Origin: Candidatus Woesearchaeota archaeon
GTDB taxonomy: Archaea > Nanobdellota > Nanobdellia > Woesearchaeales > WAPY01
Assembly (NCBI GenBank): GCA_049700835.1
Contig: JBNAUL010000002.1
Coordinates: 153,967 to 217,966 of the forward strand
DNA length: 64,000 nucleotides
Reading direction: 5' to 3'
Positions within the stretch are counted from its first letter, which is position 1; each line of letters begins with the position of its first letter. The position numbers were made by a program, and so were the translations under genes. A model generated the notes under the pieces. That model worked only from the letters and a program-made list of their open reading frames with translations, did no database searches and had not been told where the DNA came from. This document shows, piece after piece, positions 1 through 64,000 of this stretch.

Positions 1-161
1 ATATATATGCCTTCTATGGTTTTATCAAGATTGTTTTTTTCCAAAAATTTTGACCAGTTCTCTTTTGAGTATAAGAGCAGTTTTGATTTTTTCAGTTCCA
101 AATTTAAATCTAACTTTGCTGCTGAATACGCTTCTCCAAGGATTATTTCAAGTTCTTCCAT
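1..161 (-). CDS. Hypothetical protein, 5' part only (runs off window start)
   Basis: Minus-strand ATG at 161 preceded by AGGGG; open frame MEELEIILGEAYSAAKLDLNLELKKSK... to window edge. The 7..213 + ORF is its antisense shadow. Confidence 0.5.
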   Translation of the reverse strand, partial: MEELEIILGEAYSAAKLDLNLELKKSKLLLYSKENWSKFLEKNNLDKTIEGIY

Positions 162-356
162 TACAGAGCTTCCCCTTTATCTTTCGTTGGCAAAAAAGAA
201 AATAATAATTTAGGAAACCTTATGAAACCTATCTATTATATTCATGCTAAAAACAAAACCCAATCCGTGCTTAAAGAAAGTTTATATTTAAGTATAAAAA
301 TTTTACTGCAAGAAATAAAAAAACAAAAAACAACATAAAAAATTTGCTCTTAACCC

Positions 357-1358
357 TTAATTAGCATTAAAATATATTTGAAGTATTTTAATAGCATCAT
401 CAATGTTTTTTTCGTTCACTCCGTTTATTTTTTCTATTTTTCTATTTCCTTTGTCAAGCATTATTCTTATCTCTTCAGCGTCATTGTAGAAACCCTGTTT
501 TGCAAAACGAATCTCTCTGCCAAGGTATAGGTAACTGAAACCTGTATTTAATCTAAGATTTTTTACATTCAACTTTGATTTTTCCTTGACTTCATCTAAT
601 AGCGTTTGTTTATAAGCATACAAGAAATTTTTGTTTTCAAAAGCATTTACTATATTTTCATTGACTTCTTTGTCATCAAAACCTGAATAAAATATGTTAA
701 AATTATTTCCAAGTTCTAAAACAATGGCTTTTTTTGGATAACAAACGCTTGAGTCATAGTAGAGTTTTATTCTGTCGTTTTTTTCATTTTGAACATAAAC
801 CGCTCTTTCAGAGTTAAAGAGCATTTGCAGTTTTCCTTGATCAAAAAACATTTTTTTGACTATGTTTCTTGCAAGTTCAGGATTTTCGCTGTATTCTTCC
901 AAAAACTCCAAAAGCTTTGTTGAATTCAATAATTTTGGTTCAAACTCTTGGAGTTCTAAACCATAATTCCTTCCAATGCGGTCTTTTATTTTTAGCCAAT
1001 AATCATTCAAGTACCAGTTTATTTCTGATAGATATTCTATTATTTTTTCAGGTCTTAACTTTGTTGTGTTTGGTTTAACACTAAAATTTTCCTTGTTCTC
1101 CTTGTCAAATTCAATCTTAATTTCCAGCTCGTCTCCTGTTGGTTTTTTGTAATCTATTATTAAAACATTATCCTTATCTTTTTCTTTGCGTACTTGCAGC
1201 TCTCCAATTCTCCTATATTTAAAGTCCTTGAGCACTTCAAAAAGGTATCCTTCCAAACATTCTATGTTATCCTTTGTCATGTTACTCATGCTATTCATAA
1301 GGTTTTTAATGTTGTCTGAAAATTCGTTTATGCTTTCTTCAAGATTTTTTAAAGCCAT
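357..1358 (-). CDS. Hypothetical protein (333 aa)
   Basis: Long ORF with GGGGTG SD-like motif; no recognised motifs. Confidence 0.75.
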   Translation of the reverse strand: MALKNLEESINEFSDNIKNLMNSMSNMTKDNIECLEGYLFEVLKDFKYRRIGELQVRKEKDKDNVLIIDYKKPTGDELEIKIEFDKENKENFSVKPNTTKLRPEKIIEYLSEINWYLNDYWLKIKDRIGRNYGLELQEFEPKLLNSTKLLEFLEEYSENPELARNIVKKMFFDQGKLQMLFNSERAVYVQNEKNDRIKLYYDSSVCYPKKAIVLELGNNFNIFYSGFDDKEVNENIVNAFENKNFLYAYKQTLLDEVKEKSKLNVKNLRLNTGFSYLYLGREIRFAKQGFYNDAEEIRIMLDKGNRKIEKINGVNEKNIDDAIKILQIYFNAN

Positions 1359-1637
1359 AAAAACACCCCTTCATGATTTTTAACATAATTTTTTTAACAT
1401 GATTTAATTAAAATAATTAAGCATGATGTTGAATTATAACATCGAATGATTTACTTTTTAACAGGCAACTATTATATAAAGCTTTCGTTTAATCATTTTT
1501 CAGTCATTATTTTTATTTAGCGCTTTAGAGTTTATTAATTTGATTTAATTCATTTTATTTATTTAATTCATTTAATTCATTTGTCTAATTCATTTATCAA
1601 TACTTTTTTATAGTTGAACCTAATTATTTTTAGTGCT

Positions 1638-2552
1638 ATGGAAAATGAATTGGACAAGGAAACTATTGAAAAGTACAGGAAAGCAGGTTCTATTGCTGCA
1701 AAGGCCCTTAACTATGGAAAGGGTTTAGTGAAAGAAGGTGTTTCATTGGTTTATGTTATGGATGAAATTGAAAAAAAGATAATAAGTTTAGGAGGGGAAA
1801 TCGCTTTTCCTGCTCAGATAAGTTTGAACAATGTTGCTGCCCATTATTGTTCTGTTGATGAAAAAGAAGTATTCAAGCAAGAGGATGTTGTAAAGATAGA
1901 CATAGGAAGTCATGTTGATGGCTATATAGGAGATTGCGCATTGACTGTTTATTTAGGGGAAAGCGAAAATTTAAAAAAACTCCTTGAATCCTCAAGATTG
2001 GCTTTGGAGAACGCTCTTAAGATTTTGAGGGCTGGAGTTAAAATCTCAGAAATAGGTAGAGAGATTCAAAAGACAATAGCGTCCTTTGGTTTTTATCCTG
2101 TAAGGAATCTTTCTGGGCATGGGCTTGAAAAGTTTAACCTACATGCAGAACCTTCAATTCCTAATTATGACACAAGCAGCAATATCATTATAAAAAACAA
2201 CAGCGTAGTTGCAATAGAACCTTTTTCAAGCACAGGCATCGGCATTGTAGGAGATTCAGGAACAGCAAGCGTTTTTTCAATGATAAGGAGCAAACCTGTG
2301 AGAAATATTACAGCAAGAAAGATTTTGAAGGAGATTGAATCTTACAACGGACTTCCATTTACAACAAGATGGTTCTACAGAAAATATTCTAAAATTTTGG
2401 TTGACAATGCAATAAAAGAATTTCTCAACAACCAAATAATTTCAGAGTACAAGCCATTGAGCGACATAGGTAAGGGAATTGTTGCGCAGTTTGAACACAC
2501 AGCGATTGTAACTGATGAAAAAACAATAGTAACAACCATGCTTGACGACTAA
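1638..2552 (+). CDS. map: Methionine aminopeptidase type II
   Basis: AFPAQISLNNVAAHY, KIDIGSHVDGYIGD, NLSGHG, AIEPF, AQFEHT metal-binding motifs; start moved to ATG 1638. Confidence 0.96.
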   Translation: MENELDKETIEKYRKAGSIAAKALNYGKGLVKEGVSLVYVMDEIEKKIISLGGEIAFPAQISLNNVAAHYCSVDEKEVFKQEDVVKIDIGSHVDGYIGDCALTVYLGESENLKKLLESSRLALENALKILRAGVKISEIGREIQKTIASFGFYPVRNLSGHGLEKFNLHAEPSIPNYDTSSNIIIKNNSVVAIEPFSSTGIGIVGDSGTASVFSMIRSKPVRNITARKILKEIESYNGLPFTTRWFYRKYSKILVDNAIKEFLNNQIISEYKPLSDIGKGIVAQFEHTAIVTDEKTIVTTMLDD

Positions 2553-2663
2553 ATTCTTTTAATGATTTGAGATTAGACACTCAGAAATACTCAAAAATTT
2601 TAGAATTCACTTTCAATGCAATTTAAAATATTTTGTTCATTTACATTTATTAATTTATTATAT

Positions 2664-3092
2664 TTATTGGTTTTCTGTTGTTTGGGTTTCCTTTGCAGGG
2701 GTAACCTTTCTGTTGAGTTCAGAAACCCACATGTTGCCTATTCTGACTAACTCTGTGTTGAAAGCATTTGAAAGTTTGTATGTTTTTTTGTAAAGATCAT
2801 AATATATAAGCCCCATGCTTTTCATAGGAGTTAGAATTCTGTCATAGAACTGCCTCTTGTTGTAACTTAGCTTGACCTTTTTTCCAGTAAAAGGTTCTCT
2901 GTCAATTACAGTTACAAGTTTTCCTTCGTGAAGTTTTGTTGCAAAATCAGACATTTCAGGTTTTGTAAGTTCTCCCTTATGGAGTTTCATTTCCCTTACC
3001 AATGCCTTAGCAACAATTATCTGCTGTTCTGTTGCAAAGATTATCTCGTATATGTCTTCAGGAAGATTAAATCTATCAAATAGTACTACCAT
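2664..3092 (-). CDS. Hypothetical protein, possible winged helix
   Basis: 142 aa ORF with GGGGGTG SD; C-terminal FYDRILTPMKSMGLIYYD resembles a wHTH recognition helix and wing. Confidence 0.7.
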   Translation of the reverse strand: MVVLFDRFNLPEDIYEIIFATEQQIIVAKALVREMKLHKGELTKPEMSDFATKLHEGKLVTVIDREPFTGKKVKLSYNKRQFYDRILTPMKSMGLIYYDLYKKTYKLSNAFNTELVRIGNMWVSELNRKVTPAKETQTTENQ

Positions 3093-3340
3093 AAAAATGC
3101 ACCCCCTAAAATTTTGTTAAAACAAACTAATATATAAATTTTATTATTTTCTATATTGATTTATTTTTAGCATAGATTAGTTTTATAAAAAATGCAAATA
3201 CCTCAAAACTTATTTAACCACTACATAGTGCTAAAAAATAAAAAGATTTATAAACTCAGCTTGAATACTCCTTCTTAGAGAAACTCTTAAAGAAACTCAT
3301 AATAGATTTTAACAGATTTCAAAATTGATTGGGGGTTTTC

Positions 3341-4006
3341 ATGAAAGGGCTAATTTTTGCTTTGATAGTAATCGCTTCATTTGCATTGGGTCTAATTTTT
3401 GGAACTATTGCAAGGGTGAATTCTATTCAGAGAGAAAATGCTGTAAGTTGGATAGATGAAATTGCAGGCAGTAATAGCAAAAATCATCAAGAGAATTATT
3501 ATGATAGAAGCAATGCAAATAGCACAAACAAAGAGATCTGTGAGTTGAACAAAACATGTTCTGAAATACTGAGTCCTGTTGCAATAAACGAAAAGCAAGA
3601 AACGAGTAATGCTAAAAATGAAAAGGAAAACTCAAGGGTTTCAAAAGGACCTATTGATAGGATTAAGGAAAACCAAATACAGGTTTTCAGTGATAAGATA
3701 GTAATTTATCTTCAAAATGCTGAATGGGCTTCTTTCACTCCAACTGGTTCAATGGAGCCTGTGCTTAACGAGTACGCAAATGCAATACAGATTGTTCCTA
3801 AATCAGAAGATGAAATCTATATAGGAGATATAATTTCATACGAGTCAGAATATGCTGAAGGAATCATAATACACAGGGTAGTAGAAATTGGTTATGACAA
3901 AGAAGGGTGGTATTGCATTGCAAAAGGCGACAACAACCCCAAAAAAGACCCTGGGAAGATAAGGTTCTCGCAAATAAAGAGAATTCTTGTTGCAATAATT
4001 TACTAA
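3341..4006 (+). CDS. Signal peptidase I-like (S26/Sec11-type) membrane-anchored peptidase
   Basis: N-terminal TM helix; TGSMEP catalytic Ser box, GDII, IIHRV (His), KGDNN motifs. Confidence 0.85.
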   Translation: MKGLIFALIVIASFALGLIFGTIARVNSIQRENAVSWIDEIAGSNSKNHQENYYDRSNANSTNKEICELNKTCSEILSPVAINEKQETSNAKNEKENSRVSKGPIDRIKENQIQVFSDKIVIYLQNAEWASFTPTGSMEPVLNEYANAIQIVPKSEDEIYIGDIISYESEYAEGIIIHRVVEIGYDKEGWYCIAKGDNNPKKDPGKIRFSQIKRILVAIIY

Positions 4007-4025
4007 TTCAAAAAATTTAGATAGC

Positions 4026-4289
4026 ATGCATCAGGAAAGATTTATAAATTCTCAAGAATTAAAATGTGCTATGCTCAACTTTGTCTTAAAGTTGAAAAAG
4101 CAAAAGCAAAAGGAAAAATCCAAAAAAGAGGATGCGAGCGTTAAATACGGAAAGTGTGAACTCTGTGGAAGCGAATTGGTCAAAATAGGAGAGAAGGTCA
4201 TAGGAACAACAAAATACATTCTGCTTAAATGCAGCAAGTGTAACAGAGAAGTAGCAAGGGACATAGAAAATTTAAAACAGGTTGAATGA
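4026..4289 (+). CDS. Small zinc-ribbon protein
   Basis: CELC...CSKC pairs; start uncertain. Confidence 0.55.
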   Translation: MHQERFINSQELKCAMLNFVLKLKKQKQKEKSKKEDASVKYGKCELCGSELVKIGEKVIGTTKYILLKCSKCNREVARDIENLKQVE

Positions 4290-4301
4290 GTTTGTTTTTA
4301 T

Positions 4302-5060
4302 TCATTTTATTGTTTCTTTCTTAACACTGTTTAAACTGTTTATTCTGCGGAAATCCAATCCATAGCTTAAAAAGTTCTCAAGCAGGAATTTGCGGTTCCT
4401 ATTGAAGTATTCTCTTAAAACAATTAAAGGAAATATTTTTATATTTTTAATTTCTGAATGCTCATAGAAGTTTTTTATAAGCAATAAGTCTGTTTCGCTA
4501 TCTCCAAGATAAACAATGCTTTCCTTAATTTTCATACTTTCAATCATCTTTTCAAGAACTCTATAATCAGGTTTTACAAAATCATAACTTGAATTGTGAA
4601 TTACAAAATCTTTTCTTATTTTCAGATTTATTTCATGCTCTATCTTTTTTATTTCTGCAAAAGCAATCTCTTCTTGGCTTTGAGTTATTATTCCTATCTT
4701 TGTTCCTTTTTCAGATAACTCTTTAAGAATGCGTACATCATCATAAACCTTTAAACTCTTTATTCTCTTTTCCAACAAATCCTTGCGCTTTTCAATCCTG
4801 TGGTATTCCTGCCAAAAATATTCCCTGTCGAAATCCATTGATTTTTTAGCATACAAATCTTTTATCATCTCTTCTCTTTTCGCATTGTAAAACAAATCCG
4901 TTGCTGTTCTTTTATTCAAATGTTCGCTCTTGCCAATCAGATTAAGCGCTTTGAAAACTTCTTCAAACAATTCCTTGCAGTATTCATCGCTAACTTTAAC
5001 CAAGGTACCGTCTAAATCAGAAACCACTGCTTCCAATCCTGATTTGCATTTCTTTTTCAT
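4302..5060 (-). CDS. HAD-superfamily hydrolase
   Basis: DLDGTL motif I, GIIT motif II, KP and YLGDSETD motifs III/IV. Confidence 0.88.
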   Translation of the reverse strand: MKKKCKSGLEAVVSDLDGTLVKVSDEYCKELFEEVFKALNLIGKSEHLNKRTATDLFYNAKREEMIKDLYAKKSMDFDREYFWQEYHRIEKRKDLLEKRIKSLKVYDDVRILKELSEKGTKIGIITQSQEEIAFAEIKKIEHEINLKIRKDFVIHNSSYDFVKPDYRVLEKMIESMKIKESIVYLGDSETDLLLIKNFYEHSEIKNIKIFPLIVLREYFNRNRKFLLENFLSYGLDFRRINSLNSVKKETIK

Positions 5061-5262
5061 ATTTCCGATGGTAACAACGCTTTTAATTATTTTTCTGCTT
5101 AATGTTACTACTGAAAAGATTTAAAACTTTTTAAAGTTTTTGATGAAAAATATTTTCAGCAAAATGCTTAAATGAAAAGGATTTAGGAAGAACAGCATTT
5201 GCTGCTTGGTTGGAATTTAACAAGAGAAGTTTTCAGCAGCAATTATTGTTCTTATTTGCGTT

Positions 5263-5595
5263 CTATTTGTTGTTTATAAAATCATCTATAACCCTTTTTA
5301 GATGGTGCTTTGGAGCAAAACCTACAAAATTTCCAACAAGGTTTCCATTCTTGAAGAATAGAAGGGTAGGAATACCCTTTATTTTATACATCTCTGAAAG
5401 TTCTGGATTTTCCTCTGTGTTTATCTTGTAGATTTTTAGAATACCTTGATATTCAGCAGAGAACTCCTCTAAAACACGGCTCAATGCTTTGCAAGGATGG
5501 CACCAATCAGCCCAGAAATCAACAACAACAGGAATGTCTGATTCCAAAACCTCTTTTTTGAAAATCTCCAAATCACTCAATTTTGCTTGCTGCAT
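5263..5595 (-). CDS. trxA: Thioredoxin
   Basis: VVVDFWADWCHPCK active site, IKGIPTLLFFKNG. Confidence 0.93.
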   Translation of the reverse strand: MQQAKLSDLEIFKKEVLESDIPVVVDFWADWCHPCKALSRVLEEFSAEYQGILKIYKINTEENPELSEMYKIKGIPTLLFFKNGNLVGNFVGFAPKHHLKRVIDDFINNK

Positions 5596-5717
5596 GTTTT
5601 TTATAAAATATAGCTTATTTAAATATGTAGCGGTTGTGTTATTATTAACTCCATACTCGCAAAAATCGCAGCAAATCCCAGCAGGATTGCGGGAATTGCA
5701 TCAGGACTTGCAATAGA

Positions 5718-6641
5718 TTACAGCGGGGCTATTTTTGCCAATTCCTTGTCAATCTCCTTTGTAAGCATTTCTGCCTTCTTTTCAAGCGCTTCAATGCTTG
5801 CATTTTCTAAATCTCTATCAGAATTTTCATAACCTATGTCCTTAAGAAGCCTTTCAAATGCGTTAAAGAATATTTCTGCAATCGTTTCCTTCTTTGCTGA
5901 AAGCTTCTCAAGTTCAGAAAGTTTGAAAAGCCTTTTATCTCTTAACACAAGCTTTTTATTGAACTCTCTCAAATTCCTGAATCCTTTTTTTCTGTGTTCA
6001 ATAATCCTTGAAATTCCAAGAATGATTTTTGCTTGCGGTATTATTTCTTGTTCAGAGAGTTTCAAAAGCACTTCTCTGTTTTTTATTGCCATAAATTCTC
6101 TTTGCTTGTCAATGATTTCAAGCATTTCAAGGATAGAACCCTGAATGTTTTCTCCCTTCAATTCATCTATGAAATGTTCAAGGCGGTTGCTCAATTCCTG
6201 ATAAAAATCTGCTTCAACAATCAAGTCCTTTAGGATTTCCTCTGTGTTCTGCCTTGCCTCAAGATTTTCTTCTCTGTTAAGATTTAGTTTTTCAATTGAA
6301 AGGAGTATGTTCTTTATGATGTAAATCTCCAATTTCAAGAGCCTTAATTTCTTTGCAATCTTTTCATTAAGCTTATTAAGTTTCTTCGCATACTTTGCTA
6401 TTGAAAATGCAAGCGCTACGCTCAAACTCTTATTTTTATCCAAAATGCTGCTAAAATGAATATCCCATTCATCTTCATTTTGATTTATTGCAGCAATTCT
6501 GTTATAATTTTTTGTTTCTTTGATGTATTTTTTCAACAGGGCAACAAGAATATTGATTATTCTCTGCTCCTCTATCAGAATTTCCTTTGTATCCGTTTTA
6601 ATAAGGTTGCTTAACATTCTTAAATAAATAAAAACCTTCAC
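5718..6641 (-). CDS. Hypothetical helical/coiled-coil protein
   Basis: 307 aa, E/K/L-rich; an in-frame hydrophobic extension follows the stop (see findings). Confidence 0.65.
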   Translation of the reverse strand: MKVFIYLRMLSNLIKTDTKEILIEEQRIINILVALLKKYIKETKNYNRIAAINQNEDEWDIHFSSILDKNKSLSVALAFSIAKYAKKLNKLNEKIAKKLRLLKLEIYIIKNILLSIEKLNLNREENLEARQNTEEILKDLIVEADFYQELSNRLEHFIDELKGENIQGSILEMLEIIDKQREFMAIKNREVLLKLSEQEIIPQAKIILGISRIIEHRKKGFRNLREFNKKLVLRDKRLFKLSELEKLSAKKETIAEIFFNAFERLLKDIGYENSDRDLENASIEALEKKAEMLTKEIDKELAKIAPL

Positions 6642-6700
6642 TATTTAAAACTTTTATTAGAAATTTACGAGTAATAAAAAGCAATAAAAAATCTTTTCAG

Positions 6701-7045
6701 TTACTTTATACTTGTCACAATAAAGTTTTTTCTGTCAAACTTTCCTGAGAGGATAACATTCGCATTCTTGCTCATTGAATAATTTTTATGAAGCTTGTCT
6801 TTGAACGCAATCCCGTTTACTATGCTGCAAACCTCAAACTTGAAGCTTATTTTGTTTTCGTCCTCAGAAAAAGAAACAATCCTTCCTGAAACAAGAATCT
6901 CTTCTGTTTCCCTGTCAGAGAATTTTGCAACAACAAGCTCCTTATTGTTTGGTTTCATAAATTCAAAAACAAACGCAATCACCAAAATTCCTATCAAGCT
7001 TGCCATGAATGACAATTTTGTAAGGACTCTCTTGTTAAGCATCAT
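6701..7045 (-). CDS. Membrane-anchored small OB-fold-like protein
   Basis: N-terminal TM helix followed by beta-rich ILVSGRIV...VILSGKF pattern. Confidence 0.55.
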   Translation of the reverse strand: MMLNKRVLTKLSFMASLIGILVIAFVFEFMKPNNKELVVAKFSDRETEEILVSGRIVSFSEDENKISFKFEVCSIVNGIAFKDKLHKNYSMSKNANVILSGKFDRKNFIVTSIK

Positions 7046-7062
7046 TTTACTTTTTTTTTATT

Positions 7063-7524
7063 TTACTTTTCAAGCGGAATTCCCTTTTCCAAAAATCCTT
7101 CTTTGATTATTTCTTCAACTACAAAAAATTCAAGGAAATCATAACTGCAGTCCTTCAGAGCCCTCTTAAAATCATCGTATGAATTGGCATCATGGAAAAT
7201 AGCTTCAATATAGTAGTCAAAGTTATCGTTTATTCTGTAAGCATTATTTACATTAGTCTCGTCAAGCAGTTTCAACAGTTCAGCCCTATTTTCCTTCTTT
7301 GCCTTTATCAGAAAAACAACATTAAACTTGAAACCAAGTTTTGAGAAATTTACAATGCAAGAATACTTTTTGATAAGTTCTCCGCTCAATTCGTGAACGC
7401 TCTTTATCAGCGTGGAAACAGTTAAGCCTGTGTTCTTTGAAATTTCAAGGAAACTCATCCTTGCATTTCTCCTCAAAGCACTCAAAACGAGCAATTCCTT
7501 TTTAACCCTACTTATCCTTTTCAT
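7063..7524 (-). CDS. Lrp/AsnC family transcriptional regulator
   Basis: LRRNARMSFLEISKNTGL HTH; IKKYSCIVNFSKLG linker; C-terminal RAM domain. Confidence 0.88.
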   Translation of the reverse strand: MKRISRVKKELLVLSALRRNARMSFLEISKNTGLTVSTLIKSVHELSGELIKKYSCIVNFSKLGFKFNVVFLIKAKKENRAELLKLLDETNVNNAYRINDNFDYYIEAIFHDANSYDDFKRALKDCSYDFLEFFVVEEIIKEGFLEKGIPLEK

Positions 7525-7839
7525 TTTAACCTAGAATATTTTACTAATCTGCTTTTTAAAAGCTTTAAACAAAAAAAATCGGAAGAATTGCGAGAGTTTT
7601 TGATAACAAAACTTTTTCTGCTTTAAACAATATTTATACTTTTATTTTTTCTTTTTCTTTCATTCTAAAACTCATTCAAAATAAAGATTGATTTAAGGAA
7701 AGACATCGGCAAATTGAATATAAATTGGTGTTAATATTTTTCATACAAGTTGTCATATGAGAAAAAAGAAGATTAAGACAAGTTTTAGACATAGAGTAAT
7801 GCCTGCAACTCAACAGATTACAAAACAAAAAAAGCAAAC

Positions 7840-7930
7840 TTTATAAATAAGCGCTTTTTTACCAAAACCAAGGATAAGCCGGTCCTGAAAAACCTTAATG
7901 TTAAAAGGGCTTGCTTATGCCAGGGCTTAA
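7840..7930 (+). promoter_or_regulatory. TATA box plus structured 5' leader of rps15 (candidate r-protein leader)
   Basis: TTTATAAA at 7840-7847; stem ATAAGC-c-GGTCC (7874-7885) / GGGCT-t-GCTTAT (7907-7918), GC-richer than flanks. Confidence 0.45.
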
Positions 7931-7984
7931 ACAAAATATTCTGCTCTGGTTTTTATAACTAAAAAATATTAGGAGAGGTGTTTT

Positions 7985-8437
7985 ATGGCAAGAATGTATT
8001 CAAGAGCAAGAGGAAAGGCAGGTTCAAAAAAGCCTTCAAAATCAAGTTTGAGTTGGATAAGGTACAAACCAAAGGAGATTGAACTTTTGGTTGTTAAGTT
8101 GGCAAAACAAGGAGAAAGTTGTGCAAAGATAGGATTAATTCTAAGGGATACTTATGGAATTCCTTCAACAAAGGTTGTGTGCGGAAAGAGCATACTGCAG
8201 ATATTGAAAGAAAAGAACATTGCTCCTGAAATACCAGAAGACCTTGTTGCGCTCATGAGAAAATACCTTCAGGTTAAGAAGCATTTGGAAAATAATAAGC
8301 ACGATTACACTGCAAAGAGAGGACTTCAAATAACAGAATCAAAGATTTTCAAGCTGATAAGATACTATAAATCTGTTGGAAAACTTCCTGCTAACTGGAA
8401 TTTTGATGTAAACAAGATAAAGGTTTACACCCAATAA
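7985..8437 (+). CDS. rps15: 30S ribosomal protein uS15 (S15P/S13e)
   Basis: MARMYSRARGKAGSKKP, IGLILRDTYGIP, IPEDL, KRGLQITESKI; SD GAGGTG. Confidence 0.97.
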   Translation: MARMYSRARGKAGSKKPSKSSLSWIRYKPKEIELLVVKLAKQGESCAKIGLILRDTYGIPSTKVVCGKSILQILKEKNIAPEIPEDLVALMRKYLQVKKHLENNKHDYTAKRGLQITESKIFKLIRYYKSVGKLPANWNFDVNKIKVYTQ

Positions 8438-8460
8438 TTTTTGGTTGTTTCGGTGGTTTA

Positions 8461-9948
8461 ATGGATGCTGCAATTCAAAAGAGAGAATCAGAGGATTCTG
8501 CTGATTTTAAAATATTAAATTTCAAGAAATCCTGCAGAGAAATTGCCGAGGAGTTCAGGAAAATCCCTAAACAGGAAAACATAAGAGTTGTTTCTCATTT
8601 GGATGCTGACGGAATTTCTTCTGCTGCGCTTATAGTTAAAGCGTTAAACAGGGAGAACAGGCCATATTCAATTACAATATTGCAGCAGATAAAAGCAGAG
8701 GATGTCAAGAGATTGTCTACAGAGGATGCAAAAAATTTTGTCTTCACTGATTTGGGTTCTAATCAGATATCCCAATTTTTGAACTATTTCAACGGAAAGA
8801 AGGTTTTCATACTTGACCACCACGAGCCAGAAAAATCAAAAAACGCTTTTGACTATGAATTGTTGAAGGCAAAGGGAATATTCCATATAAATCCACATCT
8901 GTTCTCAATAAACGGCTCAACCCAAATATCTGGTTCAGGGGTGAGTTATTATTTTGTAAAAGAGCTCAACAAGGAGAATGAGGATTTAGCTCATATTGCT
9001 TTAATTGGAACATTAGGGGATATACAAGAACCATCAGGTTCTGCATTGAACTCAGAAATCGTTGAACTCGCAAAGAAGCACAACAGGATAAGCGTAACAA
9101 AAGGATTAAAGGTCTTTGGGGCTCAAACAAAACCTTTGCACATGGCTTTGGTGCAGAGCACAGAGATTTACATTCCAGGAGTCACTGGTTCTGAATCAGG
9201 AGCAATCCAATTCTTAAAACAGATAAACATTGAACCAAAAAAAGGAAACGAGTGGAGAAGGATAATTGATTTGAGCGAAGATGAACTGAAGAGGTTGGTT
9301 GAAGGAATCATAATGTTGAGGCTGAACGAAGAAAATCCTGAGGACATAATAGGAGATATTTATCTATTGAATGATGAAGAAGAGGGCTCGACATTGAAGG
9401 ATGCAAGAGAATTTGCAACTGTATTGAATGCTTGTGGAAGATTGAACAGGGCTTCGTTAGGGGTTGGAGCTTGCCTTGGAGACAAGAGATTGAAGAGCAT
9501 GGCTGTGGAAACATTAAAAGATTACAAGAAAGAACTTGTATCTGCACTAAAATGGTTTGAACAGAACAAAAACTCAAACAGCATAATCCAAGAACCAGGA
9601 TTCATCATAATAAACGCAGAGGATAAAATACTTTCAACAATAATAGGAACCGTTGCTTCGATAATCTCAAAATCAAGCATTGTACCAAAGAACACTTTTG
9701 TGGTTGCAATGGCTAGAATGATGAATGATTACACAAAGATTTCAATAAGATACTCAGGGAAGAACTTTGGGGATGAGGATTACAATTTGAGGGAAATAAT
9801 AGCAAAAGTTATTGACGATTTTGAAGGAGAAGCAGGAGGGCACATAAATGCTGCAGGAGCATACATCCCTGTTAATCAAGAAAATGTCTTTGTGGAGAAA
9901 CTTAAAGTTGTTTTGAGAAGGTTCTCCTTGGAGGACAAGATAGATTAA
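8461..9948 (+). CDS. RecJ/Cdc45-like DHH-DHHA1 phosphoesterase
   Basis: SHLDADG, FTDLG, ILDHH, GTLGD and GGHINAAGA motifs; usual archaeal position after rps15. Confidence 0.9.
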   Translation: MDAAIQKRESEDSADFKILNFKKSCREIAEEFRKIPKQENIRVVSHLDADGISSAALIVKALNRENRPYSITILQQIKAEDVKRLSTEDAKNFVFTDLGSNQISQFLNYFNGKKVFILDHHEPEKSKNAFDYELLKAKGIFHINPHLFSINGSTQISGSGVSYYFVKELNKENEDLAHIALIGTLGDIQEPSGSALNSEIVELAKKHNRISVTKGLKVFGAQTKPLHMALVQSTEIYIPGVTGSESGAIQFLKQINIEPKKGNEWRRIIDLSEDELKRLVEGIIMLRLNEENPEDIIGDIYLLNDEEEGSTLKDAREFATVLNACGRLNRASLGVGACLGDKRLKSMAVETLKDYKKELVSALKWFEQNKNSNSIIQEPGFIIINAEDKILSTIIGTVASIISKSSIVPKNTFVVAMARMMNDYTKISIRYSGKNFGDEDYNLREIIAKVIDDFEGEAGGHINAAGAYIPVNQENVFVEKLKVVLRRFSLEDKID

Positions 9949-10194
9949 ACCTTTGATGTGCTAGTAGTTTTGATTTGCAAAAATTTTGCGTTTTATTTTT
10001 TAGTTTTAACAAAAAATTTATAAATAAAAAGTTTTTAAAAAAATATAAAAAGATTTAAATATTTTAGAAAGTTAATTATGGAAAGGTTATAAAAAAGTAA
10101 ATATTTATAAATAAGCTAAAAATACTAATCTTGTAAAACAAAAATTTTGATTTTAATTTAAAGAAATTAAATAAAAACTTGCAAGGGGGTAATC

Positions 10195-10467
10195 ATGGAA
10201 AACAAAAAGGTTTTTAACATAATCTTCAGGATAAAACCAGCAATGCTCCTCATTGAGTTAAAAAATGCAAAATCAGAAATCTATGCTTCTTCTATTGCAA
10301 AAACAATAGATTGCACTTATTCCCATGTTGTAAAGATACTTCAAGAGATGCAAAAGGCAGGGCTTGTTAATTTTGAAAAGCAGGGAAGATTAAAACTTCT
10401 AACGCTGACAAAGAAAGGTACAGAGGTTGCTAATTCAATAGAAGCAATAAAAAACATGCTCCAATAA
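10195..10467 (+). CDS. Winged-helix DNA-binding protein (MarR-like)
   Basis: YASSIAKTIDCTYSHVVKILQEM...GRLKLLTLTKKG; SD GGGGGT. Confidence 0.85.
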   Translation: MENKKVFNIIFRIKPAMLLIELKNAKSEIYASSIAKTIDCTYSHVVKILQEMQKAGLVNFEKQGRLKLLTLTKKGTEVANSIEAIKNMLQ

Positions 10468-10539
10468 ATTCTTAGAGTTTAACTCTTAAAACACTTTAAT
10501 AAAATTTCATTTAAAAAGTTCTGCGATGATTTTTTTAAA

Positions 10540-11466
10540 TTACTCTATGAATTCTGCATCATCAACAATTCCGTCAGAATCATAATCAATGCCTTCAACG
10601 ATTTTTGCAGGAATCTTTGGATTATAGATGTTGCCTGCAGTTACTTTATCAAAATGTTTTAGAATTGCAACAATCGCAGCCCTTGTTCCTGAATACCTCT
10701 TGCCTGCGATCACAAACACACTAGAATCCTTGTTGTACGGGTTCTTTGCCTTTACTATTATGCCGTTTTCTTCTCCATAATAGGACTTTCCTGAAATAGA
10801 AGAGTAAATATTCCAATTTCCGTCTTTACTGAATTTTACAGGAAGCTTGTCATTTATCTGCTCGCAAACCCTATTTACTATAGGTCCTCCTATTAAGATC
10901 AGGTTGTGTTTTAAATCCTCTTCCTTGACTTCGGTATCTAACTTTACATTCAATCCAGGAACATAGTTCAAAAATGTTCCTAAGAACAATGCTAAATCAA
11001 TCCCATAGTAACCATCCCTGCTCCTCGCCTTTTCAGGGCCATGAGGGTCAGGGCTTCCAACTATTATCCTTGCATTCAATTGCCCATCTTTTATGAAGTC
11101 ATCAAGAAAATTGCTCTCGCTCCTAAATTGCATTATCTTTTGCGCCTGCTCAAATTCTTTCAGTTTGAAAAAGAAGGCAGGTTTTTCAACAGCATATACC
11201 TTTGCAGTTGAACCTGCAATCTCTTTTGTTTCTGCAACTTTTATTAATCCTGCTCTTTCAAGATTTTTTATGTGATAATAAACTTTTTGTTCATGCACTT
11301 TTAATTTTTTTGAGATTTCTATTGGGTAACTTGGCTTTTCAGCAATTGCTCTCAGTATTCTTATTGCGAGTTCAGAACTAACTGCCTTTATAACTCCTGG
11401 TTTTATCTCTTTGGCAGGCAAAGTGCATACAAGATTCTTTTCTTTTTTTACGATAAGCATATTCAA
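10540..11466 (-). CDS. ArsR-like wHTH regulator fused to a C-terminal alpha/beta domain
   Basis: SYPIEISKKLKVHEQKVYYHIKNLERAGLI HTH; C-terminal NLILIGGPIVN...VIAG..GTRAA resembles S-layer C-terminal-type domains. Confidence 0.75.
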   Translation of the reverse strand: MNMLIVKKEKNLVCTLPAKEIKPGVIKAVSSELAIRILRAIAEKPSYPIEISKKLKVHEQKVYYHIKNLERAGLIKVAETKEIAGSTAKVYAVEKPAFFFKLKEFEQAQKIMQFRSESNFLDDFIKDGQLNARIIVGSPDPHGPEKARSRDGYYGIDLALFLGTFLNYVPGLNVKLDTEVKEEDLKHNLILIGGPIVNRVCEQINDKLPVKFSKDGNWNIYSSISGKSYYGEENGIIVKAKNPYNKDSSVFVIAGKRYSGTRAAIVAILKHFDKVTAGNIYNPKIPAKIVEGIDYDSDGIVDDAEFIE

Positions 11467-11587
11467 TAAATACGCTTTGTCTTCTTTAAAAAGTTTTCTT
11501 TAAGTTTTTTCAAAAACAATTTTGTAAAATAAAAATAAGAATTAATTTTATGTAACATCAAAATCCAATTTTAGTTGTAATCATATA

Positions 11588-12949
11588 ATGGTAAAATTTT
11601 CAAATAAGAAATCTTATCTTAAGATTATGCAGGAAATAACGATTTATATTGCAAGAGGAATTTATAAAGAGCAAACAGACAAATTAAAAATTATAGAAGA
11701 TGAACTGTACTCAGAAACAAAAACAAAGATTAAACTGCTTCCTCAGATAAAAATCGCAAAAAAAATTTTAAAAGTGAATTTTGAACGATTTTTTAGAATA
11801 TTTTTAAAGAAAAATTTGATACAAAAGCATTGCATTTGCACGGGATTGGTTTTGTAAAAAACGATGCGGATAAGGATTTGATTAAAAATCAGATAAATGT
11901 GATTTATAATATAAAGAAAGAGTTGAATTTATAAAAAGTAACTTTGAATGTTCACTTAGAAAGCGTTCTAAACTATGTAAACAATGGTATTGAAGTTAAT
12001 TTTACAATGGATGATTTCTTGAGAGAAGTTGAGCATTCTAAAAAAGTTGGAAGAACTTGTAAATTATTGTTAAGAAAAAGGCGTTGTTCTTTTAATAGAA
12101 GCATCAGGATATTTTAATTATAAATTTGTAAAGTCGAGGCAAGAGTTAGAGAAAGAACATCCTGATTATGTTTATGATAAAAGACAACTTCCTTGGAGTT
12201 GGATTCCTGAGATAAGTCAGCAAGGAGATTTCTTAGGAAGTTTTGAATATCATAAATACTTTTTAGAGCAAATAAAAAAACAAAATGTTGGCATAACTTT
12301 AGATTTAGGACACATAGTAAAAACAATACTTTACTCTAAAATATTCAATAAGCATAACATTGATAAAAAATTCAAGAATTTAGAATGCTTTGAAGATGTC
12401 TTTAAAAGATTAGGGCTCGTTCAAAAAAAGGGCAATAGTTACTTTGTTAGGTACAAGAAAGAAGATAATGTTGTGTTCGAAGTTAATGAGAATTTTAAAG
12501 TTGATGAATTTTGTTTTTACATGGAAAAAGGCAAGCCGATTGTTTTTGATAAAGAGTTAAAATTTAAGGATTTTTATTCTGAATATGTAAAGTTACTTCA
12601 TCTGCACATCGAGACAGGAGCTGCTATTTACGATTTAATATTAATTGACAATAATTTACAAGAAGTGAAGAAGATACCTACTCATGCGCCCTTCATAGAG
12701 AACATTATTGATAGAGATGATTGGATTATTAACAATTTACGAAGGAAAGAACACTCTAAATTACAGTTAGATTTGATTAAAGAAACCAAAAAAGATTTAG
12801 GAGATAAATTAAAGGAACATGATATTGTAATAGAGATAAATGTTCCTGAAAAAAATAAGTTTGGTCCTGCTTATACAGGAGAAACTTACCGAAAATACAT
12901 GCTTGAATCATTAAAAACAATAATCAAAATGATTTATTCTAATTTCTAA
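11588..12949 (+). pseudogene. Decayed TIM-barrel metalloenzyme (xylose isomerase-like/AP endonuclease 2 family)
   Basis: Stitched frames give ALHLHG, TLNVH, KGVVLLIE, NVGITLDLGH, KLLHLH, IVIE. In-frame TAA at 11932-11934 and 12071-12073; frameshifts near 11800 and in the A6 run at 12040-12045. Confidence 0.7.
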
Positions 12950-13070
12950 ATTTTTGTAAAGAATAAAAAATTCCTGTTTAAACTTTAACATAATCTTAAA
13001 AATAATTTATGAAATTCTTTCGAAAAAGTTACCAAAAGCATTAAAAATTAAAATCAATAAAACAATTATC

Positions 13071-13349
13071 ATGAGGTTAATTGCAAATAAAGAAAGAAAA
13101 GAATACAGTACAGTTGATGAAGAAACTCAGCTCAAACTCGCGAGAACAACATACCTAATACTGCTCGGAATAACCCTTTTTTTGTTTTTCTTCCATTTGT
13201 TCAAACTCTACGATTTCAGGATTGACAAGTTCTCTTACTTTATCATAACTCTCTTATTTTTAATCTTAATTATTCCCTTAATCACATACTTTAAAGCATT
13301 CGGAATTGTGGAAGTGAGAAAGGATACAAGGTTCATGGGAAAAAAATAA
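13071..13349 (+). CDS. Small membrane protein (2 TM)
   Basis: Two hydrophobic segments in 92 aa. Confidence 0.65.
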   Translation: MRLIANKERKEYSTVDEETQLKLARTTYLILLGITLFLFFFHLFKLYDFRIDKFSYFIITLLFLILIIPLITYFKAFGIVEVRKDTRFMGKK

Positions 13350-13355
13350 TTTTGA

Positions 13356-14450
13356 TTATTTTCTCTCGATAACCTGTTTGTCGGTTTTCACTGCATACTC
13401 AAATGCTTTTTTAATCTTTAAATAAAATTTCAGTTTTCCTTGGTTTTCTGAATTATGGTGTTCTTCTAAATAACTTATTTTGTTTTTAATAATTGCTCTC
13501 AACTCTGTTTTGTGCTTTTCCATTTCAGAATATGCTGCTTCTGTCAATTCTTTTAGATTTTTTTCTATTCTATCAAGTTCGTTTTCGTAATCTTTAGCAA
13601 CATTTTCAAAATTAACAAAATCTGTGTTCAATGAAAAACTCTTGGAATTCAATTTGTGCATAATGGCATTAAGTCCGTAACAACACATGTTTATCACAAG
13701 AGCAGACTTATAAACTTCCTCTTGCAGATTTTCTTGCAGATTAGTTGATGCTCTGCCAGAAATGTTTAGGTTATAATTTAAAGATTTATAAATTTTAAAG
13801 TATTTTTCAAGAAGCTCTATCTGCGTCTCCATTTTCCTGCATAAATGCAAATTAAAATTTCTTTTTTTAATTATGTTGAATATAAGGGATGAAACAGCAT
13901 TTTGAGAATAACCAACGCCTTTTAATAAATAAGTTATCTGCCAGTCCAAACTTTCTTGCATGTTAAATCTCAAGAGATTAATCATCTGCAAATTGATGGA
14001 GCCATTTAAAGAATTATTAAACTCTTCAGCTTTGCTTATTTCCTCTGCTTCTTCAAGGCATTTTGCTCTTTTTTCATCCGCTTCAATATTTTTAGAGTTA
14101 AGAAAGAATCGCTCTATTAAAAGATTAGGCAAATAATAGCATATGCTGTTGTTTTTTTCGCGTTCCCTATTCAAATATTTAAAAACCAAATCAAGATTAT
14201 TGTCAATATTTTCATCAATATTATCATCTATTGTTTTGTTAGAACATCCTAAGCTGTCAACCAAATTTATTTTATTTTCAACATAATTTTTAAATTCTGA
14301 AAAAGGTTCGGCAAAACTCTTAAAATTCTCTTGATTCATTTCTAACCTTAGTTGCAGTTTATCGCTTAACGCTTTCAACTGCCTGATATTATAATCCCTG
14401 ACAAAACATTCAAGCTCTGCTGAGTTGTCCATAATGCTTGTTTTTAACAA
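13356..14450 (-). CDS. Hypothetical protein
   Basis: 364 aa ORF overlapping the Toprim gene end; start uncertain. Confidence 0.65.
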   Translation of the reverse strand: MLKTSIMDNSAELECFVRDYNIRQLKALSDKLQLRLEMNQENFKSFAEPFSEFKNYVENKINLVDSLGCSNKTIDDNIDENIDNNLDLVFKYLNREREKNNSICYYLPNLLIERFFLNSKNIEADEKRAKCLEEAEEISKAEEFNNSLNGSINLQMINLLRFNMQESLDWQITYLLKGVGYSQNAVSSLIFNIIKKRNFNLHLCRKMETQIELLEKYFKIYKSLNYNLNISGRASTNLQENLQEEVYKSALVINMCCYGLNAIMHKLNSKSFSLNTDFVNFENVAKDYENELDRIEKNLKELTEAAYSEMEKHKTELRAIIKNKISYLEEHHNSENQGKLKFYLKIKKAFEYAVKTDKQVIERK

Positions 14451-14814
14451 GAAGTTTATTAATTTTTCCTTTTGAGTGATAACTTTTTATGAGTTTTTTA
14501 ATGCCCTCAATGTTTCTCAAGTTCGTGTTTTTTATGATGAAGTTCCTGTATTCATAATTAACTCTTACTCCGAACATCTCAAAATCACGCTTCAATCTTC
14601 TGTAAAGCTTTCTGCCCTCGTAATCAGTGTCTGTAAGTATTATAACCTCTCTTTCGCTTGACAAATCCTCAACAAACTTGTACAAAGGGCCTTTAAGAAC
14701 AACTAAATTTTTCACTCCGCAACTTTTAAGGGCTTTTTTATCCTTCAACCCCTCTACAATAATCTTTGATTTCTCAATTTTAAGACAATATATCCATTCA
14801 AGGATCGTTTCCAT
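14410..14814 (-). CDS. Small stand-alone Toprim-domain protein (RNase M5/DnaG-like)
   Basis: IIVEGLKDKKAL and VIILTDTDYEG Toprim motifs. Confidence 0.88.
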   Translation of the reverse strand: METILEWIYCLKIEKSKIIVEGLKDKKALKSCGVKNLVVLKGPLYKFVEDLSSEREVIILTDTDYEGRKLYRRLKRDFEMFGVRVNYEYRNFIIKNTNLRNIEGIKKLIKSYHSKGKINKLLVKNKHYGQLSRA

Positions 14815-14914
14815 GCACAACAATTTAATCTTTATTTCTATTTATATTTTTTTATTTATCACTATACAAGAACTCTGATAAGTTTTTTAAATACTTTTGC
14901 ATTCACAATAAAAC

Positions 14915-16300
14915 ATGCTTGCAATTTCAGACACTCTGAAGTACTATAAGAGGATTGATATTGAAAGGGAACTAATAAGATTGGCAAAGAACAGGGAGGT
15001 TGCCATAAAATACGGAGAAAAGGGTTTTGGCTCAAGACCAGATTCTCTAAAATATGAAAACGATGTTTTGGAAGCAGCAAGGAATAGAGCAACAAGCTTT
15101 CACGCTTCTGAAGAACTATGGAAAAATCCACTATCGCTTTCCAAGGAGATGAAGCAGTCAGAGCTAGAAGAACTTAGAATCGGCTGGGACTTGATAATAG
15201 ACATTGATTGCCATTTTTTGGAGTATTCAAAAATCGCAGCTGACTTAATAATAAATTACTTAAAAAAATTTGGGGTCAAGAGTTTAAGCTGCAAGTTCTC
15301 TGGCAACAAGGGCTTCCACATTGGAATACCGTTTGAGGCGTTTCCAAAAAGAATACAAGGAGTGGAGACAAGATTGTTGTTCCCTGAAGCTCCGAGAAGA
15401 ATAGCAATTTACATAAAGGAATTGATAAAAGAAGAACTTGGCTCAAGAATTTTGGTATACGAAAAAAAGGATTTTAATAGGATAATCTCAAGAGTTGAAA
15501 AACCAGCAGAAGAAATAACTTATTATGTCAAGGACGCATTTGGAACAAAGATTCCAAAACTCAATGTAGAACCTTTCCTGCATTTGGACACAATACTTAT
15601 ATCTCCAAGGCACCTGTTTAGAATGGCTTATTCTCTGCATGAAAAATCAGGTTTAGCTTCAGTGGTTATTGAACCTGAGAGAGTAATTGAGTTCAATGTT
15701 GAGGAAGCAAAACCAGAGAATGTGATAGTATCTAAAAAACCTTTTTTGGACAAGAACTCTGTTGAAGATGAAGACGCAAAAATACTATTGATACAAGCCC
15801 TTGATTTCACTAAAAATATTGATTTTGAGAAAATGGAAAAGGCATTTGTTGAAAGAAACGAAAGCGAAGAAAAGATTGAATTCAAGGTAGATTCTCCAAT
15901 ATCGCAGGAATTCTTTCCTCCTTGCATAAACAAGATTTTGAACGGGCTTGAAGATGGAAGGAAAAGAGCTGTCCTAATCCTATTGAATTATCTCTCATCT
16001 CTTGGATGGAACCACAAAAGCATAAAAGATCTGCTTTTGGAGTGGAACAAAAAGAACAAGGAGCCATTGAGAGAAAATTATATAATAAGCCAACTGAACT
16101 ACCACAAAAAAAATCCTGAAAAGATTCTGCCGCCAAATTGCGACAATGTCAATTACTACAAGGACTTTGGGGTTTGCAATCCTGATTTTCTCTGCCAAAA
16201 AATAAAGAACCCTGTGAATTATTCAATAATAAAACTAAAATCTCTTAAAAAGCAGGAAGAAAAAATAAAGAGAAAGGGAAGACACAAAAACAAGAAATGA
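14915..16300 (+). CDS. priSL: Fused DNA primase PriS-PriL (DPANN type)
   Basis: PriS: GWDLIIDID, KFSGNKGFH, RHLFRMAYSLH. PriL Fe-S C-terminal domain: FPPC...PPNC...VCNPDFLC.KIKNP. Confidence 0.92.
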   Translation: MLAISDTLKYYKRIDIERELIRLAKNREVAIKYGEKGFGSRPDSLKYENDVLEAARNRATSFHASEELWKNPLSLSKEMKQSELEELRIGWDLIIDIDCHFLEYSKIAADLIINYLKKFGVKSLSCKFSGNKGFHIGIPFEAFPKRIQGVETRLLFPEAPRRIAIYIKELIKEELGSRILVYEKKDFNRIISRVEKPAEEITYYVKDAFGTKIPKLNVEPFLHLDTILISPRHLFRMAYSLHEKSGLASVVIEPERVIEFNVEEAKPENVIVSKKPFLDKNSVEDEDAKILLIQALDFTKNIDFEKMEKAFVERNESEEKIEFKVDSPISQEFFPPCINKILNGLEDGRKRAVLILLNYLSSLGWNHKSIKDLLLEWNKKNKEPLRENYIISQLNYHKKNPEKILPPNCDNVNYYKDFGVCNPDFLCQKIKNPVNYSIIKLKSLKKQEEKIKRKGRHKNKK

Positions 16301-16418
16301 AGAATATAAGAAGATTTTTATTCTTTAAAAGATAAAGAAAAGAAAATTTTTTGTTTGGATAAAACAGTAAAAATATAAAAATTAATATAAAGCAGGGGAA
16401 TACATTTTTGCTTTGTTA

Positions 16419-16521
16419 TGGGCCCGCGGAGATTTGAACTCCGGACCGCTCGATAACCAAAATTTTTAAAATTTTTATGATTTATCAGTCGAGTGCTCCA
16501 ACCAGTCTAAGCTACGGGCCC
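16419..16521 (-). tRNA. tRNA-Ile(GAU) with 28-nt canonical 37/38 intron (16455-16482)
   Basis: Cloverleaf GGGCCCG/CGGGCCC, anticodon stem CTCGA/TCGAG, T loop TTCAAAT; relaxed BHB (CUGA/UUGG); no encoded CCA. Confidence 0.93.
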
Positions 16522-16529
16522 TAAAAAAG

Positions 16530-16602
16530 CGCCCCCGGCCAGATTTGAACTGGCGACCTCGCGGTTAACAGCCGCGCGCTCCAACCACTAAGCTACAGGG
16601 GC
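16530..16602 (-). tRNA. tRNA-Asn(GUU), intronless
   Basis: 73-nt cloverleaf, CGCGG-CT-GTT-AA-CCGCG. Confidence 0.96.
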
Positions 16603-16827
16603 TTACAAAAAACTAAAATTCTAAAATAGTGTTTAAGATTTCATTTATAAAGATTACTAAAATTAATTGAAATTGTTTTAAAAAGATTTTGTTTGTAAGA
16701 TTCCTAAAATTATAAGATTGTTCTATCTAAAAAGCAGATACGCATAAAATTTTTTATAATTTTATTTAGTGCGTCTCCTGAAATAACAAAAAATATTTAA
16801 AATATATAAGCATAAAAATTTTTAGAA

Positions 16828-17216
16828 ATGAGAATAATATTAAATTAAAAAGTTAAAAAAAATGCGCTTATGATTTAAAATACAATCATAAAGTACAAGG
16901 TTTTATATATAATTTATTAAGAGGAACTCATTATTATAAACTTCATGATATTTCAAGTTATAAATTTATTTAATTTTTCAAACATTATTCCACCCTTTGA
17001 TTTTAAAACCAATGATGAAAGAACATTGATTATTTCTTCCCCTGATCACAATATAATTAAGTTATTATCGCAACAGCTAGAAGAAAAAGAAAAAGCTGAA
17101 ATAGGAAAAATGCTTTTTAAAATCTAAGACTTCTAAATTACACAACCAATTATAAAAAGAGATTGTTCATTAATCACAGAACTCCAATTATAATAAGAAT
17201 TCCAAAAGAAAAATTT
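16828..17216 (+). pseudogene. cas6: Truncated, decayed cas6 (N-terminal half)
   Basis: Across frameshifts and stops: MRIIL..CAYDLKYNHKVQGFIYNLLRGTHYYKLHD..FNFSNIIPPFDFKTNDERTLIISSPD..IGKMLFKI..LIT(G)TPIIIRIPKEKF, matching the archaeal Cas6 N-terminal pattern. The C-terminal Gly-rich loop is absent. Confidence 0.82.
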
Positions 17217-17223
17217 TGGGGTA

Positions 17224-17320
17224 GTTTAAATTGTACTAGTATATGATTGAAATTTATTAATCATGAGAGGCAACAGAGAAATGTATGGAAAGTTTTAATT
17301 TTAATATTTTTGATTAAAAA
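17224..17320 (+). CRISPR. Vestigial CRISPR trailer: one repeat, one 38-nt spacer, one degenerate repeat
   Basis: 30-nt GTTTAAATTGTACTAGTATATGATTGAAAT (17224-17253), spacer 17254-17291, degenerate copy 17292-17320 (22/30 matches with one gap); directly after the cas6 remnant. Confidence 0.62.
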
Positions 17321-17369
17321 ATAAGGAAAGTGATCCAACAAAAGTAAAAAAAACAAAAAACAAAAATAT

Positions 17370-19325
17370 TTACTCCCAGAACTCTAATTCCTTCAGTCTT
17401 TCAAAGTTATTTTCGTCAACAGCAACGATCTTTGAATCAGTTAAGATGTACAAGTAATCATTTATGTAAATTGCTCTCTTAACATTCTGCAAGCTTATTG
17501 ATTTTTTGAGTTGCAGTTTGTTACCTGCATAACTGAATATGTAACCACCGTTTGCGCCTGGCATGAAAAATATCTCATGCTTTTTATCCATCAGGAAAGC
17601 GTGGTGGGTTGTTAGTATTTCGCTCCAATACTCTGAAAGCACAAACTTGTCAATCTCAGACGGTTTTTCAACATTGCTCACATCAAACAAAGAAACCTTG
17701 ACATCACTGCCTTCTTTTCCTATTCCAATGATTGTGTTCTCGTTTATAGGATGCAAGTAAGCGCTGTAACCAGGTATTTTTAGTTCTCCTTTTATTTCTG
17801 GATTTTCAGGGTTTGACAAGTCCATAACATAGAAGGGGTCTGTTTCTCTGAATGTTACAACATAAGCTTTGTTTCCAATAAACCTTACTGAATAAATTCT
17901 TTCTGTGAGCCCAAACTTTTCTGTTTCCCCAACAACATTGAGATTGTTGTCTAAAATGTATAGCGCATTTTCAGAATTGCTGCTCCATGTTTCTCCGATT
18001 GTTACTGCAATCCTGAAATAATTCTGATACTCGTCCATTGAGAATTGATTTAAAACCCTTCCTGAGACGTCTGTTGTTGCCTTGAAATCCAAATCTTCAA
18101 TTCCTATCTTTGCAATCCTTGTTCTGTAAATATCCTTTTTGTGCTTTTCTATGTAATCGTTCATTAGGTTTTGTAATTGCAGGCTTTCATCCTCGCCTAA
18201 ATAAGTCATATAGGATTGGATGAGCATCGAAAGTTCGTTCATCTTTGAATTTTCTGAAATTTCATAAGAATCAAGCTTTTCAAGTTTGCTTATGAAATCT
18301 TCTCCAAAATAGTCCTTATTCTCAAAGATAAAGCCCTTCGTTATCTCATAATAAGTTTTTTGATAGTGGATTGTTACAAACAAGTTGTTTTCTGACATGT
18401 AAATCTTTGTACTGTAATCAGAAGGAGCCAAAAAGGTTATCTTGTCTTCTATTTCTCCTGTCTCAGGGTTTATCCTTAAAACAAAATAACTTGTTTCAAG
18501 CAGAATGTTTGTTCTTGGATAATAAACATCAACACATTCAACATTAACCCCTTCAATAGGACTTAAAAAGCATCCTTGTTTTTCAGCGTAGAAATAATAA
18601 AAGTTTTTCTGCAGTACAACATAGAGCTTGTTTTTGTACATTCTTGCATCTATTAATGAAGAGGAATTGTATTTCAAACTCCATTTTTGCTCATAATCCG
18701 ATTTTGAGAAAGCCTTTATCCCATCTGTTCCAAAAACAACTATGTTTTCCTGGCTTAACAGTAGTTCTCCGCTGTAATTCAACTTTTCCTTTATCGACAA
18801 GCTTTCTACTGGAAGCGCATTAAAAACAAATGTTGTCCTTTCATAATTTCTTGGAGGCATTATGTAATTTGGAGAAGCTTTGACAACAACAGGATAATAA
18901 AATTTTTCTATTGAATAGAAAATGTTCTTTCCGTCTGTTTTTACAATATCAGGTTCGTCAATTCCTAAAACTTGAATGTTTGTTTCTGAATATCTTTCTG
19001 CATAATTTTTTTCATAATCTGCTGTTGTTTCTGCATTGCTTTCTAGTGCAGGAGCACTTTCTGCCATTGCTTTTGCAATTGAAGCTGTTCTCTCATCAAA
19101 CGAAGCGCCGATATGAAAGTTTCCCATTGACCGCCTTGAACTTAAAACTTGATAGAACTCCTCTGCTGAGGAGAATTTTTTAAACGAAGCGTCTTGTTTT
19201 TCAGTAATTGTTATCCCTGCACTTGGCGATGGATGCAATGTATACAAAATGCTTATTAAGACCAATGTTGCTAAAAATGCCAAAACAGTAATTCCTATCA
19301 AAAAAAACGTTTTTTGATTTTTCAT
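17370..19325 (-). CDS. Secreted/membrane-anchored beta-propeller domain protein
   Basis: N-terminal TM; YSETNIQVLGIDEPDIVKTDG, VLNQFSMDEY, ERIYSVRF, VVTFRETDPF, GELKIPGYSAYLHP motifs. Confidence 0.88.
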   Translation of the reverse strand: MKNQKTFFLIGITVLAFLATLVLISILYTLHPSPSAGITITEKQDASFKKFSSAEEFYQVLSSRRSMGNFHIGASFDERTASIAKAMAESAPALESNAETTADYEKNYAERYSETNIQVLGIDEPDIVKTDGKNIFYSIEKFYYPVVVKASPNYIMPPRNYERTTFVFNALPVESLSIKEKLNYSGELLLSQENIVVFGTDGIKAFSKSDYEQKWSLKYNSSSLIDARMYKNKLYVVLQKNFYYFYAEKQGCFLSPIEGVNVECVDVYYPRTNILLETSYFVLRINPETGEIEDKITFLAPSDYSTKIYMSENNLFVTIHYQKTYYEITKGFIFENKDYFGEDFISKLEKLDSYEISENSKMNELSMLIQSYMTYLGEDESLQLQNLMNDYIEKHKKDIYRTRIAKIGIEDLDFKATTDVSGRVLNQFSMDEYQNYFRIAVTIGETWSSNSENALYILDNNLNVVGETEKFGLTERIYSVRFIGNKAYVVTFRETDPFYVMDLSNPENPEIKGELKIPGYSAYLHPINENTIIGIGKEGSDVKVSLFDVSNVEKPSEIDKFVLSEYWSEILTTHHAFLMDKKHEIFFMPGANGGYIFSYAGNKLQLKKSISLQNVKRAIYINDYLYILTDSKIVAVDENNFERLKELEFWE

Positions 19326-19516
19326 TTTTTCACCTCAAAAATTTTTAACTCTTTTTTCAACTTTTTGTTTTGATTTTTTTTATCAGGAATAAAGAACTAG
19401 TAAAAGGAATTTATATAAAAATCTTGTTATAACTTCAAGTTAAATTGAAGTTATGAGTTTTAAACATCAACAAAAATGAGTAAGATATTTAAGCTTTAAC
19501 TTTATCATTGTATATT

Positions 19517-20548
19517 ATGAAAGAAGCAATGTTCTATGAAATAGTCAAGAAAGAGGGTTTTGAAAACAGCGTTAACTGCAAACTCTGCCCTCACAACTGC
19601 TTTATAAAGAACAGCGAATATGGTTTTTGTGGGGTTAGAAAGAACATTGAAGGCAAACTTTATTCTCTTGTTTATAACAAACCTGTCTCTTTAAACATAG
19701 ACCCTATAGAAAAAAAACCTCTGTATCATTTTTTGCCAGGAAGCAGCGCTCTATCCATCGGAACTTTTGGCTGCAATCTTTCGTGCTTGAACTGCCAAAA
19801 TTTTGAAATCTCTGCTGTAAGAAAAGGAATTGCAGAAAAAGAACTAATCTTGGTAAACGAGACAGAGCCAGAAGTTATTGTGGAAACTGCAAAGAAGAGG
19901 AATTGCGAGAGCATAGCTTATACTTACAACGAGCCGACTGTTTTTTACGAATATGCTCTTGAAACAATGAAAATAGCAAAGAGAAACGGGTTGAAGAATG
20001 TTTTTGTGAGCAATGGATACATAAACGAGCAGCCTCTAAGAAAAATAATTCCTTATTTGGATGCCATAAATGTTGATTTAAAATTCTTCAACGAGGAAAA
20101 GTATAAGGAAATAACGAGCGGTTCCCTAAAGAATGTTTTGAAAACCCTGGAAATCCTGAATGAAGAGAATGTATGGACAGAAATAACAAATCTGTTGATT
20201 CCAGAGTTGAATGACAACTCAGAGGAAATTGAGGAAATGGTCTCTTGGATAAGCAAAACTTTCAAGAAAAAATCTGTCCTGCACTTCTCAAGGTTCTTCC
20301 CAATGTACAGAATGACCGACAAGGAAGTTACTCCTGCAAAGAGTTTGCTCAAGGCATACGAGATTGCTGTTAAAAAGATAAATTTTGTTTATGTAGGCAA
20401 CATATATTTACAGAACAAGAACAATACTTATTGCCCTAATTGCAAGAGATTAATTGTAGAAAGAGGAGGGTTTGAAATCTTAGAAAACAACATCGTTAAT
20501 GGAAGATGCAGGTTTTGCGATGAAAAGATTCCTGGAATTTGGGAGTAA
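19517..20548 (+). CDS. amrS: AmmeMemoRadiSam system radical SAM enzyme
   Basis: CKLCPHNC..GFCGVR, DPIEKKPLYHFLPG, CNLSCLNCQN, AYTYNEP, LHFSRFFP, TYCPNC. Confidence 0.9.
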   Translation: MKEAMFYEIVKKEGFENSVNCKLCPHNCFIKNSEYGFCGVRKNIEGKLYSLVYNKPVSLNIDPIEKKPLYHFLPGSSALSIGTFGCNLSCLNCQNFEISAVRKGIAEKELILVNETEPEVIVETAKKRNCESIAYTYNEPTVFYEYALETMKIAKRNGLKNVFVSNGYINEQPLRKIIPYLDAINVDLKFFNEEKYKEITSGSLKNVLKTLEILNEENVWTEITNLLIPELNDNSEEIEEMVSWISKTFKKKSVLHFSRFFPMYRMTDKEVTPAKSLLKAYEIAVKKINFVYVGNIYLQNKNNTYCPNCKRLIVERGGFEILENNIVNGRCRFCDEKIPGIWE

Positions 20549-20611
20549 TCCGAAAGATTTTCAGGAAAAAATTGATTAGAATTTTAAAAACTATTTTCTT
20601 TAAGCAAATTC

Positions 20612-21607
20612 ATGGAACTTAAATCTCTGAATTTAGGAATTCTGTTTGTTTTTTCCTGCTCAATGATCCTTTTCAGCGCGCTTCAGAGCGATTTTTCAAC
20701 TGCAAATATGCTTTCCAATGAGACACAAAATGCTGAAATTTCTAATAGCAGCATAATGCTTAAGAAATTATTTTTTAAAGATGGAGACGCCTACTTTGAG
20801 ATTTTAGTTTGCAGGGCAAACACGAGAAAGTATGCTGTAAAGGCGTACATTGAATGCATTGATGAAAATTCAAAAAAAACAAAGAATCATGTTTCAACAT
20901 TTTATGCAAGAAAAGATGGTTGCTATAACTTTAATTTCAGCGTTAATTATAAAGAAAATATTTTGAACAATAATTGCTCTTTGATTGTTGAAGGGCTTGG
21001 CATCCTTATGCAAGAAGAAATTGAGCGCTATGATATTAATGCTGAAATCTTTGAAATTGTGAGAAATGGAGATTTCCTTGAAACAACGCTAAAAATAGAA
21101 AACAACGAATTTGAAGACAAAAATTTAATCGCAAGAGGAAAACTTTTTTCAGAACAAAGAGAAATTGACGTTTCTGAAAAAGAATTTTCTCTTAAAGGAA
21201 ATTCAGAAGTCCTTGTTGTGCTAAGAAACATTTTAAGCTTAGAAGCAGAGCATTTGAGTGTTGAAATTCTAAAAGAAAACATTGCAGTATTTGAAGAAAT
21301 CAGTGACATAAGTTCATTTGCAAAAGACCTGAATTTGCAGTTGCAAGAGAATGATACGAATGATGCTGCAGGAATAAAATCTTTGAACAATTCTGCTGAA
21401 AACAATTTTTATCAAGAAGAAAATTCTAAGAAAATTGAAACTGAGAAAATGAATTTTTCAGCGAACAAAAACAGCGCTCAAGATTTAAATAAAACCTGTG
21501 TTCAAAAAACAAGTTGCAGTTGCAGGGATTATCAAAGATTGGTTGCTCTTTACACATTCCTCTTCCTTTCAGTAATGCTCAACATTATTCTGATAGCAAA
21601 GAGATGA
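20612..21607 (+). CDS. Exported protein with C-terminal membrane anchor
   Basis: N-terminal hydrophobic signal, C-terminal TM ending in KR. Confidence 0.7.
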   Translation: MELKSLNLGILFVFSCSMILFSALQSDFSTANMLSNETQNAEISNSSIMLKKLFFKDGDAYFEILVCRANTRKYAVKAYIECIDENSKKTKNHVSTFYARKDGCYNFNFSVNYKENILNNNCSLIVEGLGILMQEEIERYDINAEIFEIVRNGDFLETTLKIENNEFEDKNLIARGKLFSEQREIDVSEKEFSLKGNSEVLVVLRNILSLEAEHLSVEILKENIAVFEEISDISSFAKDLNLQLQENDTNDAAGIKSLNNSAENNFYQEENSKKIETEKMNFSANKNSAQDLNKTCVQKTSCSCRDYQRLVALYTFLFLSVMLNIILIAKR

Positions 21608-21682
21608 CAACAAACAAAAAACAAGAAAACAAAGAAACTAAAAAGAAAAAGATTTATAAAACAAAACCCTTTCTTAAAAATT

Positions 21683-22315
21683 ATGAAAGATGTTGAGAAC
21701 CCAATAATTGCAAGGGCAATAATAGAACTCATAGGAACTCCAAAAAAGTATTTGGAAGAAACAGCGCACAAGATAGTTGACAGCTTGACTTCAAGGAAAG
21801 AACTAAGCGTTTTAAAAAAGGAATTCTTTGAACCATCAGACAAGGGAAAATTCTTTTCAACCTTTTGCGAGCTTGAAATAAGCTTTAATGATTTGAGCGC
21901 TCTGATGAATTTTTGCATTGATTACCTTCCTTCTTCAATAGAGGTCTTAGAACCGCCAAACCTTAATTCAAATGCAATAGCGCTAACAAACTTCTTCAAC
22001 GACCTTTTAGCTAAGTTGCACACTTTGGACATGGGTTACAAAGAGTTGACAGCGCAGAAGAAGATACTTGAAGAAAACATGCTAAAACTTTTAAGGAATA
22101 ATGTTATGATTACATTGAGAGAAGCAAAGGAACCATTAGAAATTGAAACCCTGTCAAGGAGAGTTGGAATCCCAAAAGAGCAGTTGGAACCAATGCTAAA
22201 TCTTTGGATTGAAGAGGAACACATAGTGAAACAGGACTCAAAATATACTCTCCCTGAGTTAAAATTAGAGAAGGATAATTCAAAAAAAGAGGAAAAAGAA
22301 AGCCAAAAAAAATAA
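21683..22315 (+). CDS. Hypothetical protein (alpha/beta domain, coiled coil, C-terminal wHTH-like)
   Basis: IIELIGTPK, FCIDYLPSSIEVLEP; C-terminal IETLSRRVGIPKEQL. Confidence 0.7.
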   Translation: MKDVENPIIARAIIELIGTPKKYLEETAHKIVDSLTSRKELSVLKKEFFEPSDKGKFFSTFCELEISFNDLSALMNFCIDYLPSSIEVLEPPNLNSNAIALTNFFNDLLAKLHTLDMGYKELTAQKKILEENMLKLLRNNVMITLREAKEPLEIETLSRRVGIPKEQLEPMLNLWIEEEHIVKQDSKYTLPELKLEKDNSKKEEKESQKK

Positions 22316-22446
22316 AAATCATAAAAAGTTATTAGAGATTTATGAGATAATTAGTAGGAGAGTTAAATAAAAAATAGGCAGGTCTTGTTTTTATCTAATA
22401 AAAAATTTTATAATAAAATCTGCTTGCTTTTCATCCATGATTTCAA

Positions 22447-23379
22447 ATGGCACAAGAAAAGGAAAAAAGAGAGGAATCTGAGGATTTTGAGAACCAAGTT
22501 AACAGCGTTGAAGCTGTTTTATTTGCATCTGGAAAACCAATGACCGCAGAGGAGATATCAAAGATATGCAAGCTTAGTAACGAAGAAGTTCTTAAGGCGC
22601 TGGGGTTTTTAAAAAAGAGATACGAGAGCGGAACTTCTCTAACTCTTATAGAATACAACAATGCATGGAAACTCACAGTAAGGGAGAAATTTATTGGTCA
22701 TGTTAGGAAGATTGTGCCTCACACAGAACTTACAAAAACCCTTCTTGAAACCCTTGCAGTGATTGCATGGAAAGCCCCTGTTTTACAGTCAGACATAATA
22801 AAGATAAGAACTAACAAAGCATATGACCACATAAACGAACTTGCAGCTCAGGGCTTTATAACAAAAGAAAAGCATGGAAAAACAGCTCTTTTAAAGCTTA
22901 CAAAAAAGTTTTATGATTATTTTGAAATAGATGAAACAACTGATTTGAGCAAGATCCTTAACAAGATGCAGCCCAGCAGGAAAAAACCACAAGTTGAATT
23001 TTACGGAGAGAAAGAAAGAAAAGCTGAAAACAAACAAAGAAGCATAGAGAAAAAAGAAGAATATAAAGATGAAAATAAGAAAGAAAATGATAAAATAGAA
23101 AGCGCTGATGCTAGCAAGAAAAAAGAAGAAAAAGAAGAAAGAGGATTGCCAAAAAAAGAGCAAAAAAAATTTCATGGGCTTGAAGAAGAACAGGAAGAAG
23201 TAAATGAGCTAAAAGAGAAATCTTCTGAAATCAGGCAGGAGAAAGAAGAGCAAGAAGAAAGCGATAAAGGCATAGAAACCAATAATAACCAAAACAATGA
23301 AAACAGAATAGAGAAAGATTTTAATGATTCTTATGAAAATTATGAATATGATAAGGATTTAAGCAGCAAAAAAGAGTAA
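22447..23379 (+). CDS. scpB: SMC-Scp complex subunit ScpB with long charged C-terminal tail
   Basis: VEAVLFASGKPM, LETLAVIAWKAPVLQSDIIKIR, AYDHINEL, LTKKFYDYF. Confidence 0.92.
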   Translation: MAQEKEKREESEDFENQVNSVEAVLFASGKPMTAEEISKICKLSNEEVLKALGFLKKRYESGTSLTLIEYNNAWKLTVREKFIGHVRKIVPHTELTKTLLETLAVIAWKAPVLQSDIIKIRTNKAYDHINELAAQGFITKEKHGKTALLKLTKKFYDYFEIDETTDLSKILNKMQPSRKKPQVEFYGEKERKAENKQRSIEKKEEYKDENKKENDKIESADASKKKEEKEERGLPKKEQKKFHGLEEEQEEVNELKEKSSEIRQEKEEQEESDKGIETNNNQNNENRIEKDFNDSYENYEYDKDLSSKKE

Positions 23380-23515
23380 AGAGAATAAAGAGAATTAAGG
23401 AAAAGCATAAATAAAAGCATTAAAAAGCATTAAATAAATTCAATTAAAATGAACTAAATCAACATGAATTAAATTAACAAAAATCAGGATAAAAAATTAA
23501 AGAGGTGTTTTAATC

Positions 23516-23668
23516 ATGGTTGTTTTGGAGTTGAAATGCCCGAATTGCCACAACAAGATGCTCTACAGCCCAAAGAAGGACTATCTTAAAAAGAGCAAGA
23601 GGTGCGTTTATTGTGGAAAGAGTTTTAGGGTTAGTTCAAATATTTTAAGAATAGTAAGAAAATATTAA
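23516..23668 (+). CDS. Small zinc-ribbon protein (50 aa; not in ORF track)
   Basis: GAGGTG SD; MVVLELKCPNCHNKMLY...KRCVYCGKSFRV. Confidence 0.8.
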   Translation: MVVLELKCPNCHNKMLYSPKKDYLKKSKRCVYCGKSFRVSSNILRIVRKY

Positions 23669-23712
23669 AATGAAAGATTGAAAGAATTGATAGAGAATGC
23701 CGAGAGACTAAA

Positions 23713-26166
23713 ATGAAAGAGAAGAAGGAAAACATTAAAGAAGGAAACATTGAAGATGAGATGAAATCCTCTTATCTTGATTATGCAATGTCTGTCATAG
23801 TTGGAAGGGCTCTTCCTGATGTCAAAGACGGGTTAAAACCTGTCCATAGGAGAATTTTGTATACTATGCATCAGATGAAGCTCTTCCACAGCAAGCAGTT
23901 CAAAAAATCAGCAAGAGTTGTTGGAGATGTTCTTGGAAAATACCATCCGCACGGAGACGCTGCTGTTTATGATGCTTTGGTGAGAATGGCTCAGCCTTTT
24001 TCAATGAGATACCCTTTGATTGACGGTCAGGGAAATTTTGGAAGCATTGATGGGGATAGTGCTGCTGCAATGCGTTACACAGAGGTCCGTCTTTCAAAGA
24101 TTGCTGAAGAGTTGTTGAAAGACATTGAGAAGGAAACAGTTGATTTTGGAAAGAATTTTGACAATACCCTTGAAGAGCCGCTCTTCCTTCCTTCCAGAAT
24201 ACCAAACTTATTGCTAAATGGAAGCTCTGGAATTGCTGTTGGAATGGCAACCAACATTCCTCCTCACAACCTGTCAGAGGTTTTTGAAGCATTGGCAAGA
24301 TTAATTGACAATCCTGAAATGAGCATAGAAGGCATAATGAGCATAATAAAAGGTCCTGATTTTCCAACAGGAGGTCTTGTATATTCAAATGGTAATCTTA
24401 TAAATGCCTACAAAAACGGGCGTGGGCAGGTAATTGTAAGGGCAAGAACAGAAGTTGAATCAAAAGCAAAAAAGAATAGCATAATAATCACAGAAATTCC
24501 TTTCCAAGTAAACAAATCTCTGCTTCTCGAAGAAATTGCAAACCTTGTTAAGAACAAAACAATTGAAGGAATTTCTGACATAAGAGATGAAAGTGACAAG
24601 GAAGGAGTTAGGATTGTAATCTCATTAAAGCAGGATGTTAATCCTGAAATAACTCTTAATCAACTATTCCATCATACAAAGTTGCAGACGAATTATGGAA
24701 TAATCATGCTATGCCTTGTTGAAGGCAAGCCAAGAATATTAAACATAAAGGAACTCCTTCTTAATTTCATTGATTACAGGAAGAAAACAATAACAAGGGC
24801 TCTCAATTTTGATTTGAGAAAAGCAAAGGAAAGAGTGCACATAGTAGAAGGGCTTGTAATAGCATTAAAGAGGATTGATGAGGTGATTGCAAAGATTAAG
24901 CAGTCAGGAAACATTGAAGAAGCTAAGAACTCCTTAATGAATGAATTCGGTTTGAGCGAGAAGCAGGCATTGGCAATATTGGAGATGAAACTGCAGAGAT
25001 TATCAAGGTTGGAGTTTCAAAAGACAATTGAAGAAAAGGAATCCCTGCTCAAAACAATTGAGGAACTGAACAGAATTCTTGGCTCTGAAAACGAAATTCT
25101 AAAAATAATGAAAAAGGAATTTGAGGAATTAAAGAATGCTTATGGTGATAAGAGAAGGACAGACATGGTTAAAGAGGAAAGCATTGAGCTTGATGTTGAG
25201 GACTTAATAAAAAGAGAGGATGTTGTGATAACCCTTACCAACAAAGGCTATATAAAAAGAACTTCTCTTAAAGAATACAGAACACAAAACAGAGGAGGTA
25301 GAGGGCTTGTTGGAACTCAAACAAGAGAAGAGGATTTTGTTAAGAATGTTTTAATAGCAAACACTCACTCGTGGTTGTTGTTCTTCACAGACAAGGGAAG
25401 GTTCTTCAGGCTGAAGGTTTATAAGATTCCTGAAACAGGAAGAAATTCAAAAGGAAGGGCTGTTGTAAATCTCTTGGAATTAGAGCAAGGGGAAAATATA
25501 ACAGCGCTTCTTCCAATTGAGGAATTCAACTCTGGTTTAATATTGATGGCAACATCAAGAGGAACAATTAAAAAATCAAGATTGAGCGATTACTTCACAT
25601 CAAGAAATGGAGTAAGAGCAATACTCTTGGAAGAAAATGACAAGCTTATAGGAGTTGACATAGTAAGAGAAAACAATTTTGTAATACTTGCAACAAAAAA
25701 CGGGTTTGCAGCAAGATTCAAAGAGGATGAAGTAAGAACAATGGGAAGGGTGACAAGAGGAGTCTGCGGAATAAAATTAAAGAGCAGCGATGAGGTAGTA
25801 GGAATGGTCGTGTCTGAAAGCGAAGAAGAAACCCTTCTCACAACCAGCGAAAACGGATTTGGAAAGAGAACTTATGTCAAGGATTACAGACTAACAGGAA
25901 GGGCTGTAAATGGAGTTATAAACCTTAAGGTAAATGAAAAAACAGGAAAGGTTGTTGCATTAAAAACAGTAAATGACAATGATGAGATAATACTGATTAC
26001 AAAGTTTGGTTACACAATAAGGCTTCCTGTTAAGCAAATATCTGTTGTTGGCAGAAACACGCAAGGAGTAAGACTTATAAAACTTGAACAAGAAGACAAG
26101 GTTGTAGGAGTTGAGAGGATAAGAGGGGATAACAAACTTGATAATTCAAATCAGGAAGCAAAATAA
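23713..26166 (+). CDS. gyrA: DNA gyrase subunit A
   Basis: [32 protein letters not shown] catalytic Tyr, GyrA-box QNRGGRG, C-terminal beta-pinwheel repeats. Confidence 0.96.
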
Positions 26167-26517
26167 AAATTCAGAAGAAATAAAATAATTAAATAAAATA
26201 AAATAATAAGAACAGTAACAAAAATAAATAAAATATGAAAATATAAAATATTAAATAATAATTTAAAACAATCAAAAACAATTAAAATTAAAATAATACA
26301 ATAATAAAATAAGCTAGGCAAAACAAGTAAAGTACAATTAAAGTGCAGCCTGCAAATGCCAAATATTGCAAAAAAAGATAAAACTAATTGCTTAAAACAA
26401 AAATTATAAAAACATCAAAAGAATAATCAAAAATATTAAAAATATTAAATAAGATTAATTAAATATGATTTGCTTAACAAAAGCATATTAAATGCATATT
26501 AACGGAAGGTGGTTTAA

Positions 26518-26781
26518 ATGAATAAAAAACACTTGGAGTCAGCTGCTGTGTTCTTGTTCTTGTTTGGGCTCTTTATTGGAGTTGCAATGCTAAACAATGA
26601 AAAGACAATAACAGGCATGAGCGTTATGGGATTTGAAAAAGAAGAGATGCCGATATTTGCTTTTTTCACAGGATTTATGATTTTTATAATAGGAACCGCA
26701 ATTCTTCTTTATGCGATTAAAAGACAGGAAAAGAAGCAGGAGCAAAAACAAAAGCAAAATTTTTATTCTGAGAAAAAATAA
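26518..26781 (+). CDS. Small 2-TM membrane protein
   Basis: Two TM helices, ITGMSV linker; SD AGGTGG. Confidence 0.7.
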   Translation: MNKKHLESAAVFLFLFGLFIGVAMLNNEKTITGMSVMGFEKEEMPIFAFFTGFMIFIIGTAILLYAIKRQEKKQEQKQKQNFYSEKK

Positions 26782-26958
26782 AGGATTAAATAATTAAAAA
26801 ATAATTAAAATTAAAAAATAAAAGAGCAAAGTAAAAACTATAAGACAACATAAAAATAAAATACAAAAGAGTTTTTGATTTAGATTTTTACGATTTTGCA
26901 AAACAGCAAAAAAACAAAAAACAAAAATGTTTAAATAGGAAATTTGTTTTCAGTTTTT

Positions 26959-28449
26959 ATGGCAAAATCAGCAAATACAAAGGAAAACAAGGATGATGAT
27001 TCTGAAAATGAATTAGAACTTCCAAAATCCATAACAGCTAAAAAGGGTTCTGATTTTTCAAGGTGGTTCAACCAAGTGCTTTCTGTTTCAGGAATAATTG
27101 ACAAAAGATACAATGTAAAGGGATGTTTTGTTTGGCTTAATTATGGATATGAAATAATGCTCAACATAAAGAAAATTTGGGATTCACTGCTCAAAGAGAA
27201 TGATTACAAAGAACTCTATTTTCCTCAATTAGTCCCTCTTGAGTATGCAAAAATAAATGAAAAATGGTGGAACAGTTTCAAAAAACAGGCATTCTTTGTT
27301 ACTGTTCCCAAAGAAAGAGAACCAAGCTATATTCTAAGGCCTACAGGAGAGCCTGCGATGTATCCAATGTTCAAACTTTGGATTCGCTCATACAATGATT
27401 TGCCTATAAGAATTTATGAAACAGTCAGCAGTTTTCGCTATGAAACAAAACACACAAGGCCCTTGATCAGGGACAGGGAGATAACTGTTTGGCATGAGAT
27501 ACACACAGCTCACGCAACAATGGAAGAAGCGTCAGAAGAACTCAAAATTCATATGAAGATATGGGATGAAATATGGAATGAACTTTGTTTAACACCTTTA
27601 AAAGTTGAAAAGCCGATATGGGAGTGTTTTCCAGGAGCGCTTGGCGCTGTTGAGTATTATTCATTAATGCCTTCTGGAAAAATCATGGAAAACGGTTCAT
27701 GCAATAATCTTGGACAAGCTTATGCCAAGAAATTTGACATAAAATTCAAAAGAGCAGATGGCACAGAGGACTATGCATGGATGACATGCACTGGAAATGG
27801 CGCAAGATTGTTGGCAGCGGTTATAGGAGTTCATGGAGATGACAATGGCTTGATACTCCCCCCAAAAATTGCTCCAATACAAGTTGTAATCGTTCCAATA
27901 TTTGACGATAAAAACAAGAATGAGATTATTGAGAAATCAAAGCAGTTGCTTAAAAAATTGAAGGATAACAGAATAAGAGCCTTTTTGGATGAAAGCCAAG
28001 ATTCTGTTGGTTCAAAGTTCTACAATTGGGAGATAAAAGGAGTTCCATTGAGAATAGAGCTTGGCGTTAGAGAGTTCTCCCAAAACAAATTTTGCATTGC
28101 AAGAAGGGACTTGAAAAAAAGAGAACTGTTTAACATGGAAGATGTTCTGTCTGTTGTAAATAAAAAACTCAAGGAGATTGAAGCAGAACTGCTTAACAGG
28201 AGCAAAAGTTTTTTGCAGGAGAACATTGTTTTCGCGAAAAACAAAAAAGAGGCTGTTGAAAACCTAAAAAGGAACAAGATTGTAGAGGTTTATTGGTGCG
28301 GTTCAAGAGAGTGTTGGGACAAAATAAAGGAGTTTGGAGAAGGGATTGAACTCTTTGGTTCTGATTTGAAAAACGAAGAAAGAGAAGGAGAGTGCTTAGT
28401 TTGCCAAAAAAAGACGTACAAAACAGGTTATGTTGCAAACACCTATTAA
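26959..28449 (+). CDS. proS: Prolyl-tRNA synthetase (archaeal/eukaryotic type)
   Basis: LRPTGE, FRYETKHTRPLIRDREI, GLILPPKIAPIQVVIVP, KGVPLRIELG, C-terminal Zn domain ending in Tyr. Confidence 0.95.
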   Translation: MAKSANTKENKDDDSENELELPKSITAKKGSDFSRWFNQVLSVSGIIDKRYNVKGCFVWLNYGYEIMLNIKKIWDSLLKENDYKELYFPQLVPLEYAKINEKWWNSFKKQAFFVTVPKEREPSYILRPTGEPAMYPMFKLWIRSYNDLPIRIYETVSSFRYETKHTRPLIRDREITVWHEIHTAHATMEEASEELKIHMKIWDEIWNELCLTPLKVEKPIWECFPGALGAVEYYSLMPSGKIMENGSCNNLGQAYAKKFDIKFKRADGTEDYAWMTCTGNGARLLAAVIGVHGDDNGLILPPKIAPIQVVIVPIFDDKNKNEIIEKSKQLLKKLKDNRIRAFLDESQDSVGSKFYNWEIKGVPLRIELGVREFSQNKFCIARRDLKKRELFNMEDVLSVVNKKLKEIEAELLNRSKSFLQENIVFAKNKKEAVENLKRNKIVEVYWCGSRECWDKIKEFGEGIELFGSDLKNEEREGECLVCQKKTYKTGYVANTY

Positions 28450-28537
28450 GCGCATAAGCGCATGCTGAGCCAAAAACAGAAAAATTAATAAGCAAGCTGC
28501 TTTTCAAAAGAGCACAAGAAAGTAAGATTAACAATTA

Positions 28538-28864
28538 ATGGATAAAAAGATGATTTGGTCTTTTTTTATTAAAGAGGAACTTGAGTTTGTTGAGATTTTT
28601 AAAACAGGGAACAAGTTTTTGACAAAGGGTTCAAAACACGAGTTCTCAATAAAAATTATACTTCTTGTAATGCTCCTGCTTCTACTCAAGATAGCTGTTC
28701 TTCCTTCTCCTTCATCGCTTCAGTTAGTCCTCTCAATCTTTTTAACAATCGCTCTTATTCTGCTTGTTTTTAAATTCTTCCAATTATTAAATACATCTGT
28801 GAAAAGGTTCTCCATATATGGAATATTCTTTATCATTCTTGTTTTAGTGATATTCATTGTTTGA
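28538..28864 (+). CDS. Membrane protein
   Basis: Three hydrophobic segments. Confidence 0.6.
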   Translation: MDKKMIWSFFIKEELEFVEIFKTGNKFLTKGSKHEFSIKIILLVMLLLLLKIAVLPSPSSLQLVLSIFLTIALILLVFKFFQLLNTSVKRFSIYGIFFIILVLVIFIV

Positions 28865-28914
28865 TGCACAAAAAATGGGAAAAATTTTATATTACCTACA
28901 TTATTCTTAAATTC

Positions 28915-29196
28915 ATGGGAAATTTTGTCTTAAAGGTCTTGGGGGTTCTTGATTTGGCAGTTGCAATAGTGCTTTCATGCAGCACTTTTCTTTCTGCAAG
29001 CATTGTAAAGCAAGCAGGAATTTATCTACTTCTAAAAGGAGTTCTTTTCTCGTTCTCAGGTGACATCGCAAGCATTCTTGACATACTTTCTGCAATATAC
29101 ATTATTGTTCTGAGTTTTGGCATAAGCAGTCCTTTCATTTCAATAATTGTTTTTGTCTATCTCTTGCAAAAGGCGCTTTACAGTATTGTAACATAA
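28915..29196 (+). CDS. Small membrane protein
   Basis: Hydrophobic 93 aa from ATG 28915; LGVLDL..LLKG..DIASILD pattern. Confidence 0.65.
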   Translation: MGNFVLKVLGVLDLAVAIVLSCSTFLSASIVKQAGIYLLLKGVLFSFSGDIASILDILSAIYIIVLSFGISSPFISIIVFVYLLQKALYSIVT

Positions 29197-29347
29197 CATG
29201 TTAAAACATTTATGCAAAAAATCAAGATATAAAAAAATTTAAGAAAAAAGGTTTGCATTCTAATAAATGCTTACAATAAATCTTAGATTATCTTTTAGAT
29301 TATTCTTTTATCCTCTTATTTTGTTTATCCTATTTTTTGTTCTTGCT

Positions 29348-31372
29348 CTATTTTTCATTGCTTTCCTGTTCATTTTCACCATTGCTGTTAGAACCCTTTT
29401 TTCTGAACCTGCTGTTTATTATGTTCCTCAGTATGTCTCTCAATTTCTCCTTTTTGAATTCAAAACCCAAGATGTTGTTTATCTTTTTTAACTCCTCTTT
29501 AAGTTCTTCTATCTTTTTGCTGTCGTCGCAATTCAACTGAAATGTAAGCAGCGCTCCTCTCTTTGTTGTTTTGCTCTTTACAGAAGTTACATTAATCTTC
29601 CTTGAAGAAATTGCTTTAAGTATGTCAGAAAGAAGCCCAACCCTGTCAATAAAACTAACATTCAAGGTGTATTCCTCGCCCTTGTCCTCTGATTTCCATT
29701 CCAAGAGAATTGTCTGCTCCCTTGGGCTTGAAAATTGGTTGATGCAGTTCTTCTTGTGAATAGTGTATTTTCCATCTTTTGTCTTTATAGCTATAATCTC
29801 GTCTCCGTATTGAGGATTACAGCACTTTCCAAACTTTACCAAAGAGGGTTTTATCCCTTTCAAATCAAGCAGTTTAAGGAGCTGCTGTTCGCTTAGTTCT
29901 GCATTCGCTTTAATGCTCTTGTCCTCTTTTGGAATTCCAAGAGCTTTCCTTATTTTTTGTGAAGCGGTTTTTGTCTTTACGAATTTGAGCCAACTGCTTG
30001 ACGGCTTTGCGTTTTTTGAGGTTATTATCTCAACAACATCCCCGCTTTCAAGCTCCTTGTCTAAGCTCACTATTTTTCCATTTACAATCGCCTTGCTGCA
30101 CTTATCTCCCAAATGTGTATGAACAGCATATGCAAAATCAACAGGGGTTGAACCTTCTGGAAGTATTACCGAATCACCTTTTGGAGTGAGAACAACAATC
30201 TCGTTTTTGAACAAATCAATCTTTAAGTCCTCAAAGAATTTTTCTGCGCTCTCTGCTTCCTGAACCCAAGAGAGTATTCTCTTGAGCCAGTTTATTCTCC
30301 TATCAAAATCAGAATCCTTCTCTGTTCCTTTGTAGCGCCAATGAGCAGCAATTCCGTCCTCTGCATTGTAATGCATCTCCCAGGTTCTTATCTGAACCTC
30401 AATCGGCTTTTTTTCATAGAGCAAGGTTGTGTGGAGCGACTGGTAACCATTTGGTTTTGGAATTGCAATGTAATCCCTGAATTCTTTCATTATTGGAATG
30501 TATTTTGAATGCAGGTAGCCAAGGATTTTGTAGCAGTCATCAACTGTCTTTGTTATTATCCTTATCGCTATCAAGTCGTGTATCTCCTCAAAGCCCTTGT
30601 TTTTAGTAATCATCTTTTTGTAAATGCTGTAAAAATTTTTGGCTCTTCCAAACACCTCTACTTCATACCCATTTTCTGAAAGTTCCTTCTTAAACTTGTC
30701 AACAATTTCCTTTACTTCTGCTTCCCTTTCTTCTCTTTTCTTTCCAATCTTTTTTTTCAATTCTTCGTATGGTTCTGGATTAAGGTACTTAAAACAAAGA
30801 TCTTCCATTTCTGATTTTATGTTGTACATTCCGAGCTTGTATGCTATAGGAACATAGATTTCAAGGGTTTCTTTTGCCATTTCCTTCTGCCTTTCTGGTT
30901 CTAAAAACTTTAATGTCTTTATGTTATGCAATCTGTCAGCGAGCTTTACAAGTATTACTCTGTAGTCCTTGCCTGTTGCAAGAATTATCTTTCTTATGTT
31001 CTCTGCTATGTTCTCCTCTTTGCTCAACTTCACTCGCTGTATCTTTGTAACTCCATCAACTATCGTTGCAACATCCTCTCCAAATTCCTTCTTTATATCT
31101 TCTATCTTTACAGCAGTGTCTTCAACGCAGTCGTGAAGCAGGGCTGCAACTATTGTTTGCGTGTCGCATCTTAATTCAGAGAGAATATAAGCTACCTCTG
31201 TAAGGTGTATGAAATACGGCTCTCCTGATTTTCTAAGCTGCCTCTCATGCTTCTTTTTTGCAAAATCGTATGCCTTGCTTATCAGCTGAAAGTCGAGTTT
31301 TGGATTGAGCTCTTTAATGCTTTTCAGAAATTCCTCTTTGCTCATTTCCTTTGTGACTTCTGCGTAGGACAT
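29348..31372 (-). CDS. rel: Long RelA/SpoT homologue, bifunctional (p)ppGpp synthetase/hydrolase
   Basis: HD: RKSGEPYFIH, AALLHDCVEDT, VKLADRLHN. SYNTH: GRAKNFYSIYKKM, HDLIAIR, DYIAIPKPNGYQSLHT, EVQIRT, GIAAHWRYK. TGS: TPVDFAYAVHT. ZFD: KCCNP...HKKNC. ACT: DRVGLLSDI. Confidence 0.95.
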   Translation of the reverse strand: MSYAEVTKEMSKEEFLKSIKELNPKLDFQLISKAYDFAKKKHERQLRKSGEPYFIHLTEVAYILSELRCDTQTIVAALLHDCVEDTAVKIEDIKKEFGEDVATIVDGVTKIQRVKLSKEENIAENIRKIILATGKDYRVILVKLADRLHNIKTLKFLEPERQKEMAKETLEIYVPIAYKLGMYNIKSEMEDLCFKYLNPEPYEELKKKIGKKREEREAEVKEIVDKFKKELSENGYEVEVFGRAKNFYSIYKKMITKNKGFEEIHDLIAIRIITKTVDDCYKILGYLHSKYIPIMKEFRDYIAIPKPNGYQSLHTTLLYEKKPIEVQIRTWEMHYNAEDGIAAHWRYKGTEKDSDFDRRINWLKRILSWVQEAESAEKFFEDLKIDLFKNEIVVLTPKGDSVILPEGSTPVDFAYAVHTHLGDKCSKAIVNGKIVSLDKELESGDVVEIITSKNAKPSSSWLKFVKTKTASQKIRKALGIPKEDKSIKANAELSEQQLLKLLDLKGIKPSLVKFGKCCNPQYGDEIIAIKTKDGKYTIHKKNCINQFSSPREQTILLEWKSEDKGEEYTLNVSFIDRVGLLSDILKAISSRKINVTSVKSKTTKRGALLTFQLNCDDSKKIEELKEELKKINNILGFEFKKEKLRDILRNIINSRFRKKGSNSNGENEQESNEK

Positions 31373-31459
31373 ATTAATACAATGTTTATTCTATTATTAA
31401 AAACTTTTGATTCTACAGGAAAAAATAAAACGAGAATGCTTGAAGTTTGAGAAATTAAA

Positions 31460-31588
31460 TCCCCGCCCCCGGACTCGAACCAGGAACCTTCCGGTTTCAA
31501 CGACCAGCTGTCCTGCTTTCATTCCTTCAAATTATGAGCGTCTGCAAGAATCTACAGCCGGACGCTCTAACCATTGAGCTAGGCGGGG
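31460..31588 (-). tRNA. tRNA-Tyr(GUA) with 56-nt 37/38 intron (31496-31551)
   Basis: C1-G72 acceptor CCCCGCC/GGCGGGG, TCCGG-CT-GTA-G[intron]A-CCGGA, T loop TTCGAGT. Confidence 0.92.
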
Positions 31589-31742
31589 TTTGCCTTTGCT
31601 AATTAAAAGCAAGATTCTCAATAAAAAGTAGTAGAAAACCCTTTATTTATAAAGTTTGTCATATTTTGAAATTTTAAATCATCACGCATCAGCAAAAAAA
31701 CAAAAAATTTATAAATAGGATCTATTGCCTAATTTTGATGGC

Positions 31743-31830
31743 ATGGCAATCTTTCTTAGTCGTAAAAAGTAGTGACTGATACTTTTAACTCCGAGAATAA
31801 AATACGGTTTTTAAGACGAGAGATTGCCAT
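31743..31830 (+). ncRNA. Candidate structured RNA upstream of tRNA-Asp/Lys
   Basis: Terminal stem ATGGCAATCTTTC/GAGAGATTGCCAT, inner GTC/GAC and AAAAGTA/TACTTTT hairpin; about 30 nt downstream of TTTATAAA (31708). Confidence 0.35.
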
Positions 31831-31890
31831 AAAGCTTGAAAATATGGAAAAGAAGAATAATAATACAAAAATCGCAAAAAACTCCTTAAA

Positions 31891-31985
31891 GCCCCGGTGG
31901 TGTAGCGGTTTATCATAGAGCCCTGTCGAGGCTCTGACCCGGGTTCGAGAAAGAAAAAGAAAATTCGGAAATCCCGGCCGGGGCG
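31891..31985 (+). tRNA. tRNA-Asp(GUC) with 22-nt T-loop 59/60 intron (31950-31971)
   Basis: Cloverleaf GAGCC-CT-GTC-GA-GGCTC; BHB with central helix TTCG/CGGA and bulges AGA, AAT; splicing gives TTCGAGT. Confidence 0.92.
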
Positions 31986-31997
31986 TCCATTTCATGC

Positions 31998-32111
31998 GGG
32001 CCGGTAGCTCAGCCTGGAAGCTTTTAAAAAAAGCTGGGCAACAGAGCATCGGACTTTTAATCCGGTGGTCGCGAGTTCGAAAAATCAATTTTGAAAATCT
32101 CGTCCGGCCCG
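31998..32111 (+). tRNA. tRNA-Lys(UUU) with D-loop intron (32018-32041) and T-loop 59/60 intron (32082-32097)
   Basis: Anticodon arm TCGGA-CT-TTT-AA-TCCGG. D-loop BHB GCCT/GGGC with bulges GGA, AAC and outer stem AGCTTTT/AAAAGCT. T-loop BHB TTCG/TGAA. Confidence 0.92.
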
Positions 32112-32200
32112 TTCAAAATTTAAAATGCAAAACACAAAAAAAGAGTGGAATTGGAATTCGTTTTTTCTATATTTAAAAAACAAGAGGGATTGTGATTAAA

Positions 32201-32431
32201 ATGAAAACCATAAAGCATGAATTAGTTCCTGAACACATAAAAGTCTCTGAGAGCGAGAAGAAAGAATTGTTGGAAAAGTATAAGATTTCTTTGAACGAAC
32301 TTCCAAGAATATTGAAGAACGACCCTGCCATAGCTCACCTGAATGTAAAGGAAGGTGATGTTATAAAAATAATAAGAAAAAGCGAGTCTGCAGGGCAGTC
32401 AGTTTACTATAGGGTGGTTGTTTATGAGTAA
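32201..32431 (+). CDS. rpoH: RNA polymerase subunit Rpo5 (H)
   Basis: [35 protein letters not shown]. Confidence 0.96.
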
Positions 32432-33923
32432 GATGCACAATGTTTTGTTGAAAAAAATTTTTGAAGAAGAATCATTTACAAAGTCAGACATAGAATCTTT
32501 CAACAATTTCATTGATTACGAGCTTAATGAGATAATAAAAGAAGAGCAAAACATTGAACCAACAATAATACCTCATAACCTTGAAAGCTTCAAGATAAGG
32601 TTTGACAAAATCTCTGTCTCAAAGCCAGAGTTGATAGAGGCTGACGGTTCAAAGCGAATGCTCTATCCCATGGAAGCAAGGTTGAGAAAGATTACATATG
32701 CAGCTCCAATATATTTGACAGTCAGCGCCCATGCAAATGGTGTTCAGAGGGAATCCATAAAGGTAGTCATAGGAAACCTTCCAATAATGCTAAAATCAAA
32801 GTACTGCCACCTATACAATCTCAGTGAAGAAAAACTTATTGAGGTTGGGGAAGACCCAAAAGACACAGGAGGTTATTTCATAATAAACGGCAGCGAAAAG
32901 GTTCTTGTGAAAATAGAAGATTTAGCATCAAACAAATTTGTAGTTACAAAAATAACAACAGGAACCGCAAGGTATGTTGGAAAAATATTCTCAGAAAGGG
33001 GCTCTTTCAAGATTCCGCACACTGTTGAAAAATTCAAGGATGGAATATTCTACTTGAGTTTCACAAGGGTGAACAGGGTGCCGATGATTTTAATAATAAA
33101 AGCATTGGGGCTTACAAACGATCAACAGATAATGCACTTTGTTAGTTCTGAAGAGCAGTTTGATGAGGTAATGGTTAATCTATACGAATTTTCCGACATA
33201 AAAACAAGGGAAGATGCTTTGGATTTCATAGCAAAGAAGATTGGAATAACCCAAACAAGGGACTTGAGAATACAAAGAACAGAAGAAATTCTAGACAAGT
33301 ATCTCCTGCCTAATGTAGGCACAAGTCCAAAAGAAAGGATTTACAAAGCATACAACCTTTGCAAGTTTTTAAGAAGATACATATTGATTTCAAGGGGTTC
33401 TGTTCCAGAGGACGACAAGGACCATTATGCAAACAAAAGAGTAAAGATGAGCGGTGATCTGTTGGCAGAGCTCTTCAGGGTTAATTTCAGGGTTTTAACA
33501 AACGACATGCTCTACAATTTCCAAAGGATAGTAAAGCGTGGAAAGATACCTTCCTTAAAGGTTATTATAAGAGAAAAATTATTGACCCAAAGAATTTATA
33601 GTTCTCTAGCAACAGGGGTTTGGGTGGCTGGAAGAAAAGGAATATCTCAAAGAATTCAGAGGCTAAATTTCTTGGAGACCATGTCGCACCTGCAGAGGGT
33701 TGTGAGCCTGCTAAGTTCTGCACAGGAGAACTTTGAGGCAAGAGAACTTCATCCAACCCACTTGGGAAGATTATGCCCGATAGAAACTCCAGAGGGAACC
33801 AACATAGGATTAAAGAAAAACCTTGCTTTGCTGTCCTCAATCACAAGCGAACATGTTGATGAGAAAGAATTGCTGAAAAAATTAAAGGAAATAAGATTAA
33901 AGACAATAGATGAAGAAGAATAA
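32424..33923 (+). CDS. rpoB2: RNA polymerase subunit Rpo2N (B'')
   Basis: [43 protein letters not shown]. Confidence 0.96.
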
Positions 33924-33980
33924 AAATCTTGTTAAAAATCATGCTCAAAAAATCAAAATTGATTGTTAGAAGGTGAAAGA

Positions 33981-35783
33981 ATGGCGGATGTTTTTTTTAA
34001 TGGAAAAATAATTGGTTATGTTGATAATCCAAAGGAATTTGTTGAAAATTTTAAAAATAAGAGAAGGCACAATGAGATTGAGAACTTCATAAACATAAGC
34101 TATGACGAAAAGACAAACGACATACACATAGAAGCAAGTTCTGGAAGATTGAGAAGGCCTCTGATCATTGTCAAAGAAGGAAAACCATTGCTTACAGAAA
34201 AGCATGTTGAAATGCTGATGAACAATGAACTGAAGTGGAGCGATTTGGTAAATCAGGGTATAGTTGAATACCTTGATGCAGAAGAAGAGGAAAACGCTTT
34301 GGTTGCATTTTCTGTTGAAGAAATAACTCCAGAACACACGCATTTGGAAGTCTCTCCAATAGCGCTTTTCAGTTTATGCACTTCATTGGTGCCATTCTCA
34401 AATTACACTCAAAGCGCAAGGTTAAACATTGGTTCAAAAAACCAAAAACAGGCAATAGGGATATACATATCAAATTATCCGTTAAGAATGGATATGGATG
34501 TGAACATACTCTACTATCCCCAAGTTCCTATTGTTAAGACAATAATGCATGATTTGTCAAAGTACGAGAACCATCCTGCTGGACAGAATGTTGTGCTGGC
34601 AGTTATGAGTTACAAAGGTTACAATATGGAAGACGCTTTTATAATCAACAGAAATTCAATAGATATGGGACTTGGAAGGAGCGTTTATTACAGGCCTGTG
34701 ATTGCAGAAGAACTTAGATATCCAGGCGGATTAACTGACGAAATTACTATTCCTGACAAGGATGTTAAGGGCTACAGGTCAGAGCATGATTACAGATACT
34801 TGGAGAGCGATGGAATAATATATCCTGAAGCAAAGGTTGGCGAGGGAGACGTTTTAATTGGAAAGGTAAGCCCACCGAGATTCCTCGGCGGTCTTGAAGA
34901 TTATAGTTTGACATCAGGAGTTAAGAGAGAAAGCTCTGTTGCTCTTAAACACGGAGAGGAAGGCATTGTTGATTCTGTAATCATAACAGAAAATTCAGAA
35001 GGGAACAAGCTCGTTCAGGTAAAAATAAGAAATCCAATGATTCCAGAGATAGGAGATAAATTTACAAGCAGACACGGACAAAAGGGGGTTATCGGTTTAA
35101 TAGTGGATCCAAGTGATATGCCTTTCACAGCATCAGGAATAATCCCTGACATAATATTTTCTCCTCACAGCATTCCAACAAGAATGACCGTTGCACAATT
35201 ATTAGAACTTCTTGGAGGCAAAGTCGGGGCTCTTGCAGGAAGGCATATTGATGCAACAGCATTTAGCTCTGAGAGAGAAGAGGACTTGAAGAGCCAACTC
35301 TTGGATCTAGGTTTCAGGGACAATGGAACAGAAACGATGTACAATGGAGAGACAGGAGAGATGTTTAAGGTAAGGATTTTTGTTGGAAACATTTATTATC
35401 TCAGATTAAAGCACTTGGTTGCTAACAAACTTCATGCAAGAGCAAGAGGTCCTGTTCAACTGCTGACAAGGCAACCAACAGAGGGAAGGGCCAAAGAAGG
35501 AGGGCTAAGATTGGGAGAGATGGAAAAGGACTGCTTTGTAGCTCATGGAACATCCCTTCTTTTAAAGGAAAGGTTTGATTCTGACAAAATAGTAATTCCT
35601 GTTTGCGAGAAGTGCGGCTTGATAGCAATAGAGGACTTTTACAAAAAAACAAATTACTGCCCTGTATGCGGAGAGGACTCAAAGGTAAGTTTCATAGAGA
35701 TGAGCTATGCCTTCAAGCTCTTAACAGACGAATTGAAATCAATGGGAGTTTATCCAAGATTTGTGCTAAAAACAAAATACTAA
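33981..35783 (+). CDS. rpoB1: RNA polymerase subunit Rpo2C (B')
   Basis: GYNMEDA, GDKFTSRHGQKG, RQPTEGRAKEGGLRLGEME, C-terminal Zn finger; SD AGGTGA. Confidence 0.96.
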   Translation: MADVFFNGKIIGYVDNPKEFVENFKNKRRHNEIENFINISYDEKTNDIHIEASSGRLRRPLIIVKEGKPLLTEKHVEMLMNNELKWSDLVNQGIVEYLDAEEEENALVAFSVEEITPEHTHLEVSPIALFSLCTSLVPFSNYTQSARLNIGSKNQKQAIGIYISNYPLRMDMDVNILYYPQVPIVKTIMHDLSKYENHPAGQNVVLAVMSYKGYNMEDAFIINRNSIDMGLGRSVYYRPVIAEELRYPGGLTDEITIPDKDVKGYRSEHDYRYLESDGIIYPEAKVGEGDVLIGKVSPPRFLGGLEDYSLTSGVKRESSVALKHGEEGIVDSVIITENSEGNKLVQVKIRNPMIPEIGDKFTSRHGQKGVIGLIVDPSDMPFTASGIIPDIIFSPHSIPTRMTVAQLLELLGGKVGALAGRHIDATAFSSEREEDLKSQLLDLGFRDNGTETMYNGETGEMFKVRIFVGNIYYLRLKHLVANKLHARARGPVQLLTRQPTEGRAKEGGLRLGEMEKDCFVAHGTSLLLKERFDSDKIVIPVCEKCGLIAIEDFYKKTNYCPVCGEDSKVSFIEMSYAFKLLTDELKSMGVYPRFVLKTKY

Positions 35784-35872
35784 ATTAATGCTCAACAACT
35801 GAAAAATAATTTAAACAAGAATTCAAAAAATGATTAAAAAATAATTTAAGAAAAGTTAGAGGGGTAGAAAAA

Positions 35873-38446
35873 ATGGAATATTCAGAAGAGATGATTTACA
35901 AAAAACTTGACAAGATAGTTTTTGGTTTTTTAAGCCCACAGATGATTAAGGACATGGCTGCTGTTAAAGTTGTAACTCCTGAACTGTATGACAAAGAAGG
36001 ATATCCTGTTGATGGGGGTTTGATGGACACAAGGATGGGAGTAATTGATCCTGGTTTGAAATGCAAAACCTGCGGCGGAAGATTAAAGGAGTGCGTTGGG
36101 CATTTTGGATACATTGTTCTTGCAAGGCCTGTGATACATGTCAAACTCGTCAATGTCATTCATGAACTATTGAGAAGCACATGCCGGGAATGTGGAAGGG
36201 CTTTGATGGACCAAAAGAGAATAAAGCAGTACTTAAACAGACTTAGCGAGTTAAATCCTGAAGACAAGGTAATTGGAAGCCCAATAGTCACAGAAATAAT
36301 AAACAAGATGAAGGATGCAAAGAAATGCCCTCACTGCGGCGCAAAACAATTTAAGATAAGCATTGAAAAGCCAACAACTTTTTTAGAGGACAACAAAAAA
36401 CTTACTCCTATAGAAGTTAGAGCAAGATTAGAGATGATAAAGGATGAGGACTTGCCATTGTTTGGAATTGACCCGAAAGCTGCAAGGCCTGAATGGATGG
36501 TTCTAACGCTTCTACCAATACCTCCTGTTACAACAAGGCCTAGCATTACCCTTGAAACAGGAGAAAGGAGCGAGGATGACCTAACCCATAAATTAGGCGA
36601 TATCGTTAGGATAAACCAGAGATTGTTTGAAAACATAAATGCAGGCGCTCCTGAAATAATCATAGAGGATTTGTGGGAGCTTCTTCAATATCATATAACA
36701 ACATACTTTGACAATGCAATAGCCCAACTTCCTCCTGCAAGGCATAGAAGCGGGCAGCCCCTTAAAACATTGACAGAGAGAATAAAGAGCAAACACGGCA
36801 GGATAAGGCACAACCTCGCAGGAAAGAGGACAAATTTCTCTGCAAGAACAGTAATAAGCCCTGACCCTATGTTAGAGTTGGATGAGGTTGGGGTTCCTTT
36901 TTTGATTGCAACAAAACTCACTGTTGCTGAGAGAGTAACAGAATGGAACAAGGAATATCTGAAAAGATTTGTAATTAACGGGCCTAAAAACTATCCAGGA
37001 TCAAACTATGTCATAAGGCCTGACGGAAAGAAGAAAAAGATAACTGACGAGACAAAAGAACAATTGGTTGAGGAATTAGCTCCTGGTTACATAGTTGAGA
37101 GGCATCTCTTGGATGGAGACGTAGCGCTCTTCAACAGGCAGCCCTCTTTGCACAGAATGAGCATGATGGCTCACAGGGTAAAGATACTGCCATACAAAAC
37201 ATTCAGGTTAAACCCTGCTGTTTGCCATCCTTACAACGCTGATTTTGACGGGGACGAAATGAATCTTCATATTCCTCAAACAGAAGAGGCAAGGGCAGAA
37301 GCAGAATTTCTGATGAGAGTTAACACTCAAATAATAAGCCCAAGATACGGGTTAAGCGTTATTGGATGCATACAGGATTCAATAGCAGGGAACTATTTGC
37401 TTACAAAGGAGCTTGAACTCCCAAGAGAAGAAGCGCTCCAAATACTTTACGAATCAGGAGTTGATAACCTCTCAAAACTTCCAAACAAGAAAAGAGTTAC
37501 TGGAAAAGAGGTTTTCAGCGTCATACTTCCTGATGATTTCAACTATGTTGGAAAATCAAAATCAGGGCCTGTAATAATAAAGAACGGAATCCTTGAAGAA
37601 GGAGTAATGGATAAGTCAAGTTTAGGAGTTGAATCAGGATTGATGCTCAGAAGCCTTCACACTCAATACGGAAAGGAAGAGACATTCAAGATTATAGGGC
37701 AGATATTCAGGCTTGGAATAAATGTTCTGCTCCATTATGGTATGACAACTCTGCTTTCTGACATTGATCTTCCAAAAGAAGCAAGGGAAAGAATAAATGA
37801 AATTCTTAACAGCGCAGAAAATGAAGTAAGGAATTTGATTGAAAAATACAAGAATGGAGAATTAAAGGCTCTTCCAGGAAGAACTTTGAAGGACACTTTG
37901 GAAATAAACATACTTGAAATCCTAAACAAAGCAAGAAACGATTGTGGAGATGTAATAGAACAACATGCTTCAAAAGAAACAAGCACGATGCTTATGATAA
38001 AATCAGGGGCAAGGGGAAAGCTCCTCAATTTAATCCAAATGGCTGCTGTTGTAGGGCAGCAAGCTTTGAGAGGCAAAAGAATTGAGAAGGGATATTCAAA
38101 CAGAACTCTATCTCATTTTAAAAAAGACGACCTTGGGCCAGAAGCGCATGGTTTCATAAGAAGCAATTTCAGAGAAGGAATGAATCCCAAGGAATTCTTC
38201 TTTGCAGCAATAACAGGAAGAGATTCTCTTATGGACACTGCATTGAGAACTCCAAAGTCAGGTTATCTCTACAGGAGATTGGCAAATGCACTGCAGGACT
38301 TGAAGGTTGAGTACGATTACACTGTAAGGGATTCAAACAATAGGATAATCCAATTCCTTTTTGGAGAGGATGGAATAGATGTTTCAAAATCAGAACACGG
38401 AAAACTAAATGTTGGAAGAATAGTTAGGGAAGTGCTCGAGAAATAA
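35873..38446 (+). CDS. rpoA1: RNA polymerase subunit Rpo1N (A')
   Basis: Catalytic YNADFDGDEMN; NRQPSLH; N-terminal Zn motifs. Confidence 0.97.
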   Translation: MEYSEEMIYKKLDKIVFGFLSPQMIKDMAAVKVVTPELYDKEGYPVDGGLMDTRMGVIDPGLKCKTCGGRLKECVGHFGYIVLARPVIHVKLVNVIHELLRSTCRECGRALMDQKRIKQYLNRLSELNPEDKVIGSPIVTEIINKMKDAKKCPHCGAKQFKISIEKPTTFLEDNKKLTPIEVRARLEMIKDEDLPLFGIDPKAARPEWMVLTLLPIPPVTTRPSITLETGERSEDDLTHKLGDIVRINQRLFENINAGAPEIIIEDLWELLQYHITTYFDNAIAQLPPARHRSGQPLKTLTERIKSKHGRIRHNLAGKRTNFSARTVISPDPMLELDEVGVPFLIATKLTVAERVTEWNKEYLKRFVINGPKNYPGSNYVIRPDGKKKKITDETKEQLVEELAPGYIVERHLLDGDVALFNRQPSLHRMSMMAHRVKILPYKTFRLNPAVCHPYNADFDGDEMNLHIPQTEEARAEAEFLMRVNTQIISPRYGLSVIGCIQDSIAGNYLLTKELELPREEALQILYESGVDNLSKLPNKKRVTGKEVFSVILPDDFNYVGKSKSGPVIIKNGILEEGVMDKSSLGVESGLMLRSLHTQYGKEETFKIIGQIFRLGINVLLHYGMTTLLSDIDLPKEARERINEILNSAENEVRNLIEKYKNGELKALPGRTLKDTLEINILEILNKARNDCGDVIEQHASKETSTMLMIKSGARGKLLNLIQMAAVVGQQALRGKRIEKGYSNRTLSHFKKDDLGPEAHGFIRSNFREGMNPKEFFFAAITGRDSLMDTALRTPKSGYLYRRLANALQDLKVEYDYTVRDSNNRIIQFLFGEDGIDVSKSEHGKLNVGRIVREVLEK

Positions 38447-38525
38447 ATAAAAATAAAAAAGACAATCAAAATAATCAAAAATCAAATCGATGCTCTTTAA
38501 AGCAAGAACAACTGCATAAAATTAA

Positions 38526-39725
<1,200 letters not shown>

Positions 39726-39749
39726 AAAATACATGATAAAAAACATAAG

Positions 39750-39926
39750 ATGAAGAAGATAATGTTTTGCAACAATTGCAGAATTTACACCTTAAAAGAA
39801 AACTGCCCAATCTGCACCTCAAAAACAATTCTTGCAATTCCTCCAAAATACTCTCCTAAAAGCAAGTATGATTTCTATCTAAGAAAAGCAAAGGAAGAGG
39901 AAAGAATAAAGAAAGGACTTATATGA
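39750..39926 (+). CDS. nop10: H/ACA RNP protein Nop10 (58 aa; not in ORF track)
   Basis: MKKIMFCNNCRIYTLKENCPICTSKTILAIPPKYSP: CxxC-YTLK-CPxC-PPKYSP pattern. Confidence 0.88.
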   Translation: MKKIMFCNNCRIYTLKENCPICTSKTILAIPPKYSPKSKYDFYLRKAKEEERIKKGLI

Positions 39927-39999
39927 GATTATAAATATAGAATGTAGAAAGCATGGGTTACTTTATAGAGATTTATATTCACAAGCTTATATTTAAAAT

Positions 40000-40785
40000 C
40001 TAAACTTCTTTTCTTTCAAAACTGAAAAATCCTTTCTTTTCTTTCATAAAGTTTTGGACTTCTGCAAGAAAGATTTCTAAATCCTTTTCAATTTCCTTGA
40101 AATTTTCCCCTGATAAAACAACAAGATAACCACCAGAACCAGCGTATTTTATGCTTATGTTCTTAACCTTTGAAATTCCTCTGCGCAACGCATCCTTAAC
40201 AACTTCAACCCCGTTTGGTTCATAGCTTGTCAATTTCAGCAAACCCTTTATTTCAACCCTTTTAGGTTTTCTTCTGGCAAGTATTATTTCTTTTAACTCA
40301 TCAGCAAGTTCCTTTTTAATTCCAAAGTCCTCAAGTTTTACTTTGTTGTTAACAACATCGTCAAAACATTCAAAGACATAATTGTAGTTCTTAAGAATCT
40401 TGTCAGCTATCTCGTGATAAAACTGCTTAAAATCGATGTTCTTTTTCTTTGCAAGCAGCGCTATTATTTTTTCAGAGTTTTGCTCTTCCTTAATCTCATC
40501 AAGCTTGCTTCTCTTTTGTATTTGGGTAACCCTTCTCAGCGAAAGGTCAATGTAACCTTTTTCCTTGTTAACCCTCAAAACCTTGCAGACAATAATCTTT
40601 CCTTCTTTGACAAACTCATAAATGTTCCTTATTCTTCCAGGGCTTATCTCTGAGATGTGAATTAAACCCTGTTTGTCATATTCTTCAAGATTTACAAATG
40701 TTGAGTGAGGAGTGATGTTTGTAACTCTGCAAAGGACAAGTTCTCCTTCCTCAGGAAAACCTTCCCTTCTATACATTAAATTCAT
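40000..40785 (-). CDS. eif2a: Translation initiation factor aIF2 alpha
   Basis: FPEEGELVLC, GLIHISEI S1 domain, GYIDLSLRRV; follows rps27e. Confidence 0.95.
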   Translation of the reverse strand: MNLMYRREGFPEEGELVLCRVTNITPHSTFVNLEEYDKQGLIHISEISPGRIRNIYEFVKEGKIIVCKVLRVNKEKGYIDLSLRRVTQIQKRSKLDEIKEEQNSEKIIALLAKKKNIDFKQFYHEIADKILKNYNYVFECFDDVVNNKVKLEDFGIKKELADELKEIILARRKPKRVEIKGLLKLTSYEPNGVEVVKDALRRGISKVKNISIKYAGSGGYLVVLSGENFKEIEKDLEIFLAEVQNFMKEKKGFFSFERKEV

Positions 40786-40967
40786 TCAAGCACCTCAAGA
40801 ACTCTTGCCTTCAATCTTGCCTTTCCGCCGCTAGGAACAACTAAAACCCTTCCGCAAACAAGGCAATTAACAACTGTTGAGGCCTTTCCAAAAACAATCT
40901 GCTCGTTCTTGCACTTTGGACATCTAACCTTAACAAACTTTGATTCTGGTTCTCTTATCTTAATCAT
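40782..40967 (-). CDS. rps27e: 30S ribosomal protein eS27
   Basis: PESKFVKVRCPKCKNEQIVF...CLVCG..PSGGKA. Confidence 0.96.
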   Translation of the reverse strand: MIKIREPESKFVKVRCPKCKNEQIVFGKASTVVNCLVCGRVLVVPSGGKARLKARVLEVLE

Positions 40968-41182
40968 GCTCTCACCTTTTTAAAATTTTAAGATTGTTGA
41001 ACAACGCAATTTATGAGAGAAGAGCCTATATTTTTAAATGTTACTATATTTTAACTTCATTAACTCTCTAAAATTTTAACTTCTTAAATCTTAAGTTAAA
41101 CTGAAAAAACCGAAAAGCATTATTTAAAATAAAAGCGTTCTAACGCAAAAATTTTTAAGCAAGATATTAAACCTCTAAGTTC

Positions 41183-43870
41183 ATGCTAACCTTTAAGAAA
41201 AATCCTGATCCAAAAGAAAAGGTCGTTAATATTTTAAACCCTGTAATAAAAGAATGGTTCTTCAGAAAGTTCAAGGAGTTTTCACTGCCCCAACTTTACG
41301 CTGTCACTGAAATTCACTCTAGAAAGAATGTTCTCATAAGCGCTCCTACAGGAGGCACAAAAACATTGACTGCTTTCCTTTCAATAATAAACGAGCTTTT
41401 TACGCTCTCGCAAAACAATCTGTTAGAAGACAGAATTTATTGCGTTTATGTTTCTCCTTTGAAAGCATTGAATTATGACATTGAAGTAAATCTTAAAACT
41501 CCTTTAAAGGAAATTGAAGAGATTTACGGCAAGAAAACAAACATAAGGGTTGCTGTGAGAACAGGAGATACTTCTGCTTCTGAAAAGGCACAGATGCTTA
41601 GAAAACCGCCTCACATTTTGATAACAACCCCTGAAAGTTTGGGGATAATATTGTCTTCAATAAAATTCAGGGAGCTGTTGGCAAATGTTGAGTGGGTTAT
41701 TGTTGACGAAGTTCATGCCCTTGCAGAAAACAAGAGGGGCTCTCACTTGAGTTTAAGTTTGGAGAGAATGCAAAGATTGAATTATTTCTCAAGGATTGGG
41801 CTTTCAGCAACAGTTGCTCCAATAGAAGAAATAGCAAAATTCTTGGTTGGTTTTGATAATGGACAACCTAGGGATTGCGTCATAGTTGATGTTCAATTTG
41901 TAAAAAAAATGGATTTAAAGGTTTTAAGCCCTTTGCCGAATTTAATAAACATCGAATACGAAGAACTCCATGGTTCATTGTATACACTTTTAGATCAGTT
42001 GATTCAAAGCCACAAGACAACGCTAATTTTTACAAACACAAGATCTGCAACTGAAAGAGTAATCCATCATTTGAAGGAGAAGTTTCCAAAGCACTATGCT
42101 CTAATGGACGAAAAATCCGATTATCCTGTTATAGGAGCTCATCATGGTTCTTTGTCAAAAACTCTTAGAAGAAAAATAGAATCAAGATTGAGAGAAGGAA
42201 GGTTAAAGGCAGTTGTTTCAAGCACCTCTCTGGAGCTTGGAATAGACATTGGATATATAGATTTGGTTGTTCTGCTTGGAAGCCCAAAGTCAGTTGCAAG
42301 AGCTTTGCAAAGGATTGGAAGGAGCGGTCATAAATTAGCGGACACAACAAAAGGAAGAATTGTTGTTTTGGACAGGGATGATTTGATAGAGTGTTCTGTG
42401 CTCTTAAAGAGTGCTATTGAGAAGAAGATTGACAAGATTCACATTCCAAGGAATGCGTTGGATGTTTTAGCGCAGCACATTGTTGGGATAACATCTGTTG
42501 AAAAGATAAGCGTCAAGGAATTGTTTGAAATGATAAGGAAAAGTTATTCTTATTCAGAACTTGATTACAAAGACCTTGAAAATACCCTCAAGTATCTCTC
42601 AGGGGAATTTTCTGATTTAGAAGACAAGAGGGTTTATGCAAAGATTTGGTTTGACAGGGATTCAGGCTTTATAGGACGAAGGGGAAAAATGTCAAGGGTT
42701 ATTTACATGACAAACATAGGAACAATACCTGATGAAACAGCAGTTCTCGTAAAGGTTGGGGAAGAAGTGATAGGAAAGATTGAGGAGAGTTTTGCAGAAA
42801 AATTGAAGAAAAACGATGTATTTGTTTTGGGCGGAGAAACCTACAAGTTCAAGTTTTCAAGGGGGCAGGTTGTTCAGGTTGAGCCAACAACAGGAACTCC
42901 TACAATTCCATCTTGGTTTTCTGAAATGCTTCCATTGAGTTTTGATTTGGCAATGGAAATTTCATCGTTCAGAAGGCTTATGGAAGAGAAGTTTTTGGTT
43001 GGAAAGAGCAGAGAAGAAATTTTGGAGTTCATAAACGATTATCTCTATGTTGACAAAAACTCTGCAAACGCAATCTATGTTTATTTCAAGGAACAGTACC
43101 TTTATTCAAAAATAGCGCATGACAAGAGGATTGTTGTTGAGCATTACAATGACGGGAAGAAAAAATATGCTATATTTCACACGCTCTTTGGGCGCAGGGT
43201 TAACGATTGCCTGTCAAGGGCAATAGCGCTGGTTATTTCAAGAATGCAGCATGTTGATGTTGAGATTGGAATAACTGACAATGGTTTTTACATTGCCTCA
43301 AAGAAAGACATCCAAGCAGTCAAGGCGCTCAAAGTCCTAAATTCAAAGAAGCTCTACAATGTAATGGAAGCTGCTATTGAGAATTCTGAAATCTTGAGAA
43401 GAAGGTTTAGGCACTGCGCTGTCAGGGCTTTGATGATTTTAAGAGAATACAGGGGATATAAGAAAAGGGTTGGAAGGCAGCAAGTTTCCTCAATGATTCT
43501 AATGAACGCTGTAAGAATGCTAGGAAACGAATTTCCAATTTTGAAGGAAGCAAAGAGAGAGGTCTTAGAAGATGTTATGGATATTGAAAATGCAGAGAAG
43601 GTTATTGAGTTGATTGAAAGCGGAGAAATAAAAATTGTTGAGACAAGCTCAGAGGTTCCAAGCCCGTTTGCATTCAACATAATCTCAGAGGGCTATCTTG
43701 ATTTGCTAAAGATTGAAAACAGGACGAGCTTTTTAAGAAGAATGCACAATCTTGTGCTTGCAAAGATTTCCCTAAAAGAGGGAAAGGAAAAAATTAAGGA
43801 CATTCTTGAATTTGAAAAGGAAGACAATGATTCAAGAGTAGAAGAATCAAATAATCAAATAAAGAGTTAA
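41183..43870 (+). CDS. lhr: Lhr-type SF2 ATP-dependent helicase
   Basis: SPLKALNYD, ILITTPESL, DEVH, GLSAT, SLELGIDIG, QRIGRSGH; variant Walker A APTGGTKT. Confidence 0.93.
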   Translation: MLTFKKNPDPKEKVVNILNPVIKEWFFRKFKEFSLPQLYAVTEIHSRKNVLISAPTGGTKTLTAFLSIINELFTLSQNNLLEDRIYCVYVSPLKALNYDIEVNLKTPLKEIEEIYGKKTNIRVAVRTGDTSASEKAQMLRKPPHILITTPESLGIILSSIKFRELLANVEWVIVDEVHALAENKRGSHLSLSLERMQRLNYFSRIGLSATVAPIEEIAKFLVGFDNGQPRDCVIVDVQFVKKMDLKVLSPLPNLINIEYEELHGSLYTLLDQLIQSHKTTLIFTNTRSATERVIHHLKEKFPKHYALMDEKSDYPVIGAHHGSLSKTLRRKIESRLREGRLKAVVSSTSLELGIDIGYIDLVVLLGSPKSVARALQRIGRSGHKLADTTKGRIVVLDRDDLIECSVLLKSAIEKKIDKIHIPRNALDVLAQHIVGITSVEKISVKELFEMIRKSYSYSELDYKDLENTLKYLSGEFSDLEDKRVYAKIWFDRDSGFIGRRGKMSRVIYMTNIGTIPDETAVLVKVGEEVIGKIEESFAEKLKKNDVFVLGGETYKFKFSRGQVVQVEPTTGTPTIPSWFSEMLPLSFDLAMEISSFRRLMEEKFLVGKSREEILEFINDYLYVDKNSANAIYVYFKEQYLYSKIAHDKRIVVEHYNDGKKKYAIFHTLFGRRVNDCLSRAIALVISRMQHVDVEIGITDNGFYIASKKDIQAVKALKVLNSKKLYNVMEAAIENSEILRRRFRHCAVRALMILREYRGYKKRVGRQQVSSMILMNAVRMLGNEFPILKEAKREVLEDVMDIENAEKVIELIESGEIKIVETSSEVPSPFAFNIISEGYLDLLKIENRTSFLRRMHNLVLAKISLKEGKEKIKDILEFEKEDNDSRVEESNNQIKS

Positions 43871-43966
43871 TAATTAATTAAGAGTTAAAATTTAATGAAA
43901 AACTGATTGGGAAGCCAATAATTTTTAAGGAATTAAAAATAATTAATGGCAAACAAAAATTATTTT

Positions 43967-45691
43967 TTATTTCTTATACATTTGAATTATTTCTTGGGTA
44001 GTTGTTGCCTGTTCAGGGCTTTTGTCTTCCCTGAACATCTTAAACCTTGGAAACCTTATTGCAAGCCCTTTTCCAAGCTGCTTTTTTCCACAGGTATGAA
44101 CAGGGCTTTGGGTTATTTCTGCACCTATAACCACAACCACTTTGTTTGGAACGAACCAATAATCTGCTTCTATTTCAGAATCAACCCTTGGATGTTTTTT
44201 AGGAATTAGAAACTGCTTCATTATTTTTGGAAGTTTGTTAAGGGTTTCGTCGCTGAAACCAGCTCCTAATTTTGAAACTGTCTCAAAAGAATCTGTTTTT
44301 GGATTGTAAGCAGCGCACAACAAAGCTCCATAAGAACCAGCTCTTTTGCCTTTGCCTGCAAAAGCCCCGACAACAACCAAGTCAAGAGTGTCCTGCAATT
44401 TTGAAATGTAGTCCTTCTTGTATTTTATCCAGAGCCAAGCCCTTGCCCCTGCTCTGTAGAACGAGTCCTTTGATTTTGATTTTGCAATTATTCCTTCACA
44501 GCCTTCTTCCAAAACCTCTTGGAAGAAATCATCCACTTTGTCAAGATCATCACTATCTAAAATCTTGCTCAACTTCACAAAATCATTTTTAACAACAATC
44601 CTTTCAAGAGTTTTCCTTCTTTCATGATAAGGTAACTTCATCAAACTCATGTTGTTCAAATACAGAATGTCAAAAAGGAAAACACAAACAGGAACCTTTT
44701 TTGAGTATTCCTCAATATCATACTTTCTCTTTCTTTGCATTATGTTCTGGAATGAAAGTATGTTTCCTTCCTTATCAACAGGAACTGCTTCCCCTTCAAC
44801 TATGAAATTCTTTTCCTTTATTGAACTCTTTATATTATTAATAATGTCAGGATATTGGGCAGTTATGTTTTCCAATCTTCTAGAGTAAATAATAACCTCT
44901 CCGTTTTCTTTTTTGTGAATTTGAACTCTTTCTCCATCATACTTTGCATCAGAATAAAAGCCATAAGGCATCTTTTCTTTTATTTCTGAAAGTTTTTTTG
45001 CTCTTTGAGCAAGCATCATCTGTATCGGGCTTCCGATCTGAATTTCAATTTTTTTTACTCCTTCAATGCCCTTTGTTACTACCAATTCAGCTACAAGCCC
45101 TATGTCTGTGCAAAGGTTGTATGCTTCTTCCAAGACTTTCTTGTTCTCTTTTGTTCCTGTAAAGGCTATCGACAGGCTGTCAAGGATTGTCATTGAAGCA
45201 ACTCCCAACCTCAATTTTCCAAGAAGTATCCTTACGATGTACTTTGCCTCTTCAGCGCTGCACTCAAGCAAAAGTTCTGAGAGCAGAGCTATCTTCTTGT
45301 CTTGACTTCCGAAGCCGCTTGTTTGGGCAATCTCAACTAATTTCTTGTGTACTTCAAGGATTTCCAATCCTGATTTTTTCTTTATGCCAAAGCTGTTTCT
45401 AAGTTCAAGTGCAACAACTCCCAAATCCCCTTTCTTTTTCAAAAGTTTTGTTACTTCACTTTCTTCCTTGCTGTATGCTTTTGCAATTGCTTTTACCATC
45501 ATCTTCTCTGCAATCCCAAAATCAATGCTTTTGTATTCAGGCGCAATCAGGCCTAAAATAAAATAGCTCACAAACCTTATCTCTGTTTTAGGAACTACTT
45601 TTAAAAAATTTGAAAGAATTTCCCTGAGTTTGTTTCCAGAACTGGTCTTTTCAAGCTCTTCTAATACAACAACAAGTTCCTTGAACCTCAT
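43967..45691 (-). CDS. lig: ATP-dependent DNA ligase
   Basis: KYDGER, EGEAV, FDILY, EGIIAK, WIKYKKDY, IRFPRF. Confidence 0.96.
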   Translation of the reverse strand: MRFKELVVVLEELEKTSSGNKLREILSNFLKVVPKTEIRFVSYFILGLIAPEYKSIDFGIAEKMMVKAIAKAYSKEESEVTKLLKKKGDLGVVALELRNSFGIKKKSGLEILEVHKKLVEIAQTSGFGSQDKKIALLSELLLECSAEEAKYIVRILLGKLRLGVASMTILDSLSIAFTGTKENKKVLEEAYNLCTDIGLVAELVVTKGIEGVKKIEIQIGSPIQMMLAQRAKKLSEIKEKMPYGFYSDAKYDGERVQIHKKENGEVIIYSRRLENITAQYPDIINNIKSSIKEKNFIVEGEAVPVDKEGNILSFQNIMQRKRKYDIEEYSKKVPVCVFLFDILYLNNMSLMKLPYHERRKTLERIVVKNDFVKLSKILDSDDLDKVDDFFQEVLEEGCEGIIAKSKSKDSFYRAGARAWLWIKYKKDYISKLQDTLDLVVVGAFAGKGKRAGSYGALLCAAYNPKTDSFETVSKLGAGFSDETLNKLPKIMKQFLIPKKHPRVDSEIEADYWFVPNKVVVVIGAEITQSPVHTCGKKQLGKGLAIRFPRFKMFREDKSPEQATTTQEIIQMYKK

Positions 45692-45747
45692 AAATCAGCG
45701 ATATATTTTTGAAATTTTTAAATTTTGTCAAAAAAGAACAAATTTTC

Positions 45748-46161
45748 TCAGACAACCTTTATTTCTTTTATGTCAAAGAACCTCTTAACAATATCTTCAT
45801 ATTCCCTAAGATTCTTTGCATTTTTTCCTATTATGAGACCTTTCACTTTTCTGTCAGAATCGCTTATCAAAACAATCCCTTCTTTTTCCTCAACGCTGCT
45901 TACCTTTAATGGCGCTATAAGGTTTCTTATGAAAACAACCAAAACAGGATTGTACTCAACTATCTTTATTTTCTTGTTTAATTTTTTGGCAAGTTCTTTT
46001 ACCTTGCTTCCCCTTGGGCCAATGGCCTTTGTAAGTTGGTTCAATTCCACTACAAATATAATCTTGTCTTCGCTTTCTATGCAGTCCTTGAGCTTTACTC
46101 CAGTCAGCTTCTCAAAAAGAATCATATGGCTCATTAATTTTATGTTATACTTTTTTCTCAC
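45748..46161 (-). CDS. nusA: Archaeal NusA (two KH domains)
   Basis: KAIGPRGSKV and IIGKNAKNL KH motifs; downstream of rpl30e. Confidence 0.92.
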   Translation of the reverse strand: MRKKYNIKLMSHMILFEKLTGVKLKDCIESEDKIIFVVELNQLTKAIGPRGSKVKELAKKLNKKIKIVEYNPVLVVFIRNLIAPLKVSSVEEKEGIVLISDSDRKVKGLIIGKNAKNLREYEDIVKRFFDIKEIKVV

Positions 46162-46442
46162 TTTGAATCCTCTTTCTCCTTTAGAATTCCGACTGTTGAA
46201 ACCAAAAACTGCTTCTTACATACAACTCCAAGCTCTTCGTTGTTAAGGTTAAGTTTTTCAAGAGGAACATTAGTTATTTTTGAGTAATATTCAAAATCCC
46301 TCACAGAATCCTCAGGTGCATTTGAAGCCAAAAAAACCTTTTTCAATTTATTAAACTTCAAATTCTTCAAAACATTCTTGTAACCGATGACAAGCTCTTT
46401 CTTTCCAACATACGCCTTTATTTCGTTAATGCCTTCATCCAT
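46158..46442 (-). CDS. rpl30e: 50S ribosomal protein eL30
   Basis: LVIGYKNVLK, VFLASNAP, ELGVVCKKQFLVS; SD AGGTG. Confidence 0.92.
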   Translation of the reverse strand: MDEGINEIKAYVGKKELVIGYKNVLKNLKFNKLKKVFLASNAPEDSVRDFEYYSKITNVPLEKLNLNNEELGVVCKKQFLVSTVGILKEKEDSK

Positions 46443-46573
46443 AAAAACACCTTGAAAATTGCGAAATTTTATTTTGCTTTCTCATCTTTTTTAACGATTA
46501 TAGAGAGCGAACATTATTAGTTTTTAAACTTTTCTTTTTTAAAGCAAGAATTAAAATTTCTTGTTCTACATTT

Positions 46574-47241
46574 TTATTTTTTTATTTTACCAAGATTTAT
46601 TTCTAAAAATATATCAAATAATTTAGGATCAAACTTTTCTCTTTCTTTTAACATAATTTCCAACGCTCTTTCTTTGTCGTAAGCACTGCGATACGCTCTT
46701 TCGCTTGTAAGGGCATCATAAACATCTGCTATTCTTACAATTCTTGCATAGAGAGGGATATTATTAGCTTTTAAACCTTTAGGATAACCAGAACCATCAT
46801 AGTTTTCGTGGTGATACAAAATTATATTCCTGATTATTTTTACTCCTTTTTTGTAAAGAAATTTTTGTAGTTGCTTATAGCTTCTTCAAAAACATTATAA
46901 GCAATCGTTGTATGCAATTGTATTGTTTTTCGCTCAACTTCATTTAATAAGGTGGGTTTATTTAGAATACTTTCAGGAATAAATATTTTTCCAAAATCAT
47001 GAAGTAAAGCACCATACCTTAAAAACTCAATATCAATTTTTTCATCAATATTGTGATTAAGTTTTTCTGCGATGTCTAAAGAAATCTCTGTAACATTTAA
47101 AGAGTGGTTTTGAATGTACGGATCTATTCTTGATTGGATAACACCAAATATGTTTAATATTCCATCCAATAGTTTTTTGTAATTTAAAGAATTTTTTTCA
47201 TTAATGGATTCTCTTAATTTAAAATATTCTGAGTTCTTCAT
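46574..47241 (-). pseudogene. Stand-alone HD-GYP phosphohydrolase split by a -1 frameshift
   Basis: 5' ORF: NHSLNV, LLHDFGK, ILNKP. 3' ORF: YHHENYDGSGYP, ARIVRIADVYDALTSERAYR. Junction A-AAA-AAG at 46846-46852. Confidence 0.85.
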
Positions 47242-47252
47242 TTTAATCTTTT

Positions 47253-48425
47253 TTAGTGAAGTTTGTATTTTTCAAATTTGTTTCCATAAAGATATTCTTC
47301 TTCTTTTTTTGTAAGCCCCTCAAGCTCCCCGTCATAAACAATCCAAATCTCTTCTTTGTGGGAGTTTATATTTATTTTCAATCTTAAATAATCAGGAAAT
47401 AATTTTTTCTCCATTTTATAAGTCCTGTCTTTAAAATCAAGCACGCATGTTTTTATCTTCTTCCTTGTAGATATGTCAAAACCTTCAATCACATTCTTTA
47501 TGGTTGTGCCTGTGTCAACTAAATCATCAACAATCAGAACCAAATCATAGGCAGTTGCCTTTGATTTGTTAGGAACAATGTATTTTAATTCCAACTCTTC
47601 CTTTGTCATATTTATGTAGCTTGAAGCAATTATAACTCCAACATCAACATTCAATCTTGAGTCCTTTTTTATCTTTTCAGATATGCAATTTGCCAACGAA
47701 GAACCTCCTCTCTGAATTCCATATATAAGCACTTTTTTTGCATCATTTTTTTCTGCATAATCAATCATTCTTTCTCCAAAATAATAACCGCTATTTCTTA
47801 TAAACTCAAAACTATGAAATACCTTTCTTGGAAGCCAACTGTTCCTTTTAAGCTGTTCATCGTATTCGTAAAATAACGAGAAACTTATGTTTAGAACATT
47901 ACTATTTTCAGAATCGTTTTTTCTGAGTTCATTCAGTTTTTTAATTGCGTTTTCATAATCCATTGGAGAAATCCTTATTTTTGAGTCCTTGAAAATCAAA
48001 TCAAAGAAAATTTGTTTTTCATTAGAATTTTTTCTGAATTCAAAATTTTTCTTTTTAAGAATTTTTTCCAAAGAGCCAAAATCTGTTTTATCTTTAATTC
48101 CAAGGCACAAATCCAATCTGTTTTTTTCCAAGTCAAATGGTTTTAACTCTCCGAAAAGGCAGCCATTGAAATTGACTTTCAAAATATCAACTATGTGCTT
48201 TGATTTTAACTCGTCTTCGTGCCCTTCTTTGAGGTTAACTATTTCTGCTCCAAGGTTTTTCTTAACATTTAGAGAAAAGTCCCTCCAATGGTTCTCTCCA
48301 ATAACGATGTCTGAATTGTCAAAATCAGAACTTTGGATAACAAAGAATCCTTTATGTTCTGTGCTTTCCTGCAAGGCATTCTCTATGATTTTCTCTATTC
48401 TTTTTACAGTAGTAACTTCAGCCAT
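47253..48425 (-). CDS. Type I (purine-like) phosphoribosyltransferase with about 195-aa unknown N-terminal domain
   Basis: GIQRGG, ASSY flexible loop, PRPP-binding VLIVDDLVDTGTT. Confidence 0.85.
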   Translation of the reverse strand: MAEVTTVKRIEKIIENALQESTEHKGFFVIQSSDFDNSDIVIGENHWRDFSLNVKKNLGAEIVNLKEGHEDELKSKHIVDILKVNFNGCLFGELKPFDLEKNRLDLCLGIKDKTDFGSLEKILKKKNFEFRKNSNEKQIFFDLIFKDSKIRISPMDYENAIKKLNELRKNDSENSNVLNISFSLFYEYDEQLKRNSWLPRKVFHSFEFIRNSGYYFGERMIDYAEKNDAKKVLIYGIQRGGSSLANCISEKIKKDSRLNVDVGVIIASSYINMTKEELELKYIVPNKSKATAYDLVLIVDDLVDTGTTIKNVIEGFDISTRKKIKTCVLDFKDRTYKMEKKLFPDYLRLKININSHKEEIWIVYDGELEGLTKKEEEYLYGNKFEKYKLH

Positions 48426-48539
48426 GCATTATAGAAAGCATTCCGTATTTAAATGTTTCTGTTTTTTAAGCTTTGAAATGAAAAGTTTTTTATCATCATC
48501 AAGCAAGAGCTATTAAACAAAAATATCAAGGAAAGAAAA

Positions 48540-48985
48540 CTATTTTGCATAAATTCGTTTTAGATTTTTAAAGTCAAAGTTATCTGCTGAACTCAATTGA
48601 TCTGCATTTTTAGAAAAACTATCTATGCAGGATAAACAATCTTTTCTTCTTTTATCAGTTTCAGAATTGAATGGCAAAAGTTTTTTGTTCTTAATATATC
48701 AATTTTATAAAATGCATCTTACATCTTTAATTTAAAGTATTGCAATTCTGAATATGAAATCATTCTTAGAACTCTTTTTTTCTCTTTTCTAAAAAATTTA
48801 TTATGTTTATCAAATCCTCTTTTGATGGAAGCTTTCTATCTGTGTCAGCATTATGGTATCCTATTGCAAATAATTTTCCACCCACTAAATTAATCGAGTG
48901 TTGTAACAAAGCGTGACCTGTAGATAGCTCATCATAAAGATTCTTCGCTTAATTGTTCAATCACAGATTTTTCTAATTCTTTCAT
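48540..48985 (-). pseudogene. Decayed unknown gene
   Basis: MKELEKSVIEQL / AKNLYDELSTGHALLQHS...EKRKKEF* followed by further broken protein-like frames. Confidence 0.4.
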
Positions 48986-49090
48986 TTTTTACTTCTACTA
49001 CTATTTAGATTAAAACAAAGAATTAGAAAAGTGACTGAACAAAAAAAATAAAAATTTAAAAATTTAAAAATTTAATTTATTTTTTCTTTT

Positions 49091-49873
49091 TTACTTTCTT
49101 CTTAAAATCCAACCAAAAATTCCTGTGATTTTCTTTTCTTTTTGCACGGATTGTTGCAACCTTTGTTGCTCCTGCTGCATGAGCATTAATTGCTCTTGAA
49201 GCATTTCTTTAACTTCTTCTGTGCATTCAGTGCAGTTGTTTATGCTTTCATTTATTTTGCTAATCATTTCCTGCAATCTCAAGGTTTCATTCTCAATTTG
49301 CTTCACTGTCTTTAAATCACTTCCAAATAAAAACCTTAAAACCTTGTTTCTATTCTTAAGTTTTTCCTCATGCCTCAAAGTGCTCTGTATTGAATTATTA
49401 AAGTTCCTTGCAATTTCAGAAACATTCTTACCAATCCCGCCTGTTAAATTTTCCATTGCCAAAAAGGCATGAACAGCCAATCTTACTTTGTTATTGTTTT
49501 CAACCCTAATTCTTTCCTGCTCATTAAGCCCTTCTATTTCCTTATCCAATTCGCTTTTCAGCTTTGTGAGATTATCCCTCAAAAACTTTATCTGATTTCT
49601 CACTTCTTCTCTAACTTGTTCTCTTTCTTCTAAACTAAGATTGGAATAGTTCTTTAAAATTTCTCTTAACTCAATTCTTTGTTCTTTTATCTGCTGAGTT
49701 AAATTTCTAGTTATATTTCTAATTTCCTGATTTTTTATTAGCAACGGAGTTCCATTTCCCTGCAAGTTTCCTAATGGTGTTTTTTCTTCGTTAAGTCCTT
49801 TTTGAGCCATAACAGATGTTGCCAAAAACAAGAAAAATAAGATGCTTAAAGTTTTTAAAAAACTCTTTTTCAT
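49091..49873 (-). CDS. Exported coiled-coil protein
   Basis: Signal peptide MKKSFLKTLSILFFLFLATSVMA; Q/E-rich heptads; amphipathic GIFGWIL C-terminus; SD GGGTGA. Confidence 0.75.
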   Translation of the reverse strand: MKKSFLKTLSILFFLFLATSVMAQKGLNEEKTPLGNLQGNGTPLLIKNQEIRNITRNLTQQIKEQRIELREILKNYSNLSLEEREQVREEVRNQIKFLRDNLTKLKSELDKEIEGLNEQERIRVENNNKVRLAVHAFLAMENLTGGIGKNVSEIARNFNNSIQSTLRHEEKLKNRNKVLRFLFGSDLKTVKQIENETLRLQEMISKINESINNCTECTEEVKEMLQEQLMLMQQEQQRLQQSVQKEKKITGIFGWILRRK

Positions 49874-49998
49874 GCTATCACCCTTATCCGCCAATAATTT
49901 TATTTTATATTTAAACTTTTTGTTTTTTAATTTTTAACAATGCTAATATTTAAGGTTTTTGTTTTCAGCAAGTTTTTCAGTTTTTAACCAAAATATTA

Positions 49999-51044
49999 TT
50001 ATAAGAAAAGCACAGCAACAAAAAAGTAGATTGTTATTGTAACAATATCGCTGAGCATTGTTGCAAACGGCCCTGTTGCAACAGCAGGGTCAAGCTTAAA
50101 GAGTTTAAAGATTAATGGAAACAAAGTTGAGATTGAAATTCCTGCTACCATGCTCAAAAACATTGCCAAACCAACTATCAGTCCAAGCATTGGTTCTTTC
50201 CATCCTATAAGCGCAACTGCATAAATCAGAAACCCGCAAATGAGTGATAAGATGGCAGCGACCTTTGCCTCTCTCAAAAGATACTTTTTTATAGAGAGTT
50301 CTGGATTAAGAGCAAGAGCCCTTACTGTCAATGTCTCTGACTGAGTTCCTGCAGCATCGTCATGTAAACCATGACAGGCATAAATGCTGCAAGGACAATG
50401 TACTTGTTTAAAACGCTTTCAAATGTGCCTACTATTGAAGCAGCAATTGTTCCTCCTAAAATTCCAACTATGAGCCATGGAAATCTCAATTTTATCATGA
50501 GCCATGGAGGAGCCATTGTTGGAGTGAATTTTTTATCAACCTTATGAACTATTCCTCCAAACTTGAAAACATCCTCCCGCACTTCTTTGTTGAATATGTC
50601 CAATATCACGTCAGTTGGTATTACTCCAAGCAAGCGCTGTTTTTCGTCAACAATAGGAATTGATTTTACTTTGTTGGATAGTGCTAAATAAACAATTCTT
50701 TCTTGAGGGGTTTTTGGAGTAGCAGTTATCAGTTTTGTATTCATTATACCTGCGACTTTTTCATTCTTATTCTTAACTCTGAATAATTCCTTTATTGAAA
50801 AAACTCCTCTCAAAACATTGTTGTCGTCAATTGCATACACATAATCAATTGTTTCATACAACGAAATGTTATTTTTCAACAATTTTTCAACGCTGCCTAT
50901 TGTTTCCCAAATTTTAACCTTTGGGACATTTGTTATCATCCTGGTTCCAGCAGAATTTTCAGGGTAATTGCTGGATTTTTTATGTTCTTTTTCTCTCTCC
51001 ATTTTTATCATTATTTTTTTATTTAGCTCTTGTTTAGTACACAT
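49999..51044 (-). pseudogene. mgtE: MgtE magnesium transporter (CBS pair plus TM domain) broken by a 1-nt deletion
   Basis: YPENSAG, CBS domains, LRFPWL; VYM-(S)-DAAGTQSETLTVRAL restored by +1 nt near 50360; DPAVATGPFATMLSD. Confidence 0.85.
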
Positions 51045-51116
51045 TATTTTTTATTATTTTTCTTTTTTTGCATTTGAACAGTTATTCTTTATTAAACTTA
51101 AGAAATTTAAAACTTT

Positions 51117-51865
51117 TTATTTTGTTGCCTTCACAAACCAGTCCCAAAGCTTTTCTTCCTTTGGAAATCTTTCATAATCGCCAATGTCTGACTTCCAAGA
51201 ATATTCTACCTTGCTTATACTAATGTTTTTAAAACCTGCTTTTCTGAAAAGATACTTAAGCTCGTGCAAGTAAAAAAACTTTTGCTTGTACTTTCCTTCC
51301 CTAAAATAACCAAACAAAAAATCCATTTTTTAAGCCCTAGCTTTTCTTTTACTCTTCTCTTTGCAGTGTTTTCCCTTGTTCTTTTAAGTTCTGAATTAAG
51401 CACCAAAAGACCATGATAGAGTAAAGATTCCATTGAAGGAACTATAATAAAGCAAACTCCGTCTTCTTTTAGAGAATTGTTTATGTTCTTGAGCGCTCTC
51501 TTTATTTCCTTGAATGATGGCATAAGTAAGGAATTAATTGAAAGAACAACATCAAACTTGTTGATGTGCTTCATCCTCACCATGTTTTCCTTTTTTACAA
51601 CAACATTTTTTAACTCAGAACATTTTTCTCGAGCCATCTTAACCATCTTTAAGGAAAAATCAGTCGCGTAAACCTTCTTGAATTTTTTAGAAAGAAATTC
51701 ACCTAAGACAAAATATCCGCAACCGAACTCTGCAATAACTTTTTTCTTTTTGTTTCTTATCTTCTTTATCTCACTGTAAAGGGGATTTTTCACCTTCTGT
51801 TGGAATGGTGAGATAACCTCATCATAATAGCTCTCTGCTATTTCATCCCACTCCCCACTCTTCAT
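51117..51865 (-). pseudogene. Class I SAM-dependent methyltransferase split by a -1 frameshift
   Basis: IAEFGCG, ATDFSLKMV, FDVVLSIN; A6 run at about 51326-51331 needs A7 to join KKMDFLFGYF...DWFVKATK. Confidence 0.8.
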
Positions 51866-51953
51866 GATTTTGAATAATGCAAAACTTTATTTAAAAGTTA
51901 TGATTTTTAGAAAAGAAATTTTGATTTTAAATTTTGCAATTTCCCAAAAAATC

Positions 51954-52967
51954 TCAAGAAAGAGCAACGATGAACAACGCTTGGGACCATCCCAGTGGAG
52001 TGTTCTCGTTGTGCTCGTTGGAATCGCCAAAATACAATTCTGGAAGTTCTGAATTTGCATTCATGACTTCTATTGTTTTTCTCATATAGTGAGCATATTT
52101 TTCAGGATTGTTAAAATTTCTGTAGATTATTGCAAGCCAAGGAAATCCCATTGTCCATTCTGCTTCCTTTCCCCTGAAATAGTATTTATCTCCTATGTAT
52201 CTTATAACACCTTTGTTTCTAACCAGATTTGATTCAACATTCTTTAGAATTGTTGCTGCCATCTTTTTGCTAACAACATTGTATGGATATATTAAGCTTA
52301 AAAGAGCCATATCAACTTCCTTTGTTTCTGATTCTCTTGGAAGAATTTTTTTAAGTGAAAGTTCTCCGTTCTTTATGAGATATTTTGGAACATAAACAAT
52401 CTTTGAAATCTTCTTTAGCCCAGCGACACAAGCACCAATTGAACTTGCATGCAGTTCTTCATGCTCTTCCCAAATCCCGTTGTCAGTATCCTTCCAGTAT
52501 TCTATGCTCGCAAGATAATAAACAAGTTTTTGCATTATTTGCCTATCTTTTTTGCTTCTCAAAATTCTTTTGCCTTTGAGTTCTAAATCACCTATCTTGA
52601 AGAGCAAAGCACCTATTGCATCGTTCTGCTTAAAGCCCCATTCTTGGTTTATTTCAGACATTTCAGGAGTGTATATTGGATGTATGTAATCCTGTTTTGT
52701 CTTTGGCTTTGAAATGATTGCCTTATCAATCTTCCACTCGTACTTTTTCAATATTTTAAGGATTGCCCTATAGGTTTTTACTGCTTCCTTCATATTTATC
52801 TTCTCCAAACCCAATGCCTGATAAATATTGTCCCTAAGCCATATCCTGTTATAACCTGTTTCCTTTGTAGGAGAAGCGCATCTGAGCCCGTTGCTGTACT
52901 TAAGGCTCTGCAATTTCTGATAGGAATTCATAATAAGCTTATTTTTCAAAACAACTGCTGCTTCCAT
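51954..52967 (-). CDS. GH15 glucoamylase-like / phosphorylase kinase alpha-beta-like protein
   Basis: IWLRDN, QNDAIG, DNGIWEE..ELHASSIG, LPELY, PLGWSQA. Confidence 0.85.
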   Translation of the reverse strand: MEAAVVLKNKLIMNSYQKLQSLKYSNGLRCASPTKETGYNRIWLRDNIYQALGLEKINMKEAVKTYRAILKILKKYEWKIDKAIISKPKTKQDYIHPIYTPEMSEINQEWGFKQNDAIGALLFKIGDLELKGKRILRSKKDRQIMQKLVYYLASIEYWKDTDNGIWEEHEELHASSIGACVAGLKKISKIVYVPKYLIKNGELSLKKILPRESETKEVDMALLSLIYPYNVVSKKMAATILKNVESNLVRNKGVIRYIGDKYYFRGKEAEWTMGFPWLAIIYRNFNNPEKYAHYMRKTIEVMNANSELPELYFGDSNEHNENTPLGWSQALFIVALS

Positions 52968-53009
52968 AACTACTTATTAGTAATTACTAATATATAAATC
53001 TTTCTATAT

Positions 53010-53993
53010 TTGTCACTACATAATAACAAAATCATTAAGAATGTTGTTTTTATTTGCGAAATGCTTAAAAATATGATGAACAAAACAAACAGCATGGCTT
53101 CGCTAATATTAAAGATTAACAAATCAGAACATAAAGAGTATAATGAAGTTATGAGTTATTTTAGGAGCGACATCGCTGAAAGGCGCTCAAAGGATTATTT
53201 GGAGAAAATCGAAAAAGAACTAAAATTCAAGGATTTAGTAACAGATTATAATTCATACTTAAAAAAAAGAACAGCGAACAAAGACAAATTTTTATTCAAG
53301 GGACTGCCAGAAAGAATTTCTTGCTTGGTAACAAATCAGGAAAAAGATATCCTGCTTTCTGTAACAGAAAACGCTGAGAAGAGGATTGAAGAAATCTTTG
53401 ATTATTATAAAAATGAAATTTTGCCTAATTTGCTTAATCCGCATAATCTGAGAGACGCCAAAAAAGTAAATTATGAGTATTTAGAACAAAAGATAAAACA
53501 AATCATAAGAACATTATCTTTTTTAAATAAGGAAAACTTTAATGCAAAAATATGCGTTGAAACAAAAAATGAGTTTAAACATTTAGAACAAAGAGAACAA
53601 ACATTCAATTTGATAATCAACATGAGATATCACCCGATAAGTTATGCTGTGGAAAATCTCCACGAAACCATCAAATCGATTTATCTGTGCTTGAAAGCAG
53701 ATTTGGAAGAGAGCATAAATAAAGGGAAGACAATCGAGGCGATAGTTAAGGAAAACGAGATTGGAGAGTTTGAAGCAGAGTTTTTAAGAATAAAAGAGCC
53801 AATAATAAGAAACTCTGATTTGCTAATAGATGAAGAAAATAAAAATGAGTGCAAAAAATTATTCTACAGAATTTATCTCTTTGATTATTCAAAAACAAGA
53901 AAAGATGAAAAGGAAAAAGAAATCGTTACAAAAAAAAGAAAACAAATAAAAGACAAAAAATCAAATAAAAGTATAGAAGAACAACTCTTTTGA
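53010..53993 (+). CDS. Hypothetical protein
   Basis: 327 aa ORF; true start probably downstream (e.g. ATG 53094). Confidence 0.65.
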   Translation: MSLHNNKIIKNVVFICEMLKNMMNKTNSMASLILKINKSEHKEYNEVMSYFRSDIAERRSKDYLEKIEKELKFKDLVTDYNSYLKKRTANKDKFLFKGLPERISCLVTNQEKDILLSVTENAEKRIEEIFDYYKNEILPNLLNPHNLRDAKKVNYEYLEQKIKQIIRTLSFLNKENFNAKICVETKNEFKHLEQREQTFNLIINMRYHPISYAVENLHETIKSIYLCLKADLEESINKGKTIEAIVKENEIGEFEAEFLRIKEPIIRNSDLLIDEENKNECKKLFYRIYLFDYSKTRKDEKEKEIVTKKRKQIKDKKSNKSIEEQLF

Positions 53994-54099
53994 CTAATTA
54001 TTCTATTTAAATTATATTGAATAAAATGCAGTTCTTTTTTTCCATTTAATAGCAGAATAAAAAAGAGAATAAAAAGAGAAAACCATACATAGGTAAAAC

Positions 54100-56997
<2,898 letters not shown>

Positions 56998-57120
56998 TTG
57001 TTTTACCTATGTATGGTCTCATTAACATCAACCTTAACCTCCATTATAATATTCTTATAATGAAGGCAAACTCTTTTCAAATTCATTTATGAAAAGGATT
57101 TAACCTTAAATAATTTTAAA

Positions 57121-57234
57121 TGGACCTGTCGGGAATTTCAATGATTTTAGCATTTAAAAAATGCTAAAAGCTTGTTTGAACCCGAGGCCCCCGCCTTGCA
57201 AGGGCGATGCTCTACCAGGCTGAGCTACAGGCCC
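57121..57234 (-). tRNA. tRNA-Ala(UGC) in the rRNA spacer with 40-nt T-loop 59/60 intron (57135-57174)
   Basis: G3-U70 acceptor; anticodon TGC; BHB central helix TTCA/TGAA with bulges AAC, ATT; splicing gives TTCAAAT. Confidence 0.93.
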
Positions 57235-57288
57235 ATAAACGAATATGAAATAGAAGTGAGTAAAAAGGTTTTAAAATTTTAAAAATAA

Positions 57289-58801
<1,513 letters not shown>

Positions 58802-59103
58802 TGTTGCCAGTTATAGCTGATTGCCAGCTTATACTGAACACGACTATTGGTCGCAAGGTATTAAAGCACCTTTTTACTCACTTCTTTCATGCCTAATCCT
58901 AATTTGGTTAGGCATACACAAGGATCTTATTTTAAGAAAAGGAGGAGAATTGCACGGAAAATGCTTATTCCGGCATTAAAAAGTGAGTTCGGAGGTTATA
59001 TTTAAATTTTTCGATTAAAAAGTATTGTTGCATCTACGGTGGTTTTGAAAAAATTAAAAATTCCGTTTCTTGACTTTAGAAATCGAAAATTGATTAGCAA
59101 AAA

Positions 59104-59367
59104 TTAGCCCAAAATCATCTTTTCAACTTCTTCTTTAGCTTTCTCTAAAATTTCTTTTGCTTCTTTCTGCAACTGCTCTGCTCTCTGCATCCTTCTCTTT
59201 ACTTCTTATGCAATTTTGTTTTGAACTTCTAAAAGTGGAAGAGGGATTTTAAGATTTAATAAAAAATCTCTGTTAATTGCTGGCATTATTGCTCCTGTTG
59301 TTTCACGATTTAGCAAAATTTGGTATAAAAGGCTTCTAAATAAGGCCCACAAATAGTAATTCAATTT
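59104..59367 (-). pseudogene. hsdS: C-terminal remnant of a type I restriction-modification specificity subunit
   Basis: TTGAIMPAIN..LLNLKIPLPLLEVQNKIA*EVKRRM...AKEILEKAKEEVEKMILG; premature TAA at 59206-59208; no start. Confidence 0.75.
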
Positions 59368-59462
59368 GCATCAATTCGTTTGCATCACATTGCATCTACA
59401 AATTGCATCTACAAATTGCGACGCATTAGCATTACATCGCATTAGCATTATTATGCATTAAT
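59365..59462. repeat. Short tandem/degenerate repeats
   Basis: ATTGCATCTACAA x2 (59389-59414), CGCATTAGCATTA x2 (59422-59434, 59438-59450), further TTGCATC copies. Confidence 0.55.
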
Positions 59463-59596
59463 TACATGTTGTTTTTTTTATTCCCTTAATCATAGCATTG
59501 CTTTTGCATCATTTTTGTCTTGCAGTTTTTATCTTGTCAATCTGATTTTGTCATTGCGTATCTTCATTTGCTTTTTTCATATCTTTTTTTCACATC

Positions 59597-61327
59597 TTAT
59601 TTTCTCTCTATTTTTGGATGCTCATGCTTCTCCTCAATTCTCTTGTTAAGCTCTTTTAATTGCTTTTCTTTCTCTGCCTTATACTGCTTTATGCTTGTCC
59701 TTGCTTTCTCGATCAATCTTGAAGTAAATTCTCCTCCTAAGAAATGAGGAAGAATCACGAAATCAGCGCCTTCGTTGTATAGGTTTAATGCTTCCTTTAT
59801 TTGCCTTGCAGTAAGTATTATAATTGCTCTCGGATTTGTTTTCTTGACTTCTTTTAAAATAGTAATGTTTGCTTCATAATCGGGTATTGTTGAGACAAAA
59901 ATTTTTGTGTTTTTAAAATTCAACTGTTGAAGAAAATCAACATCAGAAGCATCCCCATAAATGCAGGGATGCCCTTCTCTTATTAATTTCTCAACGATTT
60001 CAGGGTTAAAATCCACTATCAAGAATTTCTTCTTCAACTTCAAAAAAGCGTTGAGTATTGAAAAACCAATTCTATTGTAACCAAATAAAATAAAATCAAA
60101 GTATTCCTTTTTTAACTCCTCTTTTCTTGTTTTCTTGAATTCAAGTATTGAAAGGTACTTTCCAATTTTGGAATAAATCTTATCTGCATACAGTATCATG
60201 TAAGTGGAACCGGCAATTGTGATTATTCCAACTAATGTTACGAAGGAAAGAACATCCTTTGGCAGATGGCCAACCCGAACTCCTAAATTAATCAGTATCA
60301 AGGAAAACTCTGATATTTGGGCAACAGTCAGGCCTGCTAAAAAACCTGTTTTCTTTGTATAGCCCAAAATTCCCATGAGTACCATTACAATAAAAGGGTT
60401 TCCAATTAGTATGAACAGTGAAAATAAAATTGTTGGAATTATCATCCTTGAAATATTGGTAAAAATCATTTGGCTGCCAAGGATTAAGAAAAAGAATATT
60501 ATGAAGAAATCCCTCAACGGCTTTAATTTTGAACTTATCTCATAACTGTATGGAAATATTGAAAGCAAAACTCCTGAAATAAGGGCTCCTATTTCCAATG
60601 TCAGCCCGATATAATTAAACAAGAATGAAATTCCTAAACACCATGTTATTGCGAACAAAAACAAAAACTCTTGAGAATCTGCTAAGAATTCTCCAATCTT
60701 TTTTAATACAAAATAACTTATTGCCACAAGCACGAACCCAACAAAAAGCCCGCTTAAAAGTTTCCATAAGATTGGCAGCAAAATCATAAGATTAAAATTC
60801 TCAAAATTCAATTGCGAAATTGAAGAGATTAAGAGCAGAATAAGCATTGCAATTAAATCCTGAACAAGCAGAAAGCCGATAGAGATTTTTCCATAAAGTT
60901 TGTCAAGATCGTCTTTATCTGATAACAGTTTCATTATTATTATTGTTGAAGAGAATGTTAGTGCAACTGCGATGTATAGAGAGGTCAAAGAACTAAAGCC
61001 GAGCATTAATCCAATGAAATAACCAATTATTGAGGTAAAAATCACTTGCCCAATTCCTGTTATCAAGGAAATCTTTCCAACTTCTTTTATCACCTTTGGA
61101 GAGAGGTTTAATCCTACAATAAAAAGCAAGAATGAAATTCCAATGCTTGAAAGAGTGTTTAACAATGTTGTTTCTCTAAGAATGTTCAAAAATAGTGGTC
61201 CTGTTATTATCCCTGATAAAATATAGCCAATTATCAAAGGCTGTTTTAGCAGTTTTATTATTGTAGTAACTAAGAAAACAGTTAGGATTATGAGGCAAAG
61301 GCTTGCAAAAACAGCATTCATTGACAA
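59597..61327 (-). CDS. CPA2 cation:proton antiporter with TrkA-N (KTN) domain, Kef-type
   Basis: Many TM helices, FSSTIII, LLVQD, AQISEFS; GYNRIG and IYGDASD KTN motifs. Confidence 0.92.
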   Translation of the reverse strand: MSMNAVFASLCLIILTVFLVTTIIKLLKQPLIIGYILSGIITGPLFLNILRETTLLNTLSSIGISFLLFIVGLNLSPKVIKEVGKISLITGIGQVIFTSIIGYFIGLMLGFSSLTSLYIAVALTFSSTIIIMKLLSDKDDLDKLYGKISIGFLLVQDLIAMLILLLISSISQLNFENFNLMILLPILWKLLSGLFVGFVLVAISYFVLKKIGEFLADSQEFLFLFAITWCLGISFLFNYIGLTLEIGALISGVLLSIFPYSYEISSKLKPLRDFFIIFFFLILGSQMIFTNISRMIIPTILFSLFILIGNPFIVMVLMGILGYTKKTGFLAGLTVAQISEFSLILINLGVRVGHLPKDVLSFVTLVGIITIAGSTYMILYADKIYSKIGKYLSILEFKKTRKEELKKEYFDFILFGYNRIGFSILNAFLKLKKKFLIVDFNPEIVEKLIREGHPCIYGDASDVDFLQQLNFKNTKIFVSTIPDYEANITILKEVKKTNPRAIIILTARQIKEALNLYNEGADFVILPHFLGGEFTSRLIEKARTSIKQYKAEKEKQLKELNKRIEEKHEHPKIERK

Positions 61328-61446
61328 TCACCGCTTTTTAAGTTTTAAGCAATCAAAAAATATTCTTCTTTCTATTTAAAAGTTTTGTTTTAAAAAAACA
61401 GAAAATAACAAAAGATTTTTTAATCAGAAAGAATTCTTCTTTTAAA

Positions 61447-63228
61447 ATGATTTCGGAGATTATTGCCAATTGGCTTGGAAAATTTTTAAGAGAAAAATAC
61501 AATAGGAAAATAAGCTCTGATGTTTTGAACAAGATGATCTCAAAACCGCAGAAGAGGTTCGGAGATTTTTGCATCAATAGTTTCTTAATCGCAAGGGAGC
61601 TTAATGAAAGCAACGAGATTGTAGGAAAGAGTATTGTTTTTGAACTGCAAAAGGAAAATCCTGGCTGGCTTGAAAGGGCAGAATTTCTTAATGGATACAT
61701 CAACATCTTCCTTAACAAATCATACTTTGGAAAGAGTATAATCTTAGGAATATTAAAAGAAAAAGAAGAAAAAGAAAAAAAAACGAAAGGAGGAGAAAAC
61801 AAGAAAAGAAAAAAGAGAATTATCATAGAACACACATCTATAAATCCTTCTGGTCCTGTAAATGTTGGGAGGATAAGAAATTCTTTCATCGGGGACACTC
61901 TAGTTAGGGTCTATAAGGAACTTGGTTTTAAAGTCAGGGCGCATTACTATGTAAACGATGTTGGAAAACAAGTTGCAATAATTGCGTGGGCTAAAAAAAA
62001 CAATATTGAGGAGGATGAAAGTTTAAAAGAAAAATTCAAGGACTATGCTGACAGGCCTGATTTTAAAACAATGTTCATATATGTTCCTGCGTATAAAATA
62101 ATTTCAACAAACCAAGAGCATGCCAAAGAAGTTGAAGAACTTATAAAACTCTGCGAGTTAGGAGAAAAGAAAAATCTAAGCCTAATGAGAGAAACAGCAG
62201 AATATTGCCTTGAAGGACAGAAAAAAACCCTTGAGAGATTCAACATAAGGTTTGACAGTTTTGATTTTGAGAGCGCTTTATTGGAGAACAATAAAACCCA
62301 AGAATTCATTGAGAAATTAAAAAAATTGAAGGAATACAAAGTTGTGAATGGAAACCATGTTCTTGATTTTGAAAAGTATGGATTTAAGAGCAGATTCGGC
62401 GGGATTGTTTTTCAGAGAGCAAATGGGACTTCTGTTTATCTGAGCAGGGATGTTGCATACCATGCTTGGAAAAAAACCCTTGCTGACAAGATGATAAATG
62501 TTTTGGGAGAGGATCATAAAGTTGAATTCAAGGTTCTAAAGCAGGTTCTTAAACTGCTAAGGATAATAAAGAGGGAGAGCGAGTTTGAGGTTGTGCATTT
62601 TTCATTCGTTGGATTGAAAGAAGGAAAACTTTCAACAAGGGTTGGTAGGATAATTCCAGCAGACCATGTGCTTGATGAAGGAAAGAGAAAAGTTATCTCA
62701 ATTATGGGTGAAAAAATTCAAAGCGCTGAAAGAGAAGAAACAGCAGAAAAAATCGCGTCTTCAGCGATAAGATATTTTGAGTTAAGGATTAATCCTGAAA
62801 AGCAGATAGTTTTTGATTGGGATTCTGCATTGAGTTTTGAAGGGCAGACAGGCCCATACCTACAGTATGCCCTTGTTAGAGCCAAGAAAATAATATTAAA
62901 ATCAGGTTTGAACGAAGATGAGATAAGAAGGATTGCAAGAAAGGTTGATTACAGTAGGTTAAACACTGATGAGGAAAAAGACCTCATAATAAAGATGGAC
63001 GAGTTCAAAGAAGTTCTTGAACAAACAGCGCTAAAAAATTCTCCTCACATTCTGGCAAATTACGCTTATGAACTTGCAACATCATTCACAAACTTTTACG
63101 AAAAGGTAAGGGTTATCGGAGAGGAAGAAGATTTAAGAAACGCAAGAGTTATTCTTGTTCTTGCTTTCGCAATCCTTTTCAAAAAAGTTATTAGCATATT
63201 AGGACTTCAGGAAGTTGAAGAAATGTAA
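61447..63228 (+). CDS. argS: Arginyl-tRNA synthetase
   Basis: EHTSINPSGPVNVGRIRN, GTSVYLSRDVAYH, KLSTR, FEGQTGPYLQYA, C-terminal EEM. Confidence 0.94.
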   Translation: MISEIIANWLGKFLREKYNRKISSDVLNKMISKPQKRFGDFCINSFLIARELNESNEIVGKSIVFELQKENPGWLERAEFLNGYINIFLNKSYFGKSIILGILKEKEEKEKKTKGGENKKRKKRIIIEHTSINPSGPVNVGRIRNSFIGDTLVRVYKELGFKVRAHYYVNDVGKQVAIIAWAKKNNIEEDESLKEKFKDYADRPDFKTMFIYVPAYKIISTNQEHAKEVEELIKLCELGEKKNLSLMRETAEYCLEGQKKTLERFNIRFDSFDFESALLENNKTQEFIEKLKKLKEYKVVNGNHVLDFEKYGFKSRFGGIVFQRANGTSVYLSRDVAYHAWKKTLADKMINVLGEDHKVEFKVLKQVLKLLRIIKRESEFEVVHFSFVGLKEGKLSTRVGRIIPADHVLDEGKRKVISIMGEKIQSAEREETAEKIASSAIRYFELRINPEKQIVFDWDSALSFEGQTGPYLQYALVRAKKIILKSGLNEDEIRRIARKVDYSRLNTDEEKDLIIKMDEFKEVLEQTALKNSPHILANYAYELATSFTNFYEKVRVIGEEEDLRNARVILVLAFAILFKKVISILGLQEVEEM

Positions 63229-63325
63229 ATGAATGCAAATAATTTAAATTAATTAAAAAGCATTGGAGCAAAAAATAAAAATAAAAAATTTTACAAAAAT
63301 TTTGTTCTGCAGAATATTCTTTTCA

Positions 63326-64000
63326 TCATTTCCAAAAAACAAGCACATCGTCAGTCCTCTCGTAAGGGTTGAAGTTTGGTTTTTCAATCTCTTGCTCTGA
63401 TTTTATTGCAGAAAACCTATTTTTATCAGAAAGATACATTTTATAGCCGAGCCAAGCAATCATCGCTCCATTGTCAACAAGCAACTGATTTTCAGGAATG
63501 AAAACCTTTATTCTGTTTTCAGAACCCATCTTCAAGCACATCTCCTGCAATCTCTTGTTGCAGCAAACTCCTCCTCCAAGCAAGAGTTCTTTTTTGTTGC
63601 AGTGGAACAAAGCCCTCTCTGTAACTTCTAAGAGCATTGCAAATACCGTTTCCTGCACAGAATAGCATAAATCCTCAATGCTGTAATCAACACTTCCTGA
63701 TTTTATGAGTTTTATTTTTTCCTTGCAATTTGTTAGTATTCCACCAAAAGAAACATCCATGCCTTTTACAACATATGGCAGCTCAACATACTTCTTTCCA
63801 TTTAGTGCCAATTCATATATCTTAGGCCCTCCTGGGAAACCAATTCCAAGTTCTCTTGCAAATGTATCCAAAAAATTTCCAATTCCAATATCAATTGTCT
63901 CTCCAAAAACCCTGTATTTTCCTGATTCGTAAGCAATGACCTGAGTGTTTGCTCCTGAAGCATAGAGCAGTATAGGATCTTTTACATTTCCCAACAGAGA
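63326..64000 (-). CDS. kae1: tRNA t6A biosynthesis protein Kae1/TsaD, 3' part (5' end outside window)
   Basis: [46 protein letters not shown]. Confidence 0.94.

Follow-up and report, generated by a model that had tools for sequence, protein, structure and literature searches.

Whether archaea use (p)ppGpp is usually answered in the negative. Reviews and papers on archaea still call this signalling absent there (the accessible text of PMC10249747; PMC13728122), and, according to the same accessible text of PMC10249747, (p)ppGpp was undetected in the archaea examined, Haloferax and Sulfolobus, both of which are without the genes considered here. The stretch of archaeal DNA analysed in this work (64,000 nucleotides, hereafter the window) harbours a gene, rel, that reads as a complete long RSH (RelA/SpoT) enzyme. 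The locus raises the question of whether rel is a genuine, resident (p)ppGpp enzyme and, if so, how it could be controlled in a cell with archaeal ribosomes. The features on which the analysis is based are the following (amino acid positions, aa, are those of the Rel protein).

29348..31372, minus strand: rel, full-length coding sequence of a Rel-type long RSH, stop codon included (ORF list and translation)
30827..31273, minus strand: HD (p)ppGpp hydrolase domain, aa 34-182 (Pfam HD_4, E 4.6e-46)
30320..30649, minus strand: (p)ppGpp synthetase domain, aa 242-351 (Pfam RelA_SpoT, E 2.8e-41)
30473..30484, minus strand: EFRD, aa 297-300, at the position of Rel RxKD and RelA ExDD (aligned to RFKD of the solved Rel proteins)
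30020..30196, minus strand: TGS domain, aa 393-451 (Pfam TGS, E 4.6e-22)
29825..30019, minus strand: short linker from TGS to zinc finger, aa 452-516 (linker table, alignment and AF2 model)
29693..29824, minus strand: zinc finger (ZFD/RIS), aa 517-560 (CC-H-C; aligned to the C-terminal region of 8fr8_I)
29447..29677, minus strand: ACT/RRM domain, aa 566-642 (Pfam ACT_4, E 4.3e-10, aa 569-635)
29351..29446, minus strand: C-terminal extension, aa 643-674, 32 aa (alignment and AF2 model)
31394..31403, minus strand: possible archaeal TATA-like element, TTTTTAATAA (read from the sequence, centre about 26 nt before the ATG)
54090-57009: archaeal LSU rRNA
57291-58801: archaeal SSU rRNA
16419-16521 and 31460-31588: long, intron-bearing tRNAs

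rel is a single ORF of 674 aa (ATG at 31372, stop at 29348-29350), and the open frame extends only 6 codons upstream of the ATG. The preliminary description of this DNA gave no strand; the gene lies on the minus strand. The protein scored 705.7 bits against TIGR00691 (spoT_relA; 706.1 in the genome scan), above the curated cut-off of 499.2, which places it among the long RSHs. By contrast, it remained below the cut-offs of the RelA and SpoT equivalogs (NF008124, 406.2 vs. 728; NF008303, 527.5 vs. 947). The nearest solved structures were 8fr8_I (E 8.5e-149) and 6yxa_A (E 1.2e-144). The HD hydrolase domain is N-terminal and followed by the synthetase, and the C-terminal half carries the TGS domain with its conserved His, the CC-H-C zinc finger and the ACT/RRM domain; the AH domain that a long RSH has between TGS and zinc finger was not found. 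All domains are visible in the AF2 model, which is confident (mean pLDDT 85.7) and shows the ACT domain as beta-alpha-beta-beta-alpha-beta. The complete 674-aa enzyme of the preliminary description, with its domains in order and every motif named there (HD/ED, DRLHN, the AYAVHT His, CC-H-C and EFRD), was thus recovered in the translation. The TATA-like element would imply, as a possibility, a leaderless or near-leaderless rel mRNA. Strings resembling this element are common in the genome, whose GC content is 32.6%.

The hydrolase residues are intact (H56, H80-D81, E84-D85 and D146-R-L-H-N150, in the translation and in alignments), and H56, H80, D81, E84, D146, R147, H149 and N150 are invariant across 12 diverse archaeal homologues. 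The synthetase motifs are G242-R-A-K245, D266, R271, Y310-Q-S-L-H314 and E325-V-Q-I-R329. D266 and R271 are identical, and Y[Q/K/R]S[L/I]H and ExQxR are kept, in 32/32 archaeal and 31/31 bacterial rows of the alignment. The TGS motif F413-AYAVHT419 carries H418, which aligns to H432 of E. coli RelA and is likewise invariant (32/32 and 31/31). The zinc-finger residues (C517-C518, H539 and C543) form a CC-H-C pattern unchanged in all 63 rows and also in a 76-sequence alignment, in which the catalytic and TGS residues are invariant too. D576 of the ACT domain aligns to the L16-contacting D675 of E. coli RelA.

A bacterial-looking gene in an archaeal assembly might stem from contaminating bacterial DNA wrongly assembled into an archaeal contig, or might have been transferred recently and be drifting without function. 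The closest non-archaeal relatives of rel are indeed bacterial Rel proteins (44-51% identity), and its GC3 of 41.6% is on the high side (98th percentile among the ORFs of the genome). Against this, the 439,470-base contig of rel also carries archaeal rRNAs and the RNA polymerase operon and belongs to a 1.07 Mb genome (98.66% complete, 0.25% contamination, 32.6% GC). The window also encodes archaeal-type ProRS, RpoH, split RpoB''/B' and RpoA'/A'', aIF2-alpha and an ATP-dependent DNA ligase. The composition of rel is close to that of the neighbouring core genes: its GC of 38.0% resembles that of the RNA polymerase genes, and its codon-usage log-likelihood lies at the 18th percentile. The contig-junction check proposed in the preliminary description was made with metagenome contigs: small, low-depth Logan contigs of two studies bridge the borders of rel (records 3 and 5 of X1, which may be the source sample, and record 10 of X2), none of them spanning the whole stretch. 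A bin at 30004-30170 reached 56x; it corresponds to the conserved TGS stretch of other organisms and is marked by loose ends. The order rel-orf-rpoH-rpoB'' is kept in a same-genus relative (locus L007). When the window neighbours (gyrA, proS, two small ORFs, orf110, rpoH and rpoB) were compared by tblastn with 32 archaeal Rel loci and about 1.5 kb of their flanks, L007 was the only locus with a match, so gene order gives no functional hint. The ORFs at 28538-28864, 28861-29196 and 31756-32088 matched no Pfam or NCBIfam family, even at E values up to 1. The archaeal embedding claimed in the preliminary description, with contamination set aside, was therefore upheld by the contig, the split polymerase operon and the intron-bearing tRNAs.

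Orthologues are widespread. The genome survey that had been suggested found long RSHs over the cut-off in 21 of the 41 genomes from the same order and 131 of the 301 from the same phylum (approximately 44% of the latter), single-contig and closed genomes included. In the tree, one branch with an SH-aLRT of 100 parted the 32 archaeal from the 31 bacterial copies. The bacterial rows were chosen among the 79 loci of bacteria that resemble the query most and contain no CPR, and the tree is unrooted; it consequently gives neither donor nor direction. Among these 31 rows, the archaeal clade was not nested within any sampled bacterial phylum, and no donor can be named. In a wider tree, 14 of the 16 short-linker cluster representatives fell inside the archaeal clade and none of the 28 long-linker ones did; the window protein, on the archaeal side of the split and with a short linker, belongs to this compact clade. 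Archaeal Rel sequences diverge by up to about 65%. Compared over 509 codons with the same-genus orthologue, rel gave a pN of 0.109 and a pS of 0.760 (pN/pS 0.14, used in place of dN/dS because synonymous sites are saturated, pS 0.76-0.85), and it is under purifying selection. The preliminary description had allowed for a recent isolated transfer under relaxed selection; the low pN/pS, the single clade sharing a common deletion and the 131 genomes speak against it. The probability of an artefact or passenger is, in our view, close to nil. This reading was rejected as refuted, as far as sequence data reach. rel appears instead to be an old acquisition common to many related archaea.

We estimate at roughly three in four the probability that rel encodes a functional, bifunctional Rel-type long RSH of an old, bacterial-derived archaeal clade. 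This clade would be monophyletic, would have arisen from bacterial Rel by an old transfer and would since have been inherited, and often lost, across the class. The synthetase domain would transfer pyrophosphate from ATP to GDP or GTP to yield (p)ppGpp, which the HD domain would degrade. One PF04607 and one PF13328 match were found in the genome, and both are rel. As the only RSH of its genome, rel must hold both activities in one protein. The locus remains, as the preliminary description proposed, a legitimate candidate for archaeal (p)ppGpp signalling, since it encodes an intact long RSH, with both catalytic sites, resident in a DPANN (Woesearchaeota-like) genome.

RxKD in the synthetase site is a mark of bifunctional Rel (HS). 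The hydrolase (H, HD, ED and DRLHN) and synthetase residues of that class are all intact in the window protein, but the RxKD position reads EFRD, in which the charge of the first residue is reversed and the change at the third is conservative. EFRD, pointed out in the preliminary description, is present, but it does not characterise the archaeal enzymes as a group. Only 4 of the 120 nearest homologues have it, all within the close group of the window protein, while RFKD is the commonest form (42/120), the archaeal consensus and the form in 29/31 bacterial rows. We read EFRD as a genus-level variant. Since the motif is EFRD in this protein and differs between members of the archaeal clade, there may be differences in substrate preference or regulation. 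The non-canonical motif, together with the fully intact hydrolase motifs and the dependence of DPANN on other cells for nucleotides (stated in the accessible part of PMC8407392), could fit a mainly hydrolytic, SpoT-like scavenger that breaks down (p)ppGpp or related nucleotides taken up from neighbouring bacteria or the host, its synthetase being weak or silent. The pattern of conservation runs the other way: nowhere in the clade do the catalytic residues of the synthetase vary, pN in the same-genus comparison is lowest in the synthetase segment (0.078), and 12 of the 32 sampled archaeal copies have lost HD/ED/DRLHN residues of the hydrolase, not of the synthetase. No second HD_4 gene was found in the genomes of those 12. 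Invariant synthetases beside degenerate hydrolases argue that selection in the clade protects synthesis, and we regard the scavenger as very unlikely.

The bifunctional Rel proposed here differs from bacterial Rel in the linker. Between the TGS end and the CC pair there are 65 aa, compared to 126-170 aa in 31/31 bacterial Rel proteins, and in the alignment residues 511-587 of E. coli RelA (about 77) have no counterpart. The AH domain of E. coli RelA comprises aa 485-580, with a core at about 520-560 that packs against the A/R-tRNA (PMC4974054). The short helical linker of the preliminary description is short, but it is really the product of a loss of about 77 residues that removed the AH core. 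What is left is the post-TGS helix (468-478 in the model) and one short helix (495-501), with low model confidence at 484-491. The AH core and linker helix 2 are absent in 32/32 archaeal rows, and a compact C-terminal region without the AH core appears as a shared signature of the archaeal copies, which measure about 630-675 aa, a range that includes the window protein. An extension like aa 643-674 was present only in P0001 and P0004 among 12 aligned homologues. It is predicted as a helix at 644-660 (low confidence), followed by a basic stretch and an acidic tail, and seems specific to the window protein's own family.

How such an enzyme would be switched on is less certain. The protein may dock on the archaeal ribosome through ZFD and ACT, with synthesis switched on once the TGS His contacts the CCA end of deacylated tRNA in the A site. 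Such ribosome coupling is plausible, and we give this mechanism slightly less than an even chance. Alternatively, (p)ppGpp might be made and degraded without the ribosome, the loss of the AH core having uncoupled the deacylated-tRNA switch, while the ACT/RRM domain, TGS or the tail senses a metabolite (e.g. an amino acid) or a partner. Bacterial Rel/SpoT proteins are regulated by ligands and partner proteins. The absence of the AH core and linker helix 2 throughout the archaeal rows suits a ribosome-independent enzyme, as do the extra C-terminal helix and charged tail. So do the putative contact sites: in the same genome V-A-R stands in place of V-P-F in the S19 patch, and R-Q in place of R-R in the L16 pair. 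These residues are only partly conserved, so that the bacterial docking geometry cannot simply be assumed, and even bacteria differ from one another at most of the RIS/ACT contact positions listed for E. coli. On the other hand, the TGS His and CC-H-C are invariant in 32/32 archaeal rows despite the divergence of about 65%, and the residue at D576 is D in 25/32 and E in 5/32. That TGS, ZFD and ACT have been kept in such tiny genomes speaks for an ancestral role that these domains still fulfil. We consider the ribosome-independent enzyme rather unlikely. The targets would probably be translation factors that bind GTP, or GTPases, along with enzymes of purine salvage; the archaeal RNA polymerase would not be among them. 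In-vitro work with (p)ppGpp and Sulfolobus elongation factor 1-alpha has reportedly been done; our literature search returned nothing useful on it.

The presence of rel in DPANN is not itself new and has been known since 2021, contrary to the novelty that the preliminary description had suggested. Li et al. (2021, PMC8407392), in the accessible part of that paper, reported RelA/SpoT in 41.7% of Woesearchaeota, 69.0% of Diapherotrites, 21.3% of Pacearchaeota and 19.0% of Nanoarchaeota and predicted that they come from Bacteria; that part gives presence and predicted origin, with no architecture, motif or biochemical analysis. It was the only relevant paper in a literature search on Woesearchaeota and ppGpp. 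These lineages are absent from the dataset of the RSH field's census, to the extent that this source is accessible. The nearest 120 database proteins (the query itself extra) are 48-90% identical, and Woesearchaeota, Nanoarchaeota, Nanoarchaeia and one Thermoproteota archaeon are named among them. GenBank already lists many orthologues, under the names RelA/SpoT family or bifunctional (p)ppGpp synthetase/hydrolase.

We tentatively propose, at odds clearly short of even, that a large fraction of DPANN archaea (about 44% of the sampled phylum genomes) run a genuine (p)ppGpp system. Archaeal ribosomes would be the site at which a trimmed Rel without the tRNA-clamping AH core is triggered, the alarmone would have its targets in translation GTPases and purine salvage instead of RNA polymerase, and some lineages would be synthetase-only, without a recognisable hydrolase. 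If true, archaea would have rebuilt the stringent response in their own domain. Although (p)ppGpp signalling is stated to be absent from archaea, a conserved Rel under purifying selection is kept by nearly half of the genomes sampled from this DPANN phylum. The window rel is well suited to a test, being intact, bifunctional as judged from its sequence and the sole RSH of a near-complete genome, and could show whether an archaeal lineage makes (p)ppGpp and whether a Rel without AH is activated by ribosomes.

Compared with known systems, the window protein has the same domain order as the Rel proteins of Bacillota and Actinobacteria (B. subtilis 6yxa, mycobacterial 8fr8 and S. equisimilis 1vj7), with approximately 45-51% identity over HD, SYNTH and TGS, intact hydrolase and synthetase residues, and the TGS His, CC-H-C and ACT present. 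It differs from them in its linker (65 aa vs. 126-170, without the AH core), in EFRD instead of RFKD, in the 32-aa C-terminal extension, in a host with archaeal ribosomes and RNA polymerase, and in its place on the archaeal side of the tree split. With E. coli RelA (hS; 5iqr and 5kps) it shares the long RSH plan with TGS, ZFD/RIS and ACT, the equivalents of H432 (H418) and D675 (D576), and E as the first residue of the RxKD/ExDD motif. Unlike RelA, whose hydrolase is a pseudo-hydrolase, it keeps an intact hydrolase, its third motif residue is the basic R and not D, and it has no counterpart of RelA residues 511-587. The gene belongs to the set of DPANN RelA/SpoT homologues of Li et al. (2021, accessible part of PMC8407392), from which only the genus-level traits, EFRD and the C-terminal tail, set it apart. 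Finally, the hydrolase-degenerate archaeal long RSHs, found in sister lineages of the same class and order, belong to the same clade and share the short linker and the invariant synthetase, TGS and zinc-finger residues, whereas the window copy keeps its hydrolase.

The window carries a complete long RSH, Rel, in a single ORF, as the preliminary description had claimed, and all of the motifs named there were found in the translation and alignments:

29348-31372, minus strand: rel, single ORF of 674 aa, ATG at 31372
aa 34-182: HD_4 domain of Rel (Pfam)
aa 242-351: RelA_SpoT domain (Pfam)
aa 393-451: TGS domain (Pfam)
aa 569-635: ACT domain (Pfam)
H56, HD80-81, ED84-85, DRLHN146-150: hydrolase motifs
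GRAK, D266, R271, EFRD297-300, YQSLH, EVQIR: synthetase motifs
FAYAVHT with H418: TGS motif
C517-C518/H539/C543: zinc finger
31460-31588, minus strand: tRNA-Tyr(GUA) gene whose 59-nt intron follows the anticodon loop position (found by Rfam, missed by ARAGORN)

The frame is open merely six codons upstream of the ATG. Rel scored 705.7 bits against TIGR00691 (spoT_relA, NCBIfam; cut-off 499.2) and missed the NCBIfam equivalog cut-offs of SpoT (527.5 vs. 947) and RelA (406.2 vs. 728); consequently, it is classified as a generic Rel, orthologous to neither E. coli paralogue. Every domain is visible in the AlphaFold2 model, which is of good confidence (76 sequences; mean pLDDT 85.7, pTM 0.66).

Synthetase residues were invariant in all 32 archaeal rows of the alignment. 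The hydrolase site was intact in the window's Rel and 19 others, but degenerate in the other 12 of the 32 (HD changed to HG, HT, QS, HH, QG or YD, or ED and DRLHN lost). These hydrolase-degenerate, synthetase-intact long RSHs are loci L103-L114 (genomes G257, G201, G179, G114, G067, G059, G110, G072, G077, G046, G183 and G033). A second HD_4 gene (E<=1e-5) was found in none of these 12 genomes, compared with 3 of 12 in which Rel is intact; the former would therefore make (p)ppGpp without a recognisable hydrolase. In the window's genome, rel accounts for the single match to the synthetase domain and the single match to HD_4, and with this sole copy the cell would need a bifunctional enzyme. Judging from its sequence, we put the probability that the window's Rel is an active bifunctional (p)ppGpp synthetase/hydrolase at roughly three in four.

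The motif at the EFRD position has a proposed link to Mg2+ dependence and GDP/GTP preference. EFRD, highlighted in the preliminary description, is indeed present at aa 297-300, but it is not a property of the archaeal clade, occurring in only 4 of the 120 nearest homologues, each within the window's own close group. Forms among the remainder include RFKD (42), RFDD (28) and KFKD (7), with none detected by pattern in 9. RelA-type EFDD is present in some sister lineages, and RFKD in 29 of 31 bacterial rows.

The tRNA-Tyr(GUA) gene is encoded on the rel strand directly upstream of rel, at a distance of 87 nt; a T-run (31420-31430) follows it. An A/T-rich, TATA-like string approximately 26 nt before the rel ATG is a candidate promoter. 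The gene order rel-orf-rpoH-rpoB'' is common only to the window and a same-genus relative. Three small ORFs (108, 111 and 110 aa; 28538-29196, plus strand, and 31756-32088, minus strand) flank rel and gave no family match; the 110-aa ORF is 85% identical in the same-genus relative.

The archaeal setting proposed for rel was confirmed, as the same window holds archaeal 23S and 16S rRNA genes, long intron-type tRNAs and archaeal core genes (archaeal-type ProRS, RpoH, split RpoB''/B', split RpoA'/A'', aIF2-alpha and ATP-dependent DNA ligase). The contig measures 439,470 bases, in an assembly of four contigs (1.07 Mb, completeness 98.66%, contamination 0.25%). Low-depth contigs from two studies labelled hot-spring metagenomes (X1, possibly the source sample, and X2) cross both rel borders: X1 records 3 (29020-29918) and 5 (31069-31466), and X2 record 10 (29283-29718). 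The GC content of rel (38.0%, 92nd percentile of the genome's 742 ORFs) resembles that of the adjoining RNA polymerase genes; GC3 is 41.6% (98th percentile), and the codon-usage log-likelihood (18th percentile) is unremarkable.

Several further features of the region were recorded. Contig depth over the conserved TGS stretch (30004-30170) rises to 56x in X1 and 12x in X2, flanked by loose ends at either side; these samples contain other organisms with closely similar Rel genes. A 103-nt intron-type tRNA (16419-16521, minus strand) adjoins tRNA-Asn(GTT) (16529-16602, minus strand), the only one of the two called by ARAGORN. The linked 16S-23S rRNA operon (54090-58801, minus strand) has a GC content of 47-48% vs. 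32.6% in the genome, and its spacer (57177-57234) gave a weak tRNA-like match (58 nt, 33.9 bits). Bacterial-type DNA gyrase subunit A (23713-26166, plus strand) and ScpB (22447-23379, plus strand) adjoin archaeal core genes; the gyrase, too, may have come from bacteria.

Apart from the query, the 120 nearest database proteins were 48-90% identical to Rel and, where named, were called RelA/SpoT family or bifunctional (p)ppGpp synthetase/hydrolase; named hosts were Candidatus Woesearchaeota, Nanoarchaeota, Nanoarchaeia and one Thermoproteota archaeon. The survey of DPANN genomes detected a long RSH above the family cut-off in 131 of 301 genomes of the phylum (each at least 90% complete), in 21 of 41 of the same order (the window's genome counted) and in 6/6 of its family. 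Occurrence was patchy across families, with counts of 33/36, 8/8, 7/7 and 6/6 in several and of 0/24 and 0/5 elsewhere. As controls, 10/10 bacteria were above the cut-off and model archaea below. Scanning 185,579 species genomes with archaeal-alignment patterns retained 80 loci, one archaeal and 79 bacterial (36-51% identity; mainly Bacillota, some Myxococcota, Desulfobacterota and Eremiobacterota). The archaeal one is locus L015 (CAYLQB010000016.1), on a contig titled 'uncultured Methanosarcinales archaeon'; its Rel is identical to the copy in G003, a member of the window's family, and the taxonomic label of the record looks wrong. Genome G161, of the same order, has a pair of long RSHs that differ in type (contigs C13:2889-4289, E 2.7e-188, and C49:5689-7026, E 1.2e-150), a hint of paralogy or of transfer within DPANN.

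Phylogeny (IQ-TREE quick search, LG+C20 PMSF) was based on 32 full-length archaeal copies and 31 bacterial copies hand-picked from the 79 loci for taxonomic spread. Five truncated loci (L016, L027, L057, L073 and L087), many redundant Bacillota, the partial archaeal locus L007, the duplicate L002 and L003 (no RSH) were left out. Rel fell in the archaeal clade, parted from bacterial Rel by one branch with SH-aLRT 100 in this unrooted tree, from which CPR bacteria are absent. When 44 cluster representatives were added (FastTree), 14 of 16 with a short linker and 0 of 28 with a long linker fell inside the archaeal clade; the two short-linker exceptions have borderline spacings (114 and 116). Since the only sampled archaea with long RSHs are DPANN, a single old bacterium-to-archaeon transfer, then vertical descent with many losses, would be the simplest reading, in agreement with the prediction in excerpts of Li et al. 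(PMC8407392). Against the same-genus orthologue, pN was 0.109 and pS 0.760 (pN/pS 0.14 over 509 codons, synonymous sites saturated), and the synthetase segment was the most constrained part.

Archaea are described as lacking long RSHs in passages of Atkinson et al. 2011 (PMC3153485), and passages of a 2023 review (PMC10249747) and a 2026 paper (PMC13728122) present (p)ppGpp signalling as absent or unimportant in archaea. Woesearchaeota, Nanoarchaeota, Diapherotrites and Pacearchaeota number zero among the rows listed of the 2020 census dataset (PMC7229694). Presence in archaea is already in print, as excerpts of Li et al. 2021 report DPANN RelA/SpoT homologues. Our full-text literature search found no paper on the architecture, AH loss or assay of archaeal Rel proteins. 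The rel gene belongs to a known, published but unstudied group, and its worth is that of a clean test object rather than of a discovery of presence.

Between the TGS end and the CC pair, all 32 archaeal rows have 56-80 aa and all 31 bacterial rows 126-170 aa. In the alignment to E. coli RelA the post-TGS helix is retained, whereas nothing corresponds to E. coli residues 511-587. The portion of Loveland et al. (PMC4974054) on this region defines the alpha-helical (AH) domain as E. coli residues 485-580 and linker helix 2 as its last helix, packing on ACT; consequently, both the AH core and linker helix 2 are missing from the archaeal enzymes. The AlphaFold2 linker shows a helix (468-478), low confidence (484-491) and a short helix (495-501). 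Neither the TGS His (H418; H432 in E. coli) nor the CC-H-C finger varies across the 63 rows. At the position of ACT D576 (equivalent to E. coli D675, which contacts L16), 25 of the 32 archaeal rows have D and 5 have E. Ribosomal contacts are partially conserved in the host (S19 patch V-P-F to V-A-R, L16 pair R-R to R-Q).

Retention of an invariant TGS His, zinc finger and ACT by very small genomes favours a Rel that ribosome-bound deacylated tRNA would still switch, a reading to which we give slightly less than an even chance. The missing AH core and altered S19/L16 residues favour a changed or lost docking mode. The main rival, a ribosome-independent Rel regulated by ligand or partner, is considered somewhat less likely. 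The bacterial RNA polymerase sites cannot apply as (p)ppGpp targets, whether Rel is switched by deacylated tRNA or otherwise, which leaves GTP-binding translation factors and purine-salvage enzymes as the obvious candidates. The earlier interpretation as a whole is partly supported. Among solved structures, Rel is closest to mycobacterial Rel (8fr8_I, E 8.5e-149), followed by B. subtilis Rel (6yxa_A, E 1.2e-144).
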